Shown: piece after piece, positions 1-64,000 of the stretch
Layout of the letters: each line of letters starts with the position of its first letter
Numbering within the stretch: position 1 is the first letter of the stretch
From: Candidatus Liptonbacteria bacterium
Lineage (GTDB): Bacteria > Patescibacteriota > Minisyncoccia > UBA6257 > JACOXY01
Assembly: GCA_016182095.1 (NCBI GenBank)
Contig: JACOXY010000014.1
Span: forward strand, 7,234 to 71,233
DNA length: 64,000 nucleotides
Direction: 5' to 3'
Translations under genes and position numbers: made by a program
Notes under the pieces: model-generated
Seen by the model: the letters and a program-made list of their open reading frames with translations, nothing else
Databases searched by the model: none
What the model was told of the DNA's origin: nothing

Positions 1-164
1 AATTTAGCGTCCAAAATATTATTGGCATGAAAGGCCAATTGCGGATGATGCTCTATAGGGCCAGATTTGTAGTAATATATTTTTTTGCCTCGGGACATGA
101 TTCCAGTGTTATTTATATAATCATAAAGCTAAAGAAGGGCGCTTTCAATAAGACAACAGCGAGC

Positions 165-1253
165 TTATTGCTCGCTGTAATTTTCGTAGGTTTCCATTGA
201 GTATAGGAAATTTGGCAATATTTTGTTAAAGTAATCTTCCTGCAAAAACTGAAACAAATCTTCCGGCTCGTAAAATAACCTTGAGACAGTGTTGAATTTC
301 TTGATAAAGGGACTTGCTTCCGCGGGGTGGACCACAAAAACATCTTTGGTGCCCAAATAGGCCAGAAGCCGTTCGTCGGTAACTCCGGGAGACGCCAAAA
401 CTCTGGGAAAATAAACAATATTTTTGTCGCTCTGTGCCAACTGCCACTTCATATCTCGGCGCACTGTTTGTTCATGCTCTGCGGATTCAATAATAAATCC
501 TTTAATTTTCAGCTTTTCTTCTCCGGCCGCAGTGCCCATGTCAACAGTCAGGGGATTAAAAACGACAAAATATTTGTTTAGCTCATTAATAAATTTCAGA
601 ATCTTTATTTGATCCTCCTTGCTGCGCAAATGGGTAATAGGCATGGACACATAAACTTTTTCAACCTCCGGATAAAAAACCAGGTTAAAAAGCGTGGAGA
701 GCGGCTGTCCCGAAGTAATGACGTAATGCGGCTTTCTGAAAATCCTAGCCACCAGTTTCGTGTCATTTACTTCAACATTCTGCCACAAGAGAATGTCTTT
801 GGATGTCAGATTCTGATATTTCCACTGATCTCTCTTGCCAATGCGCCCAAAAATTTCCGTACTGCCATCAATAAAGGTTACATACATATCCGGCTTAAGA
901 TCGGGAAAGTAGGCGGGGTCAAAAGCAATATCATAACCGACATTGTAGTAGAAGTCGGCGTGAGCGTTTATAATCAGCACATCGTTTTCCGCAAGCTCTT
1001 TCTTTAAATTAGAACCCTCTGGCCCGATGATTAGATCGTAAGCGTCGGCTTTGAGAGCGGTTAGAAGGTCTTCGTGGGCGTTATTGACATTTTTCGGCGA
1101 AAGATAAACGCCTATCTTCTCGGCTCGCTCGAAAAGCATTTTACCCAAATTATAAAGCTTAACTTTCTTTTTGTGTTTTTTGGCAAATTGCACAAAGGAT
1201 CTAAGATATTCTGATCTCCCCGATCCCGATATGCCAGTCGCGAAAACCAGCAT
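165..1253 (-). CDS. hypothetical protein with an N-terminal P-loop-like motif (ATGISGSGRS) and a C-terminal Rossmann-like half that resembles nucleoside 2-deoxyribosyltransferase; possible nucleotide-salvage enzyme
   Basis: 362-aa ORF read for motifs only; lies next to tmk; no database search was possible. Confidence 0.5.
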   Translation of the reverse strand: MLVFATGISGSGRSEYLRSFVQFAKKHKKKVKLYNLGKMLFERAEKIGVYLSPKNVNNAHEDLLTALKADAYDLIIGPEGSNLKKELAENDVLIINAHADFYYNVGYDIAFDPAYFPDLKPDMYVTFIDGSTEIFGRIGKRDQWKYQNLTSKDILLWQNVEVNDTKLVARIFRKPHYVITSGQPLSTLFNLVFYPEVEKVYVSMPITHLRSKEDQIKILKFINELNKYFVVFNPLTVDMGTAAGEEKLKIKGFIIESAEHEQTVRRDMKWQLAQSDKNIVYFPRVLASPGVTDERLLAYLGTKDVFVVHPAEASPFIKKFNTVSRLFYEPEDLFQFLQEDYFNKILPNFLYSMETYENYSEQ

Positions 1254-1331
1254 TTATTTACCTCATTTATGTATTTTCTACTAAAACAATCGCATAAAAA
1301 AAATAAAAAAACAAGCGCGCTTTGTGGCGCG

Positions 1332-1652
1332 CTAATTAGAGTATTTTGAATTCAGATCTTGAAGCATTTCTCGCCATCTGTCATCCGTGCCGCCCACGAT
1401 TTCCGCAGTCTTAAGAGGATAGAAAAAAGTCATGATATAGGGGCCGTCATCCGTAAGCGTCAATCTGAATGCGGCGCCCACATCAAACCTGCGGCAAAAG
1501 TCCTTGATAAATTGCTTACTCTGCAGCACCTTATCAGAAGATTCCCATTCGGAATAAGGAATAAATGTGAGGAGGGTTCTGAATTTAGCGGTGAAATCGG
1601 CAAGTTCTTTAAAGGATTCGCCGAAGCGCCCGATTAGTTCTCCTTGCTTCAT
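1332..1652 (-). CDS. hypothetical protein (106 aa)
   Basis: clean ORF between tmk and the P-loop ORF on the same strand; no recognisable motif. Confidence 0.45.
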   Translation of the reverse strand: MKQGELIGRFGESFKELADFTAKFRTLLTFIPYSEWESSDKVLQSKQFIKDFCRRFDVGAAFRLTLTDDGPYIMTFFYPLKTAEIVGGTDDRWREMLQDLNSKYSN

Positions 1653-1694
1653 TGGACCTCCTCGCCCCCTGGCTTTCCTGAAACTATTGCTATT

Positions 1695-2381
1695 TTACCA
1701 CAAATTGAGTTTAAAGCAAATGGTATTAAAGACTTCATCTAAAGACTCGCTAGCATCAATTGCATAAAGCGTCCTGTAAAAATCCTTATTTTTCAGAAGC
1801 TTTTTGTAGGCCGCCCTAGTTTTTTTTATCTTGGACAGAGTTTCATAGATGTCTGTCTGTTTGCCGGATAATTTGAGCCGCTCGACCGCAGTTTGCGGGT
1901 CAAGGTCAAAGTATAAAATAATGTCCGGCCGCAAATAGACATCTTCCAAAATTTGCTTTTGGCGCTTTCGCAGGGTTTCTTCGGAAATATCCTTGGTGGC
2001 TCCGTAGGCAAAAGTGCTCATTTCATACCTGTCCTGCAATACTGTTGCGCCCCTGGCTATTTTAGGGATAACGGTATGAATAAGATTTTCGCGCCTGTCG
2101 GCCATATAAATTGACTGACGCTCCAGTTCGGTAAGTTCCTTGCCATCTTCAAGCTTTTCAATAACCCCGGGTATGAGCTTTCTGTTTTTGGCCTCCTTTA
2201 TAAGCTCGGGCGATATTTCACGTTTTTCTACAATCCTCCTTATGATTTTGCCGTAAGGGCTTGCCTTGGTCGGCTCATGGTTAAAAAAGGCCCGCCCTCC
2301 CTTGGAGTTAATCCTGTCTGCCAACATTTTCATCTGCGTAGTTTTTCCGGTACATGTTATGCCCTCGGCAACTATGAACAT
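1695..2381 (-). CDS. tmk: thymidylate (dTMP) kinase
   Basis: N-terminal EGITCTGKTTQ P-loop and a DRY motif, 228 aa, typical Tmk layout. Confidence 0.85.
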   Translation of the reverse strand: MFIVAEGITCTGKTTQMKMLADRINSKGGRAFFNHEPTKASPYGKIIRRIVEKREISPELIKEAKNRKLIPGVIEKLEDGKELTELERQSIYMADRRENLIHTVIPKIARGATVLQDRYEMSTFAYGATKDISEETLRKRQKQILEDVYLRPDIILYFDLDPQTAVERLKLSGKQTDIYETLSKIKKTRAAYKKLLKNKDFYRTLYAIDASESLDEVFNTICFKLNLW

Positions 2382-2431
2382 AAAAATATAGTACCATATT
2401 GGGTACTATATTTTATAATGCAAAGTTTATT

Positions 2432-2860
2432 TTATTGCCCCTCGATTGTTATTCCCATTGATCTCGCCGTGCCTTCAATGATTTTTTCTGCCGCTTCAAT
2501 ATCGTGAGCATTTAAATCAACCATTTTTTTCTCTGCAATTTCACGCACTTGCGCCTTCGTTACCTTTCCTACTTTCGTCTTCAGGGGGTCGGCGGAACCC
2601 TTATCCAGACCGGCCGCTTTTTTTAAAAGCGCTGAAGCTGGCGGAGTTTTAAGCTTAAAAGTAAAACTCCTGTCTTCATATATGGTAATAACCGCGGGCA
2701 CCACGTCCCCCGTCATTTCTTTTGTGGAATCGTTAAATTGCTTACAGAAGTCCTGTATGTTTATGCCATGGGGCCCGAGCGCCGTTCCCACGGGAGGGGC
2801 CGGGTTCGCTTTTCCGGCCTCTAATTGCAATTTTAAAGTTGTTTTGATTTTCTTGGCCAT
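2432..2860 (-). CDS. rplK: 50S ribosomal protein L11
   Basis: MAKKI...[24 protein letters not shown] is the canonical L11 N-terminus; 142 aa. Confidence 0.95.
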
Positions 2861-2987
2861 CCCTCACTCAAGAAGGGGTATTATTTTGCCTTCTTGTTAT
2901 TCTTAGTAATCCGTTACTAATCTTTTGGGTTATATTACCACCCCAGGGGGCATTAGGGCAAGAGCTTGCCCCTTCTTGAGTGAGGGA
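2860..2987. promoter_or_regulatory. family-1 long-range inverted repeat (TCCCTCACTCAAGAAGGGG, about 90 bp spacer, CCCCTTCTTGAGTGAGGGA) abutting the rplK start codon
   Basis: perfect 19-bp arms at 2860-2878 and 2969-2987; the proximal arm carries GAGTGAGGG directly before the ATG; the spacer (minus strand) holds TTGCCC-18-TAATAT, a plausible promoter. Confidence 0.5.
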
Positions 2988-3061
2988 TAAATCCAATCAT
3001 GCAAACAAATTTATGTATTTGGTTTACTTTTTGTAGTTCCGATATGAAGCGGAAACAAAAA

Positions 3062-3619
3062 CTATATTTTTTTCACCTGCAGTGAATCAATCTCCACCGC
3101 CGTATCTCTGCCGAAAATCGGCACCATAACCTTGACCTTGCCCTTCTCCTCATCTACTTCCGCAATCTTGCCATCATAATCCTTAAAGGGGCCGTCGGTA
3201 ATCTTTACCATCTCCCCCACGCGCAATTCAACGGTCATCTTGGGCTCACCTTCTCCCATCTGACCTAAAAGAAAATCAACTTCTTCCTTAGAAAGCGGGG
3301 TGGGCACGGTTGAGTCGGCGCCAACGAATCCAGTAACGCGCGGGGTATTTCGTACTATATACCATGATTCTTCGGTCAAAATCATGTCCACCAAAACATA
3401 TCCTGGATAAATTTTCTCCTCAATAGTCTGACGCTTGCCGTTTTTAATCCTTATCTTTTTTTCTTTTGGAACCAAGACATTGAAAATTTTGTCCCCGGCC
3501 TCAAGCGATTCTATTCTTTGCGTTAAGTAGCGAACGACGGCATCTTCGTATCCGGCGTAGGTGTGAATTGCGTACCAATGCCTATTTTTGGTTGTTTTTA
3601 CTTCTTGTTGGTCTTTCAT
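3062..3619 (-). CDS. nusG: transcription termination/antitermination factor NusG
   Basis: NGN and KOW regions (WYAIHTYAGYE... / ...GEMVKITDGPFKDYDGKI); conserved secE-nusG-rplK order. Confidence 0.9.
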   Translation of the reverse strand: MKDQQEVKTTKNRHWYAIHTYAGYEDAVVRYLTQRIESLEAGDKIFNVLVPKEKKIRIKNGKRQTIEEKIYPGYVLVDMILTEESWYIVRNTPRVTGFVGADSTVPTPLSKEEVDFLLGQMGEGEPKMTVELRVGEMVKITDGPFKDYDGKIAEVDEEKGKVKVMVPIFGRDTAVEIDSLQVKKI

Positions 3620-3767
3620 GGCACATAATGCGAAATTTGCAAATTTATTATGCCTATAGCCTGTCGGCTCGGCCGATTAAGGCGAATACCGCGAAAATTG
3701 ATTCTGAACTTTCGCACCATTCGCATACGGTTTTAGTTGTTTCGCATTATATATATAATTTTGAAAA

Positions 3768-4079
3768 CTATTGCATTGGCTCTGCCGGAGGAACTGTTGT
3801 TACGTCCACATCTCCGGTTGCGCCCACTCCCCCGACTTCAAAATTCGGTAAATTAGCTGATTCAAGCGGCGCGGCATTTGTTGGGTTATTGTCGCCCTGG
3901 ACTATCATTTTCACCCCTTCTAAAAACAAAAAATCAAATACACCCAGAAATGAGGCAAGGGCGACCGAAATAACAATAACAATGCCGGTTAAACGCATCG
4001 TCTCTTCTCTTGTGGGCCAATTAACGCGCATTAATTCCTTGCGGGATTCCTGCAGGAATAATTTGATTTTGTGAAACAT
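3768..4079 (-). CDS. secE: preprotein translocase subunit SecE, with a C-terminal extension
   Basis: LQESRKELMRVNWPTREETMRLTGIVIV followed by a TM helix is SecE-like; position upstream of nusG. Confidence 0.7.
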   Translation of the reverse strand: MFHKIKLFLQESRKELMRVNWPTREETMRLTGIVIVISVALASFLGVFDFLFLEGVKMIVQGDNNPTNAAPLESANLPNFEVGGVGATGDVDVTTVPPAEPMQ

Positions 4080-4161
4080 GCTAAATTTATTTTCCGCCTT
4101 AGGCGGATCAGCTTTGGCTGAAAATTGATTAATCGATAAAATTTAACTATAAATTCTTGCA

Positions 4162-4196
4162 CCCCGTTAGATGGCGGCTCCGCCTATCTAACGGGG
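4162..4196. terminator. about 16-bp intergenic hairpin (CCCCGTTAGATGGCGG/CCGCCTATCTAACGGGG) between the gyrB 3' end and secE
   Basis: near-perfect palindrome seen in the sequence; only a weak T-run, so terminator function is uncertain. Confidence 0.35.
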
Positions 4197-4386
4197 TAAG
4201 GTTTTGTAACTGCAATTTGTTCGCGTCTACGCTCCAAATTTTAGACAAAGCCCTTAAAAAAGAGCGGAGCGCCCTTATTTGTTACATGATACCAGAAAAT
4301 CCCAAAAAAGCAACTCCCCTTCCCCCGAAGACTGCCCAACTAAAGTCCTTGAACATAAGTTAATTATACCACATTAACATTAAAAT

Positions 4387-7300
4387 CTAAATATCTAAAT
4401 TTTTGACCCCAGCGGCGTGAGTTTGGATAAATTGTTTTCTGGGCTCAACTTCGTCGCCCATTAAAATATCAAAAAGTTTATCGGCGTCTTCGGCATCTTT
4501 TACGGTTACAACCAGCATTTTGCGGGTAGCGGGATTCATGGTGGTATCCCAAAGCTGATCCGGATTCATCTCGCCCAAACCTTTATATCGCTGAACATTA
4601 ACCGCAACTCGCCTATCCCCCGCCGCCTCTTCAGCGTCCGCTTTCTCCGCTTCTTTTAATTCATGCTTTCCGGCTCGCGCTTTGCCAAATTTCACGATGA
4701 TCGCTTCTTTTTCGTTTTCATTATATGCATACTGAACCTCTTTGCCTGATTGAATTCTAAAAAGCGGCGGCTGGGCTATGTAAAGATAGCCGCCATGAAT
4801 AACCTGCGGAAAATAACGATAGAAAAGGGTGAGTAGCAGGGTGCGAATGTGCGCCCCATCAACGTCGGCATCGGTCATAATAACAATCTTGTGGTAACGA
4901 ATTTTTTCTATATTAAAGTCCTGGGCGATGGCGGTCCCCAGAGCCATCACCAGCGCGCGGATTTCTTTATTGGCAAGCATTTTATCTATGCGCGATTTTT
5001 CTACATTCAAAATTTTCCCGCGCAAAGGAAGTATTGCCTGCGTGCGCCGATCGCGGCCCATTTTTCCGCTATTGTGCACAAACACGCCAGAAGCCAATGC
5101 GAAATTATGAGTTTTAGGAACTTCAAGGTCATAAACATCAACTTTTTCATTAAGCCAAAGGATTTCTTTAATTTTGTGGTTATGACGCTCTACTGCTTCA
5201 ACTAAATTTCTTGCGTCGCTTCCAAAAAATCTTTTAACAATAGTTTCGGCGCGTAGCAAGTTTTTGTCATTAGTTGCTTTTCTTAGATTCTCATACTCAC
5301 TAAAGTCAATTTCGCCTTTAGTTTCGTAGATACCGCGCAAAGCTTGCAGGGCTTTCTGCTTATAGGTTTCGTTATAAGCAAGTTTTCTCCTTAAACGAAA
5401 TTCGGGCGTCCATTGATCTTTGGTTTTGCCGCTGCGCCATTTTTTAAGCTTCTCATCATTCCATTGTATTTTAGCGAATTCGGAGTAAGCAAGACGTTTT
5501 TCTGGATGGTTTTCAAAATAAGCTCGCGTGCGATTCGCTTGATCGCGCCGATTTTTTTCTTCTGACCAATATTCTTTTTGCGCTCTGCTTAAAATGCTCG
5601 CGCTCTGTGCCCGATAGGCCGCATTATTGTGATAAAAATCCAAAAATTTATCAGTCATAAATTGCTTATAATCTTTGTCTTGCCACTGTTTTTGGGCACG
5701 CTCACTTAGCATCTTTCTCATTTGTGGAGTAGACATGCTGGCTCTAATTTTATTCCTGTATTCAGGTGTCTGCCTTATTAGACGAAGTTTTTCTAAAACT
5801 TGAGGGGATCGCAAAAAAATATCCGCCATTTTACGATGCAGGCCTAAATGATCTTCGCTTGAAAGTCGTGTAATATTTTCCGGGTTATTGTTTAGTTTAT
5901 TGAAATCTATATGGTGTCTGTGCGCGCCAATGCTTTTTTCGTAAATATTATTTTTCAGATTATAGTCGTCAGATAGCATGTGGGTAAAAATCCATTTCTG
6001 GTTCTGCGAATTAAAAACCATTTCGTATCCGTCAATTGTAATGCGACCGCCAATTTTGGATATTTTTTTGTATAACGGCATTAGCGAGTCTTGCGATAAA
6101 AGATCCCTAGCTTTTTTATAAGAACCATTAAGAAGCATGAATTCGTGGTCTGGCGTACAAATAATTTCCTCGCCATTATCAAGCACAACTTTAACAACTT
6201 CTGTATTCTTTTTAGTAATCCTAGGATAAACTATTTTCTGTATTGCAACTGCCCCATCTTTATCAATGGTGTAGCAATAGTTTTGTATGCCTTTTTTATC
6301 CTCATGGACCAAATCCTTAAAAGACAAATTGCGTCCATCAGCCAGTGAAACTTTTGTGTTGCCCGAAAAACATCCTCCGGCTGAATCGCCTTCCACTATA
6401 AACAATTCCGATTCGGCCGGGTCTCGCGATGAGCAATCGGCTAATTTCCCTGGCAAGGTTAAGCCCTCAAGAATTCCTTTTCGCAAAACGGTGTCTTTCG
6501 CGGCCTTAGCGGCTTTGCGAGCTTTAGCCGCAAGCAAACACTTTTCAACCATTCTCCGCGCGTCAGCCGGATGTTTCTCTAAAAATTCTTTCAAAGACTC
6601 GCTTACCACCGATTCAACAACCGTTCTCGCCTCCGGAGTCCCAAGGCGGGCTTTGGTTTGCCCTTCAAATTGCGGTTGGGAAAGTTTAACGGAAATGACC
6701 GCCACCAAACCTTCGCGCACGTCATCGCCCGTCAAATTGTCGTCTTTTTCCTTTAAGTAACCCTCGGTTCGCGCGTAAGAATTGATGGCGCGGCTCAAAG
6801 CCGATTTAAACCCGGTTGAGTGCATGCCGCCATCGGAAGTATAGATGTTGTTGGCAAAACTTAACTCTTTTGATTCAATATCCTCGGTATAAGTAAAAGC
6901 TACTTCTACTTCTATGTTATTTTCGCTTTTTTGGATGTAAAAAGGATCGTCCTGCAGAACTTTCGCGGCAGGAGTAAGGTGCCGCAAAAACGAAAGCAGT
7001 CCGCCGTCAAATTTAAGGGCGTAATATTTTGGCGCGTCAGTCCTTAAATCCCAAAAGTCAATTCTAACTCCCTTTGTTAAAAACGCCTGCTGGCGCAAGT
7101 GGTCCAAAATATACTTCCAATCAAATTTAATCTCTCCGCCACCGGTTGAAAAAATCTCCGGGTCTGGCTCAAAAATAACTTTAGTGCCAATTTGATCGCA
7201 TTTACCGACCCTCTTCACGACTTTCTTCGCCTTGCCTCGTTCATATTCTTGCTCATAAAGATAGCCATCCCGACAAACTTCGGCTTTAAGATAAATTGAG

Positions 7301-7716
7301 AGCGCGTTAACCACAGAAACCCCAACGCCATGCAAACCACCGGAAACTTTATAAGAATCACCGCCAAATTTGCCCCCGGCGTGAAGCGTGGTCATAACTG
7401 TTTCCAGGGCGGATTTTTTCGTCTGCTTATGAATATCAACCGGGATGCCGCGCCCATTATCGGTAACCGCCACCCTATTCCCCGGCAAAAGCTCAACTTT
7501 GATAGCAGTGGCATACCCAGCCATCGCCTCATCAATAGAATTATCAACCACTTCCCAAATCAGGTGGTGCAAGCCGGCGCTGTCGGTTGTGCCAATATAC
7601 ATCCCGGGGCGCTTTCTTACCGGCTCAAGACCCTCCAAAACATAGATGTCCTTTGCTTCATAGCTCGCGTGCTTTGACGCGTCTGGAGTTTTTTTAGTTT
7701 CTTTTACTTTTGCCAT
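4387..7716 (-). CDS. gyrB: DNA gyrase subunit B, interrupted by an in-frame intein
   Basis: 1109-aa ORF; GHKL ATPase motifs, TOPRIM EGDSAGG and a C-terminal GyrB tail; host protein is about 675 aa once the 434-aa intein is removed. Confidence 0.95.
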   Translation of the reverse strand: MAKVKETKKTPDASKHASYEAKDIYVLEGLEPVRKRPGMYIGTTDSAGLHHLIWEVVDNSIDEAMAGYATAIKVELLPGNRVAVTDNGRGIPVDIHKQTKKSALETVMTTLHAGGKFGGDSYKVSGGLHGVGVSVVNALSIYLKAEVCRDGYLYEQEYERGKAKKVVKRVGKCDQIGTKVIFEPDPEIFSTGGGEIKFDWKYILDHLRQQAFLTKGVRIDFWDLRTDAPKYYALKFDGGLLSFLRHLTPAAKVLQDDPFYIQKSENNIEVEVAFTYTEDIESKELSFANNIYTSDGGMHSTGFKSALSRAINSYARTEGYLKEKDDNLTGDDVREGLVAVISVKLSQPQFEGQTKARLGTPEARTVVESVVSESLKEFLEKHPADARRMVEKCLLAAKARKAAKAAKDTVLRKGILEGLTLPGKLADCSSRDPAESELFIVEGDSAGGCFSGNTKVSLADGRNLSFKDLVHEDKKGIQNYCYTIDKDGAVAIQKIVYPRITKKNTEVVKVVLDNGEEIICTPDHEFMLLNGSYKKARDLLSQDSLMPLYKKISKIGGRITIDGYEMVFNSQNQKWIFTHMLSDDYNLKNNIYEKSIGAHRHHIDFNKLNNNPENITRLSSEDHLGLHRKMADIFLRSPQVLEKLRLIRQTPEYRNKIRASMSTPQMRKMLSERAQKQWQDKDYKQFMTDKFLDFYHNNAAYRAQSASILSRAQKEYWSEEKNRRDQANRTRAYFENHPEKRLAYSEFAKIQWNDEKLKKWRSGKTKDQWTPEFRLRRKLAYNETYKQKALQALRGIYETKGEIDFSEYENLRKATNDKNLLRAETIVKRFFGSDARNLVEAVERHNHKIKEILWLNEKVDVYDLEVPKTHNFALASGVFVHNSGKMGRDRRTQAILPLRGKILNVEKSRIDKMLANKEIRALVMALGTAIAQDFNIEKIRYHKIVIMTDADVDGAHIRTLLLTLFYRYFPQVIHGGYLYIAQPPLFRIQSGKEVQYAYNENEKEAIIVKFGKARAGKHELKEAEKADAEEAAGDRRVAVNVQRYKGLGEMNPDQLWDTTMNPATRKMLVVTVKDAEDADKLFDILMGDEVEPRKQFIQTHAAGVKNLDI
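5071..6372 (-). other. intein (Hint splicing domain with an HNH endonuclease-like domain and a basic repeat-rich region) in gyrB, inserted immediately after EGDSAGG
   Basis: starts with Cys (CFSGNTKVSLADG...TPDHEF), ends ...VYDLEVPKTHNFALASGVFVHN followed by Ser+1; internal HRHHIDFNKLNNNPENITRLSSEDH is an HNH motif; residues 449-882 of the ORF. Confidence 0.8.
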
Positions 7717-7907
7717 TTTTAAATGAAGAGCGTAGCGATGAATCTACAAAAATGAGCACCCCGCTCTAATTTTGCTATCACCATATCTTAAAATTCAGTT
7801 GGAACTATTTATATGATATTTGGTGCGACCTGCGCGTGCCGAATAGGCACATCCCGCTAATGGGCGAAGCGGGTCGCCATGGCATATTCCGCAAAATTAG
7901 AGCGGGG
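7717..7907. promoter_or_regulatory. family-2 element upstream of gyrB: conserved leader (AAGAGCGTAGCGAT...GAGCACCCCGCTCTAATTTTGC) whose far partner GCAAAATTAGAGCGGGG lies about 115 bp away; the spacer carries GC-rich local hairpins
   Basis: 17-bp perfect inverted repeat at 7759-7775 and 7891-7907; the leader is shared with the parB and rpsR upstream regions. Confidence 0.45.
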
Positions 7908-8242
7908 TAGCCATCTCAACAAAATAATGCTCCCCCCAGGAGCTAGATTTTCTTAATATTTTATACTTACAGTTTAGCATAAAACGAGTCTAAAAACAAC
8001 AGAAATTGGACTTAAAAAGCAACGCTACCCCGCACTAAATTCCGCACATTATTTGCTCTAAACTGCTTTTATTATCGTCACGGAAACCGCCTCAACTCCG
8101 GGTAGTGAATTGAATGAGTTTCGGCTTTGGCAAGCGCTCTTTGTTCGCTAACATAGAGAATTAGCGCGGGGTTCTGTTGCTTGTAGCTTTTCGAACTGCG
8201 CGCTTCGCGCTTGTTCTTAAAGACAAGCAACGAAAAAGAGGG

Positions 8243-8704
8243 CTATTTGCCCTCTCCATAATACGTGAAAACCAAGTTCGCGAGCCTCACAATAGCTTCT
8301 TCAAAAGTGGGCGCGCCACAGCAAAGGCGATGATCAACGCTGGGCTGACCGTCAGGAAATATCTTTCTCATTTCTTCCGCTTGCCCGGGGTAAGCAGTAA
8401 ACTCCTTTTCATAGTCGTTGACCTTGATCAATGGCCCGCACTCCAGCCAAACACGAGTTTCGGTATTTTTCGCCTCATCGTCATCAACTTCTTTAGTCAA
8501 GGGATTTACCTTGACCGCATCCCAGTCAAGGTACACATTAAAAGCGCTTCCCAAAATTCCATCATCAAAAATCGGGTGCTCCTCCAAAAATCTGCACGAT
8601 TCGTAGAAATCGGTAAATCTTTCTTGCGGTTCACCAGAAATAAAATCTCCAAGCATTTCTCTCGGCGACTTGCCACCAGGAAGTTTTCCAAAGCCAACAG
8701 CCAT
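8243..8704 (-). CDS. hypothetical protein (153 aa)
   Basis: clean ORF, no recognised motif. Confidence 0.5.
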   Translation of the reverse strand: MAVGFGKLPGGKSPREMLGDFISGEPQERFTDFYESCRFLEEHPIFDDGILGSAFNVYLDWDAVKVNPLTKEVDDDEAKNTETRVWLECGPLIKVNDYEKEFTAYPGQAEEMRKIFPDGQPSVDHRLCCGAPTFEEAIVRLANLVFTYYGEGK

Positions 8705-8821
8705 TACAACCTACCTTTCTGTAAGAGTAGCTGATATTCTTATAGCAAAGTGAGTAAAAATTAGCAAATTTGACTTATGGGACTAATAGGACTTATAAGT
8801 CTTATAAGACCAATAAAACAT

Positions 8822-9370
8822 ATGTCTTATAAAGATTTAAAATCCTACCAGCAAGCGACAATAGTTTATGACTTTACTTTTGAATTCTGCAATCGTTACA
8901 TTGATAAAAGATCGCGCACTCACGATCAAATGGTGCAAGCCGCGCGCTCCGGGAAGCAAAACACAGTAGAAGGTTCCAGCGAAAAAACATCAGAAAAAAG
9001 CGAGCTGAAATTAATCGGGATAGCGCGTGGCTCATTGCAAAAACTTTTGGAAGATTATGAGGATTACTTAAGACAAAATGGGTTAAAACAATGGGGGAAA
9101 GACGGTCGGCGAGCAATTGAAATTAGAAATTTGTCTTATATGTTAAATAGGTCTTATTTGACCTATGAGTCTTATATTGGGAATCAAGAAGCCGCGGCTA
9201 ATGTAGCGATTTGCTTAATCCACCAGACAAACTATTTATTGGATCGCCAGATTAAAACATTAGAAAATGAATTTGTCTTGCGCGGCGGCTACAATGAAAA
9301 TCTCACAAGAAAACGCAACGAAGAGAAGAAAAGGGATATAATACAAAATTTTTGGAGAAAACAGCAATAA
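8822..9370 (+). CDS. four-helix-bundle protein (the family found in 23S rRNA intervening sequences) with a C-terminal suffix domain
   Basis: MSYKDLKSYQQA...MVQAARSGKQNTVEGSSEK...LKLIGIARGSLQKLLEDY matches the family signature; start placed at Met16 of the ORF; flanked by CTTATAAG/GTCTTAT palindromic repeats. Confidence 0.65.
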   Translation: MSYKDLKSYQQATIVYDFTFEFCNRYIDKRSRTHDQMVQAARSGKQNTVEGSSEKTSEKSELKLIGIARGSLQKLLEDYEDYLRQNGLKQWGKDGRRAIEIRNLSYMLNRSYLTYESYIGNQEAAANVAICLIHQTNYLLDRQIKTLENEFVLRGGYNENLTRKRNEEKKRDIIQNFWRKQQ

Positions 9371-9439
9371 AAAATACGGTTCGCAAACCGCATTTTATAA
9401 GTCCCATGGGGCCTATTGGACTAATAAGTCTTATAGGAC

Positions 9440-9811
9440 TTATCTTCCAAGTGTCGCCCTGATCTTTGCCACCACCTCATTCAAATTCAGCGTCGCTTTT
9501 ACCAAATAATACGCCGGTTCATATTTAATTACATCCGCCATCACCTTGTCATCAGGAATTTGATTGGTTAAAACCACTATCGGAACTTTTTTACCCAACG
9601 GATCAGCCCGAAGTTTTTCCATAACTTTAATGCCGCTCATCTTTGGCATTAGAAGGTCTAAAAGTATCATATCCGGCTTTTGGCTTAAGGCAGCAGTAAG
9701 GCCCTCTTCGCCATCTTTCGCCTCAAGGACTTCAAATCCTTCGTTTAATAATGTGTCCACTAACGCGGCGCGTAGCGGAGTTTCGTCTTCAACAATAAGA
9801 ATTTTTGCCAT
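9440..9811 (-). CDS. response regulator, receiver domain only (CheY-like)
   Basis: DETP...D(54)LLMP...K motif layout; 123 aa with no output domain. Confidence 0.85.
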   Translation of the reverse strand: MAKILIVEDETPLRAALVDTLLNEGFEVLEAKDGEEGLTAALSQKPDMILLDLLMPKMSGIKVMEKLRADPLGKKVPIVVLTNQIPDDKVMADVIKYEPAYYLVKATLNLNEVVAKIRATLGR

Positions 9812-9935
9812 CCCTCACTCAAGAAAGAGCATTATCCGCCCTCTCTTTTTTTAATTAATTTATCAACTTAATATTACTCGACTAAAAACATTTTATTCTA
9901 GAGACAGAAACCCAAACTCTTTCTTGAGTGAGGGA
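9811..9935. promoter_or_regulatory. family-1 long-range inverted repeat (TCCCTCACTCAAGAAAGAG, about 87 bp, CTCTTTCTTGAGTGAGGGA) between the histidine kinase stop and the response regulator start
   Basis: perfect 19-bp arms at 9811-9829 and 9917-9935; the proximal arm overlaps the regulator ATG and the distal arm abuts the kinase stop. Confidence 0.5.
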
Positions 9936-11198
9936 TTATAGCTCTGCTGTAGTTGCGATGACCTTTGTACCCGCTCTGGGCTTCATGCCCGTCAGTGGTA
10001 TTGTAACATAAAAAGCAGTGCCTCGCTCGTCCGTAGCTTCACGCGAAGGAGAGCCATGCCCACCCACAGACTCAAACCAAATTTTCCCGCCGGCCGCTTC
10101 CAGGGTTGCCTTAACAATATATAATCCCAAACCGTTGCCTTCAATCTCATTGCTTTTAACATTGTCTGCCCGAAACATTTTGGTAAAAATTTGCGATTTT
10201 TGATCTTCCGGTATTCCATAGCCGGTATCCGTTACTTTAATAAGCGCGTTCTCGCCATCCTTAATAATACTCAAGCTTATGCTGCCTCCCTCCGGGGTAT
10301 ACTTAATGGCATTTGATAATAAATTCTGAAAAACTATCCAGACTATTTTGGAATCGGCATTTATGGAAACCAGAGTTTCGTCATAGCGCTTTTCCAGTTT
10401 CAGTTTTTTCTCCATGAGCTTTCCTGCGAGCTCACCCAAAACGCCCTCGGCGATTCCCGCTAAACTCACTGGCTCCGGGTTAATTGAAAAAGTTCCCATT
10501 TCAACCCGTGAAACATTCAGTAGGGCGTTTACCAAATTTATGACTCTTTTTATGCTGTAGCCAATCTCATTTAAATACTGTATCTGCTTGTGGTTTAGCT
10601 CTCCCACTCTACCCGAAAGAAGCATCTGCGCGTACCAATTGATAACGGAAAGCGGGGTGTTCAACTGATGCGAAACCAAGGACACAAACTCACCGCGCAC
10701 CCTATCCGACTCCTTCCTTAGGGTAATATCCTGATGCAAGGAGCCATAAAACAATATCTCCCCGCCCTTGGACTTAATCGGAAAAACAGAAAGATTGGTT
10801 TCATATTCAGTGCCATCTTTGCGGCGATTAATAATTTCTTCCGTCGTCAAAGACTCGCCGTTCTTCAAGGAGTCCCACATTTTTTTATAGGCGAGTTGGG
10901 GAGTTTTGGAACTGCGCAGAAGGCGGGGGTTCTTGCCCTTGATATCAATCAAACTATAGCCGGTAACCCTTTCCCAGGTAGGATTTACATAAATAATATT
11001 GCCATCCAAATCAGTGATGAGAATTGCCTCCGTTGAGGCATCCACAATGGATTGAAAAATGTGCACCTCGCCGCTAACCGCCCTTGGGTCCGCTTTTAAC
11101 TCACTTAACTCCGCGGAGATTTTTTCTTTTTCGGCAAGCGCGCTCTCTAAGGCGGCTTTAAGTTTTTCTACTTCTTGGTTTGATGAAAATCCTAACAT
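9936..11198 (-). CDS. sensor histidine kinase with a PAS domain
   Basis: PAS region, H-box HQLNTPLSVI, N/G boxes (...NAIKYTPEGG...GTGLGL); upstream partner of the response regulator. Confidence 0.85.
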   Translation of the reverse strand: MLGFSSNQEVEKLKAALESALAEKEKISAELSELKADPRAVSGEVHIFQSIVDASTEAILITDLDGNIIYVNPTWERVTGYSLIDIKGKNPRLLRSSKTPQLAYKKMWDSLKNGESLTTEEIINRRKDGTEYETNLSVFPIKSKGGEILFYGSLHQDITLRKESDRVRGEFVSLVSHQLNTPLSVINWYAQMLLSGRVGELNHKQIQYLNEIGYSIKRVINLVNALLNVSRVEMGTFSINPEPVSLAGIAEGVLGELAGKLMEKKLKLEKRYDETLVSINADSKIVWIVFQNLLSNAIKYTPEGGSISLSIIKDGENALIKVTDTGYGIPEDQKSQIFTKMFRADNVKSNEIEGNGLGLYIVKATLEAAGGKIWFESVGGHGSPSREATDERGTAFYVTIPLTGMKPRAGTKVIATTAEL

Positions 11199-11234
11199 TT
11201 ATTAATTGTAACAAAAAAGAGGGTTTTAATCCTC

Positions 11235-11447
11235 TTTATTCTGGTCGCGGTTTGCAATTTTTGCACGGCCGGTAACCGCAGGCAATCGCATCATCCCAAT
11301 TATGGAAAAATACCCTGTTTTCTTTTTTCATTCTCATGCCAGACTTACAACTAAGTAGCCCAAAAATTTTTCCGGGTGCCCAGCCAGCGTATTTCCCTTT
11401 TTTCTGCTTAATATAAATCCATCGGGCGTTAAAATTCTATAAGCCAT
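11235..11447 (-). pseudogene. small Ada-like zinc-binding domain gene, split by a one-nucleotide frame shift at an A5T5 tract
   Basis: frame A starts ATG after an A10G9 tract (MAYRILTPDGFILSRKKGN...); frame B continues ...GKIFGLLSCKSGMRMKKENRVFFHNWDDAIACGYRPCKNCKP, matching the Ada N-terminal TGIFCRPSC...RENV.FF...AGFRPCKRC pattern; the first Cys is replaced. Confidence 0.4.
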
Positions 11448-11744
11448 CAAATCCCCCCCCCTTTTTTTTTCCTTACTTTATTTTTCAGCACAGCTTACGG
11501 GAAGCGCCCCCTGAAGCTTGCGCGCTTCTTTGCGCACCGATTCTTCAGTTGGGTTAGCAAGGCGGCGCAGCCACATATCATCTAAAATCTCTTCCGGACA
11601 ATCGGGGAATTCTTCTTTCATGATACGGGCTATCTCGTTTCTTTCCATTTTCTTCTCCACCTAAAAACGCTAAACCCAAAATATCACACCTAACCCAAAA
11701 ATACAATCATTTGTACTGGTTCATATGATATAGGCCACAATCAG

Positions 11745-12015
11745 AAACAGCCCTGCTTTTGTACGCAAACACGCGTCACATTTCCCAGCGAGAAATGCGC
11801 GCTTGCCCTCGGACTCGCTCGCCATGCCACTTTATCTAAGCAGAATGTCTCGGAGACAGATTTAGCTTGGTTTCCGCAGGAATAAATCTGCCGAGAGCCC
11901 AAGCCCCCGACTTTCCGCCGGAGAAAGGAGAGGGGCGGTTCTGCGTGATAAAGCGGCATGGCACCAGTGCCCGCTCGTCCTCCGCACAGTTTGCTTAACA
12001 AAAGCAGGGCTGTTT
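11745..12015 (-). ncRNA. candidate structured ncRNA (about 270 nt, GC-rich, closed by an 18-bp perfect terminal helix); class unresolved (RNase P-like GGAAAGUCGGGG motif noted)
   Basis: sharp local GC elevation with no credible ORF; AAACAGCCCTGCTTTTGT / ACAAAAGCAGGGCTGTTT terminal inverted repeat; several internal perfect hairpins. Confidence 0.4.
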
Positions 12016-12051
12016 TTTAGCTGGTCTCTATGTATCTGAACCCGGAAATAA

Positions 12052-12420
12052 TTAAGCAACCTCCCACGGAAATGCGACCCAATCGTTCTTTTTCTCTTTT
12101 AGCCAGATACTGGGAACAAACTGGCTTTGTTTGTGATAATAGAGCGTGGCAATAAAATAACCTTGATCGGCGAAGTTTTTCAGAGTTTTCCCGGTATCGG
12201 CGATGTCGTCAACTATTAAAGTAGATTTCCCGCCTGGTGTTGCGACAAGCGGCAGGTCCAGCGCATGAGAAAGAGAAACCGCGATGGGTAATCCACCGCG
12301 CGCCGGACCCCACACGCTGTCAAATTTTACTCCGCTCTTTTTTATGAGATTTGCCAATTTTTTCGCATCTTCTCCAAATTCCGACCAGGAGTATAGTTCT
12401 TTTTTATTATTTGTAGTCAT
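12052..12420 (-). CDS. purine/pyrimidine phosphoribosyltransferase (type I PRTase)
   Basis: PRPP-binding motif LIVDDIADTGKTL; 122 aa. Confidence 0.7.
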   Translation of the reverse strand: MTTNNKKELYSWSEFGEDAKKLANLIKKSGVKFDSVWGPARGGLPIAVSLSHALDLPLVATPGGKSTLIVDDIADTGKTLKNFADQGYFIATLYYHKQSQFVPSIWLKEKKNDWVAFPWEVA

Positions 12421-12885
12421 ACCAATTGGGAGCTTCAGTAGGGTCTGACCCTACTATTGCTGACGATAGTGTAACAACCTTCACATGTAGAAAAGTATAA
12501 ACTTTTTCCGCGTTGATTTCCAGGTAGTGAAAATACGAGCATTTCTTTCTATCAATGCCCACCTGATAATATCCCAGTTATATTTTATTAATGGCGTTAC
12601 CATATTTTTTCCTAAAACTTCACTCGCATTTCTACTACCTGGTTTCCAGCCAGTATTTCCCAATCATCTTATGTCGTATTTTCTTATATCCCTAATTCGC
12701 ACGAATTAGGGATATAATGATTATGAATATATTGTCGTGCAATTTTCTGGTTATTGATTGAGAGAGCGCGATAATTGTAACCGAAAAATTCTGGGGTTAT
12801 TTTCCTTGTCTGGGCTTTGACTTCGTGTTTTAAAGAGCTATAGTAATGGGTAGTTATCTGACAAAAAGCCAAAAAGAGAGTAAAT

Positions 12886-15108
12886 ATGAGCTTCGAGCGG
12901 CTTACCAGAGAACAGCATCTGCAGATATACCGTGAGATGTACCGCCCCCGTAAAGTTGATGAGGCGATCCGCAATGAGATATTGAGACCGGACGGAAACA
13001 TACCCCTCGCGCTCTTAAGCATCGGACAGGAAGCGGTGGCGGTTGGAGTGTCTTTTGATCTCGTATCCGGAAGAGACGCGCTCTTTTTCGGACACCGCGA
13101 CAAAGGGGCATTATTGCACATGGGTATCACCGCCCTGGAAGATATTTCTAACCACATGGGTAAAGCCAGTTCTCCTATGCGTGGCCGCGACAATAATATC
13201 CACTATGCATTCTGGGGAAAGAATGAAGAGGGTTGCGAGCGTTACGTTGGAAAATTCACCAGCCACATGGGTGCGGGATGGCCCACGGCCGCGGGCGTTG
13301 CCAAGGGCTGGCTCTATGACTACCTGGAACTTTCTCCGGAGGAGCAGGCAAAAACAGTTGTGCCCTTTGTGCTTTGCATGTGCGGAGACGGCGCTTCCCG
13401 TCAGGGAATCGTCCATGAAGTAATGAATACAGCGGCGCTCTACAATCTGCCGATGGGATTTGTATTTGTGAATAACGGTATTGCAACACAAACCCCGATT
13501 AACGAGCAGGTAGCGTCACCGCATCTCTACACATTAGGCAACGGATATCATATCGCGACTGATTTTGTCTCAAGCGGCAATAATGTCATTGATGTATATG
13601 ACGCAGCCGCTCCGCTCATTGCGCGAGCGCGGCGTTTAGCGGCCAAAAAAGAATTTTTAGAAGAAAACAGATTAGAACGGGCGCCATTCCTTCTGGAGTG
13701 CCGCACGTTCCGCATGACGGGACACAATGAAAAACAACTGGCAGATTGTGTAGATCTCTATGAATATGCTAAATGGCGCGCGCAAGATCCACTCACGATG
13801 TACCGAAGTATCCTTTTGAATTATCCGAGGGTGGAAGCGCTTCTCAACATTAAAAGCAGGGATCATATTGAGATTTTTAATTGTACAGAGAAGGAATTTA
13901 CCGTCGAAGAACTTGATCGCATCGAGCAGGAAGTGCGCGAAGAAGTAGAAGTGGCGTATCAGGCCGCGAAAGCGATGCCAGAGCCGCAACCCGATAAATC
14001 GCTCCTGCAAATCTATCCGTCCGAAATCGTTTTCCCCAAAACCCGCGCTGTCGAACCGTTCAATGCAAAGACCTTGCACGATCGGGTCGGCAAAGAAAAA
14101 CGATGGCTCAATGGAAATAGAGCAATGCGTAAAGTCGTGGTTGACCTCATGAAGGAATACCCCAAGATTCTGCTTTTTGGAGAAGATGTTGGCGGTCGCA
14201 AGATTGAAGGCGAACTGCGCGGCGGAGGCGTTTATAACATCTCCCATGACGCGCTCCTTGATCCCACAATCGGTCCCAAGCGGGTCTTTAACACCTCACT
14301 TGCGGAAAACTCTATCATCGGCCTCATGATCGGACTCTCGCTCACGGGAAAACTACCGTTTGCGGAAATACAATATCTGCCGTTTCTTTCGGTGGCATTA
14401 AGTGGTGCCATTGATTATCTGCCAAGTTGGTTCTGGACGGCCGGAGTTCCAATTCATGCTGTACTTCGTCTCCCGTGCGGAGGCGGACACCAGTCAGGAG
14501 AATTTCACAGTTCTATGCGCCTTGAGCCCGTTCTATATCACACGCCGGGACTGAAGTTGCTCACGCCTTCCACCCCGAATGATATCATGGGACTTATGAA
14601 GAGCGCCGCGAAAGACGACTCTCCTATTATGTTTTTTGAGAATCTCTGGGGATTCTCGGAAGTATACGGGGAAATAAGCGGCAACGAGGTCCCCATCGGA
14701 CCGGCGGCACTTAGGCAAGAAGGGAAAGATATTACGATAATCGCCTGGGGCGCAAAGACATGGTTTGACGCCGTGCTTCCGGCAGTGAAAAAACTGGAAG
14801 AAAACGGTCTAAGCGCTGAGCTCATTGACCTACGGACGCTCCGCCCGTTGGACATGGAACTTATGGTCGCTTCAGCCCGCAAGACACACCGCGTGCTCAT
14901 TGTCCACGAAGACATTTGCGACGGTGGCATCGGCCAGTCAATCGCCTATAAGATCAATCTCGAAGCATCCCAAGAAATGCTGTGCGCTCCCTTGGTTGTC
15001 GCTTCGGAATACTGCCCATCACCTCAACACAGAAATCTGGAAAATTGGTTTTTGCCCTCAACTGAAAAAGTGATGCGGGCGATAAATGATCGTATGGAGT
15101 GGAGATAG
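12886..15108 (+). CDS. 2-oxoacid (pyruvate/acetoin-type) dehydrogenase E1 component, fused alpha and beta subunits
   Basis: N-terminal half carries a TPP-binding E1-alpha signature (CMCGDGASRQG); C-terminal half is transketolase-like E1-beta; 740 aa. Confidence 0.85.
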   Translation: MSFERLTREQHLQIYREMYRPRKVDEAIRNEILRPDGNIPLALLSIGQEAVAVGVSFDLVSGRDALFFGHRDKGALLHMGITALEDISNHMGKASSPMRGRDNNIHYAFWGKNEEGCERYVGKFTSHMGAGWPTAAGVAKGWLYDYLELSPEEQAKTVVPFVLCMCGDGASRQGIVHEVMNTAALYNLPMGFVFVNNGIATQTPINEQVASPHLYTLGNGYHIATDFVSSGNNVIDVYDAAAPLIARARRLAAKKEFLEENRLERAPFLLECRTFRMTGHNEKQLADCVDLYEYAKWRAQDPLTMYRSILLNYPRVEALLNIKSRDHIEIFNCTEKEFTVEELDRIEQEVREEVEVAYQAAKAMPEPQPDKSLLQIYPSEIVFPKTRAVEPFNAKTLHDRVGKEKRWLNGNRAMRKVVVDLMKEYPKILLFGEDVGGRKIEGELRGGGVYNISHDALLDPTIGPKRVFNTSLAENSIIGLMIGLSLTGKLPFAEIQYLPFLSVALSGAIDYLPSWFWTAGVPIHAVLRLPCGGGHQSGEFHSSMRLEPVLYHTPGLKLLTPSTPNDIMGLMKSAAKDDSPIMFFENLWGFSEVYGEISGNEVPIGPAALRQEGKDITIIAWGAKTWFDAVLPAVKKLEENGLSAELIDLRTLRPLDMELMVASARKTHRVLIVHEDICDGGIGQSIAYKINLEASQEMLCAPLVVASEYCPSPQHRNLENWFLPSTEKVMRAINDRMEWR

Positions 15109-15112
15109 ACAG

Positions 15113-16606
15113 ATGAGAAAAGCGATAAAAGCCAAAACTGGTGGGTATGATATAAAACAGATCATCGTAACCTGGTTAAAAAAAGAGGGGGATATGATAA
15201 GCGCCAAAGAAATACTGGCTTCTTTTGAAACTGATAAGGCGCTGGTTGATCTGGAATCTCCCTGCGCGGGAAAATTGTTAGAAATCATACCGGGCAATGT
15301 TCCACGAGAACCTGACGACAAAAATGATGAGTACCTATTCGAAATTCCCGCTGATCTGCCAACGGGAAACTGGGATCCTATTCTCGGCTATATTGAAGAT
15401 GGAGTGGCTGATACGGATACAGCGCAAGCTTCCGTTCCGGTTGCAAAAAACGAGTCTCCGGTTCAAGAGCCGCAAAACTTAGAACCAGTTTCCGTGCCTC
15501 ACCCAAAACAGGAGGAGCCATACATTCCTCCACCAGTAACCGCAGAAAAGATTAGCCCGTCATTGGACTTCGTAAAAGCGGGGCCAATGGTCCGGAGATT
15601 AGCAAAAGAAAAAGACGTTGACCTTTCTCTCATTCCTCCGACCGGGCCGCATGGAACAGTTTCTGAAGCTGATCTCAATAAATACCTTGCGAATATTATT
15701 CCGTCGCCGGTTCAGAAACCGGAATCACCGCCGGCCGATACGAAAAAAACGGAAAAGAAGGAACCGAGCGCGGCACCCAGCGAAGAATTTGAAATAGTTC
15801 CGCTCACCCCTAAGCGTGTAGTAATCGGAAAGCACATGACACTTTCCGAGGAATGCATCCCCCATGCTCACACAAGTGTTTCTTTGGATATGAGGAAAGT
15901 TCTTAAAGCAACAAAAGTGTTCGCGGACTGGAATGGGCTTACCGATATAGTCAGCTCCCTGGATGTGCGAAAGGATCAAAAGACAAAATTGTCTATGCCC
16001 TGGGAAGAACGTACCGATGTGATCAGCGTTGAAAATAAAAAGATTTATCTCCGGCCGGAAATTATTGTGATAGAGGGAATTATCAGGGCACTGGAACTCA
16101 ATAAATGGAAAGTCTTGAATTCGTGCGTTGAATGCGAACATTTTGACTTTAAAGGAATTAAAAAATTCCTGGATATAAATCTGGGGATTGCCTACGCGAG
16201 TCACGATGGACTTGAGGTTCCTGTGCTGGAAAGAATGCAGGGCGTCGGTTATAAAACTATCGCCGAAAGAACGGCCGGTCTCTACCAGCGAATGCGGACC
16301 AACAAAGCAACTCTCAAAGAACGGATGGGACAAAACAAAACATTCACCTTTAATAACGTAGGGGCGCTGGGAGCAGATGATGGAGCATCAATCATCCCTC
16401 ACGGCACAAGCGCAATCTGTTCCTTGCATCGTGCAGACCTAAATCTCGATGGACATTCTCGCGGGTTTGCCAATCTGAATCTGGCGTTTGACCACCGCTT
16501 GTTCGACGGCAGAGAAGCGGTCGGATTTTTACTGGCGGTACTGGAGTTTGTTGAAGGAGTTGACATTGTCTCGCATATCATACACCAGTTTGATAAATTT
16601 CCGTAA
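15113..16606 (+). CDS. dihydrolipoamide acyltransferase (E2) with lipoyl, E3-binding and catalytic domains
   Basis: lipoyl motif ...SFETDKALVDLESP; peripheral-subunit-binding domain (GPMVRRLAKEKDVDLS...GPHGTV); catalytic DHRLFDGREA; start taken at the Met just after the E1 stop. Confidence 0.8.
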   Translation: MRKAIKAKTGGYDIKQIIVTWLKKEGDMISAKEILASFETDKALVDLESPCAGKLLEIIPGNVPREPDDKNDEYLFEIPADLPTGNWDPILGYIEDGVADTDTAQASVPVAKNESPVQEPQNLEPVSVPHPKQEEPYIPPPVTAEKISPSLDFVKAGPMVRRLAKEKDVDLSLIPPTGPHGTVSEADLNKYLANIIPSPVQKPESPPADTKKTEKKEPSAAPSEEFEIVPLTPKRVVIGKHMTLSEECIPHAHTSVSLDMRKVLKATKVFADWNGLTDIVSSLDVRKDQKTKLSMPWEERTDVISVENKKIYLRPEIIVIEGIIRALELNKWKVLNSCVECEHFDFKGIKKFLDINLGIAYASHDGLEVPVLERMQGVGYKTIAERTAGLYQRMRTNKATLKERMGQNKTFTFNNVGALGADDGASIIPHGTSAICSLHRADLNLDGHSRGFANLNLAFDHRLFDGREAVGFLLAVLEFVEGVDIVSHIIHQFDKFP

Positions 16607-16682
16607 GAAAAAGCCACCGCGCAATCAGCGGTGGCATTTTATTTTTCAAAAAATTCTGAGGTCATTTGCGCAATATTCATCA

Positions 16683-17357
16683 TTAGGGAAGATACTGCGG
16701 GGCCAGTTCAATTAAGTTCTGAATGTAAAAATCTACGCAAGCATTGCCGCCTTCTCTCGCCGCCGAAGTGAGCTCGTATTCCCGGATGCCGCAGGGATAA
16801 ACCAATCTTAAAATCCAATCTTCCGGAGAAACATTAATGTTCATGCCAAAAGAAGTAACCTTCCTGCTAACACCCACTCCCATTGACGCTATTTTTCGAG
16901 GCGAAGAATCTCCCATGACCCAAAGGCCGCGATACTTGGTTTTCTCTTTTTGGTCAGTCCGCAATTCATCGGGCAATTTGTCTGCATAAATGCGGGCCCT
17001 GGTCAAAGTTCTTTTAGCAAGAGACTGCGCAGACCTAAAGAAGCGAGAGGCACAGGATAAATCTTTAAGCTTAAATATAAAATAACATCCTAAAATTCCC
17101 GGCCCATGTACCGCAAGCGACCCTCCGCGGCTGGTCTTAACAATCGGGATGCCGTTCTGTGTGAGCCAATATGGCGAATAATATCTAAGATGCGCGAGCT
17201 GTAAGCCACTGCTTCGCGCTCCCAAAGAAATCGTAGTGGGGTGCTCGGCAAAAATAATAGTATCGGCAATTTCATCAAGCTTCCTTTTATCCACTAACCC
17301 ATTTTGAATTTCTAAAAACTCCCTAAAATCCAGAAACCCCAGATTTTTAAAATCCAA
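16683..17357 (-). CDS. lipB: lipoyl(octanoyl) transferase
   Basis: FAEHPTTISLG, RGGSLAVHGPG and PCGIREYELTS match LipB conserved blocks. Confidence 0.8.
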   Translation of the reverse strand: MDFKNLGFLDFREFLEIQNGLVDKRKLDEIADTIIFAEHPTTISLGARSSGLQLAHLRYYSPYWLTQNGIPIVKTSRGGSLAVHGPGILGCYFIFKLKDLSCASRFFRSAQSLAKRTLTRARIYADKLPDELRTDQKEKTKYRGLWVMGDSSPRKIASMGVGVSRKVTSFGMNINVSPEDWILRLVYPCGIREYELTSAAREGGNACVDFYIQNLIELAPQYLP

Positions 17358-17425
17358 GGTTTGCTCCCATAGATTAAACTACCAATACTCTACGCTATGG
17401 AAAAATTAAAAACAAACGTCTTTAC

Positions 17426-17734
17426 ATGGCATATTTTAGACAATGGAAAGGACTGGGCAAAAATTGTAATATCCGTAAATACAAATATAAAAATGCCGTG
17501 ATTTACAAAGCTCGGAAAACTCTTGGGCTACCACGACACGCGCCATACGACAAAATTCTTGTGTCAGCGGCAGGAGATACGCTTCCAGAAGAACTTTTAA
17601 ACCAGTTGAGAGGGGGCGGGGTTATGGTAATCCCAATAAATAATTCAATACAAAAAATCAAAAGAGTCGCGCAAGGAAAATATAAAATAAAAACATTATG
17701 TGGATTTGCCTTCGTGCCGCTTATAAAGCCATAG
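17426..17734 (+). pseudogene. pcm: protein-L-isoaspartate O-methyltransferase, C-terminal portion only (truncated)
   Basis: PYDKILVSAAGDTLPEELLNQLRGGGVMVIPI...FAFVPL matches the PIMT C-terminus; the N-terminal SAM-binding half is absent. Confidence 0.5.
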
Positions 17735-17764
17735 CGTGGGTCTGTTTAATTACTGCACTATTTC

Positions 17765-18388
17765 CTAATCCTTTAAGTACTTTTCTCTACTGTATGCTTC
17801 CAGGAAAATTGGGGAGATTGGAATGCCGTTTTGCTTAAAGTACAATCCCATATCAACCTCACTCTCTGGCCCTACATCAAATTCCTCCATTGTCTTCCTC
17901 ACCATATTTTTGTCTGTTAATGGTTTTCCTGTTATTTCTTGCAACGCGTGAAGCCATTCCTCTAAATATATAACGGCGATTTGTTCTTGAAGTTCTATTG
18001 GCAGAACGCGCTCTTGTTGCGGAACAGAGTCTGCAAAAATAATCATAGATAGGTTGATGCGGCCGCCTTGGGAGCTAGAGTTTGCTGAAATCTGAAAAGC
18101 ATAATCCCCAATCTTATCTAATGGCACTTTTTTTGCCAGCAAAAAGCTACGGGCGGGAGTTATCTCCCATCCAACTTTTTCTGCTTCAGCCGAATTCATA
18201 AAGTGTGTAATTGCTTCGGTATATTTACCTTCTTTTATTAGCGCTTCGCCATTATGTATGTACTCCTTAAACGCACCGATTAATTCGGCGCTTAATTCAG
18301 GTCTACCGCGTTCATGATCCGAAGCTTCTCCTTGGGGCATTTTTGGATTTTCCTGACTATTTTTCATTATGATAAATTGGTCATCCAA
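17765..18388 (-). CDS. hypothetical protein (207 aa)
   Basis: clean ORF; no motif recognised. Confidence 0.5.
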   Translation of the reverse strand: MDDQFIIMKNSQENPKMPQGEASDHERGRPELSAELIGAFKEYIHNGEALIKEGKYTEAITHFMNSAEAEKVGWEITPARSFLLAKKVPLDKIGDYAFQISANSSSQGGRINLSMIIFADSVPQQERVLPIELQEQIAVIYLEEWLHALQEITGKPLTDKNMVRKTMEEFDVGPESEVDMGLYFKQNGIPISPIFLEAYSREKYLKD

Positions 18389-18450
18389 TACTAAATATTC
18401 CTAGAAGAATCTGTTTGAAGATGCCTATCCTGTGATTGCCGAAGGATTCA

Positions 18451-18783
18451 TTACTCCAAATCTTTTCTCGCAGCATACGCAAAATGAGAAAGATATTGAT
18501 CTACCGATTCCAATGAACTGCCGTATTCCTTACCACCCGTTATGGCGTCACAAAATATTTCTCGCGCTCTGGCAATCTCTCTTTTTCTAGCCCCAAGCCA
18601 GCGGGGGTCTTCTAGGGTTAAATCATAGAGTTCAAGCGCGCGCTCTATGGCGTGCTTAAATTGCTCATCGTCTTTCCCCCGCCACCGCAGGGCTCTATAC
18701 ACCTCACTGCCAATATTCCCAAATTGTTCGGCCAGTGTGAGCCCACGCCACTTTCCATCTGCAAGCTCTTTGTGATGCGTCAT
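18451..18783 (-). CDS. hypothetical protein (110 aa), overlaps the upstream ORF by 4 nt
   Basis: ATGA start/stop overlap with ORF 18780-19139 suggests a two-gene operon, possibly a toxin-antitoxin-like pair. Confidence 0.45.
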   Translation of the reverse strand: MTHHKELADGKWRGLTLAEQFGNIGSEVYRALRWRGKDDEQFKHAIERALELYDLTLEDPRWLGARKREIARAREIFCDAITGGKEYGSSLESVDQYLSHFAYAARKDLE

Positions 18784-19139
18784 ATCTTAATTAAACCATT
18801 AACAACGGCTGCAACTTTACTTCTCGCCTCCTCGCTCTCAATTTTTCTGGAACGGTTGCCGTGCGCTGGTTTTATGTTGACCATAGAATCAAATTCTAGC
18901 CATTCTTCCGTCGGTTTCCCTGGATAGATATTCAAACCCCAGGTATCCTTACGCTTGGATCCTTCACGCTCCATAAGCAAAGACTCTGCTTCCGCGTGTA
19001 GCTCCGCGCCGATTGCCATGATTTTCTGCTCTACATCAACTACAATCTTTGCCATATCGCCAAATGTAGACTCCGCGAAACGCAGTAGCTCATCTTTCCC
19101 AATGGGTTCTTTTATGATTTTAATGTCTGGGCTGTACAT
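18780..19139 (-). CDS. hypothetical protein (119 aa)
   Basis: clean ORF translationally coupled to 18451-18783. Confidence 0.45.
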   Translation of the reverse strand: MYSPDIKIIKEPIGKDELLRFAESTFGDMAKIVVDVEQKIMAIGAELHAEAESLLMEREGSKRKDTWGLNIYPGKPTEEWLEFDSMVNIKPAHGNRSRKIESEEARSKVAAVVNGLIKI

Positions 19140-19173
19140 AAATTATTTTAACACGAAACTCCTCTTAGACTGA

Positions 19174-19335
19174 CCGTTTTCTTGCGGTGAGGGTTGGCGG
19201 AACTTTGAACCGATAGTATCCTGCAAAACCGTTAATTTCGCTCGTATAGATAAAATTATGCGTGAATTACGTATAATTTACAAGGAGAATCCGGTCTATT
19301 TTGATGTTCCGGCTTTTGTACAGAAGATCTACTAA
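19174..19335 (+). pseudogene. gene fragment A (C-terminal about 53 codons, ...NFEP...DKIMRELRIIYKENPVYFDVPAFVQKIY*), paralogous to fragment B
   Basis: in-frame stop directly upstream, no start codon; about 60% nucleotide identity with 20573-20740 and a conserved peptide pattern. Confidence 0.4.
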
Positions 19336-19458
19336 ATGATGCTACTTTTCTTTGGCGGCAAATTCTCGCTCTTTGAATTTAGAAAAAGAAAAGACGCCGC
19401 GCACTCTTCACAAATTTCGTGAAGTGGGTGCGCGGCGCGGTGATGACAATCTGTCTTC

Positions 19459-20328
19459 CTACACCGATTCGTAAGTATACGACAGATTGTGTTGCTGTAG
19501 GGTGTGAAGTACCGCCTCGATGGCAACCCCTTCTCGGTGTTCGTGGTCGAAACCGAATGACCAACGGATAGCCAACGAGACGAACTGGACGGCGCGGTCG
19601 AGAGCAGTGGGGAAACTTTCTCCCCTCATCATGCTCCCGAGAAAAACGCTGGTGAACGTATCTCCCGTGCCAGGGTACGATACGGGCACCTTCTCGTTCT
19701 TCACTCGCCAGAAGCGATTGCTCTGTGCGTCGAGACCGATGACCGAGGATTGTCCGGTTTCTCGGACTGGAACGCTCGTCACCACGATGTAGTTCGGACC
19801 CTTGGTCGAGAGTTCCCTCATCCATCGCTTGATCTCGTCGAGACTGACTTCCTCGCGGTAGGCTTCACCGACGAGAAGCGCTAGTTCCGTCAGGTTCGGA
19901 GTGACCACGTTTGCTTTCGCCACGAGCCTCCCCATTCCTTCGACCATCTCCGGCCCCATGGTCTGGTAGAGCTGGCCATCATCTGCGAGCACCGGATCCA
20001 CGACGACAAGCTGCCCCTCGCCACGGAAGTCGTCGATGAATCTAGAGACGATATCGACCTGTCGGGGTGAGCCGAGAAAGCCACTGTAGATCGCCTCGAA
20101 TCTTGCCCCGACTGTTTTCCAGTGTGCGACAATTCTTTCCATCTCATCAGTCAGATCCAGAAAACTGAATCCTATGAATCCGCCCGTGTGAGTGGAAAGA
20201 ATCGCAGTTGGTAAAGGACAGACCTGGATCCCCATTGAGGAAAGCGTCGGGATCACGATCGTGAGCGACGCCTTTCCGAATCCGGAGAGATCGTGGATTG
20301 CTGCCACTCTTCGAATCATGTTCTGCAT
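19459..20328 (-). CDS. pyridoxal/pyridoxine/pyridoxamine kinase (PdxK/PdxY, ribokinase superfamily), horizontally acquired
   Basis: IHDLSGFGKASL, DPVLADDG, VVTPNLTELALL and GTGDTF motifs; GC content much higher than the flanks. Confidence 0.8.
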   Translation of the reverse strand: MQNMIRRVAAIHDLSGFGKASLTIVIPTLSSMGIQVCPLPTAILSTHTGGFIGFSFLDLTDEMERIVAHWKTVGARFEAIYSGFLGSPRQVDIVSRFIDDFRGEGQLVVVDPVLADDGQLYQTMGPEMVEGMGRLVAKANVVTPNLTELALLVGEAYREEVSLDEIKRWMRELSTKGPNYIVVTSVPVRETGQSSVIGLDAQSNRFWRVKNEKVPVSYPGTGDTFTSVFLGSMMRGESFPTALDRAVQFVSLAIRWSFGFDHEHREGVAIEAVLHTLQQHNLSYTYESV

Positions 20329-20572
20329 CGTTTCCTCCCTTCTTTTTTGTACAAAAGCTATATACTACGCTAACAAAATTCTGGGAAATTATCAATAGCA
20401 TAACAAACAAAAAAACAGCGTTACTTAGCTGCTTCAAAAAAATTGATGAAAAAATTTCTTTTGCCATTCATTGACAAATCCTTTTCCTTTTCGCCAAAAA
20501 TCCCATACAAATTAGCCGCCGAGCGAGCTACTCCGTGCGTCCGCACGGACGCTCTAGGAAGCGAGGCGGGCA

Positions 20573-20740
20573 ACACGCATTTGCAATTTCCTTTCTGGCG
20601 GTGACGATGTCCACAACTTTGAACCGAAAATGTGGCTCAAATTCAGAAGCGTTGATAAGATTGTACGGGATTTAAGGCGAATCTACAAAGAAAATCCTGG
20701 CTTATTTGATATTCCTACTTTTGCTGAAAAACAATATTAG
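20573..20740 (+). pseudogene. gene fragment B (...CNFLSGGDDVHNFEPKMWLKFRSVDKIVRDLRRIYKENPGLFDIPTFAEKQY*), paralogous to fragment A
   Basis: the same conserved peptide pattern as fragment A, on the far side of the pdxK island; no start codon. Confidence 0.4.
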
Positions 20741-20894
20741 CCACTCGTCCTACTTCTTTGTCGGAGAGCTTTGAACCCTCAAGACGCGTAGATGCTCCGG
20801 CAGAAGCTATGAGAGTAGCGCGTCGAAGTTCGGCCAGACGTTCTGTCGAAATACCAGAATGCTTTTTATTATGCTTAATTTTGTTCATGTCCAT
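20715..20894 (-). pseudogene. 59-codon N-terminal fragment resembling Fic-family proteins (STRLEGSKLSDKEV); truncated
   Basis: short ORF overlapping the Nudix 3' end and convergent with fragment B; too short to be a functional Fic protein. Confidence 0.3.
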
Positions 20895-21402
20895 AAAAGA
20901 TTCTGACTAGAATTGGTAAATCTCCTTTCGTTTTCTCCCCTTGAGCGATCTTTTCAAATAAGGCTTTAGGTGAGAGCCAGAAATATTCGGTAAAGTCGTC
21001 TTTGTTGTAATCAGGTGCTTCGTCCATTTTTATCTCGTAGACCTTCATAAAGGCGGAGACGCCATCTTTTTGAGGAGTCAGATGGCCGAGTAAACGCACT
21101 TGGGCTTTATCAGTATCAATGTTTAGTTCCTCTTGTGTTTCTCGTTTAAGAGTCTGCTCGTAAGTTTCGCCATTTTCCACATGGCCACCCATACTCATAT
21201 CCAAACAAAGCGGAAAAATTCTTTTATTTGCTGCTCGCCTTGGTATCCAAATTTCACCCTTAGAATTTACGACAAACGCATTCACTACCCGAAAATTGGA
21301 AAGATGTTCAGCATATACTTCTGACCGTTTTTTCTTGCCAATGACCTGATCGTTCTCATCAACCAAGTCGAGATACTCGTCTGTTGTTGGGGTTGTGTTC
21401 AT
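20875..21402 (-). CDS. NUDIX hydrolase
   Basis: Nudix box GGHVENGETYEQTLKRETQEELNI. Confidence 0.8.
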   Translation of the reverse strand: MNTTPTTDEYLDLVDENDQVIGKKKRSEVYAEHLSNFRVVNAFVVNSKGEIWIPRRAANKRIFPLCLDMSMGGHVENGETYEQTLKRETQEELNIDTDKAQVRLLGHLTPQKDGVSAFMKVYEIKMDEAPDYNKDDFTEYFWLSPKALFEKIAQGEKTKGDLPILVRIFYGHEQN

Positions 21403-21672
21403 AAAGTTCGAATCCCTTCAGGGTTCTTACATTTTATCACTTTTTGGTTTTAAAATGTACTGCAAAATAAGAGAATTTTTACTGCTACTTTTCAAAACTA
21501 CTGGCGGCCCGAGCCAGAGATTATTATAACCGTATTTTCGGATAGAGAATATATGACGAATCTCTATTCTAAGTTTTGTATTTTAACAGGACTAATCAGG
21601 CAAGAAGCTCTAAGAGCACTTATCTAAATAATATACTGCTCCTATAAATCCTCAAAAGGGCGGAGATAGAAA

Positions 21673-22119
21673 TTAGCGAACTATATTTTGGTAATAATTG
21701 TTTTCTGTGGCGTCTTGCTCTTGGATTTGGCCCTCATATTCTCCATTACAGTAAGGACTACTTGCCCACTCTGATAAACGGCAATCAATTTTAGTTGTAT
21801 TTTTAGAGCCATAATTACCTTGATTTTCCAGTAAACCACCGAAGAATATCCATAATACAAACAGTCCCAACAAAATTCCAAAAGCTAATTTCACCCACTC
21901 TTTTGTCTCTGTTAGATTCTCTTTCGTTTGATTTGAACCTCCTTTCATGTTTTCTAAAGTATTTTTTAGAGCCAATTTTATCAATTCCTTTTCTTCTGTG
22001 CTGACTTCATTATTTCTAACTCTCTTTTCTTGTTCCATGCACTCCCTACAATTCACAGAAAAGCCAAGATATTGATTGGTTCCACATTTGGGGCATTTTT
22101 TCTCCGGAATTTCTTTCAT
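21673..22119 (-). CDS. hypothetical zinc-ribbon (CPKCG...CREC) membrane-anchored protein
   Basis: CxxC...CxxC followed by a TM helix. Confidence 0.5.
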   Translation of the reverse strand: MKEIPEKKCPKCGTNQYLGFSVNCRECMEQEKRVRNNEVSTEEKELIKLALKNTLENMKGGSNQTKENLTETKEWVKLAFGILLGLFVLWIFFGGLLENQGNYGSKNTTKIDCRLSEWASSPYCNGEYEGQIQEQDATENNYYQNIVR

Positions 22120-22125
22120 GGTAGT

Positions 22126-22851
22126 TTACCTCTTATAATCTGCGTGCCAGCTGACATTTTTAATTATAACGGTTTCCAAGTCAAAATTAATTTTTGTCTC
22201 AGTGTGTTGGTCTAATCCATACGATTCATTAATACAGTTAAATTGTACTGTAGCGACCATGCCCTCATCGTCGGTCTCTTTTTCTGAGTTTTTAAAACTA
22301 TTCCACTCTCTTTTTAATTCTTCTAATGCGCTTGGATAAATACTTTCACATTTTAAATCAGGATTTACAGAATCGGCAACGAGTATTGGCTTTTCAATTT
22401 TCTTGTTATTGATTGTTGTTATTGCTGGTCTAAACGCTATTCCCTTTCCAATATTTTTTAATTTTAGTTCTTTTTTACTCTTCTCACCCACAAAGCAAAA
22501 TATAAGATTTGGGAGGTATGAGAGACGGTTGGCCGCATGAATTTCTAAATGAACTCTTCTTATTTCACCAACGCAGAAGAATAAAACGCCAACGATTCCA
22601 AAAAATCCAGAAATTATCCAGTATTGCCATCCATGCCAAGAAAAAAGTAAAAAGTAAATAGTCGCCATGCCCGAAAGGGCACCAAGAAGATAAAATTTTC
22701 CAGATAGATCCTCTTTAAAAAGGTATGCATCAATATTCTTGTAACGGTTTAAATATTTTTTAATTTTGTGCCGCGTCAAAATTGCCAAAACAATAAGTGT
22801 TAGCAGAAGTACCCAGATTAAGAAATCTATATTTAAAATAAGCTTATTCAT
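22126..22851 (-). CDS. hypothetical integral membrane protein (241 aa)
   Basis: multiple hydrophobic helices in the N-terminal half. Confidence 0.5.
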   Translation of the reverse strand: MNKLILNIDFLIWVLLLTLIVLAILTRHKIKKYLNRYKNIDAYLFKEDLSGKFYLLGALSGMATIYFLLFSWHGWQYWIISGFFGIVGVLFFCVGEIRRVHLEIHAANRLSYLPNLIFCFVGEKSKKELKLKNIGKGIAFRPAITTINNKKIEKPILVADSVNPDLKCESIYPSALEELKREWNSFKNSEKETDDEGMVATVQFNCINESYGLDQHTETKINFDLETVIIKNVSWHADYKR

Positions 22852-22870
22852 GCAGTTGCTCTTCCATGTT

Positions 22871-23086
22871 TCAACTAAAAATCCATCCCATAAAATACGC
22901 CCAAATAATTGCGGCTACAAGCAAAACAGCCCACCTATAAATTTTGGAAAATACTGCCTTTATAAACTTTCGCACAAAAGAAATAATCCAAATTATTGGC
23001 TCTATAATAAAGCGAAAAACAATGTTTAGTATAATATCCGAGAAGTCCATTGCCATAAATTTACCCCACAAGCACAAGAGTTGCAA
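22871..23086 (-). CDS. small hypothetical membrane protein (71 aa)
   Basis: two hydrophobic helices; very AT-rich; uncertain. Confidence 0.3.
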   Translation of the reverse strand: MQLLCLWGKFMAMDFSDIILNIVFRFIIEPIIWIISFVRKFIKAVFSKIYRWAVLLVAAIIWAYFMGWIFS

Positions 23087-23101
23087 TTAGTTATCCACAG
23101 A

Positions 23102-23163
23102 CTTTCGGTTTGCTTTCGGGTCTATTTGCTATAATTATAATATACCGAAAGTAAACCGAAAAT
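23102..23163. promoter_or_regulatory. candidate operator: 17-bp inverted repeat TTTCGGTTTGCTTTCGG, 26 bp, CCGAAAGTAAACCGAAA, bracketing a TATAAT -10 box 4 nt upstream of the LexA-methyltransferase gene
   Basis: one mismatch between the arms; each arm holds two CTTTCGG/CCGAAAG heptads; TATAATTATAATATA lies in the spacer. Confidence 0.5.
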
Positions 23164-23166
23164 AGA

Positions 23167-24501
23167 ATGATTACACAAAAGAAAAAAGAAATATTAGATT
23201 TCGTAAAAAGTTATTCTAAAAAGAGAGGGTATTCTCCTACCATTCCTGAAATCGCAACAAAAATTGGACGGGCTTTTGGAACCATTCACGAACATCTTCG
23301 GGGGCTAGAGGAAGATGGCTTTATCCAACTTAACAAAAATCAACGCCGAGGAATAGCGATTCTTGAGTCAACCCCGATGATTAAAATTCCACTACTTGGC
23401 ACCATAGCCGCCGGCTCACCTTTAACACTCTTTGATGTGCCACAAGAAACAATCGCTGTTCCAAAAAGCAAGGTTCACTCATCTTCGGAAGTATATGCGC
23501 TTCGTGTTGTTGGGAACAGCATGATTGATGAAAATATAAATGATGGAGATATTGTTTTAGTGCACCACCAAAAAACTGCAGAAAACGGGCAGAAGGTTGT
23601 CGCGCTTATTGACAACCACGAAGCAACGCTAAAGAAATTCTACAAGGAGAGGGGGCAAATCCGCTTACAGCCAGCAAACAAAAATATGGAGCCGCTTATT
23701 TTTAGAAATGGCCGAGATGTTTCTATACAGGGAGTAATCATTGATGTTATAAGAGAAGAAACACCGGCATCTATTTCTTTGCCAGAAGTAAAAACAGAAA
23801 TTAAACAATATAAAAAACTGCCACTTAATCAAATTATTCACGGAGATGCCGTGGAGGGGTTAAAGAAACTACCAGACGACTCTATTGATTTAGTAGTCAC
23901 CGATCCCCCATATGGAATCAGTAGAGAGCTTAATTGCAAAGGTCAAAGATTGGGAACAACGGCAAAACTGAATTTTAATTTTGGTGAGTGGGATACCTTT
24001 AATAAAGATTGGTTTGAGATTGCGTTGAAAAAAACTAGAGGCTGGATGATGACCTTTTGTGCAAAAAAAGACGTAGGCTTTTTTATTGATGGTTTAGAAA
24101 AAAATGGATTTATTGCAATTGACGTGTTGGTTTGGCAGAAACCCGACCCCATTCCTCTAAACGCGAAATCCAGATTTCTTAATGCATGGGAGGCGGTAGT
24201 GATAGGCAAAAAGCCAGGCGCCATTTGGAATAGCAAATATGAACACAACATCATTAAAGTTCAGGCCCCCAAAGGGAAGAGCAGGATTCATCCCACACAG
24301 AAACCTGTTGAACTTATAAAAAAATTAATCAATTTAACCACCAAAGAGGGTGATGTTGTATTAGACCCGTTTATGGGTAGTGGAACAACAGCCGTAGCCT
24401 GTTTAGAAACGAAAAGAAACTACGTTGGTTTTGAAATATCAGAGGAGTATAGGAACCAATCCCTAAAAAGAATAAAAGCACTGCCAAAAGAGTTATTTTA
24501 A
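23167..24501 (+). CDS. fusion protein: complete LexA-type repressor (HTH plus S24 self-cleaving peptidase) joined to a beta-class N6-adenine/N4-cytosine DNA methyltransferase
   Basis: residues 1-198 align with LexA (cleavage site TIAAG|SP, Ser in VVGNSM, Lys in ATLKKF); residues about 205-444 carry DPPY (DLVVTDPPYGI) followed by FMGSGTTAVA. Confidence 0.8.
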   Translation: MITQKKKEILDFVKSYSKKRGYSPTIPEIATKIGRAFGTIHEHLRGLEEDGFIQLNKNQRRGIAILESTPMIKIPLLGTIAAGSPLTLFDVPQETIAVPKSKVHSSSEVYALRVVGNSMIDENINDGDIVLVHHQKTAENGQKVVALIDNHEATLKKFYKERGQIRLQPANKNMEPLIFRNGRDVSIQGVIIDVIREETPASISLPEVKTEIKQYKKLPLNQIIHGDAVEGLKKLPDDSIDLVVTDPPYGISRELNCKGQRLGTTAKLNFNFGEWDTFNKDWFEIALKKTRGWMMTFCAKKDVGFFIDGLEKNGFIAIDVLVWQKPDPIPLNAKSRFLNAWEAVVIGKKPGAIWNSKYEHNIIKVQAPKGKSRIHPTQKPVELIKKLINLTTKEGDVVLDPFMGSGTTAVACLETKRNYVGFEISEEYRNQSLKRIKALPKELF

Positions 24502-25475
24502 TTCTCTGGATACACAAGCATTGCTTTAATGCTGCGCAAATCCTTTAAATTAAGAGAGGTTTGTTTCCGACGAATCTCTTTTTTTAGCGACAAGAATCTT
24601 CTCCTTTTTTCGCGTAACTTTTTTCTGAGAAGTTTAACTACTTTCTTGGCATCAGCACTGTATATTTTTTTGACTAGGAATTCATTTTTATCAACACTGG
24701 CAAGTATTATGCTTTTATCTACAAGGTACTTATTCAAAACTTCGTTTGAAATATCTTGGAAGCTCCACGTGAATCCCTTTGCAACTTTATATTCGTACAT
24801 GTTGCCATGATTATCTTCCGCATCATGCTTCGCTTGTTCCGACTGAACTTTATGGTTTAGTTTCAGCGCTACTAAAACCTCCCAAAATTTATTACTTGTA
24901 AGAATTCCTTTTGTTCCGGTTGCTGTTTCAATTTTGCTAGCAATTTTAATAATGCGCGTAATCCAAGATAAGTAATGCCCATTATAATTTTTGATAGTTT
25001 GTCTCGTGAGATTCAGGTTATTTTCAATTTGCCTGGAGCTCACGTTGATCATTTTCCTGCTATTTCTTATTTTTTTAGTTGCTTGTGCTAGATAATCTGA
25101 CATGACTTGCCCGGGCACTTCGTAATACCAATCAAATTTCGGGAAAGAAACATTAACGTCTTGTATGTGCGCGAAAATAACAGCTTCGGCGTTACTAAGT
25201 TTAGTTATGGTGGTATTGGAAAAGTCGTTAAAAGTCCATGAATGATTAGAGCTACTCTCTTTGTAGTGCTTATATTCAAACTCACCCCCTGCTGAATTTT
25301 TGGCATCACGTGAGCCAGAGTGGCCGGGAATAAGAGTGTGGTCTAGAGCGTCTGCAATAAGCACCTCAAATATTTTACTGTTCGTAATAATATCGGTAAC
25401 ACCAAAAGTTTTATAAAAATCAAACTGGATCTGCTTTAACTGCTCAATAAAATCATTTATACTATTAGTATTCAT
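24498..25475 (-). CDS. putative single-chain restriction endonuclease with two tandem PD-(D/E)XK-like domains (internal duplication) and a basic C-terminal tail
   Basis: repeated blocks KIFEVLIADALDH...RDAKNSAGGEFEYK and KFWEVLVALKLNH...HDAEDNHGNMYEYK; start may be Met1 (25493) or Met7 (25475); wedged between two methyltransferase genes. Confidence 0.55.
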   Translation of the reverse strand: MNTNSINDFIEQLKQIQFDFYKTFGVTDIITNSKIFEVLIADALDHTLIPGHSGSRDAKNSAGGEFEYKHYKESSSNHSWTFNDFSNTTITKLSNAEAVIFAHIQDVNVSFPKFDWYYEVPGQVMSDYLAQATKKIRNSRKMINVSSRQIENNLNLTRQTIKNYNGHYLSWITRIIKIASKIETATGTKGILTSNKFWEVLVALKLNHKVQSEQAKHDAEDNHGNMYEYKVAKGFTWSFQDISNEVLNKYLVDKSIILASVDKNEFLVKKIYSADAKKVVKLLRKKLREKRRRFLSLKKEIRRKQTSLNLKDLRSIKAMLVYPEN

Positions 25476-25477
25476 CG

Positions 25478-26317
25478 ATGAAAAGAATAACACTAAAAAG
25501 AAAATTTAGCACTGCGGCAGAAAGCTCCTTGATCTTCGGGGACGCTTTAAATATTTTGCGATCTATTCCAAGTCACTCCATTGACCACTGCATAACTGAC
25601 CCCCCGTATAATATTTCCGGATACGACTATAAAAAAAAGATTGGATGGCTCCAATCAAATAGCGCCTGGGTAGAGGAGAAAAACTTTTCAAAGATTGATG
25701 CTCGGTGGGATAAGTTTTCTGATAACGATTATCTAGCTTTTACCAAAAGCTGGATCTCTGAAGTAGCCAGAGTTCTCAAGCCAAATGGGAACATTATAAT
25801 TTTTGGTTCGTATCACAATATTTATCAAATCGGCTCTATTCTACAGGATATTGATCGTAAGCTAATTAACTCTGTTGTATGGTATAAACGAAACGCATTT
25901 CCAAATGTAACACAAAGGATGCTTTGTGAGAGCACAGAGCATATAATTTGGGCTGTAAATGAAACCAAAAAAAATGCCAAGAACTGGACATTTAATTATA
26001 AAGCACTTAAAGAACTAAACGGCGGAGTACAAATGAGAAATATGTGGGATATACCATCAACTCCGGTTTCCGAAAAAAGGCACGGCAAGCATCCTTCTCA
26101 AAAACCGATTGAACTCATAAGCCGCCTTGTTCTTGGCGGGACCAACAAGAAAGATATTATCATTGATCCATTTATGGGTAGCGGCACTCTTCCGGTTGTG
26201 GCGCTAGTAAACGAAAGAGGATTTGTAGGAATTGACAACGATAAACAATACTGCAACCTGGCGCTAAAAAGAGTAGTGGATACTAGAAATCATCCAAAAC
26301 AAAACAAGGTTACTTAG
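25478..26317 (+). CDS. DNA methyltransferase (beta-class N6A/N4C)
   Basis: DHCITDPPYNI (motif IV) near the N-terminus and FMGSGTLPVVAL (motif I) near the C-terminus. Confidence 0.85.
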   Translation: MKRITLKRKFSTAAESSLIFGDALNILRSIPSHSIDHCITDPPYNISGYDYKKKIGWLQSNSAWVEEKNFSKIDARWDKFSDNDYLAFTKSWISEVARVLKPNGNIIIFGSYHNIYQIGSILQDIDRKLINSVVWYKRNAFPNVTQRMLCESTEHIIWAVNETKKNAKNWTFNYKALKELNGGVQMRNMWDIPSTPVSEKRHGKHPSQKPIELISRLVLGGTNKKDIIIDPFMGSGTLPVVALVNERGFVGIDNDKQYCNLALKRVVDTRNHPKQNKVT

Positions 26318-26635
26318 AATTTTGAGCAAAAAAGCAATAATCGGTTCGAACTCGCCGCCAAATTCATAAAATCCATAAAACAAGCCGAAATTATCGCTTT
26401 GCAAGAAAATCCCGAGCAGAGTCGGGATTTTCTAAAAAAGATTGGTTCGAACTTCCGTTTGAGCGGGCGGGAATTGTTTTGCGACTTCAAAAATCCCTTT
26501 CAAATCCTATGCGAGCGGCGCGTCTCGCGCCGCGAGCTTGCCTCTTCAAATTTGCATTTTCCCAATTGGCGTCGCGTAATAAATCAAAGATTTACACGCG
26601 ACAGCAATGTAAAATTTGCAAAGCAAATTTGTACG

Positions 26636-26726
26636 TGGCGGAGGCGGAAGGATTCGAACCTTCGATACCCTTGCGGGTATAACAGTTTTCAAGACTGTTT
26701 GTTTCAACCACTCACACACGCCTCCA
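26636..26726 (-). tRNA. tRNA-Ser (anticodon UGA), long variable arm, CCA encoded
   Basis: GGAGGCG acceptor, anticodon loop CUUGAAA, variable arm AUACCCGCAAGGGUAUC, T-loop UUCGAAU, ends CGCCUCC-G-CCA. Confidence 0.85.
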
Positions 26727-26885
26727 GAAACTACAAAGCTTTATACAGTTTTTCTACCTCATAGTCAATCTTTCCTGGATTTATTTTTTCTTTTATTATC
26801 ATGCATGTATCTTATCACTAAAATATTAAATTGGGTAACTTTCTGGGTGCGTGATTTTTTCCTATTTTTGCCGTAAGATAAGCAC

Positions 26886-27272
26886 ATGGAGATCCAAAAG
26901 AAAAAGACAAAACTAAATCGCGGTATGTTCAAGCGCGCCATTTTCATCTTTGCGGGACTTTTGCTTTCAGCCTTTATACTAAATGCGATTATGTTAACTG
27001 CTGGATATAAAACCGGCTTTTTTCATCGTTGGGCAGAAGAACAATATTTTGGGAGAGTCACAGAAATCAGCGAGAATGGTTTTCTAATTGTAGACGAAAA
27101 AAATAATGAAAAGCCGGTTTTAATTAAAAAAGACACGCGGATTAGAATGGGGAGAGAATTCGCCACCAAGGAAGACCTGCTTGTAAATAATTATGTGATT
27201 GTAGTTGGGTCGCAAAATAATCAGGGACAAGTTGAAGCTAGAGTTATCCGCATTTTTAACGATAGCCGATAA
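26886..27272 (+). CDS. hypothetical membrane-anchored protein (128 aa)
   Basis: N-terminal TM helix; clean ORF. Confidence 0.45.
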   Translation: MEIQKKKTKLNRGMFKRAIFIFAGLLLSAFILNAIMLTAGYKTGFFHRWAEEQYFGRVTEISENGFLIVDEKNNEKPVLIKKDTRIRMGREFATKEDLLVNNYVIVVGSQNNQGQVEARVIRIFNDSR

Positions 27273-27276
27273 AACA

Positions 27277-27867
27277 GTGAATTGGAAAAGTAAAAAAGCC
27301 TTGAGATATCTGCCGGGACTAATACTGCCATTGCTTTTTGTCGGTTTTACCGTATATTTTTTTGTCTTCTCAACCCCAGAACGCATAATTGAGATGGTCG
27401 GGGTAAACAACGCCTACATGCTCATCTTTGTGCTTGCTTTTTTGGGCGGCCTTACGACATTCAGCGGACTTCCATATCACTTGCTACTCATTACATTAGC
27501 CACCGGTGGCTTGAAGCCATCTCTGCTCGGAATATCGGCGGCTGCCGGCGTTATGCTTGGAGATTCCACGTCTTATTATGTTGGCTATCATGGCGGCGCT
27601 ATCGCTCCACAAGGCATACAAAAATTTTTTAAGCAGGCCTATTTTTTTAGCTCTCGGCACCAGATAATGCTGCCGCTCTTTTGTTTGGCATATGGTTCAT
27701 TAGTGCCGTTTTCCAACGACTTTATCACTATTTCTGCCGGTATAGCACGATACCCTTTTTGGCGAGTGATGATACCGCTTGGAATAGGTAATTTGATCTT
27801 TAATATTTCATTAGCATATTTTTCACCGAATGCTTACAATTTTTTATTCAATACAATTTTTAACTAA
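27277..27867 (+). CDS. DedA/VTT-family membrane protein
   Basis: GLPYHLLLITLATGG and GDSTSYYVGY motifs; start uncertain (a GTG at 27277 is proposed to avoid overlapping the upstream ORF). Confidence 0.6.
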   Translation: MNWKSKKALRYLPGLILPLLFVGFTVYFFVFSTPERIIEMVGVNNAYMLIFVLAFLGGLTTFSGLPYHLLLITLATGGLKPSLLGISAAAGVMLGDSTSYYVGYHGGAIAPQGIQKFFKQAYFFSSRHQIMLPLFCLAYGSLVPFSNDFITISAGIARYPFWRVMIPLGIGNLIFNISLAYFSPNAYNFLFNTIFN

Positions 27868-28045
27868 TTTTTAATTTATAATTTTTGGTTTATAATAGAA
27901 TTATGCCCAGTAATACAACTTACAGTATACTTGGCAAATTGTAACAAATCATTAGTAATGAACTTGAATAAATATTTATCAACTGATAAAGCTAGTTGAT
28001 TTTTATTTTTTAATAAAAATCACGCTGTAAGTTGATATACTAGGT

Positions 28046-28816
28046 ATGGCGCCTATAGAAAAGGAGGGTTATTGGACTCCATTAGAAAAACAGGTTAGAG
28101 ACTATATATTCCTGCCAATTACTTGGCCATTTAAGTTTATTCCGCATGCGGCCAACATTTTGACGATGATCGGATTCGGCATACTTTTTTATGCCATTTA
28201 CGATTTCTATATATATGAAAGCTATTCCCGCCAGATTTGGCTTTTAACCGCCGCCTGGCTCACGGATTTATTTGATGGACCGATAGCCAGAAACAACAAT
28301 GATGTAACCGCCTTCGGCACAGCCGCCGACCATATCCGCGACTACTTCATAAGTTTCTGGATGCTCACCCTCGCCTTCTTTATAACGGCAGATTCTCCGC
28401 AGTTTTGGCCGGTTTACTGGATTCTTGTTTTTACGATCTTGGGGCTTTTGGGCGTCATAGCGGGCACGTTGCTCTTCCAGAAAGAAAAACGCGGCGAGCG
28501 GCCATGGGGCGGATATCTGGATTTTTTCCGGGAATTTTTATTGAAAGATCTGGTCACGTCGGTAACGGCAAGAATACACACGGTAATCATGGCAATCGGC
28601 GGAGTTTTCTATATCGCGGGTGCCGCCTTGGGAGATGTTTACGCGAAAACAGGGGTGGTTATATTGATAATACAGCTTTTTGTTTTGGGCTTTTATAACC
28701 ACGAAATCCATGAGGCGCGCTACGAAGACAGGGCGCATAAAATAAGAAATATTCTCCAGGAAAAAATCCGCGAGTTGGAAGAAAAACTTAAAAAACACGT
28801 AAAAGTTGACGGCTAA
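28046..28816 (+). CDS. CDP-alcohol phosphatidyltransferase family protein with a C-terminal extension
   Basis: D(x2)DG(x2)AR...G(x3)D(x3)D motif: DLFDGPIARNNNDVTAFGTAADHIRD. Confidence 0.7.
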   Translation: MAPIEKEGYWTPLEKQVRDYIFLPITWPFKFIPHAANILTMIGFGILFYAIYDFYIYESYSRQIWLLTAAWLTDLFDGPIARNNNDVTAFGTAADHIRDYFISFWMLTLAFFITADSPQFWPVYWILVFTILGLLGVIAGTLLFQKEKRGERPWGGYLDFFREFLLKDLVTSVTARIHTVIMAIGGVFYIAGAALGDVYAKTGVVILIIQLFVLGFYNHEIHEARYEDRAHKIRNILQEKIRELEEKLKKHVKVDG

Positions 28817-28834
28817 AATAAGATTCCGCGCGCT

Positions 28835-29782
28835 CTATATCTTCACTCTTTCTATCGGTATTGGCGGATATCTTTCAGGATCAATAGTTCTTGAAAAACA
28901 AACCCGGCCTGCGTCATGAGACCAGTTTTCACTATAGCCGTAGGGATTATAGACGGGCTGTGCAATGGCAGCGTCTTTTAGATCGCTCCCAACGTTAAAA
29001 ACAGCGCAAAGCTCAAACGAATAATTGCCGGTTTTTACGTATTCATAAATGTTTCCGGTTTGAGGATCTTTCGGCGGGACAAATCCAGAAATATCATCAC
29101 GCAAAGCATCCAGAGAGTCGGGCAGAGCTCTTTTAGTTTGCCAATAATTCACTAACTGCGATTGCAAAATCTGGAGATCGTTTACGCGCCTATCGTCAAA
29201 TTTTTGCAGGCGCGCCGATTGCGGAGAGCCGGCAATATAAAATCCCGTTACCACAAAAGCTAAAACTACTAAAATCACCGCGGAGATAAAAACCCTCATC
29301 GTGGGATCTTTGATTGCCATCGTTTCTTTTTTAAGGTTCCAGTTATAATAAACGAAAACTGCGACAGCTATCGCGAAAACCGTTAGAACTTTAAGAATAA
29401 ACCTCACGGTAATTTCTCCGTTTAAGAATGTGTAGATTAAAGAAACCAAATCCCCCACTATCACGAGAGCAGCCAGAGATAGTGTAAAGTAAATGAGCCA
29501 CTTCCTAACCTTTAGCTCGCGCTTTTGGGGATTCTCCACCACATCTTTTTGCGTGCGGTAAGAGAGCCAGGCATAAACCGGAAAAACAACCACCAAAATA
29601 GATAGCGGCCATTTCAAGCTGTCTTTCGCGTAGCGGCCGTACTCATAAGCCAGCGGATCGGGAAAGTAAATATTAATTAACTGAAAAATCAGCGACCCCA
29701 ATGCCACAACGGTTACGTATAGGCCCATTATTGAAAGAAGGTGAAAAAACACGTCTTTCGGCCCAGTTTTTGAATGATTCAT
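28835..29782 (-). CDS. hypothetical polytopic membrane protein (315 aa)
   Basis: about six hydrophobic helices plus a C-terminal soluble domain. Confidence 0.55.
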   Translation of the reverse strand: MNHSKTGPKDVFFHLLSIMGLYVTVVALGSLIFQLINIYFPDPLAYEYGRYAKDSLKWPLSILVVVFPVYAWLSYRTQKDVVENPQKRELKVRKWLIYFTLSLAALVIVGDLVSLIYTFLNGEITVRFILKVLTVFAIAVAVFVYYNWNLKKETMAIKDPTMRVFISAVILVVLAFVVTGFYIAGSPQSARLQKFDDRRVNDLQILQSQLVNYWQTKRALPDSLDALRDDISGFVPPKDPQTGNIYEYVKTGNYSFELCAVFNVGSDLKDAAIAQPVYNPYGYSENWSHDAGRVCFSRTIDPERYPPIPIERVKI

Positions 29783-30090
29783 CCCGTTAGAGATAGGAGG
29801 CGCAACGCCTCCGTAATTTGTTTGCGACTATTTGAAATCAGGTTATTTGAAATATTTTTGCATCCCATTAAATATAGTTTGGTTATTTCTAACGGGATTC
29901 ATAATAAAATTATCATAGCATTAATTATGCGGCTTCCGCAACATATCTGGAGCTAGCGCATCATAAAACCAAAAGAAAAATAACAAGAGCGGCAAGGGAT
30001 AAAATCAGCCAGCCAAGGGTTATGAGCAGTAAATAAACCGCTTGTTTTCAAATGTGGTCAATTTTGGAAAAAGTGCGAACCCACTACGAG

Positions 30091-30203
30091 CAGAACCCTG
30101 ACAAAACCTAACCGCTCGGGCGGCGCGGAATTCCCCCCTTGAACCCCCCTTCCGCGCCGCCCTCGCGGGAAGTTCGTTTTTGCCCGCTTCGCGGGCACGC
30201 CGC
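30091..30203. repeat. left arm of an about 113-bp near-perfect inverted repeat bounding the R-M/ImmA island
   Basis: differs from the reverse complement of 33153-33265 at about 3 positions; GC-rich with internal palindromes. Confidence 0.85.
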
Positions 30204-30601
30204 TATTTCTTCGGGAAAAGATACTCAACCGCCACTCTCAACATCAAGTAAATCTGTGTTATTGTAGCAGTCACCAACAAACGGAAACTCCATTCTTCAA
30301 GAACAAATCCAAGCCATCCTGTTGCTTGAAGAAAAGCAAACGCGAAAATTATAAACGATTCGATACCGAGAAACCAGAGCAAGACCTTAAGCGTCAATTT
30401 CTTCAACTTAATATCTTGCTCAAGATCTACATTCTTTAGTTTTTCTCTCTTTGCTAATTCCTCTTTAATTCTAACCGGCTTTTGTTCAGAATACGAAAAT
30501 TCACTAGACGACTTTAATAGTTCCGCAACAGATTCAAAAGAAAGTGCTGGAGTTTCTTGCACTTCGGGCTCGTTTTTTGTCTTTTCTTTTTTATCAGTCA
30601 T
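30203..30601 (-). CDS. hypothetical small membrane protein (132 aa; charged N-terminus, 2 TM)
   Basis: last gene of the island operon; overlaps the end of the left inverted repeat. Confidence 0.45.
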   Translation of the reverse strand: MTDKKEKTKNEPEVQETPALSFESVAELLKSSSEFSYSEQKPVRIKEELAKREKLKNVDLEQDIKLKKLTLKVLLWFLGIESFIIFAFAFLQATGWLGFVLEEWSFRLLVTATITQIYLMLRVAVEYLFPKK

Positions 30602-30605
30602 ATCG

Positions 30606-31133
30606 TTAGTTAACGAGCCCCAACCTGCTCAACCTGATACTCATTGCCTCGACCGAAACATTGAAGACTTCTGCACAATCTTCGACATCTCTTAATTTTT
30701 CCCACGCTTTCTTAACGAGCTCCGCTGGCATAATTAAAGACGCCGCAAAGTTATTTGCTTCGGTTTCTAGTTTTGTTGAAGTGGCTTCATCTCTCCGATA
30801 AAGCATTCCCGCTCTATCGAGAACATTCTCTTCGTCAACGAAAAACTCTTTCTTTATTTCCTCTTGATGCAAAAAATAGTGTCCAAGTTCGTGAGCAATG
30901 GTAAAGTATTGTCTGGTAGGCGATTTTGTATTGTTAATGAGAATAGAAAAATTATTTTCTTCCTGGAAAAATCCAATAACCCCCGATACTTTATCGGGCA
31001 ACTTGCCTGTCCGGAATATTTTCAAATCACTTTTATCCTTCTGAATATTTTCATAGGGAAAAGGCGAAAGCCCCTCGGGGTTATACTTTTTTGAAATTTC
31101 TTCAGCGTAATTACAAATTTCCTGTATAGTCAT
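30606..31133 (-). CDS. ImmA/IrrE-family metallo-endopeptidase (COG2856, DUF955)
   Basis: YFTIAHELGHYFLH HEXXH motif and ETEANNFAASLIMP block. Confidence 0.8.
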   Translation of the reverse strand: MTIQEICNYAEEISKKYNPEGLSPFPYENIQKDKSDLKIFRTGKLPDKVSGVIGFFQEENNFSILINNTKSPTRQYFTIAHELGHYFLHQEEIKKEFFVDEENVLDRAGMLYRRDEATSTKLETEANNFAASLIMPAELVKKAWEKLRDVEDCAEVFNVSVEAMSIRLSRLGLVN

Positions 31134-31140
31134 ATTGTTG

Positions 31141-31857
31141 CTATTTGATTTTACGCTTTATTATTTCGACCAAGTTCTCTGGTTTGACTAGAAATGTCTT
31201 GAACTCATCAAAATTTTTATCAGTAATACCAATTTGAAACTCGATACCTCCTCGGTGCTGATGGCTTCTCATGGGGTGTTTTTTGACTTCTTTATCTGAA
31301 AGAACCCAATAATAAATTTTGTCTATCCACACACCAACGAAAACAAAAACATCTACAATATCCAGTTTAAGCTGTTGAAAATTCATCCAATATGGCTCAT
31401 CGGACTCAAAACTTAATGCTTTGGTTTCTAATCCGCCTCTAATTTTTGTGTTGATTGCTCGTGATGCTTTTACTTCAATCTTGATTATTTTACTTCCGTT
31501 TTCAAGATAGAGATCGTAGTCGCCGGAATACTTTTTATCAATCTGTTTTGATGGTTTCTTAAACCCTGAATCCACATCTATCAAATGCTGTTGCGCCCAA
31601 ATTTCACCAAAAACACGAGGTGAAATGTTGTAAAGATTTAGATATGGGTTCGCATTAACATACGCATCTCTTAATGCCTCATATTCTTTGAAAGTGATGA
31701 CTTTCTTATCAAGCAAATACATTAAACGATACTCGTACTCATTAAAGGGATAAATAGATTTTAGCCCGCTCAAATGGGCCAAAAGAATTTTTCGATCTTC
31801 TTGCGGTAATTCTTTGACCCACGCTTCAAGTTTTTTATCTAAATTTTTCTTATCCAT
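31141..31857 (-). CDS. putative type II restriction endonuclease (PD-(D/E)XK)
   Basis: GDYDLYLENGSKIIKIEVKAS is a D...EVK catalytic core; directly downstream of the methyltransferase. Confidence 0.55.
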   Translation of the reverse strand: MDKKNLDKKLEAWVKELPQEDRKILLAHLSGLKSIYPFNEYEYRLMYLLDKKVITFKEYEALRDAYVNANPYLNLYNISPRVFGEIWAQQHLIDVDSGFKKPSKQIDKKYSGDYDLYLENGSKIIKIEVKASRAINTKIRGGLETKALSFESDEPYWMNFQQLKLDIVDVFVFVGVWIDKIYYWVLSDKEVKKHPMRSHQHRGGIEFQIGITDKNFDEFKTFLVKPENLVEIIKRKIK

Positions 31858-31860
31858 AGA

Positions 31861-32805
31861 TTAAACTAAATCAAGAAGCGTTGGCGCGCCCAACAATTCT
31901 TCATCTTTTACTAAAATTTGGCCGTCTTTTAGAACTTTTAGCCGCCCCCACCCCATCTCGCCTGTGCGCCGGTGGTGAAGTAAACGTGCAGCCATAATCT
32001 TACAATAATTCGGATTTATATCCATTGTGTAGCATTTTCTTTTGCTCAACTCTGCCTGCAATAAGGTTGAACCGGAATGACCAAAAAAATCTACAACAAG
32101 ATCGTCAGTTTTGCTACTGGCCTCGATTATCCGTTTCGCGGATTTTAGAGGTTTCTGTGCAAAACACCCCTCAATATTCTCATGCATCAAATAAAAAACT
32201 TGTTGAATGTCATGCCAAACATTACCCGCGCGAATTGTTAGCGATTTACTCCTTTCAAAATTTTCAGTCATTTTTCCGTTCACTTTTTTGTAATATCCTT
32301 TTGTCTTTTTAGGTATATCTGTATATTCAGCCTGGACATCAAAAGCTGGCTCTCCCTTTATGTAGTAAAGCAGTTCTTGACGAATAGCCATCCAGTTTTT
32401 TTGTGTTCCATACCCTCTTTGATTTCTCATGGTAATAAAGCTCCGAATCTTCACCGGCTTATTCCTCATCATAAGAATAAAATCGGGCAATGGTTGTAAA
32501 CCACTCCTAACATCTGCCCCAAGCCAAACATAAAATGAAGAATTGTTATGAAGTATGTCTAGTGTATTATCAACCCACTTTTCGCTCCAATTCATATATT
32601 GATCTAGTGGCAAATTTCCGAATTCGTCGTTGATGTCCACATTGTAAGGCGGGTCTTGCACCGCTAACACGGCTTTTTCTTTTTCCATCAATTTTTCAAC
32701 ATCTTCTTTTTTGGAAACATCAAGACAACCAACGCGATGACCGCTAACTGGGTCTTCCCAAATCATTCCGTATTCAAAATTTGGCAAGCTGTTAGTTTTT
32801 GCCAT
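31861..32805 (-). CDS. DNA methyltransferase (beta-class N6A/N4C)
   Basis: VQDPPYNVDIN (motif IV) and FFGHSGSTLLQAE (motif I); start uncertain (the ORF extends to 32841 and overlaps the HTH gene). Confidence 0.8.
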   Translation of the reverse strand: MAKTNSLPNFEYGMIWEDPVSGHRVGCLDVSKKEDVEKLMEKEKAVLAVQDPPYNVDINDEFGNLPLDQYMNWSEKWVDNTLDILHNNSSFYVWLGADVRSGLQPLPDFILMMRNKPVKIRSFITMRNQRGYGTQKNWMAIRQELLYYIKGEPAFDVQAEYTDIPKKTKGYYKKVNGKMTENFERSKSLTIRAGNVWHDIQQVFYLMHENIEGCFAQKPLKSAKRIIEASSKTDDLVVDFFGHSGSTLLQAELSKRKCYTMDINPNYCKIMAARLLHHRRTGEMGWGRLKVLKDGQILVKDEELLGAPTLLDLV

Positions 32806-33013
32806 TGTTGAAAAATTCTTTTGGGCTAATTTCGAGTGCATGGGCTAATTTTTGGATATTTTTTAAGGCCGGATTTCTTATTCCTCGCTCAATGCCACTT
32901 ATGTAGGTTCGATGTAGTCCAGTAATTTTTGATAATTGACCTTGCGAAATTGCTCGTTTTTCTCTCAATTCTCGCAACCGCTTGCCAAATTTTGATAATT
33001 CTTGATTCTTCAT
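32792..33013 (-). CDS. XRE-family HTH transcriptional regulator (controller-protein position of the R-M operon)
   Basis: LRELREKRAISQGQLSKITGLHRTYISGIERG is a classic XRE helix-turn-helix; 73 aa. Confidence 0.8.
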   Translation of the reverse strand: MKNQELSKFGKRLRELREKRAISQGQLSKITGLHRTYISGIERGIRNPALKNIQKLAHALEISPKEFFNNGKN

Positions 33014-33152
33014 ACATAAACACGATATCCACTTGAAATCATTTTATCATTGTGAATAAGATAAGTATATAGTAGAATATAAGTCACTAGGGAGTATAAT
33101 GATGTTGCGCGCGCACTGGGAGGGTGGGGCAAGCGCAACTCCAACTTTTCTA

Positions 33153-33265
33153 GCGGCGCGCCCGCGAAGCGGGCAAAAACGAACTTCCCGCGAGGGCGGC
33201 GCGGAAGGGGGGTTTAAGGGGGGAATTCCGCGCCGCCCGAGCGGTTAGGTTTCGTCAGGGTTCTG
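33153..33265. repeat. right arm of the about 113-bp inverted repeat bounding the R-M/ImmA island
   Basis: reverse complement of 30091-30203 with about 3 mismatches. Confidence 0.85.
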
Positions 33266-33278
33266 ACTTTTTCAAATG

Positions 33279-33349
33279 TGGACCTAGCGAGAATCGAACT
33301 CGCGCCTTCTGCATGCCATGCAGATATTCTACCACTGAATTATAGGCCC
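33279..33349 (-). tRNA. tRNA-Ala (anticodon GGC), with the G3:U70 identity pair
   Basis: GGGCCUA acceptor pairing UAGGUCC with G3-U70; anticodon loop AUGGCAU; T-loop UUCGAUU; CCA not encoded. Confidence 0.85.
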
Positions 33350-33419
33350 GCTTGAACTTTATAACATTTTCATTGTAATCTTGCAACAAAAATGTTATAA
33401 AGTTAATCTTAAATAAGGG

Positions 33420-33494
33420 GCCCTCGTAGTTCAATGGACAGAACAATTCCGTCCTAAGGAAAAAATGGGAGTTCGATTCTCTCCGAGGGCACCA
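33420..33494 (+). tRNA. tRNA-Arg (anticodon CCU), CCA encoded
   Basis: GCCCUCG acceptor, D-stem GUUC/GAAC, anticodon loop GUCCUAA, T-arm GGGAG-UUCGAUU-CUCUC, 3' CGAGGGC-A-CCA. Confidence 0.85.
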
Positions 33495-33543
33495 CGTAGG
33501 AAATTGACTGAAACTAACGCGCCGCACTCGTCCCGAATAAAGC

Positions 33544-33632
33544 GGTGGGGTGGCTGAGCCCGGTTGAAGGCGCCACACTCGAAATGTGGTATGCTCGAAA
33601 GGGCATCGTGAGTTCAAATCTCACCCCCACCG
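33544..33632 (+). tRNA. tRNA-Ser (anticodon CGA), long variable arm
   Basis: GGUGGGG acceptor, anticodon stem CCACA/UGUGG with loop CUCGAAA, variable hairpin UAUGCUCGAAAGGGCAUC, T-arm GUGAG-UUCAAAU-CUCAC, 3' CCCCACC-G. Confidence 0.85.
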
Positions 33633-33652
33633 CTTTGCGCGGGATAAAAAAT

Positions 33653-33701
33653 GCGGTTGGGGAGAAATCCCCTCGGAGGTTCTAATCCTCCACCCTCCGC
33701 A
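33653..33701 (+). other. tRNA-like minihelix (acceptor-like stem plus T-arm GGAGG-UUCUAAU-CCUCC) lacking D and anticodon arms; likely a diverged partial duplicate of a tRNA 3' end
   Basis: GCGGUUGGGGAGAAAUCCCCUCGGAGGUUCUAAUCCUCCACCCUCCGCA has the same architecture as the tRNA-Ser 3' end, about 20 nt after the tRNA. Confidence 0.3.
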
Positions 33702-33806
33702 AATGTTTTTTGCTATATTTTTTGGTACCGCAAGATAGAAAAAATAACAATTGAGAAAAATTTGGCGGGAATTAGTTATAAGTGATATAATGAACATATA
33801 AGTATT

Positions 33807-34196
33807 ATGAATTGGAATCCCACAATTTATCTTCTCTGGCTGACCATTAAATACTTAATCGTTGCTTCCGCGATTGCCTACGGCTTTTTGTGGCTGATAT
33901 TCAGATTTTACGTGAAAGAATATGAAATGGATGCTAAAAGCCAAATAATGATTTCTTTCAAAACCTTCGGAACTTTCATATTGATAAACTTCGTTTTTCT
34001 TCTTTGGCTACCGCCGATATCTACGAGCATATTGCCTCCGTTTTTCCTAAGCATTGGAGCGTCTTTATTTGTAGCGCACAGGCTTCTTATTAAGGCAGGA
34101 ATGGAAAAGAAAGAAACTTGGCGTGTTGCCATGCCATGGTTTGCTGCCATGTTAGCTTTCTCGCTGATTTTTATGTCTGTCGAGGGGATTATTTAA
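33807..34196 (+). CDS. hypothetical 4-TM membrane protein
   Basis: hydrophobic helices; first of six same-strand lineage-specific ORFs. Confidence 0.5.
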   Translation: MNWNPTIYLLWLTIKYLIVASAIAYGFLWLIFRFYVKEYEMDAKSQIMISFKTFGTFILINFVFLLWLPPISTSILPPFFLSIGASLFVAHRLLIKAGMEKKETWRVAMPWFAAMLAFSLIFMSVEGII

Positions 34197-34220
34197 AACA
34201 AACAAATTAAAATAAAAAAT

Positions 34221-34751
34221 ATGGGAATAATACCGAGAAGAAAAATGCCATCCGGCACAAAAGTTAAGCGGCTGACTCTTTATCCCAGAGAGAAGTATTC
34301 GTTCGAGAAACCTGAAGAGGCCCCAGAGACATTCGAAAAACCGCCAGAAAAACCAAGGGGGGAATGGCGATGGGTCCCCACAAGAGAAAAGCCAGAAATG
34401 AAAGCTCCGGAGAAATTGCCATATTTTAGGGACCTCCCGCCAAAATACGAGGAACCGACGCCTCCGCCGCCCGCTCCTAAAGAAGGCATGAGCGACGCTA
34501 AATTGTTTGCCGTCTGGGCATTCATTATCGCCATAGCTATAATTATTGCGTCTATAATCGGCAGTACCGATGAGAACTGGGACTGGGGTGGCGGAGGAGG
34601 CGGAGGCGGGCTGAACTGCCCGGCTACATGTGATAGCACTGTCGGGGTTACCGTAGACGAGCGCTGCCCTTGCCCATCTCCTTGTTTTCGTTCTTTCAAA
34701 TCAACAAACCCTCCGGGAGTAAGCGGAAATTATAAACAATGTTATAGATAA
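34221..34751 (+). CDS. hypothetical protein with an EKP/Pro-rich repeat N-terminus, one TM helix, a Gly8 tract and a 6-Cys C-terminal module
   Basis: FEKPEEAPETFEKPPEKP...PPPPAP; TM LFAVWAFIIAIAIIIASIIG; GGGGGGGG; CPATCDSTVGVTVDERCPCPSPC. Confidence 0.5.
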   Translation: MGIIPRRKMPSGTKVKRLTLYPREKYSFEKPEEAPETFEKPPEKPRGEWRWVPTREKPEMKAPEKLPYFRDLPPKYEEPTPPPPAPKEGMSDAKLFAVWAFIIAIAIIIASIIGSTDENWDWGGGGGGGGLNCPATCDSTVGVTVDERCPCPSPCFRSFKSTNPPGVSGNYKQCYR

Positions 34752-34758
34752 TTAAAAA

Positions 34759-35292
34759 ATGAGAAAAACACTTACCATAATTATTATTTCCATCATTCTC
34801 GTCTTGGCGGGATATCTGACTTACCGATACTTCTTTTATACTTGTTGCGCCCTGCCGCCTAAATCCATACCAACCGCCTCAAGTGATTTGAGATTAAACG
34901 ACCCCGGCCTGTTGTATGCCAAGCGGGCCTTTATCGGTCTTTGCCGTACAAAATCCGGCGACGGAGGCAGCTGCCATTACAATACTTATTTATATGCCTC
35001 CGGGAAACTGACCATGGAATCGGGGGAGCTCGCCATAACACCCGACGGCGAAAAATCTACCGCTTATCCGGCTGTTGAAAAACAACTGGATAAAGTACTG
35101 ATGGACAGGATAATAAAGCAGATCAGAGATTCAGGAGTCATGACCAAGCCGTGCGACGCGGAATTGGTAATGGATTACTTCGTCAATTATTTTTTATTTC
35201 TGGACGGCATAAAAAAAGAAGCTAAGTTCCCCGGCTGTGAAGCGGAATTCAATGCAATAGATAAATTAATTGATACGGCCGCGGATAAATAA
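34759..35292 (+). CDS. hypothetical secreted/anchored protein (177 aa) with conserved cysteines
   Basis: N-terminal signal-anchor helix. Confidence 0.5.
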   Translation: MRKTLTIIIISIILVLAGYLTYRYFFYTCCALPPKSIPTASSDLRLNDPGLLYAKRAFIGLCRTKSGDGGSCHYNTYLYASGKLTMESGELAITPDGEKSTAYPAVEKQLDKVLMDRIIKQIRDSGVMTKPCDAELVMDYFVNYFLFLDGIKKEAKFPGCEAEFNAIDKLIDTAADK

Positions 35293-35438
35293 CTATGAAA
35301 AGATTTTATCTCATTTTAAAAATTCTACTCATTCTAGCGATTTTAATCGCATTGGCCTATTTAGTAACTCCCACGGACAGCGAAATTATTTTAAAAAGGC
35401 CATGGCTTCAATAAATAATAAAGGGCTTTTTATTTACA

Positions 35439-36131
35439 ATGGAAAATGCGGGAGAAAATAAAGAAAAAATCAGTGAGTTGGCGCACAGGTGGGAGACGCG
35501 GCTTCAGGAAAAGCTTGATGAGGCATTAAGCGACCCAAGCGTCGACAAGAAAAAAATTGAAGACACATTGTGGGAATATGGAATTTTGGAGCGGATAGAT
35601 CCGCGAGACAGTGAAGAGCGTGAGGCGAGAAAAGAAAATAGCAGTGACCTATGGGACGGGGGGCGAGATAACCCCGAGCTATACTGGCGCTTGCTTTATT
35701 CGCTTGGCTTAATTCACGAGTCTATTAAAAGAAATTATTCGCTTGTCGGCGGATTGGCTGTGGGCGCGTTAACGGGCATTGTGTATTTACACGCGAAAGC
35801 TCAAGAGAGAATATATAAAGAATTTTTCCCTGGTTCTAAAAACGCGTATGTTGATCTTAATAATGATTTAATTGAGAAAGCAAAAGATGAGTTGCATAAG
35901 CGCGGCGTGGCCAACCCGCAGCTTATTTCCTGGGGCTCCGAGGGCGTTTGGAAAGGAATCCCCGTTACTGTAGAAAGATATGCCAGCGATGGCACCGTAG
36001 TATTTCATGCCAATAACATATCCGACCATATGAAAATTTATGATCTTAGCGATCGGGGTAGTGTACTGCCAAGCAGTGTAAATCCCGAAGATTTTACCTT
36101 ACCCCTTAAGCGTCCTAAACAGAAAAAATAG
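35439..36131 (+). CDS. hypothetical protein (230 aa)
   Basis: clean ORF. Confidence 0.5.
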   Translation: MENAGENKEKISELAHRWETRLQEKLDEALSDPSVDKKKIEDTLWEYGILERIDPRDSEEREARKENSSDLWDGGRDNPELYWRLLYSLGLIHESIKRNYSLVGGLAVGALTGIVYLHAKAQERIYKEFFPGSKNAYVDLNNDLIEKAKDELHKRGVANPQLISWGSEGVWKGIPVTVERYASDGTVVFHANNISDHMKIYDLSDRGSVLPSSVNPEDFTLPLKRPKQKK

Positions 36132-36149
36132 AAATATTTCTCATTTATC

Positions 36150-36581
36150 ATGGAAAACAAAAGCGAGGAATGGAAAGGTGGCGGGAAAGAGGAGTGGCCA
36201 GAGGAGCTTGAGCATTTTTTCAAATATAGCAAGATATTGCCAGAAGATGTACCAAGAGAACTTCTTGAGTTTCCTTCTGATTTAATTATAGAAACAATGC
36301 ATAATCTCTTTAATTTATCGCGCGAGCAAAGCGCGGATGAACTGCGAAACTACATGGCTTACATAGTAGAAAAAGAGCAGTCACTTACGGCTTCAGGCAA
36401 AAACGCGGAAAACGATTTTGATGCTTACAAACTCCGGCAGACAAAAAAGCTTTATGAATATATGCTTGCCTTTGTAGAAAAGTATGGCTGGGAAAAAAGT
36501 TTCGGGCTGGTAAGAAATCTTGAGGAAATCAATCCGAAACACTTACTGCTTAAAGAATTTTACGATAAACAGAAAAAATGA
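36150..36581 (+). CDS. hypothetical protein (143 aa)
   Basis: clean ORF. Confidence 0.5.
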   Translation: MENKSEEWKGGGKEEWPEELEHFFKYSKILPEDVPRELLEFPSDLIIETMHNLFNLSREQSADELRNYMAYIVEKEQSLTASGKNAENDFDAYKLRQTKKLYEYMLAFVEKYGWEKSFGLVRNLEEINPKHLLLKEFYDKQKK

Positions 36582-36666
36582 AAAGTCCTTTTACTACTTG
36601 ACACAAATAATAGCCCTTGCTACCCTTCTAGTAGATTTATTCCCAACTTTTTAGGAGACGGAAGAG

Positions 36667-37365
36667 ATGAGAAATGTTCAAAGCGGAAAAACGATCCCGG
36701 CATTTCCGAATTCATTCCCATACAACGAGCTTTTGCTTAGCGGCAAGCTTTCGGCAAAAACACGCACATGGCGCTGGGGACACACAGGATTGACGCTACT
36801 CTACACATCAACAAGCACCGCTCGCGAAGTCGCTTCGGCGCATGGCCTTAATCCAAAAGGTACTCCTCGTGGCGTTCTTGTCGGCGTAGGAGAGCTCGTG
36901 CCAGTTCGAAAGCTTACTTATGCGGAAGCAAAGCGGATTGAAAGAGAGTTCGACAACAATACTGGAACAGTCAGTATCGGCGCCGGAGCTTGGCGATACA
37001 AGTTCAAAAACCTCAAGCGTTTCAAGAAACCCGTTCCATTCAAGCCACCGCAGGGAGCCGTCAGACTTTTCAACGTTCCAGTTACGGTTGTTGCAAGAGC
37101 TCTTAAAGAGGTTGGAGTTTCTACTTCAAATTTAGGGGGTCCCCAATATAGGAAGTTACCAATAGTCACAAAAACATGGAGGAAAACCGACCCGCCCAAA
37201 AAACAAGGAAAGGTCGTAAAGTTGCGCTATAGGGACTCTTTTGGCGGGGTTCGTCAGGGCAACTTTTACTGGGATAATACCGAACAAACATGGATTGAGT
37301 GTGATGACCCGGAAGGAATTGCCTTATATGAAGACGATGGATATATAGTGTTGGGCTGGCAATAG
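36667..37365 (+). CDS. hypothetical protein (232 aa), basic
   Basis: clean ORF. Confidence 0.5.
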   Translation: MRNVQSGKTIPAFPNSFPYNELLLSGKLSAKTRTWRWGHTGLTLLYTSTSTAREVASAHGLNPKGTPRGVLVGVGELVPVRKLTYAEAKRIEREFDNNTGTVSIGAGAWRYKFKNLKRFKKPVPFKPPQGAVRLFNVPVTVVARALKEVGVSTSNLGGPQYRKLPIVTKTWRKTDPPKKQGKVVKLRYRDSFGGVRQGNFYWDNTEQTWIECDDPEGIALYEDDGYIVLGWQ

Positions 37366-37438
37366 TAATTTCACATTAATAGCGGCTAATAGTATCGGGC
37401 CGCTTTTTGATTTTTTTATAATTTGCTATACTAATCTC

Positions 37439-38536
37439 ATGCTAAAAGACAACTCCCCTGTTATAAAAATAGTTAAAAAAACCCTGCCGGCGGTAATTTC
37501 AATTATTATTTCCAAAGATGCCAAAGAGGTTCAAAAAGAGTTGGATCAGAATTTGTCGCAGGTGCCGATCATGAATCCCGACCAGACAAAAATACCGAAA
37601 GAAGCCATAGACGCAAACGGCATGGTAAAAATTGGAGGCGGATCCGGTTTTGTTGTAAATGAGAATGGCACTATTTTAACCAATAAGCACGTCATAGCCG
37701 ACCCCAAGGCGGAATACGCAATCTTTACATCTAACGGAGAAAAATATGAGGCCGAGGTACTGGCGCGCGATCCGATAAACGACGTTGCAATTTTAAAAAT
37801 TAAGCCACAAAAACCTCTGCCAGTACTCTTGCTCGGCGATTCAACCAGGGTGGAACTTGGGCAATCCGTGCTCGCATTTGGAAACGCCTTGGGAATATTC
37901 AGGAATACGGTGTCATCAGGTATAGTTTCGGGCCTTTCCCGCTCTATAGCCGCGCAGGCCGACCCAACGGCCCCGCCGCAAGAAATGAGAGGCCTAATAC
38001 AGACAGACGCCGCAATTAACCCGGGAAACTCCGGCGGGCCGCTAGTTGATATTTTCGGGAAAGCAATCGGCATCAACGCGGCGCTTTTATTCGGCGCGCA
38101 AAATATCGGGTTCGCGATCCCCATAAATCACGCGAAGCGAGATCTGGAGGATTTGTGGCATTACGGCCATATCAAAAGGCCACTCTTGGGCATAAGTTAT
38201 GTGACGGTTGATGAAAATCTAAAAGCAAAAATGAATTTACCGGTTGATTACGGGGCGCTCGTGACCGGAGAAATGCATGAGCATAAAAATATTCTGGAAC
38301 ATGACCCAACACACCGCGCCTGCGCGAGAAGCGGCATAGTAATGGATAGCCCCGCCCACAAAGCCGGCATCAGAGAGAAGGATATAATATTGGAATGCAA
38401 CGGCGAGAAACTCGGGGTGGAAAAAACAATCCAGGATTTTCTTGAGGACCTTAAAGTTGGAGACACTTTGGCGCTCAAAGTTATGCGGGGAAATAAAGAA
38501 TTCAACGCCAAGGTACTTTTAGCAGAAAGAAAATGA
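37439..38536 (+). CDS. htrA: HtrA/DegP-family serine protease with a C-terminal PDZ domain
   Basis: trypsin-like catalytic block DAAINPGNSGGPLVD; PDZ-like C-terminus. Confidence 0.85.
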   Translation: MLKDNSPVIKIVKKTLPAVISIIISKDAKEVQKELDQNLSQVPIMNPDQTKIPKEAIDANGMVKIGGGSGFVVNENGTILTNKHVIADPKAEYAIFTSNGEKYEAEVLARDPINDVAILKIKPQKPLPVLLLGDSTRVELGQSVLAFGNALGIFRNTVSSGIVSGLSRSIAAQADPTAPPQEMRGLIQTDAAINPGNSGGPLVDIFGKAIGINAALLFGAQNIGFAIPINHAKRDLEDLWHYGHIKRPLLGISYVTVDENLKAKMNLPVDYGALVTGEMHEHKNILEHDPTHRACARSGIVMDSPAHKAGIREKDIILECNGEKLGVEKTIQDFLEDLKVGDTLALKVMRGNKEFNAKVLLAERK

Positions 38537-38609
38537 TTTATATAACTCAATACTGAATCCGTATCCTATATCTGTCCGATTGGACAAATCGGATTAAGAC
38601 GAAAAAGAA

Positions 38610-38637
38610 AAGGGCGCCAACAATGGGCGCTTTTTCT
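38610..38637 (+). terminator. rho-independent terminator after htrA (GGGCGCC-AACAAT-GGGCGC followed by TTTTTCT)
   Basis: GC stem plus T-run 70 nt after the htrA stop. Confidence 0.5.
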
Positions 38638-38753
38638 GACCCTACCCACACACCAAATTCCGAATACTATCCCTCGTGGCTTGATTATTTTGCCGCGGAA
38701 GGGTTCCGCACTTCGTAACAAAAATGCTCCGACCTTTGTCGGAGCGGAGCGCT

Positions 38754-38987
38754 TCACTTGCCATCGTCGAAAAATCGTCTAAGGTTGGCGGTATTACGCT
38801 TAAGAGAGTAAAGCGCTCCTCGAATCTTTTCCGGTCCTTTGCGAAGAATTTCACCGCCAAAGCCACTTTTTGCTAAATCCCTTTCGTATTTAGAAAGTTC
38901 CTCCAAACACATGTTAATTCCGTTATCTAATTCATTTATTTCCTGCAGAGCTTCGCACACCAACTCGCCGACCTTTTTGCTATTCAT
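38754..38987 (-). CDS. small hypothetical protein (77 aa) inside the inverted-repeat-bounded element
   Basis: ORF only; no motif. Confidence 0.3.
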   Translation of the reverse strand: MNSKKVGELVCEALQEINELDNGINMCLEELSKYERDLAKSGFGGEILRKGPEKIRGALYSLKRNTANLRRFFDDGK

Positions 38988-39185
38988 TATCCTCTCGGCA
39001 CCATTGAAAACAAGCTAAAAAGAACATATCATGAAATTGCGTAAAGCACAACTTCTAACGAATTACAGGCGGTGTGCGAAAGTACAAATAAAACACAGAG
39101 ATTACAGTTCGTATTTTAGTCTTAATCCGATTTGTCCAATCGGATAGATGTAGGATAGTAAATTCGTAATTCATCATAGAAATTC

Positions 39186-40880
39186 ATGACAGTAAAAGAA
39201 TCAATCAAAAAAAATCCAGATGGAATTATAGCCAGAGCTTACGCTTTCGCGGAGAAATCGCATAAAGGCCAAAGCCGCAAAAACGGAGAAGCCTACTTTA
39301 ACCACGCGCTTGCGGCTGCCAATAATGTCGCGTCTTGGAACCTTGACGACGAGAGCGTGGCGGCGGCTCTTTTACACGACGTAGTGGAAGACACCGACGT
39401 AACACTGGAAAAACTTAAAAGGGAGTTCGGCGAAGAAATCGCCTTTCTTGTGGATGGCGTGACAAAAATCGGCAAAATTAGATATCGGGGCATTGAAAAC
39501 CAGGTTGAAAATCTGCGTAAAATGCTTCTGGCATTAAGCGAGGACATCAGAGTAATAATCATAAAACTCGGAGATAGACTGCATAACATGAAAACTTTAT
39601 CTTCCGTGCCGCGCGAGAAGCAAAGAAGAATCGCCCTGGAAACAATGGAGATATACTCGCCCATCGCCTATCGGCTTGGGATGCAGCACTTGTCCGGAGA
39701 ACTGGAAGATCTGGCGTTCCCATATATATATCCGCAAGAATATACCTGGTTAAAAAAAGAAGTTAAAGACGCCTATGAAAAAAGAGCTAAATACCTGGAA
39801 AGAGTAAAGAAAGCTCTTCTCCAGGAATTACAAAAAAATAAATTGCATCCGTTATTTATAGATTTTCGCGCCAAGCGATACGCCAGTCTCTACAAAAAAC
39901 TTCTGCGCTACGACATGGATATAAACAAAATCTACGACCTGGTAGCGTTAAGGGTAATTATGGAAAATGTTTCCGAGTGCTATGCCGCACTGGGGATAGT
40001 TCACAACCTGTGGCCACCTGTTCCGGGAAGGATTAAGGATTACATAGCCATGCCCAAACCCAACGGATACCGAAGTCTGCACACCACCATTATTTGCCTT
40101 GATGAAGTTATAACCGAAATTCAGATTAAAACCAAAGAAATGCACGAGGAGGCGGAGAATGGAATTGCCGCTCATTGGCTCTATGAACAGACCAAAGGAA
40201 CCGGAAAAAATATGCAAAAAAGGTCAATTTCTCCCGATAAGAAAGAATTACAATGGGTAGAGCAGTTAAGAAATTGGCAAAAAGAATTTTCTAATCCCGA
40301 AGAATTTTTGGATTCCCTGAAGATTGATTTCTTTAGAGACAGAATATTCGTCATTACGCCGCGCGGAGAAGTTCGCGACCTGCCAGTTGGAGCAACTCCG
40401 ATTGATTTTGCCTATCAAATACATAGCGATGTCGGCAATTCCTGTTCCGGAGCTAAGGTGAACGGCAAAATCGTGACGCTTGACCATCAACTGCAATCGG
40501 GTAATGTAGTTGAGATTATAACTCAAAAAAATAAAAAACCGTCCTCGTCATGGTTAAATTTTGTAAAAACAGCCGGCGCCAGAAATAAGATCAAATCGGC
40601 GCTTAAGGGAAGCGACTCGCTTGCCGCGCCCACCAAATTAGCCAGAATAGAATTCAAGATTACAGCTGAAGATAAATTGGGATTATTGAAGGACGTAACA
40701 ACAATAATATCCAGAGCGCACGTTAATATAGTTTCGGTAAACACCGGTGGACAGGGCGCCTCCAAGTTCCATGTATTAAAAATACTCTGTGACGGCATAA
40801 ATAAAGACAAGGCGGAAAAACTCGCGATAAAATTAAAGAGCGTAAAAGAAATTAAAGAACTAAGCTACAAGTTTATTTGA
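39186..40880 (+). CDS. rel: bifunctional (p)ppGpp synthetase/hydrolase (RelA/SpoT homolog), short form
   Basis: HD hydrolase motif (HDVVEDT), synthetase domain, TGS and ACT-like C-terminus; 564 aa. Confidence 0.9.
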   Translation: MTVKESIKKNPDGIIARAYAFAEKSHKGQSRKNGEAYFNHALAAANNVASWNLDDESVAAALLHDVVEDTDVTLEKLKREFGEEIAFLVDGVTKIGKIRYRGIENQVENLRKMLLALSEDIRVIIIKLGDRLHNMKTLSSVPREKQRRIALETMEIYSPIAYRLGMQHLSGELEDLAFPYIYPQEYTWLKKEVKDAYEKRAKYLERVKKALLQELQKNKLHPLFIDFRAKRYASLYKKLLRYDMDINKIYDLVALRVIMENVSECYAALGIVHNLWPPVPGRIKDYIAMPKPNGYRSLHTTIICLDEVITEIQIKTKEMHEEAENGIAAHWLYEQTKGTGKNMQKRSISPDKKELQWVEQLRNWQKEFSNPEEFLDSLKIDFFRDRIFVITPRGEVRDLPVGATPIDFAYQIHSDVGNSCSGAKVNGKIVTLDHQLQSGNVVEIITQKNKKPSSSWLNFVKTAGARNKIKSALKGSDSLAAPTKLARIEFKITAEDKLGLLKDVTTIISRAHVNIVSVNTGGQGASKFHVLKILCDGINKDKAEKLAIKLKSVKEIKELSYKFI

Positions 40881-40890
40881 TCAGCATACT

Positions 40891-42015
40891 CTAAATTACA
40901 AAATCGTCTGAATAGCCCTCATCCATGTCATCGCCGCCTTCAGCGCCATTTTTTGCAAGTTTAAGCGCTATTCCCTTTAACTCCTCGGGAGAATAAAAGT
41001 CAATCATAATTTTGCCGCTTCCCCCGCTCTTTTTTATAGTAACCGGAGCGCCGAAAAACAGTTCTAATTGCTCTTTCAAATCAATGATTTCTGGGTCTTC
41101 ATAATCATCCATTTCATAAGGTGCGCTACCCGCTTCTTCCTTCATTTTAGCTACTTGTTTGATCTTATTCCGCAGTTCACGGACGCTTAAATTACTTTTC
41201 AAAATCTCGTCAAACAGTTTTTCTTGGTCACGGGGACTTGAAACCATAAGCAACATTCTTCCCTGACTCTCGTTAAGTTTGCCTTGCGTTAAAGCTTCCT
41301 GGACAACCGTGGGCAAACTTAGAAGCCGCATGGTATTAGCGATGCTTTCTCTGCTTTTGCCAAGCCGCGTGGCTATTTCCCTCTGTGTAAGCCGAAATTC
41401 ATCCTGGAGACGGGAAAATGCTCGAGCCGCCTCAATTGGATTTAAATCCTCGCGCTGGAGGTTCTCAATAATGGCCATCTCCAATTGTTCTTTTGGTGGT
41501 GATGGCTTCCTTATTATTACCGGCACCCTTTCTAAGCCGGCAATTTCGGCGGCGCGTAATCTTCGTTCACCGGCAATAAGCTGATAAGAAACATCTTGGC
41601 CAGACTCTGTTTCGTGCTCAACTTTAGAGACCAAAAGCGGCTGGAGAACCCCGAACTCCGCGATGGAGCGGGCTAGGTCATGAAGGGCTTCCGGATCAAA
41701 ATTCCGGCGCGGCTGTTCAGGATTGGGAGTAATTTTTGCTGTCTCAATGTGAAAAACAGGGCTTACCTCTAAATCCCTGGCCTTGCCGATAGATTTTCCC
41801 ATGCCTGACTCGTAAGCCGGCTTCATATGGCCACCCACAAAAGGATCGCGGCTAGGAATCTCCGGAGGGGTGAGGCGCGTATTTTCTTGCTGTAAATTCA
41901 TGGATGCAAAATCAGTTGAATTATTTAAATTCATTTCTTGAGGCGCCCGCCCCTCATTCTTCAGATTGTCTGGAGAGTGGGGGGGTATTAATGATTCAAG
42001 ACCGCGACCGAGCAT
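40891..42015 (-). CDS. parB: chromosome partitioning protein ParB with a Pro-rich N-terminal region
   Basis: ParB box ...GLERVPVIIRK...IIENLQREDLNPIEAARAF...; start taken at Met15 (MLGRGLESL); the upstream in-frame TTG extension overlaps the family-2 leader. Confidence 0.85.
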   Translation of the reverse strand: MLGRGLESLIPPHSPDNLKNEGRAPQEMNLNNSTDFASMNLQQENTRLTPPEIPSRDPFVGGHMKPAYESGMGKSIGKARDLEVSPVFHIETAKITPNPEQPRRNFDPEALHDLARSIAEFGVLQPLLVSKVEHETESGQDVSYQLIAGERRLRAAEIAGLERVPVIIRKPSPPKEQLEMAIIENLQREDLNPIEAARAFSRLQDEFRLTQREIATRLGKSRESIANTMRLLSLPTVVQEALTQGKLNESQGRMLLMVSSPRDQEKLFDEILKSNLSVRELRNKIKQVAKMKEEAGSAPYEMDDYEDPEIIDLKEQLELFFGAPVTIKKSGGSGKIMIDFYSPEELKGIALKLAKNGAEGGDDMDEGYSDDFVI

Positions 42016-42158
42016 GCCATTTTTACCCAAGAGCGAAGCGATTGGCCGTAAAACCAAGCACCCCGCCCTCTAAGCAATTGATTAATAAAAAATATTTGAT
42101 TTAAATTTTAAACTAAATCCCGCAACACCTCAACAGTCTATGCGCATAGAGGGCGGGG
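42016..42158. promoter_or_regulatory. family-2 element between parA and parB: conserved leader (CCCAAGAGCGAAGCGATTGG...AAAACCAAGCACCCCGCCCTCTAAGCA), its far partner TAGAGGGCGGGG, and an about 75-bp AT-rich spacer
   Basis: 12-bp perfect inverted repeat at 42061-42072 and 42147-42158; the leader is about 85% identical to the rpsR upstream region. Confidence 0.45.
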
Positions 42159-42178
42159 TTAATTTGTTCGGCCAAGCC

Positions 42179-42982
42179 TCACAAATTAAAGTTCCCAAAT
42201 TGGGGCGACATTTGGAATTGATCTTCCTGTCTTATAATTTCTTTCGCGAGCTTGTTATAGGCATAGGCGCCTACTGAATTTGGAGCGTGTAATATAACCG
42301 GCTTTGCGAAACTTGGGGCTTCCGCCAAAGCTATGGACTTGGGTATTTCGGTATTGTAAACGTGATGCGGGAAATGCCTCCTTAGCTCCCTGCCAACCTC
42401 CCTGGATAATCGTTCGCGCTTATCATACATCGTAAGCACCGCTCCTGCAACCATGAGCGGATGGCGCAGATTGTCCCTTACTAAATTTATGGTGTGTAAA
42501 AGCTGGCCCAGTCCTTCCAGACTATAATACTCAGCCTGCACCGGGATCAAGACCTCGTCAGCCGCTATAAGACCATTTACGGTAAGCAGACTTAAAGACG
42601 GCGGCAAGTCTATTAAAATATAGTCGTAATTGTGTCTTATGCCAGTAATAAATTTTCGCAAACAGTGTTCTCTCTCCGGCATCTCAACTAATTCAATAAG
42701 AGCGCCTGCAAGATGAGGCCCAGCTGGGACATACGACAAGCCATAAAGCGCGGAGTTCTTGATTAGAGCGTGCGGTTCGCTAATGCCAAAAATACCATGA
42801 TAAATGGTGTGCTCCTCTCCCATCACATTGTGCCCTAATGCAGAACTCGCATTCCCCTGCGGATCAAAATCAATGACTAATGTGGAACGCCCGTGAGACG
42901 CAAGATAGCCGCCCAAATTTACGGCACTAGTGGTTTTTCCAACTCCCCCCTTAGCGTTACAAATTGCTATAACTCTGGCCAT
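42179..42982 (-). CDS. parA: chromosome partitioning ATPase ParA/Soj
   Basis: deviant Walker A KGGVGKTT; 267 aa. Confidence 0.9.
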   Translation of the reverse strand: MARVIAICNAKGGVGKTTSAVNLGGYLASHGRSTLVIDFDPQGNASSALGHNVMGEEHTIYHGIFGISEPHALIKNSALYGLSYVPAGPHLAGALIELVEMPEREHCLRKFITGIRHNYDYILIDLPPSLSLLTVNGLIAADEVLIPVQAEYYSLEGLGQLLHTINLVRDNLRHPLMVAGAVLTMYDKRERLSREVGRELRRHFPHHVYNTEIPKSIALAEAPSFAKPVILHAPNSVGAYAYNKLAKEIIRQEDQFQMSPQFGNFNL

Positions 42983-43270
42983 CCCTCACTCTTCAAGCAT
43001 TGATTCTCTCAACCGACGCTTGAGAGAGTAGAAACCTTTAGCAAAACGCTTAAGTTGCTTCTCGCGATTAAGCGCATCTGTTTTAGACCTATAACTTTCA
43101 AAATATATTAATGTCATTGGAAGCAGATGTTTAGTAGATTGAACCAGCCTTTTACTATGTTTTACTAATCTTTCTCTAAGATTTGGCGCAAAGCCTATAT
43201 AGAAACTTTTATCCTTCTTTGATTGTAATACATAAACATAAAACATAGTATATGCTTGAAGAGTGAGGGA
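42982..43270. promoter_or_regulatory. family-1 long-range inverted repeat (TCCCTCACTCTTCAAGCAT ... ATGCTTGAAGAGTGAGGGA) whose 250-bp loop contains a GIY-YIG gene; the proximal arm abuts the parA ATG
   Basis: perfect 19-bp arms at 42982-43000 and 43252-43270. Confidence 0.5.
42986..43246 (-). CDS. small GIY-YIG nuclease-superfamily protein
   Basis: MFYVYVLQSKKDKSFYIGFAPNLRERLVKH matches the GIY-YIG core; start taken at Met13 so the distal repeat arm lies in its leader. Confidence 0.7.
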   Translation of the reverse strand: MFYVYVLQSKKDKSFYIGFAPNLRERLVKHSKRLVQSTKHLLPMTLIYFESYRSKTDALNREKQLKRFAKGFYSLKRRLRESMLEE

Positions 43271-43319
43271 CGATATCTTCACTTTAACTTAAAATCGTGG
43301 TAATATCAATGAGAAAAAT

Positions 43320-43405
43320 GCTTGGGTGGCGAAACGGCAACCGCGATGGACTCAAAATCCATTGATCGCAAGATCTTGAGGGTTCGATTCCCTCCCCAAG
43401 CACCA
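43320..43405 (+). tRNA. tRNA-Leu (anticodon CAA), long variable arm, CCA encoded
   Basis: GCUUGGG acceptor, anticodon loop CUCAAAA, variable hairpin, T-arm GAGGG-UUCGAUU-CCCUC, 3' CCCAAGC-A-CCA. Confidence 0.85.
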
Positions 43406-43611
43406 CAAAGGAAATTGCAAACTATTAAAGAAAAATTTTAATCATTTGATTTAAGAGTGAAAAATGGCCTGAAATAGGGCTATTTTGTTATTTTCGCACA
43501 AACCTTGACTTTTCATACTAAATATGCTAAACTATCAGCAGTCGTGGAATTGTAAATCCATGTCTCATTCGTGAGGGAATCACGATAACCAGTATCTTGA
43601 GGAGGTTAATC

Positions 43612-44007
43612 ATGCAGGAACTCGGAACGGGTGTTCTGAACTGGGACATCGACGAGCGGTGTTCCGATCGCTACGGACAGGTTTTTCTTCTTTCCTCGCC
43701 TGACAGTGAGGAACGAGTCAAGCTCGTCCAAGTGAAGGGTGGCGTGCGCGGGCGGCTTATGGCCATCGTCAAGGAGACGAGGCAGTCCCGCCACATCGGC
43801 GACCTTTTCCACGGTGTGTTTCCCAAGACCCCGAAAGTGGGCCAGAAGATCACGCTGGGCGAAGGAACGCTGTTCTTCCGAAACTACAACGCGGTCGGTG
43901 TTCAGCCGGACGACGGTCGAGACACACTGTGGCTCGACATCAACGGGCTCTACAAAGCCCATGAGCAGACCGTCACTCTCTACTTCGAGGAGCTTCCGGC
44001 CAACTGA
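43612..44007 (+). CDS. hypothetical protein (132 aa) encoded by a GC-rich foreign segment
   Basis: strong GAGGAGG Shine-Dalgarno 7 nt before the ATG at 43612 and sharp GC elevation, both atypical for this genome; lies between tRNA-Leu and its partial 3' duplicate. Confidence 0.55.
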   Translation: MQELGTGVLNWDIDERCSDRYGQVFLLSSPDSEERVKLVQVKGGVRGRLMAIVKETRQSRHIGDLFHGVFPKTPKVGQKITLGEGTLFFRNYNAVGVQPDDGRDTLWLDINGLYKAHEQTVTLYFEELPAN

Positions 44008-44308
44008 CGGGCGACCACAATGTCGCCTTGTCACAACGCGCCATGTCTTTGGACATCTGGCGCGTTTTACTTTTTAATAATTTGAAAGAACAAAGAATTT
44101 GCCGCTAAACCCCGCACCAGAATAAATTCGGTACGGGGCAGGGGAAAAACTTGCTTGTCCGCCGTAGCTCAAAGAGCGTAGGCGGAAAATTGTCATCCGC
44201 CCCGCCGTGGCGGGGCGAAATGCGTTCGAACTAATTCAAGTATTCTGCACCACATAGACTCGTCAAGGCGAAGTCGGGCGCGACAAAATCCTGTGGCCGC
44301 AAGGTCGT

Positions 44309-44333
44309 GAGGGTTCAAGTCCCTCCCCGCCCA
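44309..44333 (+). other. partial duplicate of the tRNA-Leu 3' end (T-arm GAGGG-UUCAAGU-CCCUC plus acceptor strand CCCGCCC-A); likely an attachment-site scar
   Basis: GAGGGUUCAAGUCCCUCCCCGCCCA versus the tRNA-Leu 3' end GAGGGUUCGAUUCCCUCCCCAAGCA; no matching 5' acceptor strand or anticodon arm upstream. Confidence 0.4.
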
Positions 44334-44404
44334 CAAAATATAAGTTAGAGCTACCGGTTGTTGCTCTTGTTTTATTTTAATCTTCTATTATATTTTAAAT
44401 AGCA

Positions 44405-44719
44405 TTGGGATTGGAGACATTAGTGCTCATCGCGAAAATTCTTTTCGGGCTTTTGGCACTCGCGCTTATCGTTGGTGTTCTCTGCGCCTTTAGATTGATA
44501 TCGGTCAATCAATCGCCAAGGACTCTAAAAATACTGGCGCGCGCTTACTTTCATGCGACGCTTGTGGGCATGCTACTCCATATATTTAATCCTTTAAGCG
44601 GGGATTTTGGAACTGTGACAATTGTATTTACGGGATGCTCGCTTGTGCTTTCCACATTTTTTGCTCTTAAGCATACAGTCTTGGAATACCGCGCTAACAA
44701 TAAAAAGAACGGCTCATAA
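44405..44719 (+). CDS. hypothetical small membrane protein (104 aa)
   Basis: hydrophobic ORF. Confidence 0.4.
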   Translation: MGLETLVLIAKILFGLLALALIVGVLCAFRLISVNQSPRTLKILARAYFHATLVGMLLHIFNPLSGDFGTVTIVFTGCSLVLSTFFALKHTVLEYRANNKKNGS

Positions 44720-44730
44720 GCCGTCATTTT

Positions 44731-45246
44731 TTATTTAGTTCCTAGAGAAAGAGCAGTTATGGCAGTATCTTTGAAACTGCGGCCTGTATAAATTAGCTTT
44801 TCTTTTTTAATAGTACCAAGAAAACCCGTGACGGCCGATGGGTAAGTCGGATCAGTTACTCTGCACCACTCTATTCCCCCATTGTCTTGCCACTCGGACA
44901 TAACATTGCCCAATCCATAAACATCGCCGCCTTTCCAATACATAACTTCTGGAAATTCCATGTGCTTGATGTGCCCGATAAGAAAGTAGCGCAAGAATGC
45001 CAGGTAGCGATATTGAGACAGCTTATTAAGAAGTGTTTTAGTAAACCGATTCGTAAGTATAACTCCCGTAGAGTATGCCGCGAAGATTAAAGATAGGGCT
45101 TGCAAATAAGGATTGCTAAAAAACGCGCTTGTCGGCGCAGAAATCATCCCGTAAGCACCGGTAATAAAATAAGCAATTAAGCCAAAAGTAAGAAAAACCA
45201 AAACTCCGATTTTAACATTCCCCCAAACATGGCGCGCCAAACCCAC
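44731..45246 (-). CDS. hypothetical membrane protein (171 aa)
   Basis: hydrophobic N-terminal half. Confidence 0.5.
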   Translation of the reverse strand: MGLARHVWGNVKIGVLVFLTFGLIAYFITGAYGMISAPTSAFFSNPYLQALSLIFAAYSTGVILTNRFTKTLLNKLSQYRYLAFLRYFLIGHIKHMEFPEVMYWKGGDVYGLGNVMSEWQDNGGIEWCRVTDPTYPSAVTGFLGTIKKEKLIYTGRSFKDTAITALSLGTK

Positions 45247-45282
45247 TTCACAACTCCAGAATATATAAATAAGCTACTTAAA

Positions 45283-45849
45283 TTATACCGCATTTCCCCT
45301 GCCAACGCCCTCGCCCAAAGGAATCTCTTTGGCCTTGGGTTGATTAAGCAATTTAAGCGATAGATAAGCGCTAAAAAACGCGGAGGCCACTCCTCCAGCT
45401 ATATCAAGCGGCCAATGAACACCGACAAAAATCCTGCCCAAGGCAACAAAAAATGCCGCCCCGAAAAGCCAATAGCCAACTTTTTTGTTGAATAAATAGA
45501 CCGCGAAAGCCAGGGTAAAGTAAAAAATAACATGTCCGGACGGGAAAGACCCAGAATTCTCATGAGCAATAAGCGGCTCAAAATTTAAAGCGAGAAAGGG
45601 GCGCGGGCTTGCATAAACATATCTAAAAGTAGCAAGTATTACTCCGGAGATAACAAGCGCCAAAAGGAGAAAAGTAAAAAAAGAAAGTTTTTGCTTTGTT
45701 GACTTGTTTTTAAATCCGAAAACGGCAACCGACACAAGTATCGCGTAGCCCAAGTACTTCGCAAAAAAAATGCCCATCCAATCCAGCGGCCAGTAAAGTC
45801 CGGCAAATTGGTGAATGAGATTGAAGAGATAGAGATTCATATAGTCCAC
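45283..45849 (-). CDS. PAP2-family membrane phosphatase (undecaprenyl-diphosphatase-like)
   Basis: PSGH motif (SFPSGHVIFYF) and the SRPF-like region (YASPRPFL). Confidence 0.75.
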   Translation of the reverse strand: MDYMNLYLFNLIHQFAGLYWPLDWMGIFFAKYLGYAILVSVAVFGFKNKSTKQKLSFFTFLLLALVISGVILATFRYVYASPRPFLALNFEPLIAHENSGSFPSGHVIFYFTLAFAVYLFNKKVGYWLFGAAFFVALGRIFVGVHWPLDIAGGVASAFFSAYLSLKLLNQPKAKEIPLGEGVGRGNAV

Positions 45850-45938
45850 GAATTTACGAATTTAGCGAATATACTAATCTTGGCAAACGCCACAAAGTGC
45901 TCAATTCATATATTAGCAAAATTCGTAAATTCGTGGAG

Positions 45939-46151
45939 TTATCTACGGACAAACGGGAGCAATCCAAGAAATCTCGCCCGTTTAATCGCCTCCGCGAGTC
46001 TCCTTTGGTGCTTTGCGCAAGTTCCTGTATGCATGGGATCAATGATTTTCGCCTGGCCCGAAGTAAACTTCCTCAAAAAATCAGAGTCCTTATAATCTAT
46101 TTCCTGCAAGTTTTGCGAACAAAAGTAACATTGAAAGTAACATTGGCGCAT
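45939..46151 (-). CDS. rpsR: 30S ribosomal protein S18
   Basis: CYFCSQNLQEIDYKDSDFLRKFTSGQAKIIDPMHTGTCAKHQRRLAEAIKRARFLGLLPF; start at MRQCYF; the upstream in-frame extension is part of the family-2 leader. Confidence 0.85.
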   Translation of the reverse strand: MRQCYFQCYFCSQNLQEIDYKDSDFLRKFTSGQAKIIDPMHTGTCAKHQRRLAEAIKRARFLGLLPFVRR

Positions 46152-46295
46152 GCCGTTTTTGCCCAAGAGCAAAGCGATTGGATGCAAAACCGAGCACCCC
46201 GCTCTCTAAGCATATAAATAATGGTTAAAATTTAATTTATAATTTGATTATTTTTAGACACGAAACCTTATAATTCCAGCACATAGAGAGCGGGG
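46152..46295. promoter_or_regulatory. family-2 element upstream of rpsR: conserved leader (CCCAAGAGCAAAGCGATTGG...AAAACCGAGCACCCCGCTCTCTAAGCA), its far partner TAGAGAGCGGGG, and an AT-rich spacer
   Basis: 12-bp perfect inverted repeat at 46197-46208 and 46284-46295; about 65 bp shared with the parB upstream region. Confidence 0.45.
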
Positions 46296-46306
46296 CTTCC
46301 TTTCAT

Positions 46307-46765
46307 TCAGAAAGGAAGGTCTTCCGCTTTTATATCATTCCCCTCATCTATATCAATGGTCGGCAAATCTGCGGCTGCGTCCTCTTTGCCGCCTGCCGCA
46401 CCCACCCCCTGTTTCCCGCCTTGAGCACCGGCGTTCGCGGCCCTCGGTCCAAATTGAATTCTTTCGGCCACTATCTCCGTTGTTTTCATGTTTTGTCCCT
46501 CTTTATTCTGCCAGCTTCTGGTTTGAAGTCGGCCCTCAACCATAGCAAGCGCGCCCTTGGTCAAAAATTGGCTCACAGTTTCAGCTTGCCTCCCCCAGAC
46601 AACAACATTGTGGAATTCAACGCTTTCCTGCCTAGCCCCAGCTTTATCGGTCCAGGTTCTGTTGGTAGCCAACCCAAAACTGGCAACCGATTGGCCGCTG
46701 GGAATACTCCTTAATTCCGGATCGCGAGTTAAGCGGCCTATTAAAAATACTTTATTGAGATTCAT
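46307..46765 (-). CDS. ssb: single-stranded DNA-binding protein
   Basis: MNLNKVFLIGRLTRDPELR...; OB fold; acidic C-terminal tail DIDEGNDIKAEDLPF. Confidence 0.9.
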   Translation of the reverse strand: MNLNKVFLIGRLTRDPELRSIPSGQSVASFGLATNRTWTDKAGARQESVEFHNVVVWGRQAETVSQFLTKGALAMVEGRLQTRSWQNKEGQNMKTTEIVAERIQFGPRAANAGAQGGKQGVGAAGGKEDAAADLPTIDIDEGNDIKAEDLPF

Positions 46766-46872
46766 GACAAGATAAAACGAATGTTACTAATATTGTAACG
46801 AATGATACGAATGGAACAAAAACACCTTATTCGTTGCATTCGTTCTAAAATTCGTATCATTCGAATTATACA

Positions 46873-47313
46873 TTATTTAAGTATTTCTTCAAGCTTCTTC
46901 TCCAATAGTTCGTTGCTTATGGCCTCGCCACTTTCTCTGCGAGGCTCTTTTCTTTCGGTAGTTATTTCTCTCTTCGGCCTTTCGGTTCTTGGCTTAAGAT
47001 CTCTCGGGCCTCGCATCCCCCTATCAACTCTCTGTTTAATGGGAGGGGTTATTATCAAGAATCTTAAGACGCCATTTAAAACCTCAAGTTCGCGGTTAAT
47101 GGCGCTCACTTTATCAGGAGCCATTTCAAACACAAGGTATGTAAAAACTCCGGCTGTTTGTTTTTTAATCTGATAAGCGAGCTTAAATCTCGCAAGAGCG
47201 TTCTCGTGAAGCGCCGAAGCTCCATTATTTTTTAGCAAATTTAAAACTTCCGGGTAAATCTCCTCCGTTTGAAGCATTAAACTTAGTTCGTATTGTTTCT
47301 CGCTTTCTGACAT
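46873..47313 (-). CDS. rpsF: 30S ribosomal protein S6 with a basic C-terminal extension
   Basis: MSESEKQYELSLMLQTE...; rpsF-ssb-rpsR order. Confidence 0.85.
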   Translation of the reverse strand: MSESEKQYELSLMLQTEEIYPEVLNLLKNNGASALHENALARFKLAYQIKKQTAGVFTYLVFEMAPDKVSAINRELEVLNGVLRFLIITPPIKQRVDRGMRGPRDLKPRTERPKREITTERKEPRRESGEAISNELLEKKLEEILK

Positions 47314-47472
47314 TGATTAAGATAATATAGCAAAGTAAAAATAAATGCAAGATTTGCTGAAAAGCCATTATTTTATGGAGTTTTTTCTGGGACACATTGC
47401 TTTATTATTTAAAGTGTGGTATAATAAAAACACATCGAAGGTAGCACCGCTCGGAAGAGAAAGGGGAGCGAC

Positions 47473-47676
47473 ATGGAAAATGGTAAGAGGAACGGATCCA
47501 TATTATTCGGCGTAATGCTGGGTATGCTGTGCGCGGAAGTAGCTTCGGCGGCTCCACAGCCGTGGGCGGCAGCCGGCGCCGTTTTCACTGTCTTGTGCAT
47601 TATGATAGCTGTGGACAGTATGATCCTGAATGCCCGCGACCATATCTGCGACAAGATAGAGAAGATGAGAAAGTAG
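47473..47676 (+). CDS. small hypothetical membrane protein (67 aa)
   Basis: GAAAGGGGAG Shine-Dalgarno 7 nt upstream; followed by a strong terminator; two hydrophobic helices. Confidence 0.4.
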   Translation: MENGKRNGSILFGVMLGMLCAEVASAAPQPWAAAGAVFTVLCIMIAVDSMILNARDHICDKIEKMRK

Positions 47677-47688
47677 GCGAGCCAGAAA

Positions 47689-47722
47689 GGGGCACTCAAC
47701 CGAGTGCCCTCATATTTTTCTT
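47689..47722 (+). terminator. rho-independent terminator (GGGGCACTC-AACC-GAGTGCCC followed by TCATATTTTTCTTT)
   Basis: 9-bp GC stem plus T-run between the small ORF and the rpoC 3' end. Confidence 0.55.
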
Positions 47723-47734
47723 TCCAGCATCCTT

Positions 47735-50700
47735 TTACGCGGAAACCGAGGCTTCGCCTTCTTCATCCTCTGTCACAAGCAGATCTTCTTCGGTTACATT
47801 CAACCCCGTTCCAGCAGGTATCAACCGGCCGATAATGACGTTTTCTTTCAATCCTCTTAACTTATCAACCTTGCCCTCCGAAGAAGCCGCGACTAGCACT
47901 CTCGCTGTTTCCATAAACGAGGCGGCCGAAAGGAAGCTTTCGGTTGAAAGAGCTACTTTAGAAACACCCATTAAGAGCTGTTTCGCGCGCGCCGGCGTCT
48001 TCCCTAACCGCTTCATGGCGCGGTTAACTTCCAAAAACTTGGATTTTTCAAGAACATCTCCGAGTATAAATTCAGTGTCTCCAGAATCCACAACCCTTAC
48101 CCTTGAGAAGAGCTGGCGAATTATAACTTCAATGTGCTTGTTGTTGATTGAAACACCTTCGGAAACATAGATTCTTTGAACCTCGCTTATAATATACCTT
48201 TCAACCGCGCTTCTGTCTTTGTAGGCATAAAGTTCCTGTAAATCCACGTGACCTTCCGAGAGCTGATCGCCTTTCTTAACTGAATCTCCGGCCTTAACAT
48301 AAACTTCCGCCAAGCGGCTAACCTGATATTCAACTGCCCTGCCCTTTTTCCCCGCAAGTTTTACCTTTATAGTCTTCACCATCCCCTTCTCTTCCACGTC
48401 TAAAATTTCTCCATCATCTTCGGCAAGTAGCGCCTTGCCCTTGGGAATCCTTAACTCAAAAAGCTCCTCAACCCTAGGCAATCCGCTTGTGATATCGGCT
48501 CCGGCAACGCCGCCAGTATGGAAAGTCCTCATAGTGAGCTGAGTACCGGGCTCGCCTATTGACTGGGCGGCCACGACGCCAACACTTTCTCCGATTTTTA
48601 TGGGGTGATTGGATCCGAGATCAAGCCCATAACACTTGGCGCATATACCATACAAAGTTTTGCAAGTTATGGGCGATCTTACTTTAACGGACGCGAGATC
48701 GGATTCTTGAATATCCACGCTTGAGGCGTGATCAATAATTTCTCCGGCTTTTACCGCGGTTTTGCCCCTGCCGCCGTGAACCTTAATATCCTCCAGGGCA
48801 ACACGCGAGAATACTCTTCCAGCAAACGCGTGCCCGAATAGCTCTCCATCTTCCCTGAAAATTGAAACTCCTTCCTTAGTTTTGCAATCTTCCTCTTTAA
48901 TAATTAAATCCTGTGAAACGTCAACGAGCCGCCTTGTCAAATAGCCAGCTTGCGCCGTTTTAAGAGCGGTATCGGTTGTCCCCTTCCTTGCTCCGTGAGT
49001 TGAAATAAAGTACTCCAAAACACTTAAGCCCTCTTTAAGGGAAGACTTGATGGGCAGTTCAATAATCTCGCCCTTTGGATTTGCCATCAATCCCCTCATA
49101 CCCATCATCTGGCTGGGCTGGGCCCATGAACCGCGAGATCCGGAATCAATAATGGAATAAATCGGGTTTTCGACTTTAAGTTCAAGGGGCACGAGTTTCG
49201 CGACCTCCTTCCCGGTTCTCATCCAAACATCAATAACCCTGGCTTTGCGCTCGGCTTCGGTCAGGAATCCTTCGCTGTACTGCTCTTTTATCATTTCCAC
49301 CTCTTGCTCCGCTTTTTTAATCAATTCATATTTAGCCACGGGGATAATCATATCCGCCGCCGACCAAGTAATACCCGATTTGGTGGCAAATTCAAAACCA
49401 ATATCTTTAAGCTTATCAATTAAAAGCCGACCCTCTTCAATGCCATAGCGATTTACAACATTGCCAACCAATTTAGAAAGACTGTTTTTATTCTGGGTTT
49501 CGTTAATAAACTCATATGCTTCCGGCAACACGCTGTTGAATATGAGCCTTCCGCAGGTGCTAATTATTGTGCCATGCATATTTTTCGGATCTTTGACTGT
49601 AATCGGCTCGTTTATCATGATCGCGCCCGATTCATACGCGGCCAGGGCCTCAATCTCGCCACTCATGGCTTTTTTTGGTTCACCCTGAAGCAGGGACGTC
49701 AAATAATAAATGCCGAGCACAATATCTTTATCCGGTTTCGCAATCGGATCGCCGGTAGCCGGCTTCAAGATATTGCGGCTAGCGAGCATTAGTTCTTCCG
49801 CTTCCTTTTGAGCGTATTTTGAAAGCGGCAGGTGAACCGCCATCTGGTCGCCGTCAAAGTCAGCGTTAAAAGCCGTGCAAACCAAAGCGGGAACTTGGAT
49901 GGCCAGGCCCTCAATAAGAATCGGCTTAAAAGCCTGGATGCTTAAGCGATGCAAAGTAGGCGCCCTGTTTAAAAGCACCGTTTTGTTGGCAATTACCTCT
50001 TCTAAAATCGCCCAAACTTCCGGTGGGGCCTGTTCTATCAAACGATTTGCGTTTTTAATAGTGTAAACGAAACCATCCCGGATAAGACGGCTTATCACGA
50101 ACGGCTTGAAAAGTTCCAGGGCCATTTTTTTCGGCAAGCCGCATTCGTCAATTTTAAGCCGCGGACCGATAACGATAACCGATCTCCCGGAATAATCAAC
50201 GCGCTTGCCAAGCAGATTCTGCCTAAAGCGGCCCTGTTTGCCCTTCAGATAATCGGCGATTGATCGAAGCGGCCTCTTTTGCGCGGAGAGTTGTTGAGAT
50301 CCTATTCTCGAAGAATTATCAATGAGCGCGTCCACCGCCTCCTGTAACATTCTCTTTTCATTCACAACAATCACTTCGGGGGCCTTCAACTCCAGAAGCT
50401 TCTTCAGCCGATTATTTCTGTTTATAACACGCCGGTACAAATCATTGAGGTCAGAGGTGGCGTATCTACCTCCGTCTAAGGGCACCATTGGGCGAAGATC
50501 GGGCGGAATAACCGGCAAGGTTTTCAAAACCATCCATTCGGGGCGAATATTATTTTTATGCATTGAGCGCATGAGCTTTAGCCGCCTCATCGCCTTTCTT
50601 TTTTGCGTCGCTTCCTTGATTTCATCCACTTCCTTTTCAATTCGAATATACTCTTTCTTTAAATCAAGATTTTCAAGAATTTGACGCACCGCTTCGGCTC

Positions 50701-51310
50701 CAGAACTGGCTTTAAAAACATCGGCAAACTTTTTGGCCAGGGTGTAGTATTCGCTTTCAGAAATAATTCTGCCTACGTGGATATTTTCGAGCGCCTCTCT
50801 GGTTTTTTCGGCGGCGGCCTTGAGCTGGCTTGCCTCTTTTTTGGTATCCAGAACTTTTTGCCTTACCTGAAGTTCGCGATCAATTTCCTCCAAAACCCGC
50901 TTTTTATTTTCCTCGTTAACTGCGGTGATAATGAAAGCCGAGTAGTAAATAACCTTCTCCAGCTTCTGTGGAGACACGTTAAGAGCCAGACCAAGCCGCG
51001 AGGGAACGCTTCGTAAAAACCAGATGTGACAAACCGGCGCGGCTAAGGTTATGTGTCCCATTCTTTCCCGCCTTACTATTGCTCTCGTGACCTCCACTCC
51101 GCATTTGTCGCAAATAACCCCCTTATACCTAACCCGCTTGTACTTTCCGCAATAGCACTCCCAATCTTTGATCGGGCCGAATATCCTTTCGGAAAAAAGC
51201 CCGTCTTTTTCAGGACGCTGGGTACGATAATTGATAGTCTCCGGCTTTATGACTTCTCCATATGACCAGCTAAGTACTTCTTCCGGCGAAGCTAGTTTTA
51301 GTTTTAGTTT
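47735..51310 (-). CDS. rpoC: DNA-directed RNA polymerase subunit beta-prime; the 5' end is unresolved (see 51311-51349)
   Basis: the conserved N-terminus (LASPEEVLSWSYGEVIKPETINYRT...CYCGKYKRVRYKGVICDKCGVEV) is in frame upstream of the ORF-track start (GTG 51097) back to the TAA at 51311; no canonical start codon in that interval. Confidence 0.9.
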   Translation of the reverse strand, partial: KLKLKLASPEEVLSWSYGEVIKPETINYRTQRPEKDGLFSERIFGPIKDWECYCGKYKRVRYKGVICDKCGVEVTRAIVRRERMGHITLAAPVCHIWFLRSVPSRLGLALNVSPQKLEKVIYYSAFIITAVNEENKKRVLEEIDRELQVRQKVLDTKKEASQLKAAAEKTREALENIHVGRIISESEYYTLAKKFADVFKASSGAEAVRQILENLDLKKEYIRIEKEVDEIKEATQKRKAMRRLKLMRSMHKNNIRPEWMVLKTLPVIPPDLRPMVPLDGGRYATSDLNDLYRRVINRNNRLKKLLELKAPEVIVVNEKRMLQEAVDALIDNSSRIGSQQLSAQKRPLRSIADYLKGKQGRFRQNLLGKRVDYSGRSVIVIGPRLKIDECGLPKKMALELFKPFVISRLIRDGFVYTIKNANRLIEQAPPEVWAILEEVIANKTVLLNRAPTLHRLSIQAFKPILIEGLAIQVPALVCTAFNADFDGDQMAVHLPLSKYAQKEAEELMLASRNILKPATGDPIAKPDKDIVLGIYYLTSLLQGEPKKAMSGEIEALAAYESGAIMINEPITVKDPKNMHGTIISTCGRLIFNSVLPEAYEFINETQNKNSLSKLVGNVVNRYGIEEGRLLIDKLKDIGFEFATKSGITWSAADMIIPVAKYELIKKAEQEVEMIKEQYSEGFLTEAERKARVIDVWMRTGKEVAKLVPLELKVENPIYSIIDSGSRGSWAQPSQMMGMRGLMANPKGEIIELPIKSSLKEGLSVLEYFISTHGARKGTTDTALKTAQAGYLTRRLVDVSQDLIIKEEDCKTKEGVSIFREDGELFGHAFAGRVFSRVALEDIKVHGGRGKTAVKAGEIIDHASSVDIQESDLASVKVRSPITCKTLYGICAKCYGLDLGSNHPIKIGESVGVVAAQSIGEPGTQLTMRTFHTGGVAGADITSGLPRVEELFELRIPKGKALLAEDDGEILDVEEKGMVKTIKVKLAGKKGRAVEYQVSRLAEVYVKAGDSVKKGDQLSEGHVDLQELYAYKDRSAVERYIISEVQRIYVSEGVSINNKHIEVIIRQLFSRVRVVDSGDTEFILGDVLEKSKFLEVNRAMKRLGKTPARAKQLLMGVSKVALSTESFLSAASFMETARVLVAASSEGKVDKLRGLKENVIIGRLIPAGTGLNVTEEDLLVTEDEEGEASVSA

Positions 51311-51349
51311 TTACTATACCCCATACCCTATGCCCCATACCCTTTTCAT
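51311..51349 (-). other. anomalous rpoC 5' end: ATG overlapping the rpoB stop (TAATG), 11 codons of G-rich repeats (GGGTATG GGGCATA GGGTATG GGGTA, G-quadruplex-like), then in-frame TAG TAA, then (AAAACT)x3 leading into conserved beta-prime sequence
   Basis: read directly from the minus strand; an alternative +1-frame ATG (51338-51336) would join the rpoC frame with a single-base shift inside the (AAAACT)3 repeat. Confidence 0.6.
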
Positions 51350-54300
51350 TATTTCTGTCTATCTTGTTTTATCGCCTGACCTTGATCGTCCAATAACTCC
51401 ACGCCCAATCCCAGCGCCTTTAACTCATTGGTTAAAACACTAAAGGTCGCGGGGACATTAGGCGCTTTTATCGGCTCATCCCGTATAATTGATTCAAAAG
51501 CCGATGAACGACCCGCAATGTCGTCTGATTTAATGGTCAGCATTTCCTGAAGCGTGTAAGCCGCGCCGTAACCTTCAAGAGCCCAGACTTCCATCTCTCC
51601 AAATCTCTGGCCACCGAACTGCGCCTTGCCTCCCAATGGCTGCTGTGTAACCAGTGAATATGGGCCGATTGATCTCATGTGAATCTTGTCCTCCACCAAG
51701 TGGTTAAGTTTCATGATATAGATATAACCAACCATAACCTCCTTATCAAAAGACCTGCCGACTCTGCCGTCATAAAGCTTTACCTTGCCGCTTTCGGGAA
51801 GATTAGCGGCCCGCAGTTCCGCCCTTATTTCTTCTTCGGAGGCCCCGGATAAAGCCGGGGTTACCGCCCGGAAACCATTCACGTGGGCCGCCCAACCTAA
51901 ATGGGTTTCCAAAATCTGCCCGATATTCATGCGAGACGTAACGCCCAAAGGATTTAGTATAATGTCAACCGTGGTGCCATCCTCAAGATATGGCATATCT
52001 TCCACCGGCCGAATTTGCGAGATAACGCCCTTGTTGCCATGGCGGCCGGCGAGTTTGTCGCCAGCTCTCACATTTCGTAATTGCGCTATCTCAACCTGGA
52101 TTCTTTTTATAACCCCGGGCTCAAGCCTATCTCCTCTCTCGCGTGAAAAAATTTTAACACCCACAATACGTCCGTATTTCCCATGCGGCAAGGTTAATGA
52201 GGTATCCTTGACATCACGAGCTTTTTCACCGAATATGGCCCGCAATAATCTTTCCTCCGACGTAAGTTCGGTCTCTCCCTTGGGAGATATTTTCCCCACG
52301 AGAATATCCCCCGATCTCACCTCGGCGCCGACCCTCACAATCCCCTCCTCGTCAAGATTTTTTAGCTTTTCCTCTGAAACATTTGAAATGTCGGGGGTAA
52401 TTATCTCCGGACCAAGTTTGGTGTCGCGAACATCGCAGTAAAAATCTTCTATGTAGATTGAAGAAAATCTATCCCCCTGAACTACGCGCTCCGAAAGAAT
52501 AATGGCATCTTCAAAATTGGCGCCCTCCCAAGAAGCAAAAGCAACCAAAAGATTTTGGCCCAAACCCAAAACGCCGTTTACCGTGCCGGGGCCGTCAACC
52601 AGAGTTTCCCCCTTCTTAACGACACTCCCTTTAGTAAGCAATAATCTCTGCGAAATAGAGGTGCCTTGATTGGATCGCTTAAAATTAAGCAGTTCGTAGG
52701 TTTTGGTGCCTAATTTTTTATACTTTAGAGTAAGTCCCGTTGCGTCAGCTTTAACGATTTCGCCATTATCTTCGGCCTTAATAAGGTAGCCCGAATCATG
52801 GGCGGCTTTTTCCTCAACGCCAGTGCCCACATAGGGAACTTGCGGCTTAACGGCAATTACTGCCTGTCTCTGCATGTTTGAGCCCATTAGGGCGCGGTTT
52901 GCGTCATCATGCCTTAAAAATGGGATTAAAGATGTTGAGACGCTAATAAATTGCTCCGGAGAAATATCCATAAAATCAACCTCTTCCTTTGGGCACGTGC
53001 CCGGCGCGCCCTTAATTCTTGCCTCAATGGAATCCTCAACAATTTTCTTGCCATCCAATTTAATACCGCCATGGGCAATTTTATATTTTTCCTCTTCCAG
53101 GGCATCCAGCCAAACCACTTCGTTCGTCACTACGCCGTTCTTTACTTTTACATACGGGGTTTCCAAAAAACCATAGGGGCTAATTCTGGCATATCCGGCT
53201 ATATAATTTATGAGCCCGATATTGGCACCCTCCGGGGTTTGAATCGGACAGATGCGGCCGTAATGCGATGTGTGGACATCGCGCACTTCAAATCCGGCTC
53301 TTTCGCGAGTCAGCCCGCCGGGGCCCATCGCGGAAAGACGCCTCTTATGCTCAATCTCAGACAAGGGATTTACCTGATCCATGAACTGTGAAAGCTGGGA
53401 TGACGCAAAAAACTCCTTAACTGTGGCCATTAGAGGCCTCACATTCAAAAGAGCGCCTGGGGCGAAACTTTCTTCCGCGATAGTGGACATTCTGTCCTGC
53501 ACAACCCTACGAAGGCGCGCGAAGCCAACCCTCATCTTGTTTTGCAAGAGTTCGCCAACGGCGCGAACGCGCCTGTTGCCAAGGTGGTCTATGTCATCCG
53601 GTTCCGCCATTGGATCATTATTAAGACGGATAAGTTCTTTAACTATCAAGACCAAATCATCAAATCTCAAAAGCCGCGAGTCAGATTTAATCTGTAATCT
53701 CTGATTCATTTTAAATCTTCCAACCATTGAAAGGTCATAGCGGTCAAACCTCTTAAACATGGCGTCAATTAAAGATTTGGCGTTTTCCGGCGTAGCCAAG
53801 TCGCCGGGCCTTAAACGTTTGTAGATTTCCAGATAAGATTCGTCAAAATTTTTGGCCGCGTCTTTTTTCAAGGTTGCCTGAAGATGTTTTATCGGCCCAA
53901 CATCAATATCTTTGAAAAGTTCGGTAAACGCGCTTCCCTCTTCATATTTTTTGCCTTCCATGGAAGCGAAGGCGCGAAGCAAATCTGTTATGGGAACTTT
54001 GCGACGGCGATCAATTTTAACCCCAATAAGCCCGTCCGGATCAGTTTCCAATTCAAGCCAAGCTCCCCGGTTAGGAATTACTTTAGCGCCAAAAAGCTTT
54101 TTGCCTCTGTAAACAACGGCCGTAAAATAAACTCCGGGAGATCTTATGAGCTGTGAGATAACAACTCTCTCAACCCCATTTATAATAAAAGTCCCCCTCG
54201 CGGTCATGAGGGGCACATCTCCGATGTAAACATCTTGGGTCTTATCTTTTTTGCTTTTCAGATTCACTAAGCGCAAGGTGGCCCTAAGTGCCGCTTCAAA

Positions 54301-54534
54301 AGTCAATCCTTTCTCAATTGACTGGACTTCATTATATTTTGGTTCATCAAAGCGGAATTCGTCAAAATGGAGTTCGTACTCTTTGCCGGTATAATCCTTA
54401 ATCGGAGACACCTCTCCAAACAGCTCTTTCAAGCCATCACCCAAAAACCAGCGATATGACTGTGTTTGAATTTCTGACAAATCTGGCTGGGGCGTTAGAG
54501 CTCCTACACCATGAGAAAAGTATTTTATAGTCAT
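51349..54534 (-). CDS. rpoB: DNA-directed RNA polymerase subunit beta
   Basis: 1061 aa with conserved beta-subunit blocks throughout. Confidence 0.95.
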   Translation of the reverse strand: MTIKYFSHGVGALTPQPDLSEIQTQSYRWFLGDGLKELFGEVSPIKDYTGKEYELHFDEFRFDEPKYNEVQSIEKGLTFEAALRATLRLVNLKSKKDKTQDVYIGDVPLMTARGTFIINGVERVVISQLIRSPGVYFTAVVYRGKKLFGAKVIPNRGAWLELETDPDGLIGVKIDRRRKVPITDLLRAFASMEGKKYEEGSAFTELFKDIDVGPIKHLQATLKKDAAKNFDESYLEIYKRLRPGDLATPENAKSLIDAMFKRFDRYDLSMVGRFKMNQRLQIKSDSRLLRFDDLVLIVKELIRLNNDPMAEPDDIDHLGNRRVRAVGELLQNKMRVGFARLRRVVQDRMSTIAEESFAPGALLNVRPLMATVKEFFASSQLSQFMDQVNPLSEIEHKRRLSAMGPGGLTRERAGFEVRDVHTSHYGRICPIQTPEGANIGLINYIAGYARISPYGFLETPYVKVKNGVVTNEVVWLDALEEEKYKIAHGGIKLDGKKIVEDSIEARIKGAPGTCPKEEVDFMDISPEQFISVSTSLIPFLRHDDANRALMGSNMQRQAVIAVKPQVPYVGTGVEEKAAHDSGYLIKAEDNGEIVKADATGLTLKYKKLGTKTYELLNFKRSNQGTSISQRLLLTKGSVVKKGETLVDGPGTVNGVLGLGQNLLVAFASWEGANFEDAIILSERVVQGDRFSSIYIEDFYCDVRDTKLGPEIITPDISNVSEEKLKNLDEEGIVRVGAEVRSGDILVGKISPKGETELTSEERLLRAIFGEKARDVKDTSLTLPHGKYGRIVGVKIFSRERGDRLEPGVIKRIQVEIAQLRNVRAGDKLAGRHGNKGVISQIRPVEDMPYLEDGTTVDIILNPLGVTSRMNIGQILETHLGWAAHVNGFRAVTPALSGASEEEIRAELRAANLPESGKVKLYDGRVGRSFDKEVMVGYIYIMKLNHLVEDKIHMRSIGPYSLVTQQPLGGKAQFGGQRFGEMEVWALEGYGAAYTLQEMLTIKSDDIAGRSSAFESIIRDEPIKAPNVPATFSVLTNELKALGLGVELLDDQGQAIKQDRQK

Positions 54535-54705
54535 ATCTTCTTTGAGTTTATGATCCTAAAGACTCATAATTCACAATGCCAATATAAATTATTGGTATTG
54601 TTATCCCTACTTCTAAAAAACGCGAACAAAAACACGCCGCAACTCGTGCTTTTTAATAAATTATCCTGTAATTATTTATTTAACACAAATTCTCTTTAAA
54701 TGCAA

Positions 54706-54830
54706 GCCCAGTAACACTACTTCAGTGTTACCCGACATATAAGCAAACTAATTGTCATAAAACAATGTCAAAATGCCAAACTAATAATTTATGCTTCGGA
54801 AATAAATTATGCTGAAGTAGTGTTACTGGG
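54706..54830. repeat. 20-bp perfect inverted repeat (GCCCAGTAACACTACTTCAG / CTGAAGTAGTGTTACTGGGC) separated by an about 85-bp AT-rich spacer, 170-300 bp upstream of rpoB; the left arm also folds locally
   Basis: seen in the sequence; same promoter-flanking inverted-repeat architecture as other loci in this window. Confidence 0.6.
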
Positions 54831-54859
54831 CAAGTCTTTGTAATATAATGCTTTCGCAC

Positions 54860-55796
54860 TTACCTTAAATACAATGCCCTGTTTAAACTGTGCTCCTCCA
54901 GATCCTTGCTGAAAATGGTTTTCCCGGTTTTCGGGTCGGAAAGATAAAACCAATAAGAACTTTGCTGCGGATTAATAGCAGCTCTTATCGCTTCAAGACC
55001 GGGGTTTGCGATGGGCGTAGGCGGCAAGCCTTTATTGATATAAGTATTATATGGTGAGTCTATTTTTAAGTCAAGTGGGGTAATCGGGTGGCATGGCATG
55101 GGCACAACATAACATATTGTAGCATCTACCTGCAATGGCCAGCCGGATTTGATTCTTTTTTGGAGTATCCCGGAAACAATGCGCCTCTCTTTAAAATCGG
55201 TAAGTTCTTTTTCCAATAGTGAAGCTAAAATAATGGTTTTGTAGGCATTGGAATTCTTTGTGTCGGAAATAAGATTATTTTTTGCCCCCAAGCCCAAGAG
55301 GCCGCTTACTTTTTCGTCAAAATTATCCAAAAATTTTTGAACCACGTCCTTGGGCTCGGAATCTATATGAAATTTATAGGTATCCGGGAAAAGAAAGCCC
55401 TCCAAATCTTCCCGATATTCCGTGAGTTCGTTCGGCGAGATAACCCCGCTATCCGATAAGATTTTGTCTATTTCTTTGAGCGTGGCCCCTTCGGGAACGA
55501 GAACCTCCACCTCATCAACGCCTCCTTTTACTAAAACGCGAACCAGCCCATAGGCGGAATAACTGGCTCTTAATTTATAAAGTCCCGGTTTCTTTTTGAA
55601 GAACATCGGCTATGTCGCTTACCCCAAAACCGCGTTTTATTAAAACAGTCTTTTCTTCAATACTACCTATATCTGCCGGCATCATTCCGTAAATTAAATA
55701 TATAAAAAAAACCGCGAACACCGACGCGCCCCAAATTATGTAGGAGGATTTTTTTCGCTCATTCAAAATGTCGCTTGTTGTTTTTGTTGAAATCAT
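54860..55796 (-). pseudogene. mltG: endolytic murein transglycosylase MltG/YceG, split into two frames (frameshift near 55575-55606)
   Basis: N-terminal TM plus start of the YceG domain in ORF 55575-55796; the remainder (LQVDATICYV, YNTYINKGLPPTPIANPG) in ORF 54860-55606; the overlap lies in an A-rich tract (AAAAAGAAA). Confidence 0.65.
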
Positions 55797-55971
55797 TTTA
55801 TAGACCTTTTGTACAATTCCTTTTCTACTGCAATTTCCATATTTTGGCTACGGCTTTGTAAAAATTTCTTGAAATATATTCTGTATATTCCTTCAAAATT
55901 TTTACTTCGCCTCGCTCAAGATCTGAAAATTTCGTTACGAAAAGAATTGTACAAAAGGTCTTTCTATATTA

Positions 55972-57060
55972 TCAAGAAATGCGTCCGGCTATGCCATATG
56001 CGAGCCCCAAAAGAAAAAAACTGGTTATTAAATTAGAACCGCCGTAGCTGAAAAAAGTGAGGGGCACGCCTATAACCGGCAAGAGTCCGATTGTTGAGCC
56101 GATATTAATAGCAAAGTGAAGACCGAAGACCGTGGCGGTCCCTAGTGAGACAAATTTGCTGAAATTATCTTCGGTTCTTAGGCCAATTTTTAGGATTATA
56201 AGAATTAAATACACAAAAATCAACATAAAAACAAGCGCGGCCGCGAGCCCCCATTCCTCAATAAAGGCGGCAAAAATAAAATCGGAGTATGATTCGGGCA
56301 AAAATCCCAGCTGAACTTGGGTGCCCTGGCCGTATCCCTTGCCAAAAAATCCAGCCGAGCCAATGGCGATTTTAGATTGGATAACGCTGAAATTTACCCC
56401 CAGGGGGTCAAGCTCGGGGTTAAAAAGCCCCATTATCCTATTTTTCTGGTAATCGGCTAAAAAATTATTCCAGGCGAGGAATCCAAAAAATGCGGCAATG
56501 AGTATAAAAAGGGCGAGGTGTTTTATCTTAAGGCCAGAGATCAGAAGAAAGCCAAGCCAGATTGAAGCCAGAATTATAGCTGAACCAAGATCGGGCTCCA
56601 AAATAACAAGCCCCGCCGGAATAATCATTAAAACTGCCGAGAGCAAAATAGTTCTCACACTCGCTATCTTCGCGTGATACTTGGAGAAAAAATAGGCAAG
56701 GATAATTATCAAACCAGCTTTGGCGAATTCCGATGTTTGAAATTGAAGGGGGCCGAGCACAAGCCACGCTCGACTGCCGCGAATTGTAGGAGCAAAAAAA
56801 TAAGTAGCTATTAAAAGCGCGACTGAAATGCAATAAATACCATATACAAACCATGGATAAGCCGCGTACGGACGCGTATCAAAATAATGAAAAAAAACAA
56901 TAACTCCAATACCCAAAATAATCCAAGCAACTTGTCCCATGAAAAAATTACCGGGAACGCTTGAAAGCGTCACAAGACTCAAAAAAAGAAGCAGAAGGGC
57001 CGGTATTAAAAGAGAGCGCTGGAGAGAAGTCACAGAAATAAATAAAAAATCAAAATGCAA
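55972..57060 (-). CDS. SEDS-family peptidoglycan glycosyltransferase (RodA/FtsW)
   Basis: 10-TM topology and conserved ...GYGQGTQVQLGFLPESYSDFIFAAFIEEWG... block. Confidence 0.85.
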   Translation of the reverse strand: MHFDFLFISVTSLQRSLLIPALLLLFLSLVTLSSVPGNFFMGQVAWIILGIGVIVFFHYFDTRPYAAYPWFVYGIYCISVALLIATYFFAPTIRGSRAWLVLGPLQFQTSEFAKAGLIIILAYFFSKYHAKIASVRTILLSAVLMIIPAGLVILEPDLGSAIILASIWLGFLLISGLKIKHLALFILIAAFFGFLAWNNFLADYQKNRIMGLFNPELDPLGVNFSVIQSKIAIGSAGFFGKGYGQGTQVQLGFLPESYSDFIFAAFIEEWGLAAALVFMLIFVYLILIILKIGLRTEDNFSKFVSLGTATVFGLHFAINIGSTIGLLPVIGVPLTFFSYGGSNLITSFFLLGLAYGIAGRIS

Positions 57061-57151
57061 AAATCAAAATTGATGAAGCTTGAAAAATTACTTTGCAATT
57101 TTTCAAGCAACCGGAATTTTTATTTTTGATATCTAATTTTTGATATTGCTT

Positions 57152-57916
57152 TTACTGTCTTACTGCCTCATAAAACAGCCGCGTCTTAGTTAAATCAACA
57201 TTCGGCGCGGCCGAGATCGGATATTCTATCTGAAAAAATCTTTCTTCAAACGCTTTGACGTCGCGGACTTGGGTCTTGGATACTCCCAGAAGCGTGCCGT
57301 TTATGCTATAAAACAAGGCTCCGATATCAACCTGCGTAAAAAGCAGTGTTTCCTCGTTTTTTATATTTCCACGGATAAAAATTTCACCGCTTTTTACATC
57401 ACTATTTACTTGTCTGAAAGTAAAGTTTGGTTTCCTGAATTTATTAACTGACTCCCAGACTGGATCCCCTAATGTGATTTTAGGCGAACCAATCACCACG
57501 CTCCCAGCGCCATCCAACTGCTTAACAATATATTTTTCCTTGTCACCGGGATAAATAAAAGTTTCGTCTTTAAAAGTTTTGATGATATTTCCGCTTGCGC
57601 CATAAACGTCAAGCTGGTAAGGCAGTTTTAGCGCGCCAAAGCGAGTATTTGGGTTTTCAAGTTTCACCAAAATAACGGGGTCCTGCGCCAAAAAAGAAGT
57701 CCGAAGAACAACCTCAATCGGCTTTAGGCTTTTTATTTCACAAGACATGCAAGAAGCGCCACCGCAGTCCACTCCCGCCTCATCTTGATTTTGCTTTCCG
57801 TCAAAGCAGGTCGGCTCCGGTTTCAAAATAAAATAGGGAGCATAAATTATCGCAAAAAAGAAAGTGGTGTAAAAAATGCCATAAAGAAATTGTTTGCCGA
57901 TGCGCCTTGGTTCCAT
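57152..57916 (-). CDS. hypothetical membrane-anchored protein (254 aa) with a Cys-rich segment
   Basis: N-terminal TM helix; CFDG...VDCGGASCMSCE. Confidence 0.5.
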   Translation of the reverse strand: MEPRRIGKQFLYGIFYTTFFFAIIYAPYFILKPEPTCFDGKQNQDEAGVDCGGASCMSCEIKSLKPIEVVLRTSFLAQDPVILVKLENPNTRFGALKLPYQLDVYGASGNIIKTFKDETFIYPGDKEKYIVKQLDGAGSVVIGSPKITLGDPVWESVNKFRKPNFTFRQVNSDVKSGEIFIRGNIKNEETLLFTQVDIGALFYSINGTLLGVSKTQVRDVKAFEERFFQIEYPISAAPNVDLTKTRLFYEAVRQ

Positions 57917-57955
57917 AAATTCATCATATAAAATCTTTTTTCTCTCGCGCTCTCC

Positions 57956-58091
57956 GCAATATATAAATTATCCTTGCTTCTCCTAAAAAATGAATAAGAA
58001 AATGCCGAACTCAACCTGGTTTTGCTAAAGCAAAACTGCGGGATTCAAACAGCGGCATTTTCTTATTTTTTACTCGAAGCTTCGGTAATTT
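57956..58091. repeat. left arm of an about 135-bp near-perfect inverted repeat; each arm is a nested palindrome resembling a bidirectional terminator
   Basis: reverse complement of 59503-59638 with about 2 mismatches; inner 15-bp stem AATAAGAAAATGCCG/CGGCATTTTCTTATT with flanking A- and T-runs. Confidence 0.85.
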
Positions 58092-59502
58092 ATATATCTT
58101 GCTACGCGATGCTTATTCAAAAAGATTTTATGCTCTTACATATATTAAGATAATAGCAGAAAAAATAAAATAGAAAAAGCCCCGCCAACTTGTGACGAGG
58201 CGGCCCCGCGCAGTTTATCAATGCCCGGGGTGGTGGCTGGGGGTGCCGTAGCACCTAGGGCCTGCCACCTCGGTCAGAGACTGGATCCTTGAAGCGCGTC
58301 CCCTTGTGGGGCCGCCTTCAAGTTGTGAGCCACTGGCTCACAAACAAGCGCGATCCAATCTCCTGGAAAATTTTAAGAACTCGCGGAGGGAGATGTCGGC
58401 CTATCCCGTGGCTCGGTTGCCGGCTGGTCGGGCCAGGCAGAACGGCAGCTTGCGCTGCGGCCTTGTTTCCGTCGTTGCCCAGCGCCCATTCCCCGACAGT
58501 TTACCGGACATCTCCTCCCGCGAAATCTGGGCTCGCAGCTTCGCACAATTGACAACTGACACTTAACAATTGACTTGTGCAGACAAGCGCAAATTTCGTG
58601 GGATAAGTTTATTTTATTTCCTGAGCCTGTCGAAGGAATACAATACTGTAGTGCTTCGACTACGCTCAGCAACTAAATTTTCACCCCCCCAAGTAAATGT
58701 TTTTCACTATCTGCCTTTCCTGAAATATCTTACTTGAATGAAACGATTGACTGAAAAACACTTACTTGGTACATTACAGCTACGCCCAGAACTTCGTCGG
58801 GCCCGCGCGCACGACATACGGTGCGTTAGCCGGCCACCTCTGGACGTAGGACTTGCGGCGACCTCGAGATCACCGCGCACCAATGAAAAGAACTTGCGAA
58901 GCTCGGAAGAACAACTTCCGTCGTCTTACGGTTCGGAAACCCCGAACGCTGCAGCGGTAACAGCTCCCACGGCCAGCGCCAAGCACCAGCATCCGAGCTC
59001 CCGGCGAATATTGGAGGTGTGCTGCCCGGACCAGCACACCCCCGCTGCTTTAGCCAATCTCCAGGAAGTGTCTCGGGCCTCCCAAGATTGGATTTCAACA
59101 TTATAGCATACTATCCAGAATAATGCAAGTAGTCAAAAAAACAGCGTGAAATAAGGGTTTTATAAGCAAGTGAGAAGCCCAACTTTGTGACATCCGATGT
59201 CCAGAAACAAAAGACATTAATATTCGGGACATCGGAAGTCAATGCAAAGTCCAACTTTGCGACATCCGATATCTAAAGATGTGGCTGCGGAAAGAAGCCC
59301 AACTTTGTGACTTCCGATGTCCAGAAACAAAAAACTTCAACCCTTCGACTTCGCTCAGGGCAGGCATTTAGGACTTCGGATGTAAGGGGTTATCCTACTA
59401 TATACTGCCCCACTTGGCGCCAAAAAGCCACACGAGGGGTAAGACCTAATATTTGGAAAATGGCGCAACATTTTTTTATGAGCATCACACAGCAATATCT
59501 AT
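58092..59502. other. about 1.4-kb GC-rich non-coding structured element of unknown class, bounded by the 135-bp inverted repeats
   Basis: no ORF longer than 122 codons despite high GC; overlapping short ORFs in all frames; many perfect local and long-range helices; three about 42-bp direct repeats at 59174-59335. Confidence 0.4.
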
Positions 59503-59638
59503 AAATTATCGAAGCTTCGAGTAAAAAATAAGAAAATGCCGCTGTCTGAATCCCGCAGTTTTGCTTTAGCAAAACCAGGTTGAGTTCGGCATTTTCTTAT
59601 TCATTTTTTAGGAGAAGCAAGGATAATTTATATATTGC
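59503..59638. repeat. right arm of the about 135-bp inverted repeat
   Basis: see the left arm. Confidence 0.85.
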
Positions 59639-59669
59639 AGGGGGCGCGAAGAAAAAAACGTTGTGCCAT

Positions 59670-61550
59670 TTATTCAACAGCCAACCCTAACGCCTTTTTT
59701 CTCCTCTCTTCATTCTCGTCCAAAACCCTTTTCCTTATACGCACATTTTTAGGAGTCACCTCCACCAACTCATCATCCCCGATGTATTCCAGCGCAGCTT
59801 CCAGATCCATGGTCCTTGGAGTATTAAAGTGTTCATCCAACCCTTGATTTTTTGAACGCATGTTGGAGAGTTCTTTTTCCTTGCAAACATTTAATCTGAT
59901 GTCTTCCTCGCGCGCATTCTCTCCCACTACCTGGCCCTTGTACACCTCCACTCCGGGACCAAAAAATAAAACTCCCCTGTCTTGAACATTTAGTAGTCCG
60001 TACATTTTAGTAACGCCCGTTTCATGCGCTACGAGTGAACCGCGCTCTTTATCTTTCCAATCTTTATAATCCTCCGCAAACTTATCAAAAAGAGAGTTCA
60101 TAATTCCCATGCCTTTGGTATCGGTTAAAAATTCACTTCTGTATCCGAAAAGCCCCCTCGTAGGAATAAAAAATTCTAAGAAAGTAGTGCCTAAAACAGA
60201 TTTGCTTTGCAAATCTGTTCGGCCGGACAATCCTTCAGATTGTCTTAGGCCATCCACTTTCATATTCTGCATAATTCCATGCCTTCCGCCTAATTTTTGA
60301 ATTACAACCCCGGAATAAATCTCCGGAACTTCTATAAAAACTTTTTCATATGGAGCCATAAGCTTTCCGTCAATTTCTTTTAAAATCACCTGCGGTCGCG
60401 AAACTTGAAACTCATATCCTTCCCTGCGCAACCGCTCAATTAAGATCGCGAGATGCAACTCGCCCCTCCCGGACACTATCCAACCACCTACACCATTTGC
60501 CTCATCTAACACCTGTAAAGCCATATCGGTTTCAAGCTCCCGAAATAATCGCTCGCGAATTTGGCGTGAAGTTGTAAACTGCCCCTCTCTCCCCGCAAAA
60601 GGAGAATCGTTGGCACTGAAGGTCATTTTTACCGTCGGCTCCTCTATATCCAAGAGCGGCAAAGCCACGGGATTATTTGCGTCCGCTATGGTTTCGCCAA
60701 TATTTATATCCGGGATTCCAGAAATTGCCACAATATCTCCAGCTAAAATTTCCTTCGCATCCACGCGGCCCAAACCTTCAAAAGTCATGACTGATGTAGG
60801 ACGGTATTTTTTTACTTCGCCACTTCTATTTATATGAGCCACCTCAACTCCGGCTTTGAGAATGCCATTATAAATTTTCCCGGTCGCGATTCTACCTTTA
60901 AAACTATCTCCCGATACGGTTGTAACCAAAATTTGAAGCGGTTTATTAACATCTCCTGTTGGCGCCGGCACGTGGGTTAAGATTGTTTCAAATAGTGGCG
61001 TCACATCTTGCATTTTAGAAACATCCGCTTCCAAGCCAGCCAAGCCCTGCTTTCCTACCGTATAAATAACTGGGAAATCCAAGAGCTCGCTGGGCGCGCC
61101 GAGCTCAACAAACAAATCAAATGTTTTATCAAGCGCAAATGGCGGCCGGGCATCCGGTTTATCAATTTTATTTATCACCACGATGATTTTAAGATTCATC
61201 GCGAGGGCTTTTTTCAAAACAAATCTGGTCTGCGGCATGGGACCCTCTTTGGCATCAACCAAAAGGAGAGCGGCATCCGCCATGTTTAAAACACGCTCCA
61301 CCTCTCCTCCGAAATCAGCGTGGCCCGGCGTATCAATTATGTTAATTTTTACACCACTCCATACCACGCTCGCGTTTTTACTAAAAATCGTAATACCACG
61401 CTCGCGTTCAAGTTCGTTGGAGTCCATGATAAGCCCCGCCGCTTCGGTTTCTTTTCCAATTTTAGTTTTTGATTGCCTTAAGAGCGCATCAACCAGTGTA
61501 GTTTTCCCATGGTCAACGTGCGCTATGATAGCGATGTTTCTGATGTTCAT
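59670..61550 (-). CDS. typA: translational GTPase TypA/BipA
   Basis: MNIRNIAIIAHVDHGKTTL..., G-domain motifs (DTPGHADF, NKID); EF-G-like domains; start at the conserved Met (the ORF-track N-terminal extension is leader). Confidence 0.9.
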   Translation of the reverse strand: MNIRNIAIIAHVDHGKTTLVDALLRQSKTKIGKETEAAGLIMDSNELERERGITIFSKNASVVWSGVKINIIDTPGHADFGGEVERVLNMADAALLLVDAKEGPMPQTRFVLKKALAMNLKIIVVINKIDKPDARPPFALDKTFDLFVELGAPSELLDFPVIYTVGKQGLAGLEADVSKMQDVTPLFETILTHVPAPTGDVNKPLQILVTTVSGDSFKGRIATGKIYNGILKAGVEVAHINRSGEVKKYRPTSVMTFEGLGRVDAKEILAGDIVAISGIPDINIGETIADANNPVALPLLDIEEPTVKMTFSANDSPFAGREGQFTTSRQIRERLFRELETDMALQVLDEANGVGGWIVSGRGELHLAILIERLRREGYEFQVSRPQVILKEIDGKLMAPYEKVFIEVPEIYSGVVIQKLGGRHGIMQNMKVDGLRQSEGLSGRTDLQSKSVLGTTFLEFFIPTRGLFGYRSEFLTDTKGMGIMNSLFDKFAEDYKDWKDKERGSLVAHETGVTKMYGLLNVQDRGVLFFGPGVEVYKGQVVGENAREEDIRLNVCKEKELSNMRSKNQGLDEHFNTPRTMDLEAALEYIGDDELVEVTPKNVRIRKRVLDENEERRKKALGLAVE

Positions 61551-61744
61551 AATTAAAACTATTTCCTGAACTTGTCGAAGGAATACAATATTGTAACCCT
61601 TCGATAAACTCGGGGTATAAAGTTTCTTCGCTCTGCTTAGCATTACCAACGCGAGCGAATGCGGATAATTCTATCACACTTAAAAGAGCTTGACAAGTAA
61701 TATATGACGTGTTAAACTTGGCACAGCAAGAAAGGAGGGTTCAG

Positions 61745-61984
61745 ATGGTTGAACTTATTTACCGCAAAAATAAGGAAGAAGAGACTATGCTGAAAAGTGA
61801 AGCATGGAAGATACAGGTGCGGCAGAATGAAATAATAATGCTAATTGATCTGACTATGACTAACTCACTACTTGCACTGCACGCAACCACAGCAGAGGAG
61901 CGGGAGGATAACATTGCAAGCATTAGAAAACTCCACACGGAGTTCACAGAGAATCAGAGAAAACTTCTCGCCCTTTCTGGCTGA
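61745..61984 (+). CDS. small hypothetical protein (about 79 aa)
   Basis: AAGGAGGG Shine-Dalgarno 7 nt upstream of the ATG at 61745. Confidence 0.45.
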   Translation: MVELIYRKNKEEETMLKSEAWKIQVRQNEIIMLIDLTMTNSLLALHATTAEEREDNIASIRKLHTEFTENQRKLLALSG

Positions 61985-62057
61985 TCCGGCCAAAAAAAAG
62001 AAGCGTTAAGTTCCCCAAGGCAACCCCGCAAAGGTTGCCTTTTTAGGGAGTGTGAGT

Positions 62058-63302
62058 CTAATGGGCAATTTTCACAACCCGAACTTTCTGAATCTGGTGG
62101 CCAGACACTTCTTCCACTTGAAATTTAAGCCCATTTAACTCAAAAGCTTCGCCAAGTTCCGGGGCGTGATTAAGTTTTTCCGTAAGAAATCCGTGTAATG
62201 TTTTCTTGGACTTGATCTCGGTATTGAAAAAATGGTTAATAGAGGCGATTTTTGTCTGGCCATGAGCAATAATCTCATCTTTGCTCACGCGCTTGATAAT
62301 CTCGGGCACAATATCTTTTTCGTCAATAATTTCTCCGACCAATTCCTCCAATACGTCTTCAAGGCCAACCACGCCCACAATATTGCCATACTCACTAACT
62401 ACAACCGCTAAATGCAAACGCTTCTCCTGAAAATCGTGTATGAGATCATCCGCAAGCCGGGTATCGGGAACAAAGAATGCCTCTTTGGCGTAACTCAAAA
62501 CTTTTTTATCAAACTCATCGCTCGCGAGGGCGCGCAAAAGATCTCTCTGGTGGACGATGCCCACGATATTATCTTTATTTCCCTGATACACTGGGAGGCG
62601 CGAATGCTTGGCGTTTTTAATAAATTCAGCGGCATCTTTTATGGTAACCCCGCCGTCCAAAAAAGTAACAAAGGGCCGCGGAGTCATCATGTCTCCGGCG
62701 GTAATGTCATTCAATTTAAATACGCGCTCAATCATGGCGGCTTCGCCGGCCCGGATCACGCCCTCTTTCACGCCCGCCTGGGTTAAGAGCGCGATTTCTT
62801 CTTCGGAGGTCGTAAATGGCGAGGCACCGCTCGTAAACGGCTTTGAAATAATTTCTAAAATTACGACCAGTGGAGAAATAAGAATAGTAAGCCAAGAAAG
62901 TGGAACCGCGGCTAACGGAAAAATAACAGGGCTCCAGCGCTCACCGATATTTTTAGGAAGAATCTCGGCAAGAGTAATCATAAAAAATGTCAGTATCGCC
63001 GAAAAAATCCCGATGCCTAAATCAGAAAAAAGCTCCGCGGCAAGCGTTCCCATGAAAATACTCCCCACAGTACTTATAGTCGAAGAAAGCACCACAAGCG
63101 TCGCGATGGTTTTTAACGGCTTTTCGCGCAATTCCAATGCCTTTCGCACCCCAAATTTACCTTGCGCAACATAGACACGCGCCTTAGAAATGGGGTAAGA
63201 AAATAGCGCCGCCTCAATCAAAGAAAGCGTCCCGCCTATTGTTATTAATCCTAAAGCCAAAATGACTAAAGCTGCCATACCCGGTATATCAACTTTCAGC
63301 AT
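62058..63302 (-). CDS. CNNM/CorC-HlyC family transporter (DUF21 TM domain, tandem CBS, CorC_HlyC C-terminal domain)
   Basis: four N-terminal TM helices, CBS pair, C-terminal transporter-associated domain. Confidence 0.8.
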   Translation of the reverse strand: MLKVDIPGMAALVILALGLITIGGTLSLIEAALFSYPISKARVYVAQGKFGVRKALELREKPLKTIATLVVLSSTISTVGSIFMGTLAAELFSDLGIGIFSAILTFFMITLAEILPKNIGERWSPVIFPLAAVPLSWLTILISPLVVILEIISKPFTSGASPFTTSEEEIALLTQAGVKEGVIRAGEAAMIERVFKLNDITAGDMMTPRPFVTFLDGGVTIKDAAEFIKNAKHSRLPVYQGNKDNIVGIVHQRDLLRALASDEFDKKVLSYAKEAFFVPDTRLADDLIHDFQEKRLHLAVVVSEYGNIVGVVGLEDVLEELVGEIIDEKDIVPEIIKRVSKDEIIAHGQTKIASINHFFNTEIKSKKTLHGFLTEKLNHAPELGEAFELNGLKFQVEEVSGHQIQKVRVVKIAH

Positions 63303-64000
63303 GATTTATTTTTGCAAAATAAATCATTAAATCTGGTGGTTGATAATATTTATGATAATTTAATTTATTTTAAACTTTTTCGCATTTTGCCAAAAAACTG
63401 AAAGTTGTATTACTGGGCATAGTTTTAGCATACGGAAATTATGGGAAAATAACAAAGCTACGCACCAGAACAAGTTCGGTGCGTTACTTCACTTCGTTTA
63501 GCTTTCTCTCACAAATTAAAAAAGTTTGTTCTACTTTATCAAGTTCTTCGGAACTGAAGGCGCTACGGTGCCGGCCCCTAACCCACTGCGGTTGGGGGTT
63601 TTTTATTTTAAACAAAAATCCGCCTCTCGGCGAAATTTTTCTGCTCTTCTTTGTGCTGGCGTACCCTACTTTCCCAGTGATAGTATCATCAGGCTTAGAC
63701 GCTTTCACTTCTCTGTTCGGAATGGGAAGAGGTGGTGCACATCCAAGTAAAACACCAGCACAAAAAAGACCAGATTAAATTTTAATATAGAAATTAGCAG
63801 ATATATGCCTTCCTTAGGAAGGGCACAGTCAGCATTGGGATGGTCGGCACCCATTAGTACCCTTTGGCTCGGCACTCTCTACACAAATATCGCGAAACAT
63901 TGGAAGCTCAAAATTATGCCGGAGCTCGCGGCGCGACGACGAAAGTGTACTCGAAGAGTACATTGAGGAGGAGCAACAAAGAGATCATCTAATTTTGAGT

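Follow-up and report, generated by a model that had tools for sequence, protein, structure and literature searches.

Introduction

Transposon-like restriction-modification (R-M) units that lack a transposase, in which long inverted repeats are accompanied by a short direct repeat regarded as a target duplication, were described by Furuta, Abe and Kobayashi (2010, PMC2853133). Canonical capH and capP genes lie together upstream of the operon that they regulate, on the opposite strand, and the C-terminal GAF-like domain of CapP, with its cysteine-switch loop, forms a ssDNA-binding groove. CPR bacteria have tiny genomes and few recognized mobile elements, and their exchange of defense genes is poorly understood.

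Here we analyze a locus from Candidatus Liptonbacteria (GCA_016182095.1 JACOXY010000014.1:7234-71233; the window, meaning the whole stretch of 64,000 nucleotides). This 3.2-kb locus looks like a shared mobile cassette rather than a damage-sensing restriction circuit, because its inverted repeats also enclose very different cargo in other bacteria of the ultra-small CPR group. R-M units within transposon-like inverted repeats have been known since 2010; an arm family that spans phyla and an R-M-linked pair of an M78 peptidase and a two-helix (2-TM) membrane protein appear to be new variants.

Results

Long inverted arms and a short direct repeat frame the locus

A repeat search of the window identified two inverted arms of 115 nt each that are 97% complementary, with 3 mismatches, and whose inner edges are separated by 2945 nt (Table 1). 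The sequence-only reading of this DNA had given these near-identical repeats a length of 113 bp; their near-identity is confirmed and the length is revised. The arms are GC-rich and occur within the 64-kb window in these two copies only: an nhmmer profile of the arm family found no further copy there, and an arm 20-mer has two sites in 64 kb, both in the arms, where 0.01 is expected. Homology with other loci sets the outer limit of the left arm, which folds into a hairpin with a 13-bp stem and a C6-N5-C6 loop plus a GCCCGC hairpin, and whose inner edge holds the stop codon of the last gene. At its outer end the right arm (RNA fold z = -4.85) matches the arm ends of 'B-type' seen in L029 and L039, except that 16 nt between CAGAACCC repeats are deleted. 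Terminator-like hairpins point inward from both arms, at 30150-30170 with a T-run on the left and at 33206-33186 on the right. Scanning 29800-33800 against Rfam at E <= 1 returned tRNAs only, the arms and the leader described below matching no curated covariance model.

The operon between the arms is co-directional with tRNA-Ala(GGC) and lies directly downstream of it. ARAGORN and Rfam bear out the adjacency of the right repeat to the tRNA 3' end that had been read from the sequence; the gap, given then as 14 nt, is 12-13 nt for the 115-nt repeat, and by homology the arm itself extends to the tRNA. The exact 13-mer TTTTCAAATGTGG has two copies only in the window and is the longest word common to both outer flanks of the unit. 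Because the tail of its left copy, (A)AATGTGG (AAATGTGG), also precedes arms in other loci, part of that copy may be element sequence rather than target duplication.

Table 1. Positions of the features discussed, counted from the first letter of the window
Feature	Coordinates	Strand	Description
13-bp direct repeat, distal copy	30045..30057		TTTTCAAATGTGG, complement of CCACATTTGAAAA (tRNA-Ala 3' end and flank)
Distal (left) arm	30058..30205	+	Outer segment 30058-30090 (TCAATTTTGGAAAAAGTGCGAACCCACTACGAG) and 115-nt inverted repeat 30091-30205
2-TM membrane protein, 132 aa	30203..30601	-	Conserved partner of the M78 peptidase
M78 (ImmA/IrrE-type) zinc peptidase, 175 aa	30606..31133	-	Pfam Peptidase_M78 2.4e-22; HELGH at residue 81; peptidase domain only
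Type II restriction endonuclease (R), 238 aa	31141..31857	-	N-terminal helical domain and PD-(D/E)XK core (D115, E128, K130)
Beta-class N6_N4 DNA methyltransferase (M), 326 aa	31861..32841	-	Pfam N6_N4_Mtase 1.1e-27; PADLOC MTase_II 2e-29
Controller (C) protein, 73 aa	32792..33013	-	HTH only; Pfam HTH_3 3e-17
Candidate promoter and operator	33041..33087	-	Read from sequence; putative function
Conserved leader module	33089..33139	-	Hairpin 33104-33139, then ACTCCCT motif 33089-33095
Proximal (right) arm	33151..33277	-	115-nt repeat 33151-33265 and short variant outer end (TTTGAAAAAGT) abutting the tRNA
13-bp direct repeat, proximal copy	33269..33281		Overlaps final bases of tRNA-Ala
tRNA-Ala(GGC)	33278..33349	-	ARAGORN; Rfam tRNA 68.8 bits; insertion landmark

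The operon encodes a predicted Type II R-M system followed by a peptidase and a membrane protein

Five minus-strand ORFs are tightly packed between the arms: C overlaps M, and the spacers that follow are 3 nt (M-R), 7 nt (R-M78) and 4 nt (M78-TM). Profile matches and motifs uphold the original description of this operon as XRE controller, beta-class methyltransferase, PD-(D/E)XK nuclease, M78 peptidase and small membrane protein, the transmembrane assignment coming from reading of the sequence. The controller scores 5e-21 against PADLOC Control_protein versus 8e-12 against capH, and its PDB matches include C.AhdI (5.6e-17) and C.BclI (6.7e-15). The methyltransferase match is full-length (N6_N4_Mtase profile positions 3-219 of 221); DPPY at residue 63 precedes the AdoMet motif of the C-terminal part, the order of the beta class, and DFFGHSGST can be read near the C-terminus. 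Its true start may be a later ATG, at 32805 or 32766. The C, M and R genes constitute a predicted Type II R-M system with a controller protein.

The M78 peptidase, which is identical to MBI2035742.1 of Candidatus Liptonbacteria, matches PADLOC capP at 9e-30 over profile positions 6-153 of 242 only, and among PDB entries matches CapP (7t5t, 2e-6) and IrrE (6e-4). No Pfam, NCBIfam or PADLOC family matched the 132-aa membrane protein. A Kyte-Doolittle scan flagged one hydrophobic stretch in it (windows starting at residues 68-84); its two helices are assigned from the sequence and an alignment of homologues, the second helix not coming from the hydrophobicity scan. Neither the ORFs nor the Pfam matches between the arms include a recombinase.

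Upstream of the controller gene we identify a candidate extended -10 element, TGATAAAAT, at 33041-33049 and a candidate C-box, GTGACTTATATTC, at 33075-33087, the latter within a 36-bp dyad, GTGA-N28-TCAC (33052-33087). A controller box had been anticipated upstream of 33013, and this candidate answers to it: it has a central TATA and matches 12 of the 13 positions of the Esp1396I left operator, GTGACTTATAGTC (sequence from PMC2504287). The second (right) operator box is non-canonical. The leader hairpin, upstream of the candidate promoter, has the stem GTTGCGC/GCGCAAC and the loop TTGCCCCACCCTCCCAGTGCGC. Other loci keep this loop on stems with compensating changes (GTTGCCC/GGGCAAC in L006, L008 and L036; GGGTAAT in L028; CCTTTTCC/GGAAAAGG in L035), and the module is absent from L012, L026 and L038.

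The arms recur around varied cargo in other CPR genomes

At least 15 other CPR loci, from Saccharibacteria, Azambacteria and groundwater, contain arms of this family with identities of 92-100%, a cross-phylum spread whose certainty is limited by MAG taxonomy and short contigs. The family loci comprise L006 and L012 from Saccharibacteria, L008 and L023 from Azambacteria and 15 metagenome loci. Where both arms can be resolved they form inverted pairs 2.2-3 kb apart, usually after a tRNA or tmRNA gene; the spacing is 2.2-2.8 kb in L006, L008, L012, L023, L027 and L028, and the arms of L006, L008 and L012 are 100% identical within the pair. The layout recurs: a tRNA or tmRNA 3' end, an arm, an XRE gene, cargo and the inverted arm. 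Landmarks include tRNA-Ala(ggc), tRNA-Ala(tgc), tRNA-Gly, tRNA-Leu, a tRNA fragment and tmRNA; two cassettes (L036 and L029) have no adjacent tRNA. An XRE first gene is general in the cassette family, and it occurs with no M78 gene in L006, L008, L012, L023, L028, L029 and L035. Clear direct repeats, with cores of 10-13 bp, are present in two of the four loci with both flanks readable; the L023 cassette is flanked by its own, CCACCAAAAA, which is the 3' end of tRNA-Ala(tgc).

Cargo is varied and mosaic, including a trypsin-like protease, PG-binding proteins, HEPN, RadC, GMP synthase and Type III R-M. Between phyla, identity is 77-90% for the heads and tails of the cassettes, and at the nucleotide level the arms are conserved more strongly than the cargo. 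A large serine recombinase, whose own repeats differ from the arms, lies between tmRNA and cassette in L012, the one locus of about 15 with such a gene near the cassette, and a serine recombinase relic adjoins tRNA-Ser at 26318-26569 of the window. Across the ~15 loci no enzyme is tied to the arms, and the search yielded no cognate recombinase.

A search of other genomes for the repeat had been suggested as a check on mobility. Its outcome is positive in that the arms recur in CPR genomes around other cargo, and it yielded neither an empty site nor an excised circle, nor this exact cassette inserted elsewhere, for which reason we infer rather than observe its movement. In the nearest relative, a Liptonbacteria MAG (L058), the equivalent interval from tRNA-Ala to DUF5671 is occupied by other genes and by 3' halves of tRNA-Ala in tandem, and for that reason we regard it as an integration hotspot.

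The M78 peptidase travels with the membrane protein

Homologues of the 2-TM protein, 43-66% identical, lie in every case directly after an M78 gene, and the family (223 representative clusters, all of 70-220 aa) includes no fusions. The pair is found alone among housekeeping genes, with neither an adjacent XRE nor an R-M system, in L044-L049 and L053-L055. It stands behind MTase and HNH genes in L059, with no XRE adjacent, and intact behind Type III mod/res in L051, where XRE is only a remnant; L050 has R and M78 genes, a truncated TM gene and no arm. M78+TM is a self-standing two-gene module, repeatedly lodged behind R-M systems. Across these gene neighborhoods the peptidase has the 2-TM protein encoded downstream, not XRE, as its conserved, translationally coupled partner.

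These arrangements bear on an alternative advanced in the sequence-only reading, in which XRE and the ImmA/IrrE-like peptidase would bracket the R-M system as a repressor/protease pair that responds to damage: DNA damage would activate the peptidase, XRE would be cleaved, and expression of restriction and modification would change. The two genes do share one operon, they score against PADLOC capH and capP, and several defense operons, including DISARM, are regulated by CapH/CapP-like pairs. We nevertheless consider this alternative unlikely. The constant neighbor of the peptidase is the 2-TM protein in settings where XRE is missing or a remnant, XRE-first cassettes exist without M78, and the gene arrangement is unlike divergent capH/capP. 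Because the peptidase has this other partner and has no GAF/cysteine-switch sensor, and because the 73-aa, C.AhdI-like controller has no C-terminal domain to be cleaved, repressor-cleavage wiring is unsupported, and nothing that we found favors cleavage of the controller protein by the peptidase. The presence of XRE and ImmA-like genes in one operon is not by itself proof of such a circuit. The LexA-S24-methyltransferase fusion reported elsewhere in the window is real (23167-24501), and since the XRE/peptidase pairing is not supported, this fusion is all that is left of the supposed pattern of damage-wired restriction systems. With low confidence, we suggest that M78+TM might serve as an accessory module of the abortive-infection or addiction type, with the peptidase acting on its membrane partner and not on the controller protein.

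Discussion

We propose that 30045-33281 is probably a copy of a cassette that lacks an integrase, is exchanged horizontally and has inserted directly 3' of tRNA-Ala(GGC), with R-M and M78/2-TM cargo. Two GC-rich inverted arms of ~115-148 nt, a direct repeat of 13 bp that takes in the 3' end of the tRNA, and XRE as first gene make up its frame, which is common to cassettes of other CPR phyla with unrelated cargo. Recurring arms, tRNA/tmRNA sites, XRE-first order and varied cargo together point to a family of integrase-less mobile cassettes. The arms probably serve as the ends at which the element recombines. They would fit best as palindromic half sites of attP type on which a recombinase provided in trans, perhaps of the large serine class, would act; alternatively, they could act as homology arms for cassette exchange. 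At 115-165 nt they far exceed known attP half sites, a point against the attP reading. The arms may also insulate the cassette, because each has an inward-pointing terminator-like hairpin. As to cargo, the first module would be the Type II R-M system, whose C.AhdI-like controller is expected from its family to autoregulate the operon by way of the C-box that closely precedes the C gene, and the second the translationally coupled M78 peptidase and 2-TM pair.

An island of this kind could also be what is left of a larger tRNA-integrating element, such as a prophage or integrative element, that has decayed and lost its integrase, the arms being internal leftovers. tRNA 3' ends are classic integrase targets, the relative carries tandem tRNA-Ala halves, a serine recombinase relic lies 7 kb off, and L050 retains R and M78 with a truncated TM gene and no arm. 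Decay of this sort is, however, improbable given that the same compact layout, 2.3-3.2 kb from arm to arm, recurs in many genomes with host genes directly beyond both arms, and given that phage genes and matches in viral contigs were not found.

Long near-perfect inverted repeats around a segment, fully identical in three loci, and short-read contigs that break within the arms might instead suggest that the arms, rather than being mobility sites, are substrates for inversion of the whole cassette, which would turn it on or off relative to the tRNA promoter as a phase-variable switch. Against such a switch, which we judge very unlikely, the XRE end faces the tRNA or tmRNA in six of the six loci where such a gene is visible, the cassette has its own promoter region beside XRE, and both arms bear inward terminator-like hairpins; inversion would also leave the cross-phylum conservation and the direct repeats unexplained. 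Assembler errors can yield contig-scale inverted repeats, but a fold-back or chimeric artifact, a concern attached to the repeats from the start, is effectively refuted by the 3 positions at which the arms differ, by independent Logan assemblies of four sequencing runs (L040-L043, L056, L057), in which the bases specific to the left arm and the junction between flank and arm reappear at 100% identity, and by the same arms in unrelated assemblies of different studies.

Beyond the single locus, we put forward tentatively, as a possibility short of a favored conclusion, that the arms define an undescribed CPR/Patescibacteria family of compact integrase-less cassettes at tRNA/tmRNA 3' flanks, always XRE-first, which would shuttle defense, surface-protein and housekeeping cargo between phyla. 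Within it, M78+2-TM would be a new accessory module that teams with at least three restriction types, for example as an abortive-infection backup. If this is true, the arms and XRE-first frame beside a tRNA or tmRNA would provide a searchable handle on gene exchange across CPR phyla, and would also yield a catalogue of the genes that these organisms trade. The peptidase/membrane-protein pair, which repeatedly follows restriction systems of unrelated kinds, offers a concrete and testable candidate for a new accessory function linked to restriction.

Comparison with known systems

The peptidase resembles those of the CapH/CapP, ImmR/ImmA and DdrO/IrrE pairs in being an M78 HEXXH peptidase in a defense context with an XRE-family HTH at the locus. 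Unlike CapP, it lacks (at 175 aa) the C-terminal GAF-like domain and cysteine switch, and the 73-aa HTH protein has no counterpart of the C-terminal domain, a dimerization domain in CapH, where ImmR, DdrO and CapH undergo cleavage. XRE and peptidase are genes 1 and 4 on the same strand, non-adjacent, in contrast to capH/capP; nor do they form the adjacent repressor/anti-repressor pair of ImmR/ImmA, the constant peptidase neighbor among the neighborhoods examined being the 2-TM protein.

Closer parallels exist with the controller-protein Type II systems AhdI, Esp1396I, BclI and PvuII: the controller is close to C.AhdI and C.BclI, a TATA-centered candidate C-box lies upstream of the C gene, and by analogy autoregulation would be expected. 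The gene order is C-M-R in one apparent operon, a departure from the classical C-R unit with a separately expressed M that is a point against our preferred explanation; the non-canonical second operator box and the apparent co-transcription of M78 and TM genes are further differences.

Like the units described in 2010 (PMC2853133), the cassette is compact, carries R-M genes with no transposase or integrase inside, and is bounded by long terminal inverted repeats that are imperfect and occur in the unit only, with a short direct repeat outside. Its arms, unlike theirs, are strongly structured and measure 115-148 nt as against 26-65, belong to a family that spans phyla and also brackets non-R-M cargo, and accompany a presumed insertion at the 3' end of a tRNA gene, where the 13-bp repeat overlaps the tRNA. 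Integrase-less satellites, or cis-mobilizable elements, are normally bounded by direct att repeats, unlike this cassette, and attP half sites are ~25 bp. They nonetheless share with it the tRNA/tmRNA 3'-end site, short direct repeats that include the tRNA end and the lack of an internal integrase; tandem accretion beside a recombinase gene in L012, and inverted ends such as a palindromic attP would give, are likewise consistent with the logic of cis-mobilizable elements and serine integrases.

Inverted arms and a direct repeat frame the island

We consider the island beside tRNA-Ala to be best explained, with somewhat better than even confidence, as an integrase-less mobile cassette that carries a C-controlled Type II restriction-modification (R-M) system and an accessory pair of M78 peptidase and two-transmembrane (2-TM) protein. 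The inverted repeats first noted from the sequence are real: a repeat search returns two arms of 115 nt each, 97% complementary and spaced by 2945 nt, which form a unique pair in the window. An arm 20-mer has only two sites within the 64 kb against 0.01 expected, and an arm-family profile scan of the window finds no third copy. The arms are GC-rich within AT-rich DNA and fold as a series of hairpins (z = -4.85 for the sense strand including the leader), while an Rfam search of 29800-33800 recovers tRNAs only, with arms and leader matching no family. Assembly fold-back, the artefact that could have produced such repeats, is ruled out because the arms mismatch at three positions and because independent assemblies from four sequencing runs give identical left-arm-specific bases and an identical flank/arm junction.

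Five closely packed ORFs on the minus strand occupy the interior. Homology to other loci places the outer limit of the left arm at 30058 (TCAATTTTGGAAAAAGTGCGAACCCACTACGAG). On the right, the arm has a shorter variant outer end that directly abuts the tRNA. An exact 13-bp direct repeat, TTTTCAAATGTGG, occurs in only two copies in the window, of which the right overlaps the final bases of tRNA-Ala. Each arm bears a hairpin and T-run pointing inward, so the arms could plausibly shield the cassette from transcription entering from neighbours such as the tRNA. The tRNA-Ala and tRNA-Arg genes diverge, and the interval separating them contains a near-perfect palindrome of 24 nt (AACTTTATAACATTTTCATTGTAA / TTGCAACAAAAATGTTATAAAGTT).

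Positions of features in the window and in other loci
Feature	Sequence	Position	Strand
LexA_DNA_bind + Peptidase_S24 + N6_N4_Mtase fusion	window	23167-24501	
331-aa ORF, no Pfam family	window	24498-25493	minus
Second methyltransferase of second R-M cluster	window	25478-26317	
Large serine recombinase relic	window	26318-26569	
tRNA-Ser(tga)	window	26636-26725	
Direct repeat, left copy	window	30045-30057	
Left (distal) arm	window	30091-30205	
Controller-box candidate	window	33075-33087	
Leader hairpin	window	33104-33139	
Right (proximal) arm	window	33151-33265	
Direct repeat, right copy	window	33269-33281	
tRNA-Ala(ggc)	window	33278-33349	minus
Palindrome between tRNA genes	window	33355-33404	
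Large serine recombinase	L012	2628-4269	
B-type arm cassette	L029	2879-5051	
IS110-family transposase and broken arm	L031	351-1270	
Arm-bearing cassette	L035	3-2857	
Endonuclease and M78 relatives	L050	1-1300	
tRNA-Ala and tandem 3' halves	L058	5795-6130	

A controller protein leads the operon

The identities proposed for the five ORFs were borne out: a controller-type XRE protein (PADLOC Control_protein, 5e-21; PDB C.AhdI, 5.6e-17), an N6_N4 methyltransferase with DPPY ahead of the AdoMet motif, an endonuclease whose AF2 model (pLDDT 83.6) matches PD-(D/E)XK enzymes and whose residues D115, E128, and K130 are invariant, a 175-aa M78 peptidase with HELGH at residue 81, and a 132-aa membrane protein. 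The first of these, the XRE, is a genuine controller protein. A controller box was to be sought upstream of its gene, and a candidate is found there: GTGACTTATATTC matches the Esp1396I left operator at 12/13 positions, keeps the conserved TATA centre, and sits within a GTGA-N28-TCAC dyad beside an extended -10. Given the controller identity and this predicted box, autoregulation of the operon would be expected from what is known of the family. A scan for sigma-70-like promoters gave the same number of hits as the shuffled expectation. The endonuclease family spans 66-92% identity across many lineages of the ultra-small CPR bacteria, which we take as an indication of frequent transfer.

A leader hairpin separates the proximal arm from the XRE promoter and recurs in six other loci (L006, L008, L028, L033, L035, and L036), with its C-rich loop TTGCCCCACCCTCCCAGTGCGC conserved and its stems fully compensated between loci (GTTGCGC/GCGCAAC, GTTGCCC/GGGCAAC, and CCTTTTCC/GGAAAAGG). 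Compensation was read directly from the sequences, MAFFT having misaligned the L035 stem. An ACTCCCT motif follows the hairpin, and the whole module is missing from some cassettes. The commonest XRE type of the cassette family (72-73 aa) has a TTGACT-N17-TATAAT promoter ending 2 nt before the ATG, as read in L006, L008, L012, L026, L028, L033, L036, and L038. That spacing would imply a leaderless mRNA, and a palindrome over the -35, ATATCTAAAnTTTGGATAT, is a likely operator.

The arm frame recurs around varied cargo

Arms were sought by the 13-bp-stem hairpin in one genome per species and by a 29-nt core in metagenomes. Copies 92-100% identical were recovered from two MAGs of Saccharibacteria, two of Azambacteria, and 15 metagenome contigs, in keeping with the mobility hinted at by the sequence-only reading; the core has no match in viral contigs. 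The one non-CPR match whose sequence was read, in Azonexus (L013), has a loop unrelated to that of the arm; it matches the stem pattern by chance. Other actinobacterial and proteobacterial matches, their sequences unread, differ in span from the 43 nt of the arm, have no inverted partner, and are taken as chance.

In loci that show both ends, the two arms are inverted relative to each other and 2.2-2.8 kb apart, with 100% identity in three of the pairs. The recurring layout runs from a tRNA or tmRNA 3' end through an arm, sometimes the leader hairpin, and a 72-74-aa XRE to variable cargo and the inverted arm. Anchors are tRNA-Ala(ggc) in the window, tRNA-Ala(tgc) in L023, L026, and L027, tRNA-Gly in L006, tRNA-Leu in L028, a tRNA 3' fragment in L051, and tmRNA in L012 and L037; L029 and L036 adjoin no tRNA. 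The Azambacteria unit L023 is flanked by a 10-bp direct repeat, CCACCAAAAA, identical to the tRNA-Ala 3' end, and about a dozen loci have (G/T)GTGG joined to TCAATTTTGG at their distal junction.

Cargo includes a membrane-anchored trypsin-like protease, secreted peptidoglycan-binding proteins, HEPN and RadC/JAB proteins, GMP synthase, Type III R-M, and many proteins of no known family. Cassettes are mosaic, with heads and tails 77-90% identical between phyla around different middles, and no cargo is as well conserved as the arms. Such a pattern indicates horizontal exchange together with selection acting on the arm sequence itself.

Three loci offer further observations. In L029, the arms are of a variant "B-type", and between them a controller-like XRE gene (product 49% identical to that of the window) is followed by a full-length GMP synthase gene, so the frame can carry housekeeping-type cargo. 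The L035 cassette starts with a controller-like XRE, after which come a RadC/JAB protein, a 320-aa protein without known family, and a convergent ORF that is methyltransferase-like in sequence with no Pfam match; here, too, R-M-like genes may be paired with a metallopeptidase-like gene. In L031, an IS110-family transposase gene (DEDD_Tnp_IS110, 7e-25) adjoins an arm copy broken in the loop of the 13-bp-stem hairpin, an insertion which suggests that the hairpin is an IS110 target.

Integration in trans is the best inference

None of the ORFs between the arms of the window cassette is recombinase-like. In the Saccharibacteria locus L012, the tmRNA is separated from the arm-bounded cassette by a gene for a large serine recombinase of 524 aa (Resolvase + Recombinase + Zn_ribbon_recom). 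A perfect inverted repeat of 68 nt encloses this gene and consists of the gene's 3' end together with the flank of the tmRNA. A relic of such an enzyme's C-terminus, 33% identical over 87 aa to the L012 protein, survives in the window, where it converges on tRNA-Ser(tga) beside the second R-M cluster. That cluster comprises the LexA_DNA_bind + Peptidase_S24 + N6_N4_Mtase fusion, the 331-aa ORF without a Pfam family, and a second methyltransferase, with the relic coming next. It is thus also tRNA-adjacent and carries an integrase relic, and within 21500-28200 it has no long flanking repeats.

Our best inference is that integration would proceed in trans through a site-specific recombinase. Under this scheme, the inverted ends would stem from a palindromic attP and the direct repeat from a short common core. 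Excision would be predicted to leave GGTCCACATTTGAAAACAAGCGG as the empty site and to form a circle junction comprising the outer end of the distal arm, CCACATTTGAAAA, and AGTCAGAACCC. To our knowledge, arms of this length are without precedent among att half sites. A serious alternative is that cargo is exchanged by homologous recombination inside the arms. Compared by eye, integron attC core sites and dif do not fit in polarity or sequence.

In the search for an empty site, the exact DUF5671 neighbour was absent from database records, and its 100% variant occurs only on short contigs that end within the arm. The related Liptonbacteria MAG L058 was rejected as a clean empty site: tRNA-Ala(tgc) is followed there by a tandem array of four to five tRNA-Ala 3' halves, two unrelated genes, and a DUF5671 neighbour 77% identical to that of the window, with no arms seen in the interval. 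The tandem halves are scars of repeated site-specific integration, and the interval is an integration hotspot with different content.

The M78 peptidase is coupled to a membrane protein

Homologues of the peptidase are common in CPR and occur in a few other phyla (about 320 at E <= 1e-10). Viral contigs contain no relatives, and phage records give only distant ImmA-like matches (31-36% identity). Wherever the downstream gene is readable, L050 excepted, a 2-TM homologue (43-66% identical) lies 4-12 nt directly 3' of the peptidase gene. A hydrophobicity scan marks one hydrophobic stretch in the window's membrane protein; its sequence and the homologue alignment read as two TM helices. Its family comprises 223 representative clusters, with no fusions and no annotation.

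In four separate contexts (L044/45, L046/47, L048/49, and L053-55), the pair is found by itself, surrounded by housekeeping genes, with no neighbouring XRE or R-M gene called. Elsewhere it follows a Type III mod+res system in L051 (peptidase 74% identical to the window's; a cassette after a tRNA fragment, with diverged arms and only an XRE remnant) and an N6_N4 methyltransferase with an HNH nuclease in L059; these peptidases behind other restriction systems are the closer relatives. The peptidase is thus tied to the membrane protein, and the two together have recurrently been recruited behind R-M systems. Tentatively, the pair could be an accessory abortive-infection or addiction-type module, with the membrane protein as the target of the peptidase. 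In L050, endonuclease and M78 relatives are 86% and 91% identical in protein to those of the window, the TM gene is cut off after about 64 codons, and there is no arm; the genomic context is different, and the copy seems to be either decayed or embedded in another way.

Comparison with known systems

The sequence-only reading was right about the island, its repeats, its genes, and the hint of mobility; its proposal that an XRE/ImmA-type pair wires the R-M system to repressor cleavage was not borne out, the peptidase being paired with the 2-TM protein instead. The peptidase is not a CapP, because the GAF/cysteine-switch sensor is missing from its sequence. Unlike ImmR, DdrO, and CapH, the 73-aa controller has no C-terminal domain for a protease to cut, and the gene layout differs from that of CapH/CapP. 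For C-controlled Type II R-M systems, it is atypical to have the genes arranged C-M-R within one unit.

In 2010, Furuta, Abe and Kobayashi (PMC2853133) catalogued compact R-M units that have long inverted repeats and a short direct repeat but lack a transposase, so the island as such is of a known kind. Our literature search, incomplete in coverage, turned up no description of the arm frame or the M78/2-TM pair. What appears to be new is an XRE-led arm frame with varied cargo, common to CPR phyla and tied to tRNA and tmRNA genes, and an M78/2-TM pair placed behind three different R-M types.

Follow-up and report, generated by a model that had tools for sequence, protein, structure and literature searches.

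The segment at positions 42982–43270 of the 64,000-nucleotide Candidatus Liptonbacteria stretch analysed here (the window) is, with a probability of roughly 70%, a compact selfish element in which a GIY-YIG nuclease gene (~87 aa, single domain) lies within ~20-bp terminal inverted repeats with conserved outer ends, CCC(C)NCAC ... GTGN(G)GGG, inserted between the parA promoter and the near-leaderless start of parA. It looks like one copy of a ~290-bp element type that is widespread in ultra-small (CPR) bacteria. Elements of this type sit exactly at gene starts and in hairpin loops of structural RNAs, which argues against a regulatory hairpin of parA. The element and its neighbourhood comprise the following features.

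42179–42982, minus strand: parA (267 aa), the downstream host gene; its ATG lies 3 nt past the nuclease stop
42982–43270, minus strand: the whole element (left arm, GIY-YIG ORF and right arm), 289 bp, filling the parA promoter-to-ATG gap
42982–43000, minus strand: right terminal inverted repeat, ATGCTTGAAGAGTGAGGGA, which holds the last codons of the ORF and its TGA stop
42986–43246, minus strand: single-domain GIY-YIG nuclease gene, 86 aa (Pfam PF01541)
43252–43270, minus strand: left (upstream) terminal inverted repeat, TCCCTCACTCTTCAAGCAT in gene sense; the ORF's ATG follows 5 nt on
43281–43309, minus strand: promoter-like site TTGATA-17-TAAAGT, upstream of the element
43320–43405, plus strand: tRNA-Leu(CAA), divergent from parA and 49 nt from the left arm; the synteny partner that defines the empty site
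Empty-site sequence at parA: TAAAGTGAAGATATCG/ATGGCCAGAG, the stroke marking the junction

The initial annotation had described an inverted repeat bracketing a GIY-YIG gene before parA, with tRNA-Leu about 50 bp away, and this was borne out: the two 19-nt arms are 100% complementary, lie 251 nt apart and bracket an intact 86-aa ORF (98 aa if started at an upstream GTG, in which case it runs through the left arm). It had also placed the complete ORF between the arms; the ORF is indeed intact but not wholly in the loop, its final five codons and TGA sitting in the right arm, the last base of which is the A of the parA ATG. The 17-mer arm core was found at only two places in the window, even at ≤ 3 mismatches, with 0.14 matches expected by chance and two or more matches in 0 of 100 shuffles. 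DNA folding gave the long-range stem in the MFE structure as well as in the centroid (z = −5.3), and the terminal sequences, placed end to end, would read ...GAGTGAGGG(A)/(T)CCCTCACTC... The end motif of the left arm, CCC[N]CAC, is common to 51 elements elsewhere. At the gathering threshold, Rfam gave no match in or near the element and only tRNAs and 5S rRNA in the window. The arrangement upstream of parA recurs in three independent assemblies and is thus not an assembly artefact; a strain-level empty site was not found, every contig with an identical ParA also carrying the element.

Empty sites, known only from relatives at 58–70% ParA identity, were seen by comparing the ~20 closest of these. 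The divergent tRNA-Leu/parA arrangement is conserved there, with tRNA-Leu usually ending 46–66 nt before the parA ATG and the promoter directly abutting parA; in one relative (L098) the same TTGATA-N17-TAAAGT lies 6 nt before the ATG. The site at 43281–43309 is parA's native promoter, which the element now separates from the gene. None of the ~20 relatives had a GIY-YIG gene co-oriented with parA, and none of those examined had a hairpin with the same arm type (family 1) upstream of parA. Given this short spacer and the consistent lack of such a gene, we exclude an ancestral parA leader as the origin of the repeat. In five parA relatives that are more distant, the spacer has received insertions of its own, independently and in the opposite orientation. 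Ordinary conserved synteny, which the initial annotation would have read from relatives that all carried the gene here without repeats, does not describe this spacer. Taken literally, its suggestion that the parA leader includes the nuclease mRNA holds, since the element separates the parA promoter from the ATG, but this leader was acquired by insertion and is not a conserved arrangement.

Arms and gene recur together in other genomes. With a score of ≥ 12 required of a flanking inverted repeat (shuffled controls, 0%), 58 of 90 homologous ORFs (64%), from other and mostly CPR genomes, were flanked by inverted repeats of their own, 13–24 nt long. These units have a median length of 295 bp and conserved ends, CCCC[C/T]CAC...GTG[A/G]GGGG, whereas the inner arm is variable; in 33 of 57 the stop codon lies inside the right arm. 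The closest homologues (66–77% identity) carry near-identical arms, ATCCCTCAC[C/T]CTT.AAGCAT, before three different genes, one of them rpsC within the rplV–rpsC operon. Paralogues in one genome have unrelated flanks, and their copies are diverged, each with its own ORF. The inverted repeat and the GIY-YIG ORF are thereby supported as one unit that recurs across many genomes at unrelated sites, and the arms are part of the element rather than of host genes. Together with the empty spacer of the relatives, this recurrence favours the earlier proposal of a small nuclease gene mobilised with its hairpin.

The units are always co-oriented with what they abut, which is a start codon, the +1 position of a tRNA, or a hairpin loop in 23S rRNA or RNase P RNA. 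Of the copies that immediately precede a tRNA, 25 share its orientation and none opposes it; the right arm ends on a start codon in about 15 copies. Hairpin-loop copies were located in 23S rRNA (L019 and L041) and RNase P RNA (L045); at L027 the 5′ end of the RNase P alignment was too poor to place the insert in a helix. Both 23S copies occupy the apical loop of a hairpin at Rfam LSU model position 583/584, with a long bounding stem and an ORF inside. From our own comparison with E. coli 23S rRNA, we take this position to be the helix-25 IVS site.

Insertion signatures were found at a subset of sites. Exact adjacent direct repeats of 7 nt (8 nt in the two L031 copies) flank 9 of 40 elements, all at tRNA sites, and were found in 0 controls. 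The L031 copies are 100% identical and arranged in tandem (target-element-target-element-target); the remaining sites have direct repeats of 2–6 nt or none, and no convincing target duplication was seen at the three window copies (parA and two without an ORF). Overall, direct repeats occur in only ~25–40% of elements, and their length varies with where the element boundary is drawn, being 7 nt or 10–11 nt depending on whether the C-run/G-run is assigned to element or target. Where the host is rRNA or RNase P RNA, the CCCC/GGGG ends match the consensus of the host helix, so that the ‘terminal motif’ may in part belong to the target. Directly before left arms, −10-like hexamers showed weak enrichment or none, and we therefore dropped the idea that elements generally lie right behind a promoter, keeping it for parA only.

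Two further family-1 copies, which the initial annotation had placed at rplK and a response-regulator gene with loops of ~90 bp, were found as follows.

2859–2988, minus strand: ORF-less copy, 130 bp, 20-nt perfect arms ATCCCTCACTCAAGAAGGGG, 90-nt loop; abuts the rplK ATG
9810–9936, minus strand: ORF-less copy, 127 bp, 20-nt perfect arms ATCCCTCACTCAAGAAAGAG, 87-nt loop; abuts the response-regulator ATG

The second fills the exact gap from the histidine-kinase stop (TAA, 9938–9936) to the response-regulator ATG. The core TCCCTCACTC occurs exactly six times, all at the six family-1 arms, a count reached in 0 of 100 shuffles. Judged by their identical 11-nt ends, the two hairpins look like ORF-less, MITE-like (non-autonomous) copies. 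Their loops are unrelated to one another and to the ORF; as the arms alone match, we rejected an origin of these copies by deletion from the resident ORF-bearing one. Other genomes (L015, L012, L007 and L040) likewise have ORF-less copies whose arms are those of the element resident there, e.g. one with a 90-nt loop that abuts a tRNA (L015, 4646–4775). By eye, the loops of the window copies contain −10-like hexamers (TGgTAATAT at rplK); the promoter scan made no call for them, and we therefore report these loop promoters as weak only. Beside the family-1 arms, CCCAGTA and CCCGTTAGA hairpins were named as further hairpin types.

The same copies bear on an alternative in which family 1 is a host cis-regulatory stem that sequesters the start codons of parA, rplK and the response regulator, for translational or RNase III control, the nuclease having merely landed in the parA loop. 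In all three window copies the pairing does extend through the A(UG) of the gene that follows. Between the two ORF-less copies, arm positions 17 and 19 differ, each change being compensated in the opposite arm, and the hexamers seen in their loops would fit as well. Within structural RNAs, moreover, the element really occupies a pre-existing hairpin loop. However, the hairpin is absent upstream of parA in the relatives examined, and at rplK (L169–L171) it is either absent or replaced by a different GIY-YIG element, while the arms accompany the ORF at unrelated genes in dozens of genomes. Arm mismatches (13 GT-type, 8 AC-type, 26 other) lack the G–U bias sought as a sign of selection on the sense RNA, and the loop promoters were not called. 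A regulatory hairpin of parA and rplK, which the initial annotation had entertained, is very unlikely.

The nuclease itself is the only GIY-YIG ORF in the 64-kb window and is 100% identical to a Candidatus Liptonbacteria MAG protein. It matches Pfam PF01541 with E = 6e-13 (49 bits versus a cutoff of 22.6) and keeps all of the residues that are invariant in 30 homologues (Y5, Y16, G18, R26, H30, E50, R61 and E62). Its best solved-structure matches were 1zg2 (E = 3e-11), 1ywl (3e-7) and SLX1 (1e-5). A tblastn comparison with N. gonorrhoeae ssnA gave E = 5e-5, with 28.6% identity over residues 4–72; gonococcal ssnA encodes 94 aa and has canonical NTS repeats around the gene, the nearest flanking ones inverted. 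The family profile scored SsnA at 52 bits and two UPF0213 proteins at 46 (BH0048) and 34 bits. As to whether the protein is YhbQ-like or a homing endonuclease, a question raised by the initial annotation, these profile searches indicate that it is strictly neither: it appears about equidistant from the UPF0213/YhbQ type and SsnA, and the bare 86-aa domain has no DNA-binding extension of the homing-endonuclease type. With a single domain in the ~90–100 aa range and detectable homology to SsnA, it would fit the Ssn family (CDD cd10448, as against cd10456 for UPF0213), hairpin-specific ssDNA nucleases encoded in an NTS-ssnA-NTS arrangement, which on sequence grounds is its nearest characterised relative (Chenal et al., 2025; PMC11893778). 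That family is defined in part by cutting ssDNA site-specifically beside the hairpin while sparing dsDNA and RNA.

The nuclease could in principle be a free-standing homing endonuclease, spread only into allelic empty sites by double-strand-break repair, with incidental repeats that serve, e.g., to end transcription or to attenuate translation of a toxic nuclease. The GIY-YIG fold is classic for homing endonucleases, the NCBIfam model of group I intron endonucleases gave a weak, sub-threshold match (E = 6e-4, 19.9 bits versus a cutoff of 56), and the intergenic, co-oriented placement is like that of phage seg genes. The traits of a group I intron with its encoded endonuclease (a ribozyme core and an extra DNA-binding domain) are nevertheless missing: the protein has no DNA-binding domain, and Rfam detected no intron. 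The sites, moreover, are many and unrelated rather than one conserved allele, and repeats with a conserved end motif accompany 64% of copies and are hence not incidental. We regard homing as extremely improbable.

Homology to SsnA, together with the same architecture of a gene between inverted sites, also invites a reading in which the nuclease is a domesticated host factor and the dispersed hairpins are cis sites that, like NTS with SsnA in Neisseria, restrict or shape recombination of incoming ssDNA near selected genes, having been spread by recombination rather than transposition. Ssn homologues are usually flanked by hairpin sites, and such sites are dispersed (PMC11893778); in the window, at least three cognate hairpins accompany one nuclease gene. 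The precise co-oriented placement, the 7-nt duplications and the tandems are the pattern of an inserting element and not of protective sites, however, and copies within a genome are diverged, each with its own ORF. Domestication, which does not exclude past mobility and is compatible with it, therefore seems unlikely to us.

For the selfish element that we favour, we infer a nuclease substrate, a mode of movement and a fate of the RNA along the following lines. At the DNA level, a single-stranded state would allow the two element ends to anneal into a stem; by analogy with SsnA, the nuclease may recognise the base of this stem and nick beside it, and copying or insertion at G-run sites could begin from that nick, with short direct repeats left behind. 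At the RNA level, the co-orientation and the exact closure of the stem on the first nucleotides of the host gene or in an RNA hairpin loop suggest that the transcript carries the element as a self-contained stem-loop. This stem-loop might be cut out by a dsRNA nuclease, as for the IVSs of rRNA (inserts removed from the rRNA transcript), or alternatively bypassed by stop-start coupling (TGA-GGG-ATG); host gene expression would survive by excision or by coupling.

Like an insertion sequence or MITE, the unit is bounded by terminal inverted repeats and recurs at unrelated sites, with empty sites in relatives; its sole ORF, however, is a GIY-YIG nuclease and not a known transposase class. Counting against a mobile element are that we know of no transposition chemistry for a GIY-YIG domain, that an 87-aa hydrolytic nuclease alone cannot join DNA, and that the unrelated loops of the ORF-less copies are unusual for deletion-derived MITEs. 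Literature searches returned no described bacterial transposon with a GIY-YIG enzyme and nothing relevant on UPF0213/YhbQ context. More speculatively, and with some doubt on our part, a GIY-YIG nuclease might here power a family of prokaryotic DNA transposons, the first of its kind, and no known gene-carrying mobile element would be smaller (~295 bp). In this reading the Ssn-like ssDNA nuclease (87 aa) would read the end-stem of its own element and promote G-run insertion at tRNA +1 positions, at start codons (TAATG stop/start overlaps among them) and, in rRNA and RNase P RNA, within CCCC-loop-GGGG hairpins, the insertions being made harmless by stem insulation or by excision at the RNA level. 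If true, the transposon would also account for those insertions in CPR rRNA genes that bear an ORF but are not introns, and for the mini-hairpins with promoters at gene starts.

The element would provide a mobility context for the newly described Ssn-type nucleases, whose ‘IS-like’ gene architecture has so far only been remarked on, and it connects topics that have been handled apart from one another, namely small hairpin repeats at gene starts, IVS-like stems and the GIY-YIG ORFs of CPR rRNA insertions. For annotators, perfect hairpins over start codons in CPR genomes are probably element ends and not regulators, and the element marks leaderless or translationally coupled gene starts at single-nucleotide precision. 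Each nuclease-arm pair is, in addition, a candidate new specificity for programmable ssDNA cutting.

Among known systems, UPF0213/YhbQ and SLX1 gave the best solved-structure matches, and UPF0213 has the same size and single-domain build; the element family lacks the G-x-G-A-K-Y-T-R signature seen in its UPF0213 matches and scores slightly higher to SsnA. To our knowledge, no association of UPF0213 genes with flanking repeats has been reported. Correia elements of Neisseria are promoter-carrying MITEs with terminal inverted repeats, and RNase III cuts them in transcripts. The ORF-less copies resemble them in being ~130 bp long with ~20-bp terminal inverted repeats, in lying just upstream of genes and in their by-eye −10-like hexamers. 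There is no sequence relation, though, and the loops of the present copies are mutually unrelated; we also know of no cognate gene for Correia elements, whereas an ORF-bearing partner is found here. With IS200/IS605 and REP/RAYT, whose single-strand transposases recognise hairpins and which have dispersed non-autonomous hairpins, the element has in common a very small gene with hairpin DNA sites, ORF-less dispersed copies and, probably, an ssDNA substrate. The fold is HUH/Y1 there and GIY-YIG here, and IS200/IS605 has a sub-terminal hairpin at each end, whereas here both ends form one stem; IS200/IS605 is not known to make direct repeats, which the present element has at some sites.

The IVSs of bacterial 23S rRNA are matched most directly by the L019 and L041 copies, in a 23S apical loop with a long stem and an ORF inside. 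The window copy, in contrast, occupies the gap from promoter to ATG, and most other copies are also outside rRNA. GIY-YIG ORFs have been noted in non-intron CPR rRNA insertions and judged not homing-like (Tsurumaki et al., 2024; PMC11270868), in a paper that never uses the term ‘inverted repeat’.

The Ssn family offers the closest comparison, and also the most instructive differences. The arms of the element are not palindromes singly, the stem forming only between two distant ends, and its end motif, CCCNCAC, differs; the SRM (HGTCWY..YYVSBRH..WNVSBRG..RNCYNB) had 0 matches within 400 nt of any of the 89 homologous ORFs at the other loci and one unrelated match in the window. Placement at gene 5′ ends and in RNA loops, co-orientation and flanking duplications are not described for Ssn, and the word Patescibacteria is absent from the text of PMC11893778. 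What the two have in common is a ~90-aa single-domain GIY-YIG protein with a common YIG...REKQLK core, a gene between inverted hairpin-forming sites, dispersed ORF-less copies of these sites, and stems that begin (T)CCC...GGG(A). The Ssn authors themselves raise domestication of an IS-like ancestor and draw the analogy with IS200/IS605 and REP/RAYT (PMC11893778). SsnA binds an ssDNA hairpin and cuts just upstream of it, and it also works on a stem assembled from two separate halves (PMC11893778); this two-strand stem corresponds to the stem that the element forms across its 90–250-nt loop.

The parA gene is preceded by a compact unit in which a GIY-YIG ORF lies between complementary arms. From the neighbouring tRNA gene towards parA, the features are:

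43320-43405, tRNA-Leu(CAA), divergent from parA
43309-43281, minus strand, promoter-like site TTGATA-17-TAAAGT, then 10 nt to the left arm
43270-43252, minus strand, left arm TCCCTCACTCTTCAAGCAT, then 5 nt to the ORF ATG
43246-42986, minus strand, GIY-YIG ORF of 86 aa with ATG start, MFYVYVLQSKKDKSFYIGF...
43000-42982, minus strand, right arm ATGCTTGAAGAGTGAGGGA

The 19-nt arms are perfectly complementary across 251 nt, well above chance expectation; the structure seen in the initial annotation is real and non-random. Folded as ssDNA, the element forms the long-range arm stem in its minimum-energy structure and again in the centroid structure (z = -5.3). The right arm holds the ORF's final five codons and TGA stop, and its terminal base is the A of the parA ATG (42982). 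The ORF, the only GIY-YIG ORF within the window, encodes a GIY-YIG domain (E = 6e-13) that retains all residues invariant across 30 homologues and is 100% identical to a protein of a Candidatus Liptonbacteria MAG, which places the window in a CPR/Patescibacteria genome; the arrangement is identical in three independent assemblies. Just 3′ of tRNA-Leu, a 131-aa ORF (43612-44007, plus strand) appears by eye to be richer in G+C than its surroundings; it matched no Pfam or NCBIfam family and may be foreign DNA on that side of the tRNA.

To follow the parA site in relatives, we compared 80 loci returned by a ParA metagenome scan (L-numbers denote loci of other genomes from protein scans). The divergent tRNA-Leu/parA pairing is conserved across ParA relatives. 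In the ~20 closest (58-70% identity), usually only 46-66 nt separate the tRNA end from the parA ATG, and neither a GIY-YIG gene co-oriented with parA nor a hairpin was found at this spacer. In L098, the TTGATA...TAAAGT promoter of the window is followed by 6 nt and then the parA ATG. Across relatives (L084-L107), only 6-12 nt separate a -10-like hexamer from the ATG, and no Shine-Dalgarno sequence is visible upstream of parA, so that the parA of this lineage seems leaderless or near-leaderless. The window has the relatives' layout, enlarged by a 288-bp insert that separates the promoter from the parA ATG. Five loci with 49-61% ParA identity (L102, L138, L139, L147, L151) carry an other-subfamily GIY-YIG gene in the same spacer, pointing at tRNA-Leu and flanked by a direct repeat of the tRNA 5′ part; these insertions arose independently. 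The genes of L147, L151, L138 and L139 are of the MHYVYIL type, without inverted repeat and with a tRNA-Leu 5′ direct repeat of 25-43 nt; a hairpin-rich insert of ~65 nt splits the upstream partial tRNA copy of L147 and L151 in its anticodon loop. The closest rplK relative (L169 837-1136; L11 88% identical) has a different-subfamily GIY-YIG element with CCCCGCACC arms (CCCCGCACCTT / AAGGTGCGGGG) between nusG and rplK, the very spacer of an ORF-less hairpin in the window; two further rplK relatives lack a hairpin before rplK.

We also asked what accompanies the nuclease gene elsewhere. The protein family comprises 5,617 clusters at 50% identity (E ≤ 1e-10). A protein-profile scan with one genome per species confirmed 552 of 600 candidate stretches, and the counts of ORF copies and units that follow refer to the best 80 of at least 552 loci. 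In the flanks of these, the arm-plus-ORF design is near-universal: an inverted repeat scoring ≥ 12 flanks 58 of 90 ORF copies (shuffled controls, 0). Aligned by their outer ends, the arms read CCCC[C/T]CAC and are variable further in; unit length is 274-351 bp (median 295), the left arm lies a median of 5 nt from the ATG, and the stop codon falls within the right arm in 33 of 57 units. Among the matches listed, the three nearest homologues (66-77% identity) carry arms near-identical to the window's, ATCCCTCAC[C/T]CTT.AAGCAT. Each precedes a different gene, and the sequence into the start codon is ...GTGAGGG-ATG or ...GTGAGAG-ATG in every case; the copy between rplV and rpsC has a TAA|T...ATG junction, as at the response regulator. 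This distribution argues that the arms belong to the nuclease gene rather than to parA. Of the initial proposal, the nuclease gene mobilised together with a hairpin is upheld, since the unit recurs at unrelated genes and relatives have an unoccupied parA site; a regulatory hairpin of the host gene is not, since none precedes parA in the ~20 closest relatives and the arms go with the nuclease.

Placement of the unit is unusual and very precise. Among the best 80 of at least 552 loci, 25 copies sit just 5′ of a co-oriented tRNA and none before an opposed one, the tRNA +1 of repeat-flanked copies falling 1-5 nt within the right arm; in ~15 copies the right arm ends on the start codon of an ORF of ≥ 70 aa. 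Further copies lie inside structural RNA genes:

L019 2967-3272 and L041 2963-3267, two copies, 23S rRNA hairpin, apical loop at model position 583/584
L045 2973-3326, one copy, RNase P RNA, hairpin loop at model position 92/93
L027, L043, L071 and L020, around 3000-3275, among the GIY-YIG plus inverted-repeat elements inside such genes

The 23S position is the helix-25 site of rRNA intervening sequences (IVS), by comparison with E. coli 23S rRNA. In RNase P RNA, other copies stand immediately 5′ of the conserved GAGGAAAGUCCGG or GGGUAAGGGUGAAA. At the two aligned structural-RNA sites, the top of the host hairpin is G/C-rich in the Rfam consensus (cccc-loop-gggg in 23S rRNA, ccgg-loop-ccg at L045 in RNase P RNA), and hence the C-run and G-run at the outer ends may belong to the target. 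With boundaries placed at these runs, 9 of 40 elements, and none of the permuted controls, lie between exact, immediately adjoining direct repeats, e.g. CCGTTAG, CGGTTAG and CCTGTAG; these are 7 nt long, or 8 nt for both L031 copies. All nine are at tRNA sites, where the terminal G-run replaces the tRNA's first Gs. Other sites have ATGNNN-type repeats of 5-7 nt with one mismatch, or 7-nt repeats opening with a G-run (GGATGAA, GGATGAG, GGGTTGA, GGGGTAG); the window's three copies have no convincing target duplication. L031 (1832-2426) reads target-element-target-element-target, its two tandem copies being 100% identical with an 11-12-nt tRNA 5′ segment between them, which reflects either a very recent double insertion or unequal exchange. 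Same-genome paralogues are 71-78% identical and have unrelated flanks. Taken together, the comparative support for mobility is good.

The 11-nt end ATCCCTCACTC is common to the family-1 hairpins, two of which lack an ORF:

2859-2988, ORF-less family-1 hairpin, 90-nt loop, at the rplK ATG
9810-9936, ORF-less family-1 hairpin, 87-nt loop, at the response-regulator ATG

Both have perfect 20-nt arms that run into the downstream start codon and end with its AT. They differ at arm positions 17 and 19, where the partner arm compensates (GGGG/CCCC vs AGAG/CTCT), and the loop sequences show no relation to one another or to the nuclease gene. The response-regulator hairpin exactly fills the gap from histidine-kinase stop to regulator ATG (TAAT|CCC...GGG|ATG), which implies that stop and start once overlapped as TAATG. 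A counterpart adjoining a tRNA (L015 4646-4775) has 20-nt arms identical to those of an ORF-bearing element of the same genome (L014) around an unrelated 90-nt loop, and shorter ORF-less copies occur in L012, L007 and L040. The rplK and response-regulator hairpins are ORF-less copies of this kind, with unrelated loops of near-equal length across genomes (87, 90 and 90 nt).

Several other hairpins were seen in the window. A second family (27903-28047, 63277-63420, 54706-54831) has arms of the type ATGCCCAGTAATAC.../...GTATTACTGGGCAT, with loop lengths of ~86-99 nt; it shares the family-1 design but differs in end motif, two of the three hairpins finish with the AT of an ATGGC start (genes from 28046, plus, and 63302, minus), and a cognate ORF is absent within the window. 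The hairpin at 29774-29905 (arms CCCGTTAGA(A/G)ATA) has a flanking direct repeat, ATGAATC, that takes in the start codon of a 315-aa gene (29782, minus); its CCCGTTAGAAA motif also brackets a second GIY-YIG copy at L017 1052-1309. At 7758-7908, an 18-nt inverted repeat without mismatches, ACCCCGCTCTAATTTTGC, encloses a 115-nt loop and lies 42 nt upstream of a 1109-aa ORF from 7716 (minus), its ends resembling the CCCCGCAC subfamily. Two 139-bp mutual reverse complements, each a hairpin (57959-58097 and 59497-59635), bracket a 1.4-kb segment of raised G+C (0.51) that may be a composite element or an invertible segment. Finally, G+C-rich palindromes of ~57 nt (CCGCTCGGGCGGCGCGGAA...; 30112-30168 and 33188-33244), also mutual reverse complements, lie 3 kb apart, the latter adjoining the tRNA cluster at 33.3-33.6 kb.

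We hypothesize that, at the DNA level, the element ends pair when single-stranded. The base of the resulting stem, CCCNCAC/GTGNGGG, would be recognised by the Ssn-like nuclease, which would nick alongside it, and the unit would then be copied or inserted at G-run sites through host repair or replication. In the transcript, the stem would close at the host gene's first nucleotides or prolong a host helix, which would leave the insert structurally insulated; it could be excised by a double-strand-specific RNase in an IVS-like manner, or be bypassed by termination-reinitiation (TGA-GGG-ATG at parA). Arm mismatches have no G-U bias, so selection on the arms as sense RNA is not demonstrable; terminal repeats that act as DNA recognition sites would be expected to have perfect arms just as well.

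Among characterised systems, the Ssn family (PMC11893778) comes closest. Neisseria SsnA, a 94-aa single-domain GIY-YIG enzyme, binds its NTS hairpin only as ssDNA and cuts just upstream; it also cuts a stem built from two separate oligonucleotides, and its gene typically lies between its own sites, an architecture termed IS-like by the authors (PMC11893778). A tblastn search with the window protein found gonococcal ssnA (E = 5e-5), whose locus holds nine canonical NTS repeats within 3.2 kb, the nearest flanking pair being mutually inverted. With the family profile, SsnA reached 52 bits, against 46 and 34 bits for UPF0213 proteins; the best solved-structure matches of the nuclease were UPF0213 proteins and SLX1. 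The published SRM repeat pattern was not found beside the family's GIY-YIG genes. In contrast to Ssn, a single arm of the window's element is not palindromic by itself, and the precise placement and duplication features seen here are not described for that family. A paper that nowhere uses the term 'inverted repeat' recorded GIY-YIG ORFs in CPR rRNA genes, within insertions other than introns, and concluded that they are not homing elements (PMC11270868); our literature search found no description of a bacterial GIY-YIG transposon. The element is most likely a previously undescribed variant of the hairpin-associated single-domain GIY-YIG systems.

Follow-up and report, generated by a model that had tools for sequence, protein, structure and literature searches.

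A probable insertion hot spot 3' of tRNA-Leu(CAA) in Candidatus Liptonbacteria, with a mobile cassette and the 3' half of another tRNA allele

Results

When the 64,000-nucleotide stretch of Candidatus Liptonbacteria DNA analyzed here (the window) was compared with related genomes, the segment 43406-45282 was best read as an insertion hot spot directly 3' of a tRNA-Leu(CAA) gene, filled with variable content acquired by horizontal transfer. Insertion at the tRNA gene is supported, as the relative L029 has the tRNA followed by PAP2 alone and the relatives L027 and L035 hold other genes there. On balance, we favor the view that serial integration or replacement took place at the anticodon-loop site of this gene and that the segment is what has remained after decay; a history of more than one step is most likely. 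The locus contains the following features.

43320-43405, plus strand: intact resident tRNA-Leu(CAA)
43461-43496, plus strand: terminator-like hairpin with a T-run, 3' of the resident tRNA
43496-44112, plus strand: conserved, horizontally spread expression cassette (blastn, alignments)
43505-43533, plus strand: cassette promoter, TTGACT-17-TAAACT with an extended -10 TG, kept in homologous cassettes
43540-43611, plus strand: conserved structured 5' UTR
43612-44007, plus strand: 131-aa ORF, small beta-barrel protein of an uncharacterized family (homologues, AlphaFold2, composition)
44035-44077, plus strand: cassette intrinsic terminator with a T-run (-19.4 kcal/mol, z = -5.0)
44092-44262, plus strand: GC-rich structured element (comparisons, folding)
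44284-44334, plus strand: 5'-truncated tRNA-Leu(CAA) fragment, tRNA positions 34-76 (repeat, alignments, pattern, allele comparison)
44347-44380, plus strand: weak hairpin AGAGC...GCTCT with a T-run, 3' of the fragment (-8 kcal/mol, z = -1.65)
44405-45246, both strands: two ORFans of 104 aa (plus) and 171 aa (minus) (same-species matches, tblastn, no Pfam match, GC3)

The resident tRNA and its locus in relatives

The tRNA-Leu(CAA) placed at 43320-43405 by the initial annotation was called by both ARAGORN and Rfam (58.1 bits). It has a coherent acceptor stem (GCTTGGG/CCCAAGC) and an encoded CCA. The 5' flanks of the tRNA-Leu(CAA) genes that relatives have at this locus are homologous to its own.

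The empty site that the initial annotation had proposed to look for was found. In L029 (ParA 80 % identical), the order is ParA, 51 nt, tRNA-Leu(CAA), 29 nt including a terminator, and PAP2, with nothing else; the arrangement of tRNA, 29 nt and PAP2 is shared by L029, L030, L031 and L032. Inserts of unrelated genes occupy the same place in L027 (4.3 kb) and L035 (3.5 kb). Relatives have a single tRNA-Leu(CAA) gene at the locus, the alleles are all different among five relatives, and four different contents were observed. No information came from L033, the closest ParA relative, whose contig runs out into adapter sequence. In this clade, recombination evidently takes place at the anticodon arm: L027 has the arm of its tRNA-Leu repeated as an exact 18-nt copy, 85 nt 3' of the original. 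This copy includes the anticodon-stem 5' strand, unlike the 5' side of the fragment in the window.

Preserved 3' half of a second tRNA-Leu(CAA) allele

A T-arm plus acceptor-like piece had been noted at 44309-44333 (T-arm GAGGG-TTCAAGT-CCCTC plus CCCGCCCA). It is present, and its actual extent is longer: the fragment at 44284-44334 contains the anticodon, the anticodon-stem 3' strand, the variable arm GGCC-GCAA-GGTC, the T-arm, the acceptor strand CCCGCCC and A73. A repeat search returned a same-strand direct repeat of 45 nt (43353-43397 and 44284-44328; 82 % identity, spacing 931 nt), and the shared exact block CAAAATCC spans the anticodon loop. When the fragment was aligned locally with seven tRNA-Leu(CAA) genes, its 5' edge was anticodon base C34 in six of the seven alignments. 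A degenerate pattern with 37 specified bases matched twice in the window, at the resident tRNA and at the fragment, with 0 matches expected from 100 shuffles. Without gaps, the alignment of the two 3'-end copies (a check proposed in the initial annotation) gave 39/50 matches, and the next best 50-mer of the window scored 28. The similarity is therefore far above chance. It is also above generic T-arm conservation, because the CAA anticodon, the anticodon-stem 3' strand and a variable arm of the same length with a GCAA loop match as well.

The initial annotation had taken the fragment for a duplicated and diverged 3' end of the neighboring tRNA. This reading had to be given up, as the fragment matches the tRNA-Leu(CAA) genes of L018 and L022 (Saccharibacteria, Acidimicrobiales), which belong to other phyla, at 47/50, compared with 39/50 for its neighbor. 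The same-locus tRNA-Leu gene of L027 matches at 43/50; the fragment forms six of seven acceptor pairs with the L027 5' strand, and the 3' flank CACAAAA is common to both. Combined with the 5' half of the resident, the fragment forms no more than five of seven pairs in the acceptor stem and three of five in the anticodon stem. Three of the 11 differences between fragment and resident lie inside the 7-nt acceptor strand, and the remainder of the fragment agrees with real tRNAs. The variable-arm stem is compensated (GGCC/GGTC in the fragment, GATC/GATC in the resident). The fragment is thus the well-kept 3' half of another tRNA-Leu(CAA) allele, either foreign or older, and the 5' half of the resident tRNA is no pairing partner for it.

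The fragment was not called as a tRNA by ARAGORN and scored 15.2 bits with the Rfam tRNA model (threshold 29 bits). A functional tRNA gene was rejected, as the full cloverleaf is lacking and the window has no 5' half to match the fragment. A split tRNA, or one containing an intron, with a hidden 5' half was also rejected, as no GGGCGGG-TGGCGGAA-like sequence above chance was found in the window. The sequence directly 5' of the fragment (GGGCGCGA) contains no copy of the anticodon-stem 5' strand. The hairpin at 44347-44380 is possibly the former terminator of the fragment's tRNA. In Logan, three contigs of the same species all end within the fragment and are uninformative on the presence or absence of the insert; the breaks are likely due to 35 nt of the fragment being identical to tRNA-Leu genes of other organisms.

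A mobile expression cassette

The cassette extends from a GCACAA left end to the motif AAAGAATTTGCCGCYAA. When blastn was applied to the region, nucleotide homology to other CPR genomes was confined to 43496-44112, with 75-86 % identity to L001, L005, L008, L010, L025 and others. In the 5' UTR, a hairpin at about 43568-43587 shows compensatory changes (four of 13 pairs altered on both sides); a hairpin sequestering the Shine-Dalgarno (SD) sequence is possible in this UTR. The terminator is retained with compensatory changes in all homologous cassettes.

The initial annotation had described the ORF at 43612-44007 as GC-rich, led by GAGGAGG and unlike native genes, and all three measures agree. 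Its GC content of 0.58 exceeds that of every other ORF among the 55 in the window (mean 0.436, sd 0.05), its GC3 reaches 0.73 where the host averages 0.45 (sd 0.055), and its SD sequence (43599-43605) stands out in a window where only 4/55 ORFs have an SD-like 5-mer upstream. Across hosts, GC3 of the cassette gene ranges from 0.55 to 0.78, whatever the host.

The protein search that had also been proposed returned 76 homologues, and the gene is not a conserved native gene at this locus: homologues of the cassette or ORF lie in at least eight unrelated CPR contexts, four of them adjoining tRNA genes. The family comprises 779 clusters at 50 % identity; a metagenome scan by protein alignment gave only four loci. 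The protein of the window is typical of the family, being 74-87 % identical to its closest homologues, and 15 residues are invariant. Members are annotated only as hypothetical proteins in Liptonbacteria and Moranbacteria MAGs. The AlphaFold2 model is a confidently predicted beta-barrel (pLDDT 94). Searches of Pfam, PHROG, NCBIfam and PADLOC with the protein, and a PDB fold search with the model, gave no match.

Copies of the tRNA-Arg 3' end are present in L005 and L008. In L005, the cassette is preceded by an 18-nt copy of this end and is flanked by a perfect 24-nt direct repeat starting with the final 6 nt of the tRNA-Arg. The cassette is mobile among CPR bacteria and compositionally foreign in its host. 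When flanking inverted repeats were sought in the window, L001, L010 and L025, none were found. A transposon, MITE or integron cassette was rejected, as terminal inverted repeats are lacking at these four places and direct repeats were seen in L005 alone.

The structured element and two ORFans

The element at 44092-44262 consists of the motif AAAGAATTTGCCGCTAA, three hairpins (44110-44138, 44158-44186 and 44198-44217) and GCGTTCGAACTAATTCAAG. Homologous copies occur at two places in L027 and 3' of the cassette in L010 and L025, and 44218-44243 is shared with L027 at 25/26. An Rfam search of the element gave no match. Viral matches to its 16-nt core (21 contigs) were all inside coding sequence with no extended similarity, and were dismissed as chance.

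The two ORFans fill what is left of the variable segment before PAP2 (45283-45849). Both have host-like GC3 and only same-species matches, and both were absent from L029, L027 and L035 (tblastn).

A second truncated tRNA copy at tRNA-Ser(CGA)

33648-33700, plus strand: 5'-truncated tRNA-Ser-like fragment, from anticodon-loop A36 to the 3' end (T-arm scan, alignment, shuffles)

The tRNA-Ser 3'-like piece reported earlier near 33653-33701 is real. It sits about 15 nt past an intact tRNA-Ser(CGA), with its T-arm at 33675-33691. Compared with the 3' end of tRNA-Ser(TGA), it matched at 24/28 positions, which none of 500 shuffles equaled. Compared with tRNA-Ser(CGA) from A36 to the 3' end without gaps, it matched at 33/53, a score ranking third among the 53-mers of the window, behind two real tRNA-Ser genes.

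Search for an integrase and a source element

The initial annotation had stated that no integrase remains, and the ORFs from the tRNA to PAP2 indeed showed no integrase domain. When the 131-, 104- and 171-aa ORFs were searched with Pfam, neither an integrase nor an excisionase nor remnants of them were found in 43406-45282. None of these was seen in 25 other window ORFs scanned with Pfam either, and the interval 43406-44283 has no room for an integrase gene. A tandem array should have the native 3' half displaced to its far end, and no such third fragment was found in the window.

An attP-bearing element was not found in viral contigs. The protein family and the 34-nt core of the fragment are both absent from IMG/VR, and INPHARED gave one partial match to the protein (39 % identity) in a 595-kb uncultured phage; a phage origin was rejected on these results. 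In the plasmid search, a tRNA-Leu gene was the only match.

Discussion

Origin of the locus

The serial history that we favor could have taken either of two courses. DNA may have entered the anticodon-loop attachment site at least twice to give a tandem array, whose internal junction would retain the tRNA 3' half of an earlier element. Alternatively, an incoming segment with a complete tRNA-Leu(CAA) may have replaced the 5' half of an older gene. Afterwards, the recombinase gene and most of the cargo would have been deleted, and the survivor on the tRNA side would be a self-sufficient cassette with its promoter, structured leader, strong SD, 131-aa protein and terminator. The analysis shows the repeat and where exactly it begins, how the alleles are related, the empty site and hypervariability of the locus in relatives, the mobility and foreign composition of the cassette and the lack of an integrase; the agency of an integrase, the number and order of events and any role of the protein are inferred. 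The tRNA-Ser(CGA) pair adds a second tRNA with a truncated copy in the same window. Against the serial history stand the failure to find an integrase, an excisionase or an attP-bearing element, the host-like GC3 of both ORFans and the lack of a core-type dyad (the anticodon-stem 5' strand) 5' of the fragment, where a typical attR has one. As no third fragment lies in the window, a tandem array needs an extra deletion. As the alleles differ in all five relatives, allele turnover by ordinary recombination could also account for the mismatch between fragment and resident. The integration footprint claimed by the initial annotation thus holds as far as insertion at the tRNA gene is concerned (empty site, foreign cassette), with the crossover at the anticodon loop and not at the 3' end. 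Its sequel of integration followed by decay is not supported, as the fragment is not decayed and fails to pair; the former presence and loss of an integrase, which left no remnant, would be pure conjecture.

A single canonical integration, in which the distal piece is the tRNA's own displaced 3' end under neutral decay and the integrase was lost, fits the geometry and orientation, the empty site in relatives and the foreign cassette. A fragment of another allele that is unable to pair with the resident does not support such duplication and decay in one step. The match of 47/50 to functional genes and the compensated variable-arm stem speak against decay, the pairing test contradicts this version, and three of 11 differences fall in the short acceptor strand while the rest matches real tRNAs. 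We consider it improbable. Recombinational replacement without an integrase is somewhat less doubtful, and still unlikely. Here, homologous recombination on the ParA/5'-flank side would have brought in a relative's DNA (5' flank, full tRNA-Leu(CAA) allele, cassette and 44092-44262 element), with an illegitimate, microhomology-based junction within the old tRNA gene. Its 3' half and terminator would have stayed behind as a fossil. The resident is a coherent allele with a 5' flank homologous to that of relatives, the fragment resembles the L027 allele including its 3' flank, every relative has a different allele at the locus, neither an integrase nor a core-type dyad is seen, and a single event would cover all of 43320-44283. 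Against this reading, a junction exactly at base 34 would have to be coincidental (a chance of about 1 in 12 of falling at any position of the 7-nt loop), the same boundary class is seen again at tRNA-Ser and in the L027 anticodon-arm copy, and the two ORFans and the inserts of other relatives are left unexplained.

Tandem duplication, or a second tRNA-Leu(CAA) gene that later lost its 5' half with no mobile element at the junction, would draw on redundant copies free for truncation, and the fragment possibly kept a terminator. However, being different alleles (39/50), the two copies do not represent a local duplication; only one gene is present in relatives, and a foreign cassette lies between the copies, making this very improbable. 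We give least credence to a functional fragment that would serve as the tRNA-like 3' domain of a non-coding RNA (about 44137-44380, some 200-240 nt), transcribed from a promoter-like TTGCCG-18-TAAATT and processed or CCA-tagged via an acceptor/T-arm minihelix. The preservation of the fragment is unusually good, GGGCGCG (44276-44282) and GGGCAGG (about 44137) each pair 6/7 with CCCGCCC, 44076-44340 folds above shuffles (z = -2.7), and the upstream element is conserved in relatives. Nevertheless, the mini-cloverleaf is no better than shuffles (z = -0.99), no Rfam family matches and ARAGORN finds no tmRNA or tRNA there, the upstream element in L027, L010 and L025 has no tRNA half behind it, and nothing comparable was found outside this species. 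A tmRNA or another known RNA in 44076-44340 was rejected, with no support from ARAGORN or Rfam, no tmRNA called by ARAGORN and no Rfam tmRNA family at E ≤ 10; the features of the fragment are of tRNA-Leu type (CAA anticodon, long variable arm).

A further idea, which we hold to be distinctly unlikely, is that the cassette, possibly together with the 44092-44262 element, is a miniature non-autonomous CPR mobile unit that inserts beside tRNA genes. It would be moved in trans by recombinases of tRNA anticodon loops or 3' ends, with the tRNA halves of former hosts travelling along as attachment sites. Such a unit would explain why the GCACAA left end derives from a tRNA, why L005 and L008 contain copies of the tRNA-Arg 3' end, why the tRNA-Leu half in the window is of a foreign allele and why GC3 of the cassette does not depend on the host.

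Significance and comparison with known systems

Candidatus Liptonbacteria is a CPR lineage with mobile elements that are, to our knowledge, barely known, and the locus records repeated insertion and turnover on a small scale at its tRNA-Leu(CAA). An apparent tRNA 'duplicate' need not be a decayed copy and can instead be an allele that is foreign or older, which is relevant to automated island callers and tRNA annotation. The locus also points to an abundant, horizontally spreading small protein family, predicted to be strongly expressed, with a conserved structured leader.

tRNA genes are textbook landing pads of mobile DNA, and a scar at a tRNA gene is an ordinary feature of an already known kind. 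The leuX gene of E. coli encodes tRNA-Leu(CAA), and PAI II536 uses the leuX 3' end rather than the anticodon loop. The islands at leuX include PAI II536 with its P4-like integrase (PMC3202238). As at leuX, the gene of the same isoacceptor is a recurrent, dispensable integration target, with the tRNA restored by integration (PMC3202238). Unlike the scar in the window, PAI II536 is about 100 kb long and carries its integrase.

An intact tDNA with a 3' fragment is the standard mark by which islands are mapped. Among 3919 islands in Islander, a 3' tDNA fragment is present in 3760 and an anticodon-centred att site in 2083, and 125 form tandem arrays; the anticodon loop is one canonical crossover sublocation of tyrosine integrases, the others being the T loop and the T/acceptor junction (PMC4383910). 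Like these islands (Williams 2002; PMC4383910), the window locus has an intact tDNA and a same-orientation 3' tDNA fragment that bound foreign DNA; the fragment begins in the anticodon loop as in the 'A' sublocation, relatives show the empty site, and the locus was reused by different inserts. Unlike them, it has no integrase gene, its insert measures only about 0.9 kb to the fragment and 1.9 kb to PAP2, and its fragment is a different allele that cannot be paired with the resident 5' half and has no core-type dyad.

Prokaryotic tRNA gene fragments, being attR remnants, are often mis-annotated as tRNA genes (PMC9897764). The window fragment resembles these remnants, which are partial tRNA genes lying beside a complete copy as a result of mobile-element insertion. 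In the examples described there, elements of 9-23 kb with exact flanking repeats are still present (PMC9897764), whereas in the window the element is almost entirely lost and the two tRNA copies are only 78-82 % identical.

Layout of the tRNA-Leu(CAA) locus

The source is a Candidatus Liptonbacteria MAG, and the GC content of the window is 43 %. Downstream of the resident tRNA-Leu(CAA), the features are arranged as follows.

43320-43405: tRNA-Leu(CAA), found by ARAGORN and Rfam
43461-43486: terminator-like hairpin 3' of the resident tRNA
43505-43533: sigma-70-type promoter, TTGACT-17-TAAACT
between promoter and ORF: leader of ~70 nt
43599-43605: Shine-Dalgarno (SD) sequence GAGGAGG
43612-44007: 131-aa ORF
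44035-44077: strong terminator (-19.4 kcal/mol, z = -5)
44092-44262: GC-rich structured stretch
44284-44334: tRNA-like fragment

The initial annotation had singled out the gene at 43612-44007 as atypical. This was correct because the ORF has the highest GC content (0.58) among the 55 window ORFs (mean 0.436) and a GC3 of 0.73, where the host averages 0.45 +/- 0.055, and an SD-like 5-mer precedes just four of the 55. An identical protein sequence is annotated under locus tag HYT12_03720.

The tRNA-like fragment

A repeat search returned a 45-nt direct repeat of 82 % identity (43353-43397 and 44284-44328). When the region was aligned locally with seven tRNA-Leu(CAA) genes, the alignments nearly always started at 44284, the first anticodon base, and ended at 44329-44334. 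The fragment thus extends from the CAA anticodon through the 3' strand of its stem, the variable arm and the T-arm to the acceptor 3' strand and A73; the copy previously noted behind the ORF is present, but it is longer than a T-arm plus acceptor strand and begins at the anticodon. Its variable arm has the same length and GCAA loop as that of the resident tRNA. A degenerate pattern with 37 specified bases matched only the resident tRNA and the fragment in the window (0 expected), and across 185,579 species genomes it matched six bona fide tRNA-Leu(CAA) genes, five from Saccharibacteria and one from Acidimicrobiales.

The fragment was identical at 47/50 positions to two of these six genes (loci L018 and L022) and at 43/50 to the tRNA-Leu(CAA) of the relative L027, but at just 39/50 to the resident tRNA 931 nt upstream, so the proposal that it is this tRNA's own diverged 3' end does not hold. 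The variable-arm stem reads GGCC/GGTC in the fragment and GATC/GATC in the resident tRNA, the changes being compensated. Against the resident 5' half, the fragment forms 5/7 pairs in the acceptor stem (CCCGCCC with GCTTGGG) and 3/5 in the anticodon stem. From these identities, the compensated stem and the poor pairing, the fragment is a well-preserved half of another tRNA-Leu(CAA) allele and not a decayed duplicate.

Assemblies built from short reads, both of this species and of relatives, break repeatedly within tRNA-Leu(CAA) or the fragment (the starts of L014-L016, the end of L034, and L033), a pattern likely caused by 35 nt common to the tRNA-Leu genes of other organisms.

Empty site and insertions in relatives

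ParA was used as the anchor for locus comparison, as the downstream 104-aa gene matched same-species relatives only. In L029, a relative with 80 % ParA identity, the order is S6, SSB, PAP2, 29 nt including a shared terminator, tRNA-Leu(CAA), 51 nt, ParA and ParB; L030-L032 are alike. The empty site that the initial annotation had suggested looking for was therefore found, with only 29 nt between tRNA-Leu(CAA) and PAP2. The tRNA 5' flank of L029 is homologous to that of the resident tRNA (CTTCACTTTA...ATCAATGAGAAA). Compared with L029, the window carries additional DNA on either side of the tRNA, between ParA and PAP2.

42982-43270: GIY-YIG unit, 289 bp, between ParA and tRNA
43406-45282: extra DNA, 1.88 kb, between tRNA and PAP2

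At the same position, L027 (78 %) holds four different genes (NYN domain, 251, 390 and 122 aa) and L035 (75 %) another set (226 aa, aspartate-semialdehyde dehydrogenase-like, 125 aa and 389 aa). The 390-aa gene is the sole gene common to these two inserts, and none of their genes is shared with the window. The tRNA-Leu(CAA) allele differs in each relative, with acceptor 5' strands GCTTGGG, GGGCGAG, GCCCAGG, GCCGCGG and GCCCGGG. In L027, moreover, the 18-nt anticodon arm of tRNA-Leu(CAA) (GCACGACTCAAAATCGTG) is copied exactly 85 nt downstream (5543-5560 and 5628-5645, minus strand), which looks like a leftover core attachment site. Taken together, the differing inserts and alleles and the L027 arm copy indicate that insertions are concentrated at a hot spot just 3' of tRNA-Leu(CAA), with the anticodon arm acting as a site of recombination.

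Of the ParA relatives, protein P0079 of L033 (100-1008) is the nearest, at 87 % identity. It is called at 302 aa with a Pfam Intein_splicing match on record, and its extra N-terminal residues may stem artefactually from the assembly or from adapter sequence. L033 terminates in a Nextera adapter (CTGTCTCTTATACACA).

The cassette and its protein

A word-indexed search clustered at 90 % gave 76 relatives of the 131-aa protein, and a full HMM search gave 779 clusters at 50 % identity; Pfam, PHROG, NCBIfam and PADLOC gave no match. At the nucleotide level, the homologous loci resemble the window only over 43496-44112, a stretch that covers the promoter, leader, ORF and terminator together with a short motif, and the contexts of the homologues are mutually unrelated.

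Genomic contexts of cassette homologues
L001, L023, L024: after ftsZ
L002: between glycosyltransferases
L005: after tRNA-Pro/tRNA-Arg(TCT)
L008: after tRNA-Arg(CCG), with an additional 107-aa ORF
L010: after uvrC
L011: amid small ORFs and toxin-antitoxin genes
L025: before tRNA-Lys

The GC3 of the cassette ORF stays at 0.55-0.78 across hosts whose GC3 spans 0.30-0.69, and this steadiness argues for recent horizontal spread. Half of the contexts (4/8) are tRNA-adjacent, against roughly 10 % of window gene junctions, an informal background estimate from the ARAGORN tRNAs. In L005 (Parcubacteria; 1316-1351 and 1920-1943), a perfect 24-nt direct repeat (GCACAAGATAACATTTGACTTTTG) brackets the cassette; it starts with the last 6 nt of tRNA-Arg(TCT), includes the -35 box and follows an 18-nt copy of the tRNA-Arg(TCT) 3' end. 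In four of six cassettes the -35 box is preceded by GCACAA, with which tRNA genes in these genomes typically end.

The 5' UTR (43540-43611, and the leaders in L001, L005, L010 and L025) holds a conserved hairpin in which 4/13 pairs are changed on both sides (compensatory), and a second, predicted hairpin pairs with the SD region. These hairpins may form a translational control element. Family member P0319 is fused to a Phage_ProQ_C_like domain, and an uncultured huge phage of 595 kb (LR756511.1, 22213-22479) encodes a distant homologue that aligns over 63 % of the query at 39 % identity; both hint at a role connected with phages or RNA. This widely spread, uncharacterised protein is the most interesting by-product of the analysis.

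The structured element at 44092-44262

Copies of this element consist of a AAAGAATTTGCCGCYAA motif, a hairpin differing in sequence per copy, GAAAAACTTGC, a CCGCC...GGCGG hairpin and GTTCGRACTAATTCAA; the window copy has the conserved motif, three strong hairpins and GCGTTCGAACTAATTCAAG.

L027 3470-3570: homologue between two unrelated genes
L027 5482-5507, minus strand: partial copy near tRNA-Leu, sharing 25/26 nt with the window
L010 1050-1230: homologue after the cassette
L025 3490-3600: homologue after the cassette

Rfam gave no match to the element, which might be an attachment-site arm, a small RNA or a degenerate tRNA. By eye, CCGTAGCTCAA...AGAGCGTA resembles a tRNA 5' region, a likeness supported by no tool. 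That element and tRNA half form one tRNA-like RNA is a weak alternative, with a fold z of -0.99 against it.

Other traces of insertion

The GIY-YIG gene (98 aa; Pfam E = 9e-13) lies within perfect 19-nt inverted repeats (TCCCTCACTCTTCAAGCAT / ATGCTTGAAGAGTGAGGGA), and the unit fills precisely the gap from the ParA start codon to the conserved 5' flank of tRNA-Leu. L029 lacks the unit (aaagtgaagtc-ATG). The repeat end provides the A of the ParA ATG and GAGGG just upstream, and the whole looks like a compact mobile unit.

About 15 nt after an intact tRNA-Ser(CGA), a 5'-truncated tRNA-Ser-like copy (33648-33700) begins in the anticodon loop. Its layout matches that of the intact gene, with a variable arm closed by a GAAA loop, a T-arm and G73, but the stems are different and the T-loop, TTCTAAT, is unusual; since a T-run follows, the copy may now terminate transcription of the tRNA cluster. 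Genes for two N6/N4 DNA methylases and for an ImmA/IrrE (M78) peptidase (30203-32841 and 25478-26317) adjoin the tRNA-Ala/Arg/Ser cluster and tRNA-Ser(TGA). Genes of this sort are typically found in mobile or defence islands, in line with a tRNA-rich stretch that collects insertions. A second GC-rich ORF (19459-20328, minus strand; GC 0.55; strong SD-like GGGAGG), a phosphomethylpyrimidine kinase / PfkB-family gene, was possibly also acquired horizontally.

Origin of the scar

The initial annotation recognized the right kind of feature, an insertion scar at a tRNA gene with a foreign gene, but proposed a single integration with crossover at the tRNA 3' end. The fragment boundary lies at the anticodon instead. 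After any single conservative event, the distal fragment should carry the native 3' end and fit the native 5' half; because this fragment does not, a multi-step history is favoured, either a tandem array with deletion or allele replacement. In a tandem array, the tRNA half of an earlier element would have been kept at an internal junction, the recombinase genes and last fragment being deleted afterwards. By replacement, incoming DNA that brought the cassette and a complete tRNA-Leu(CAA) of its own would have supplanted the 5' part of an older allele.

The main rival is that such replacement took place with no integrase, through homology-facilitated illegitimate recombination; it is favoured by the lack of a core-type dyad 5' of the fragment and by the fast turnover of tRNA-Leu(CAA) alleles. 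A site-specific enzyme is favoured by the boundary falling exactly at the anticodon, by the recurrence of this boundary at tRNA-Ser and by the anticodon-arm copy in L027.

The scar is a fresh example of a well-known class. The E. coli gene leuX encodes the Leu(CAA) isoacceptor. tRNA gene fragments are common across prokaryotic genomes (PMC9897764), and PAI II536 integrates at leuX (PMC3202238). Of the 3919 islands in Islander, a 3' fragment is present in 3760, the site is anticodon-centred in 2083, and tandem arrays account for 125 (PMC4383910). The geometry here is that of tRNA-integrated islands, whose ends are likewise marked by a regenerated target gene and a displaced fragment.
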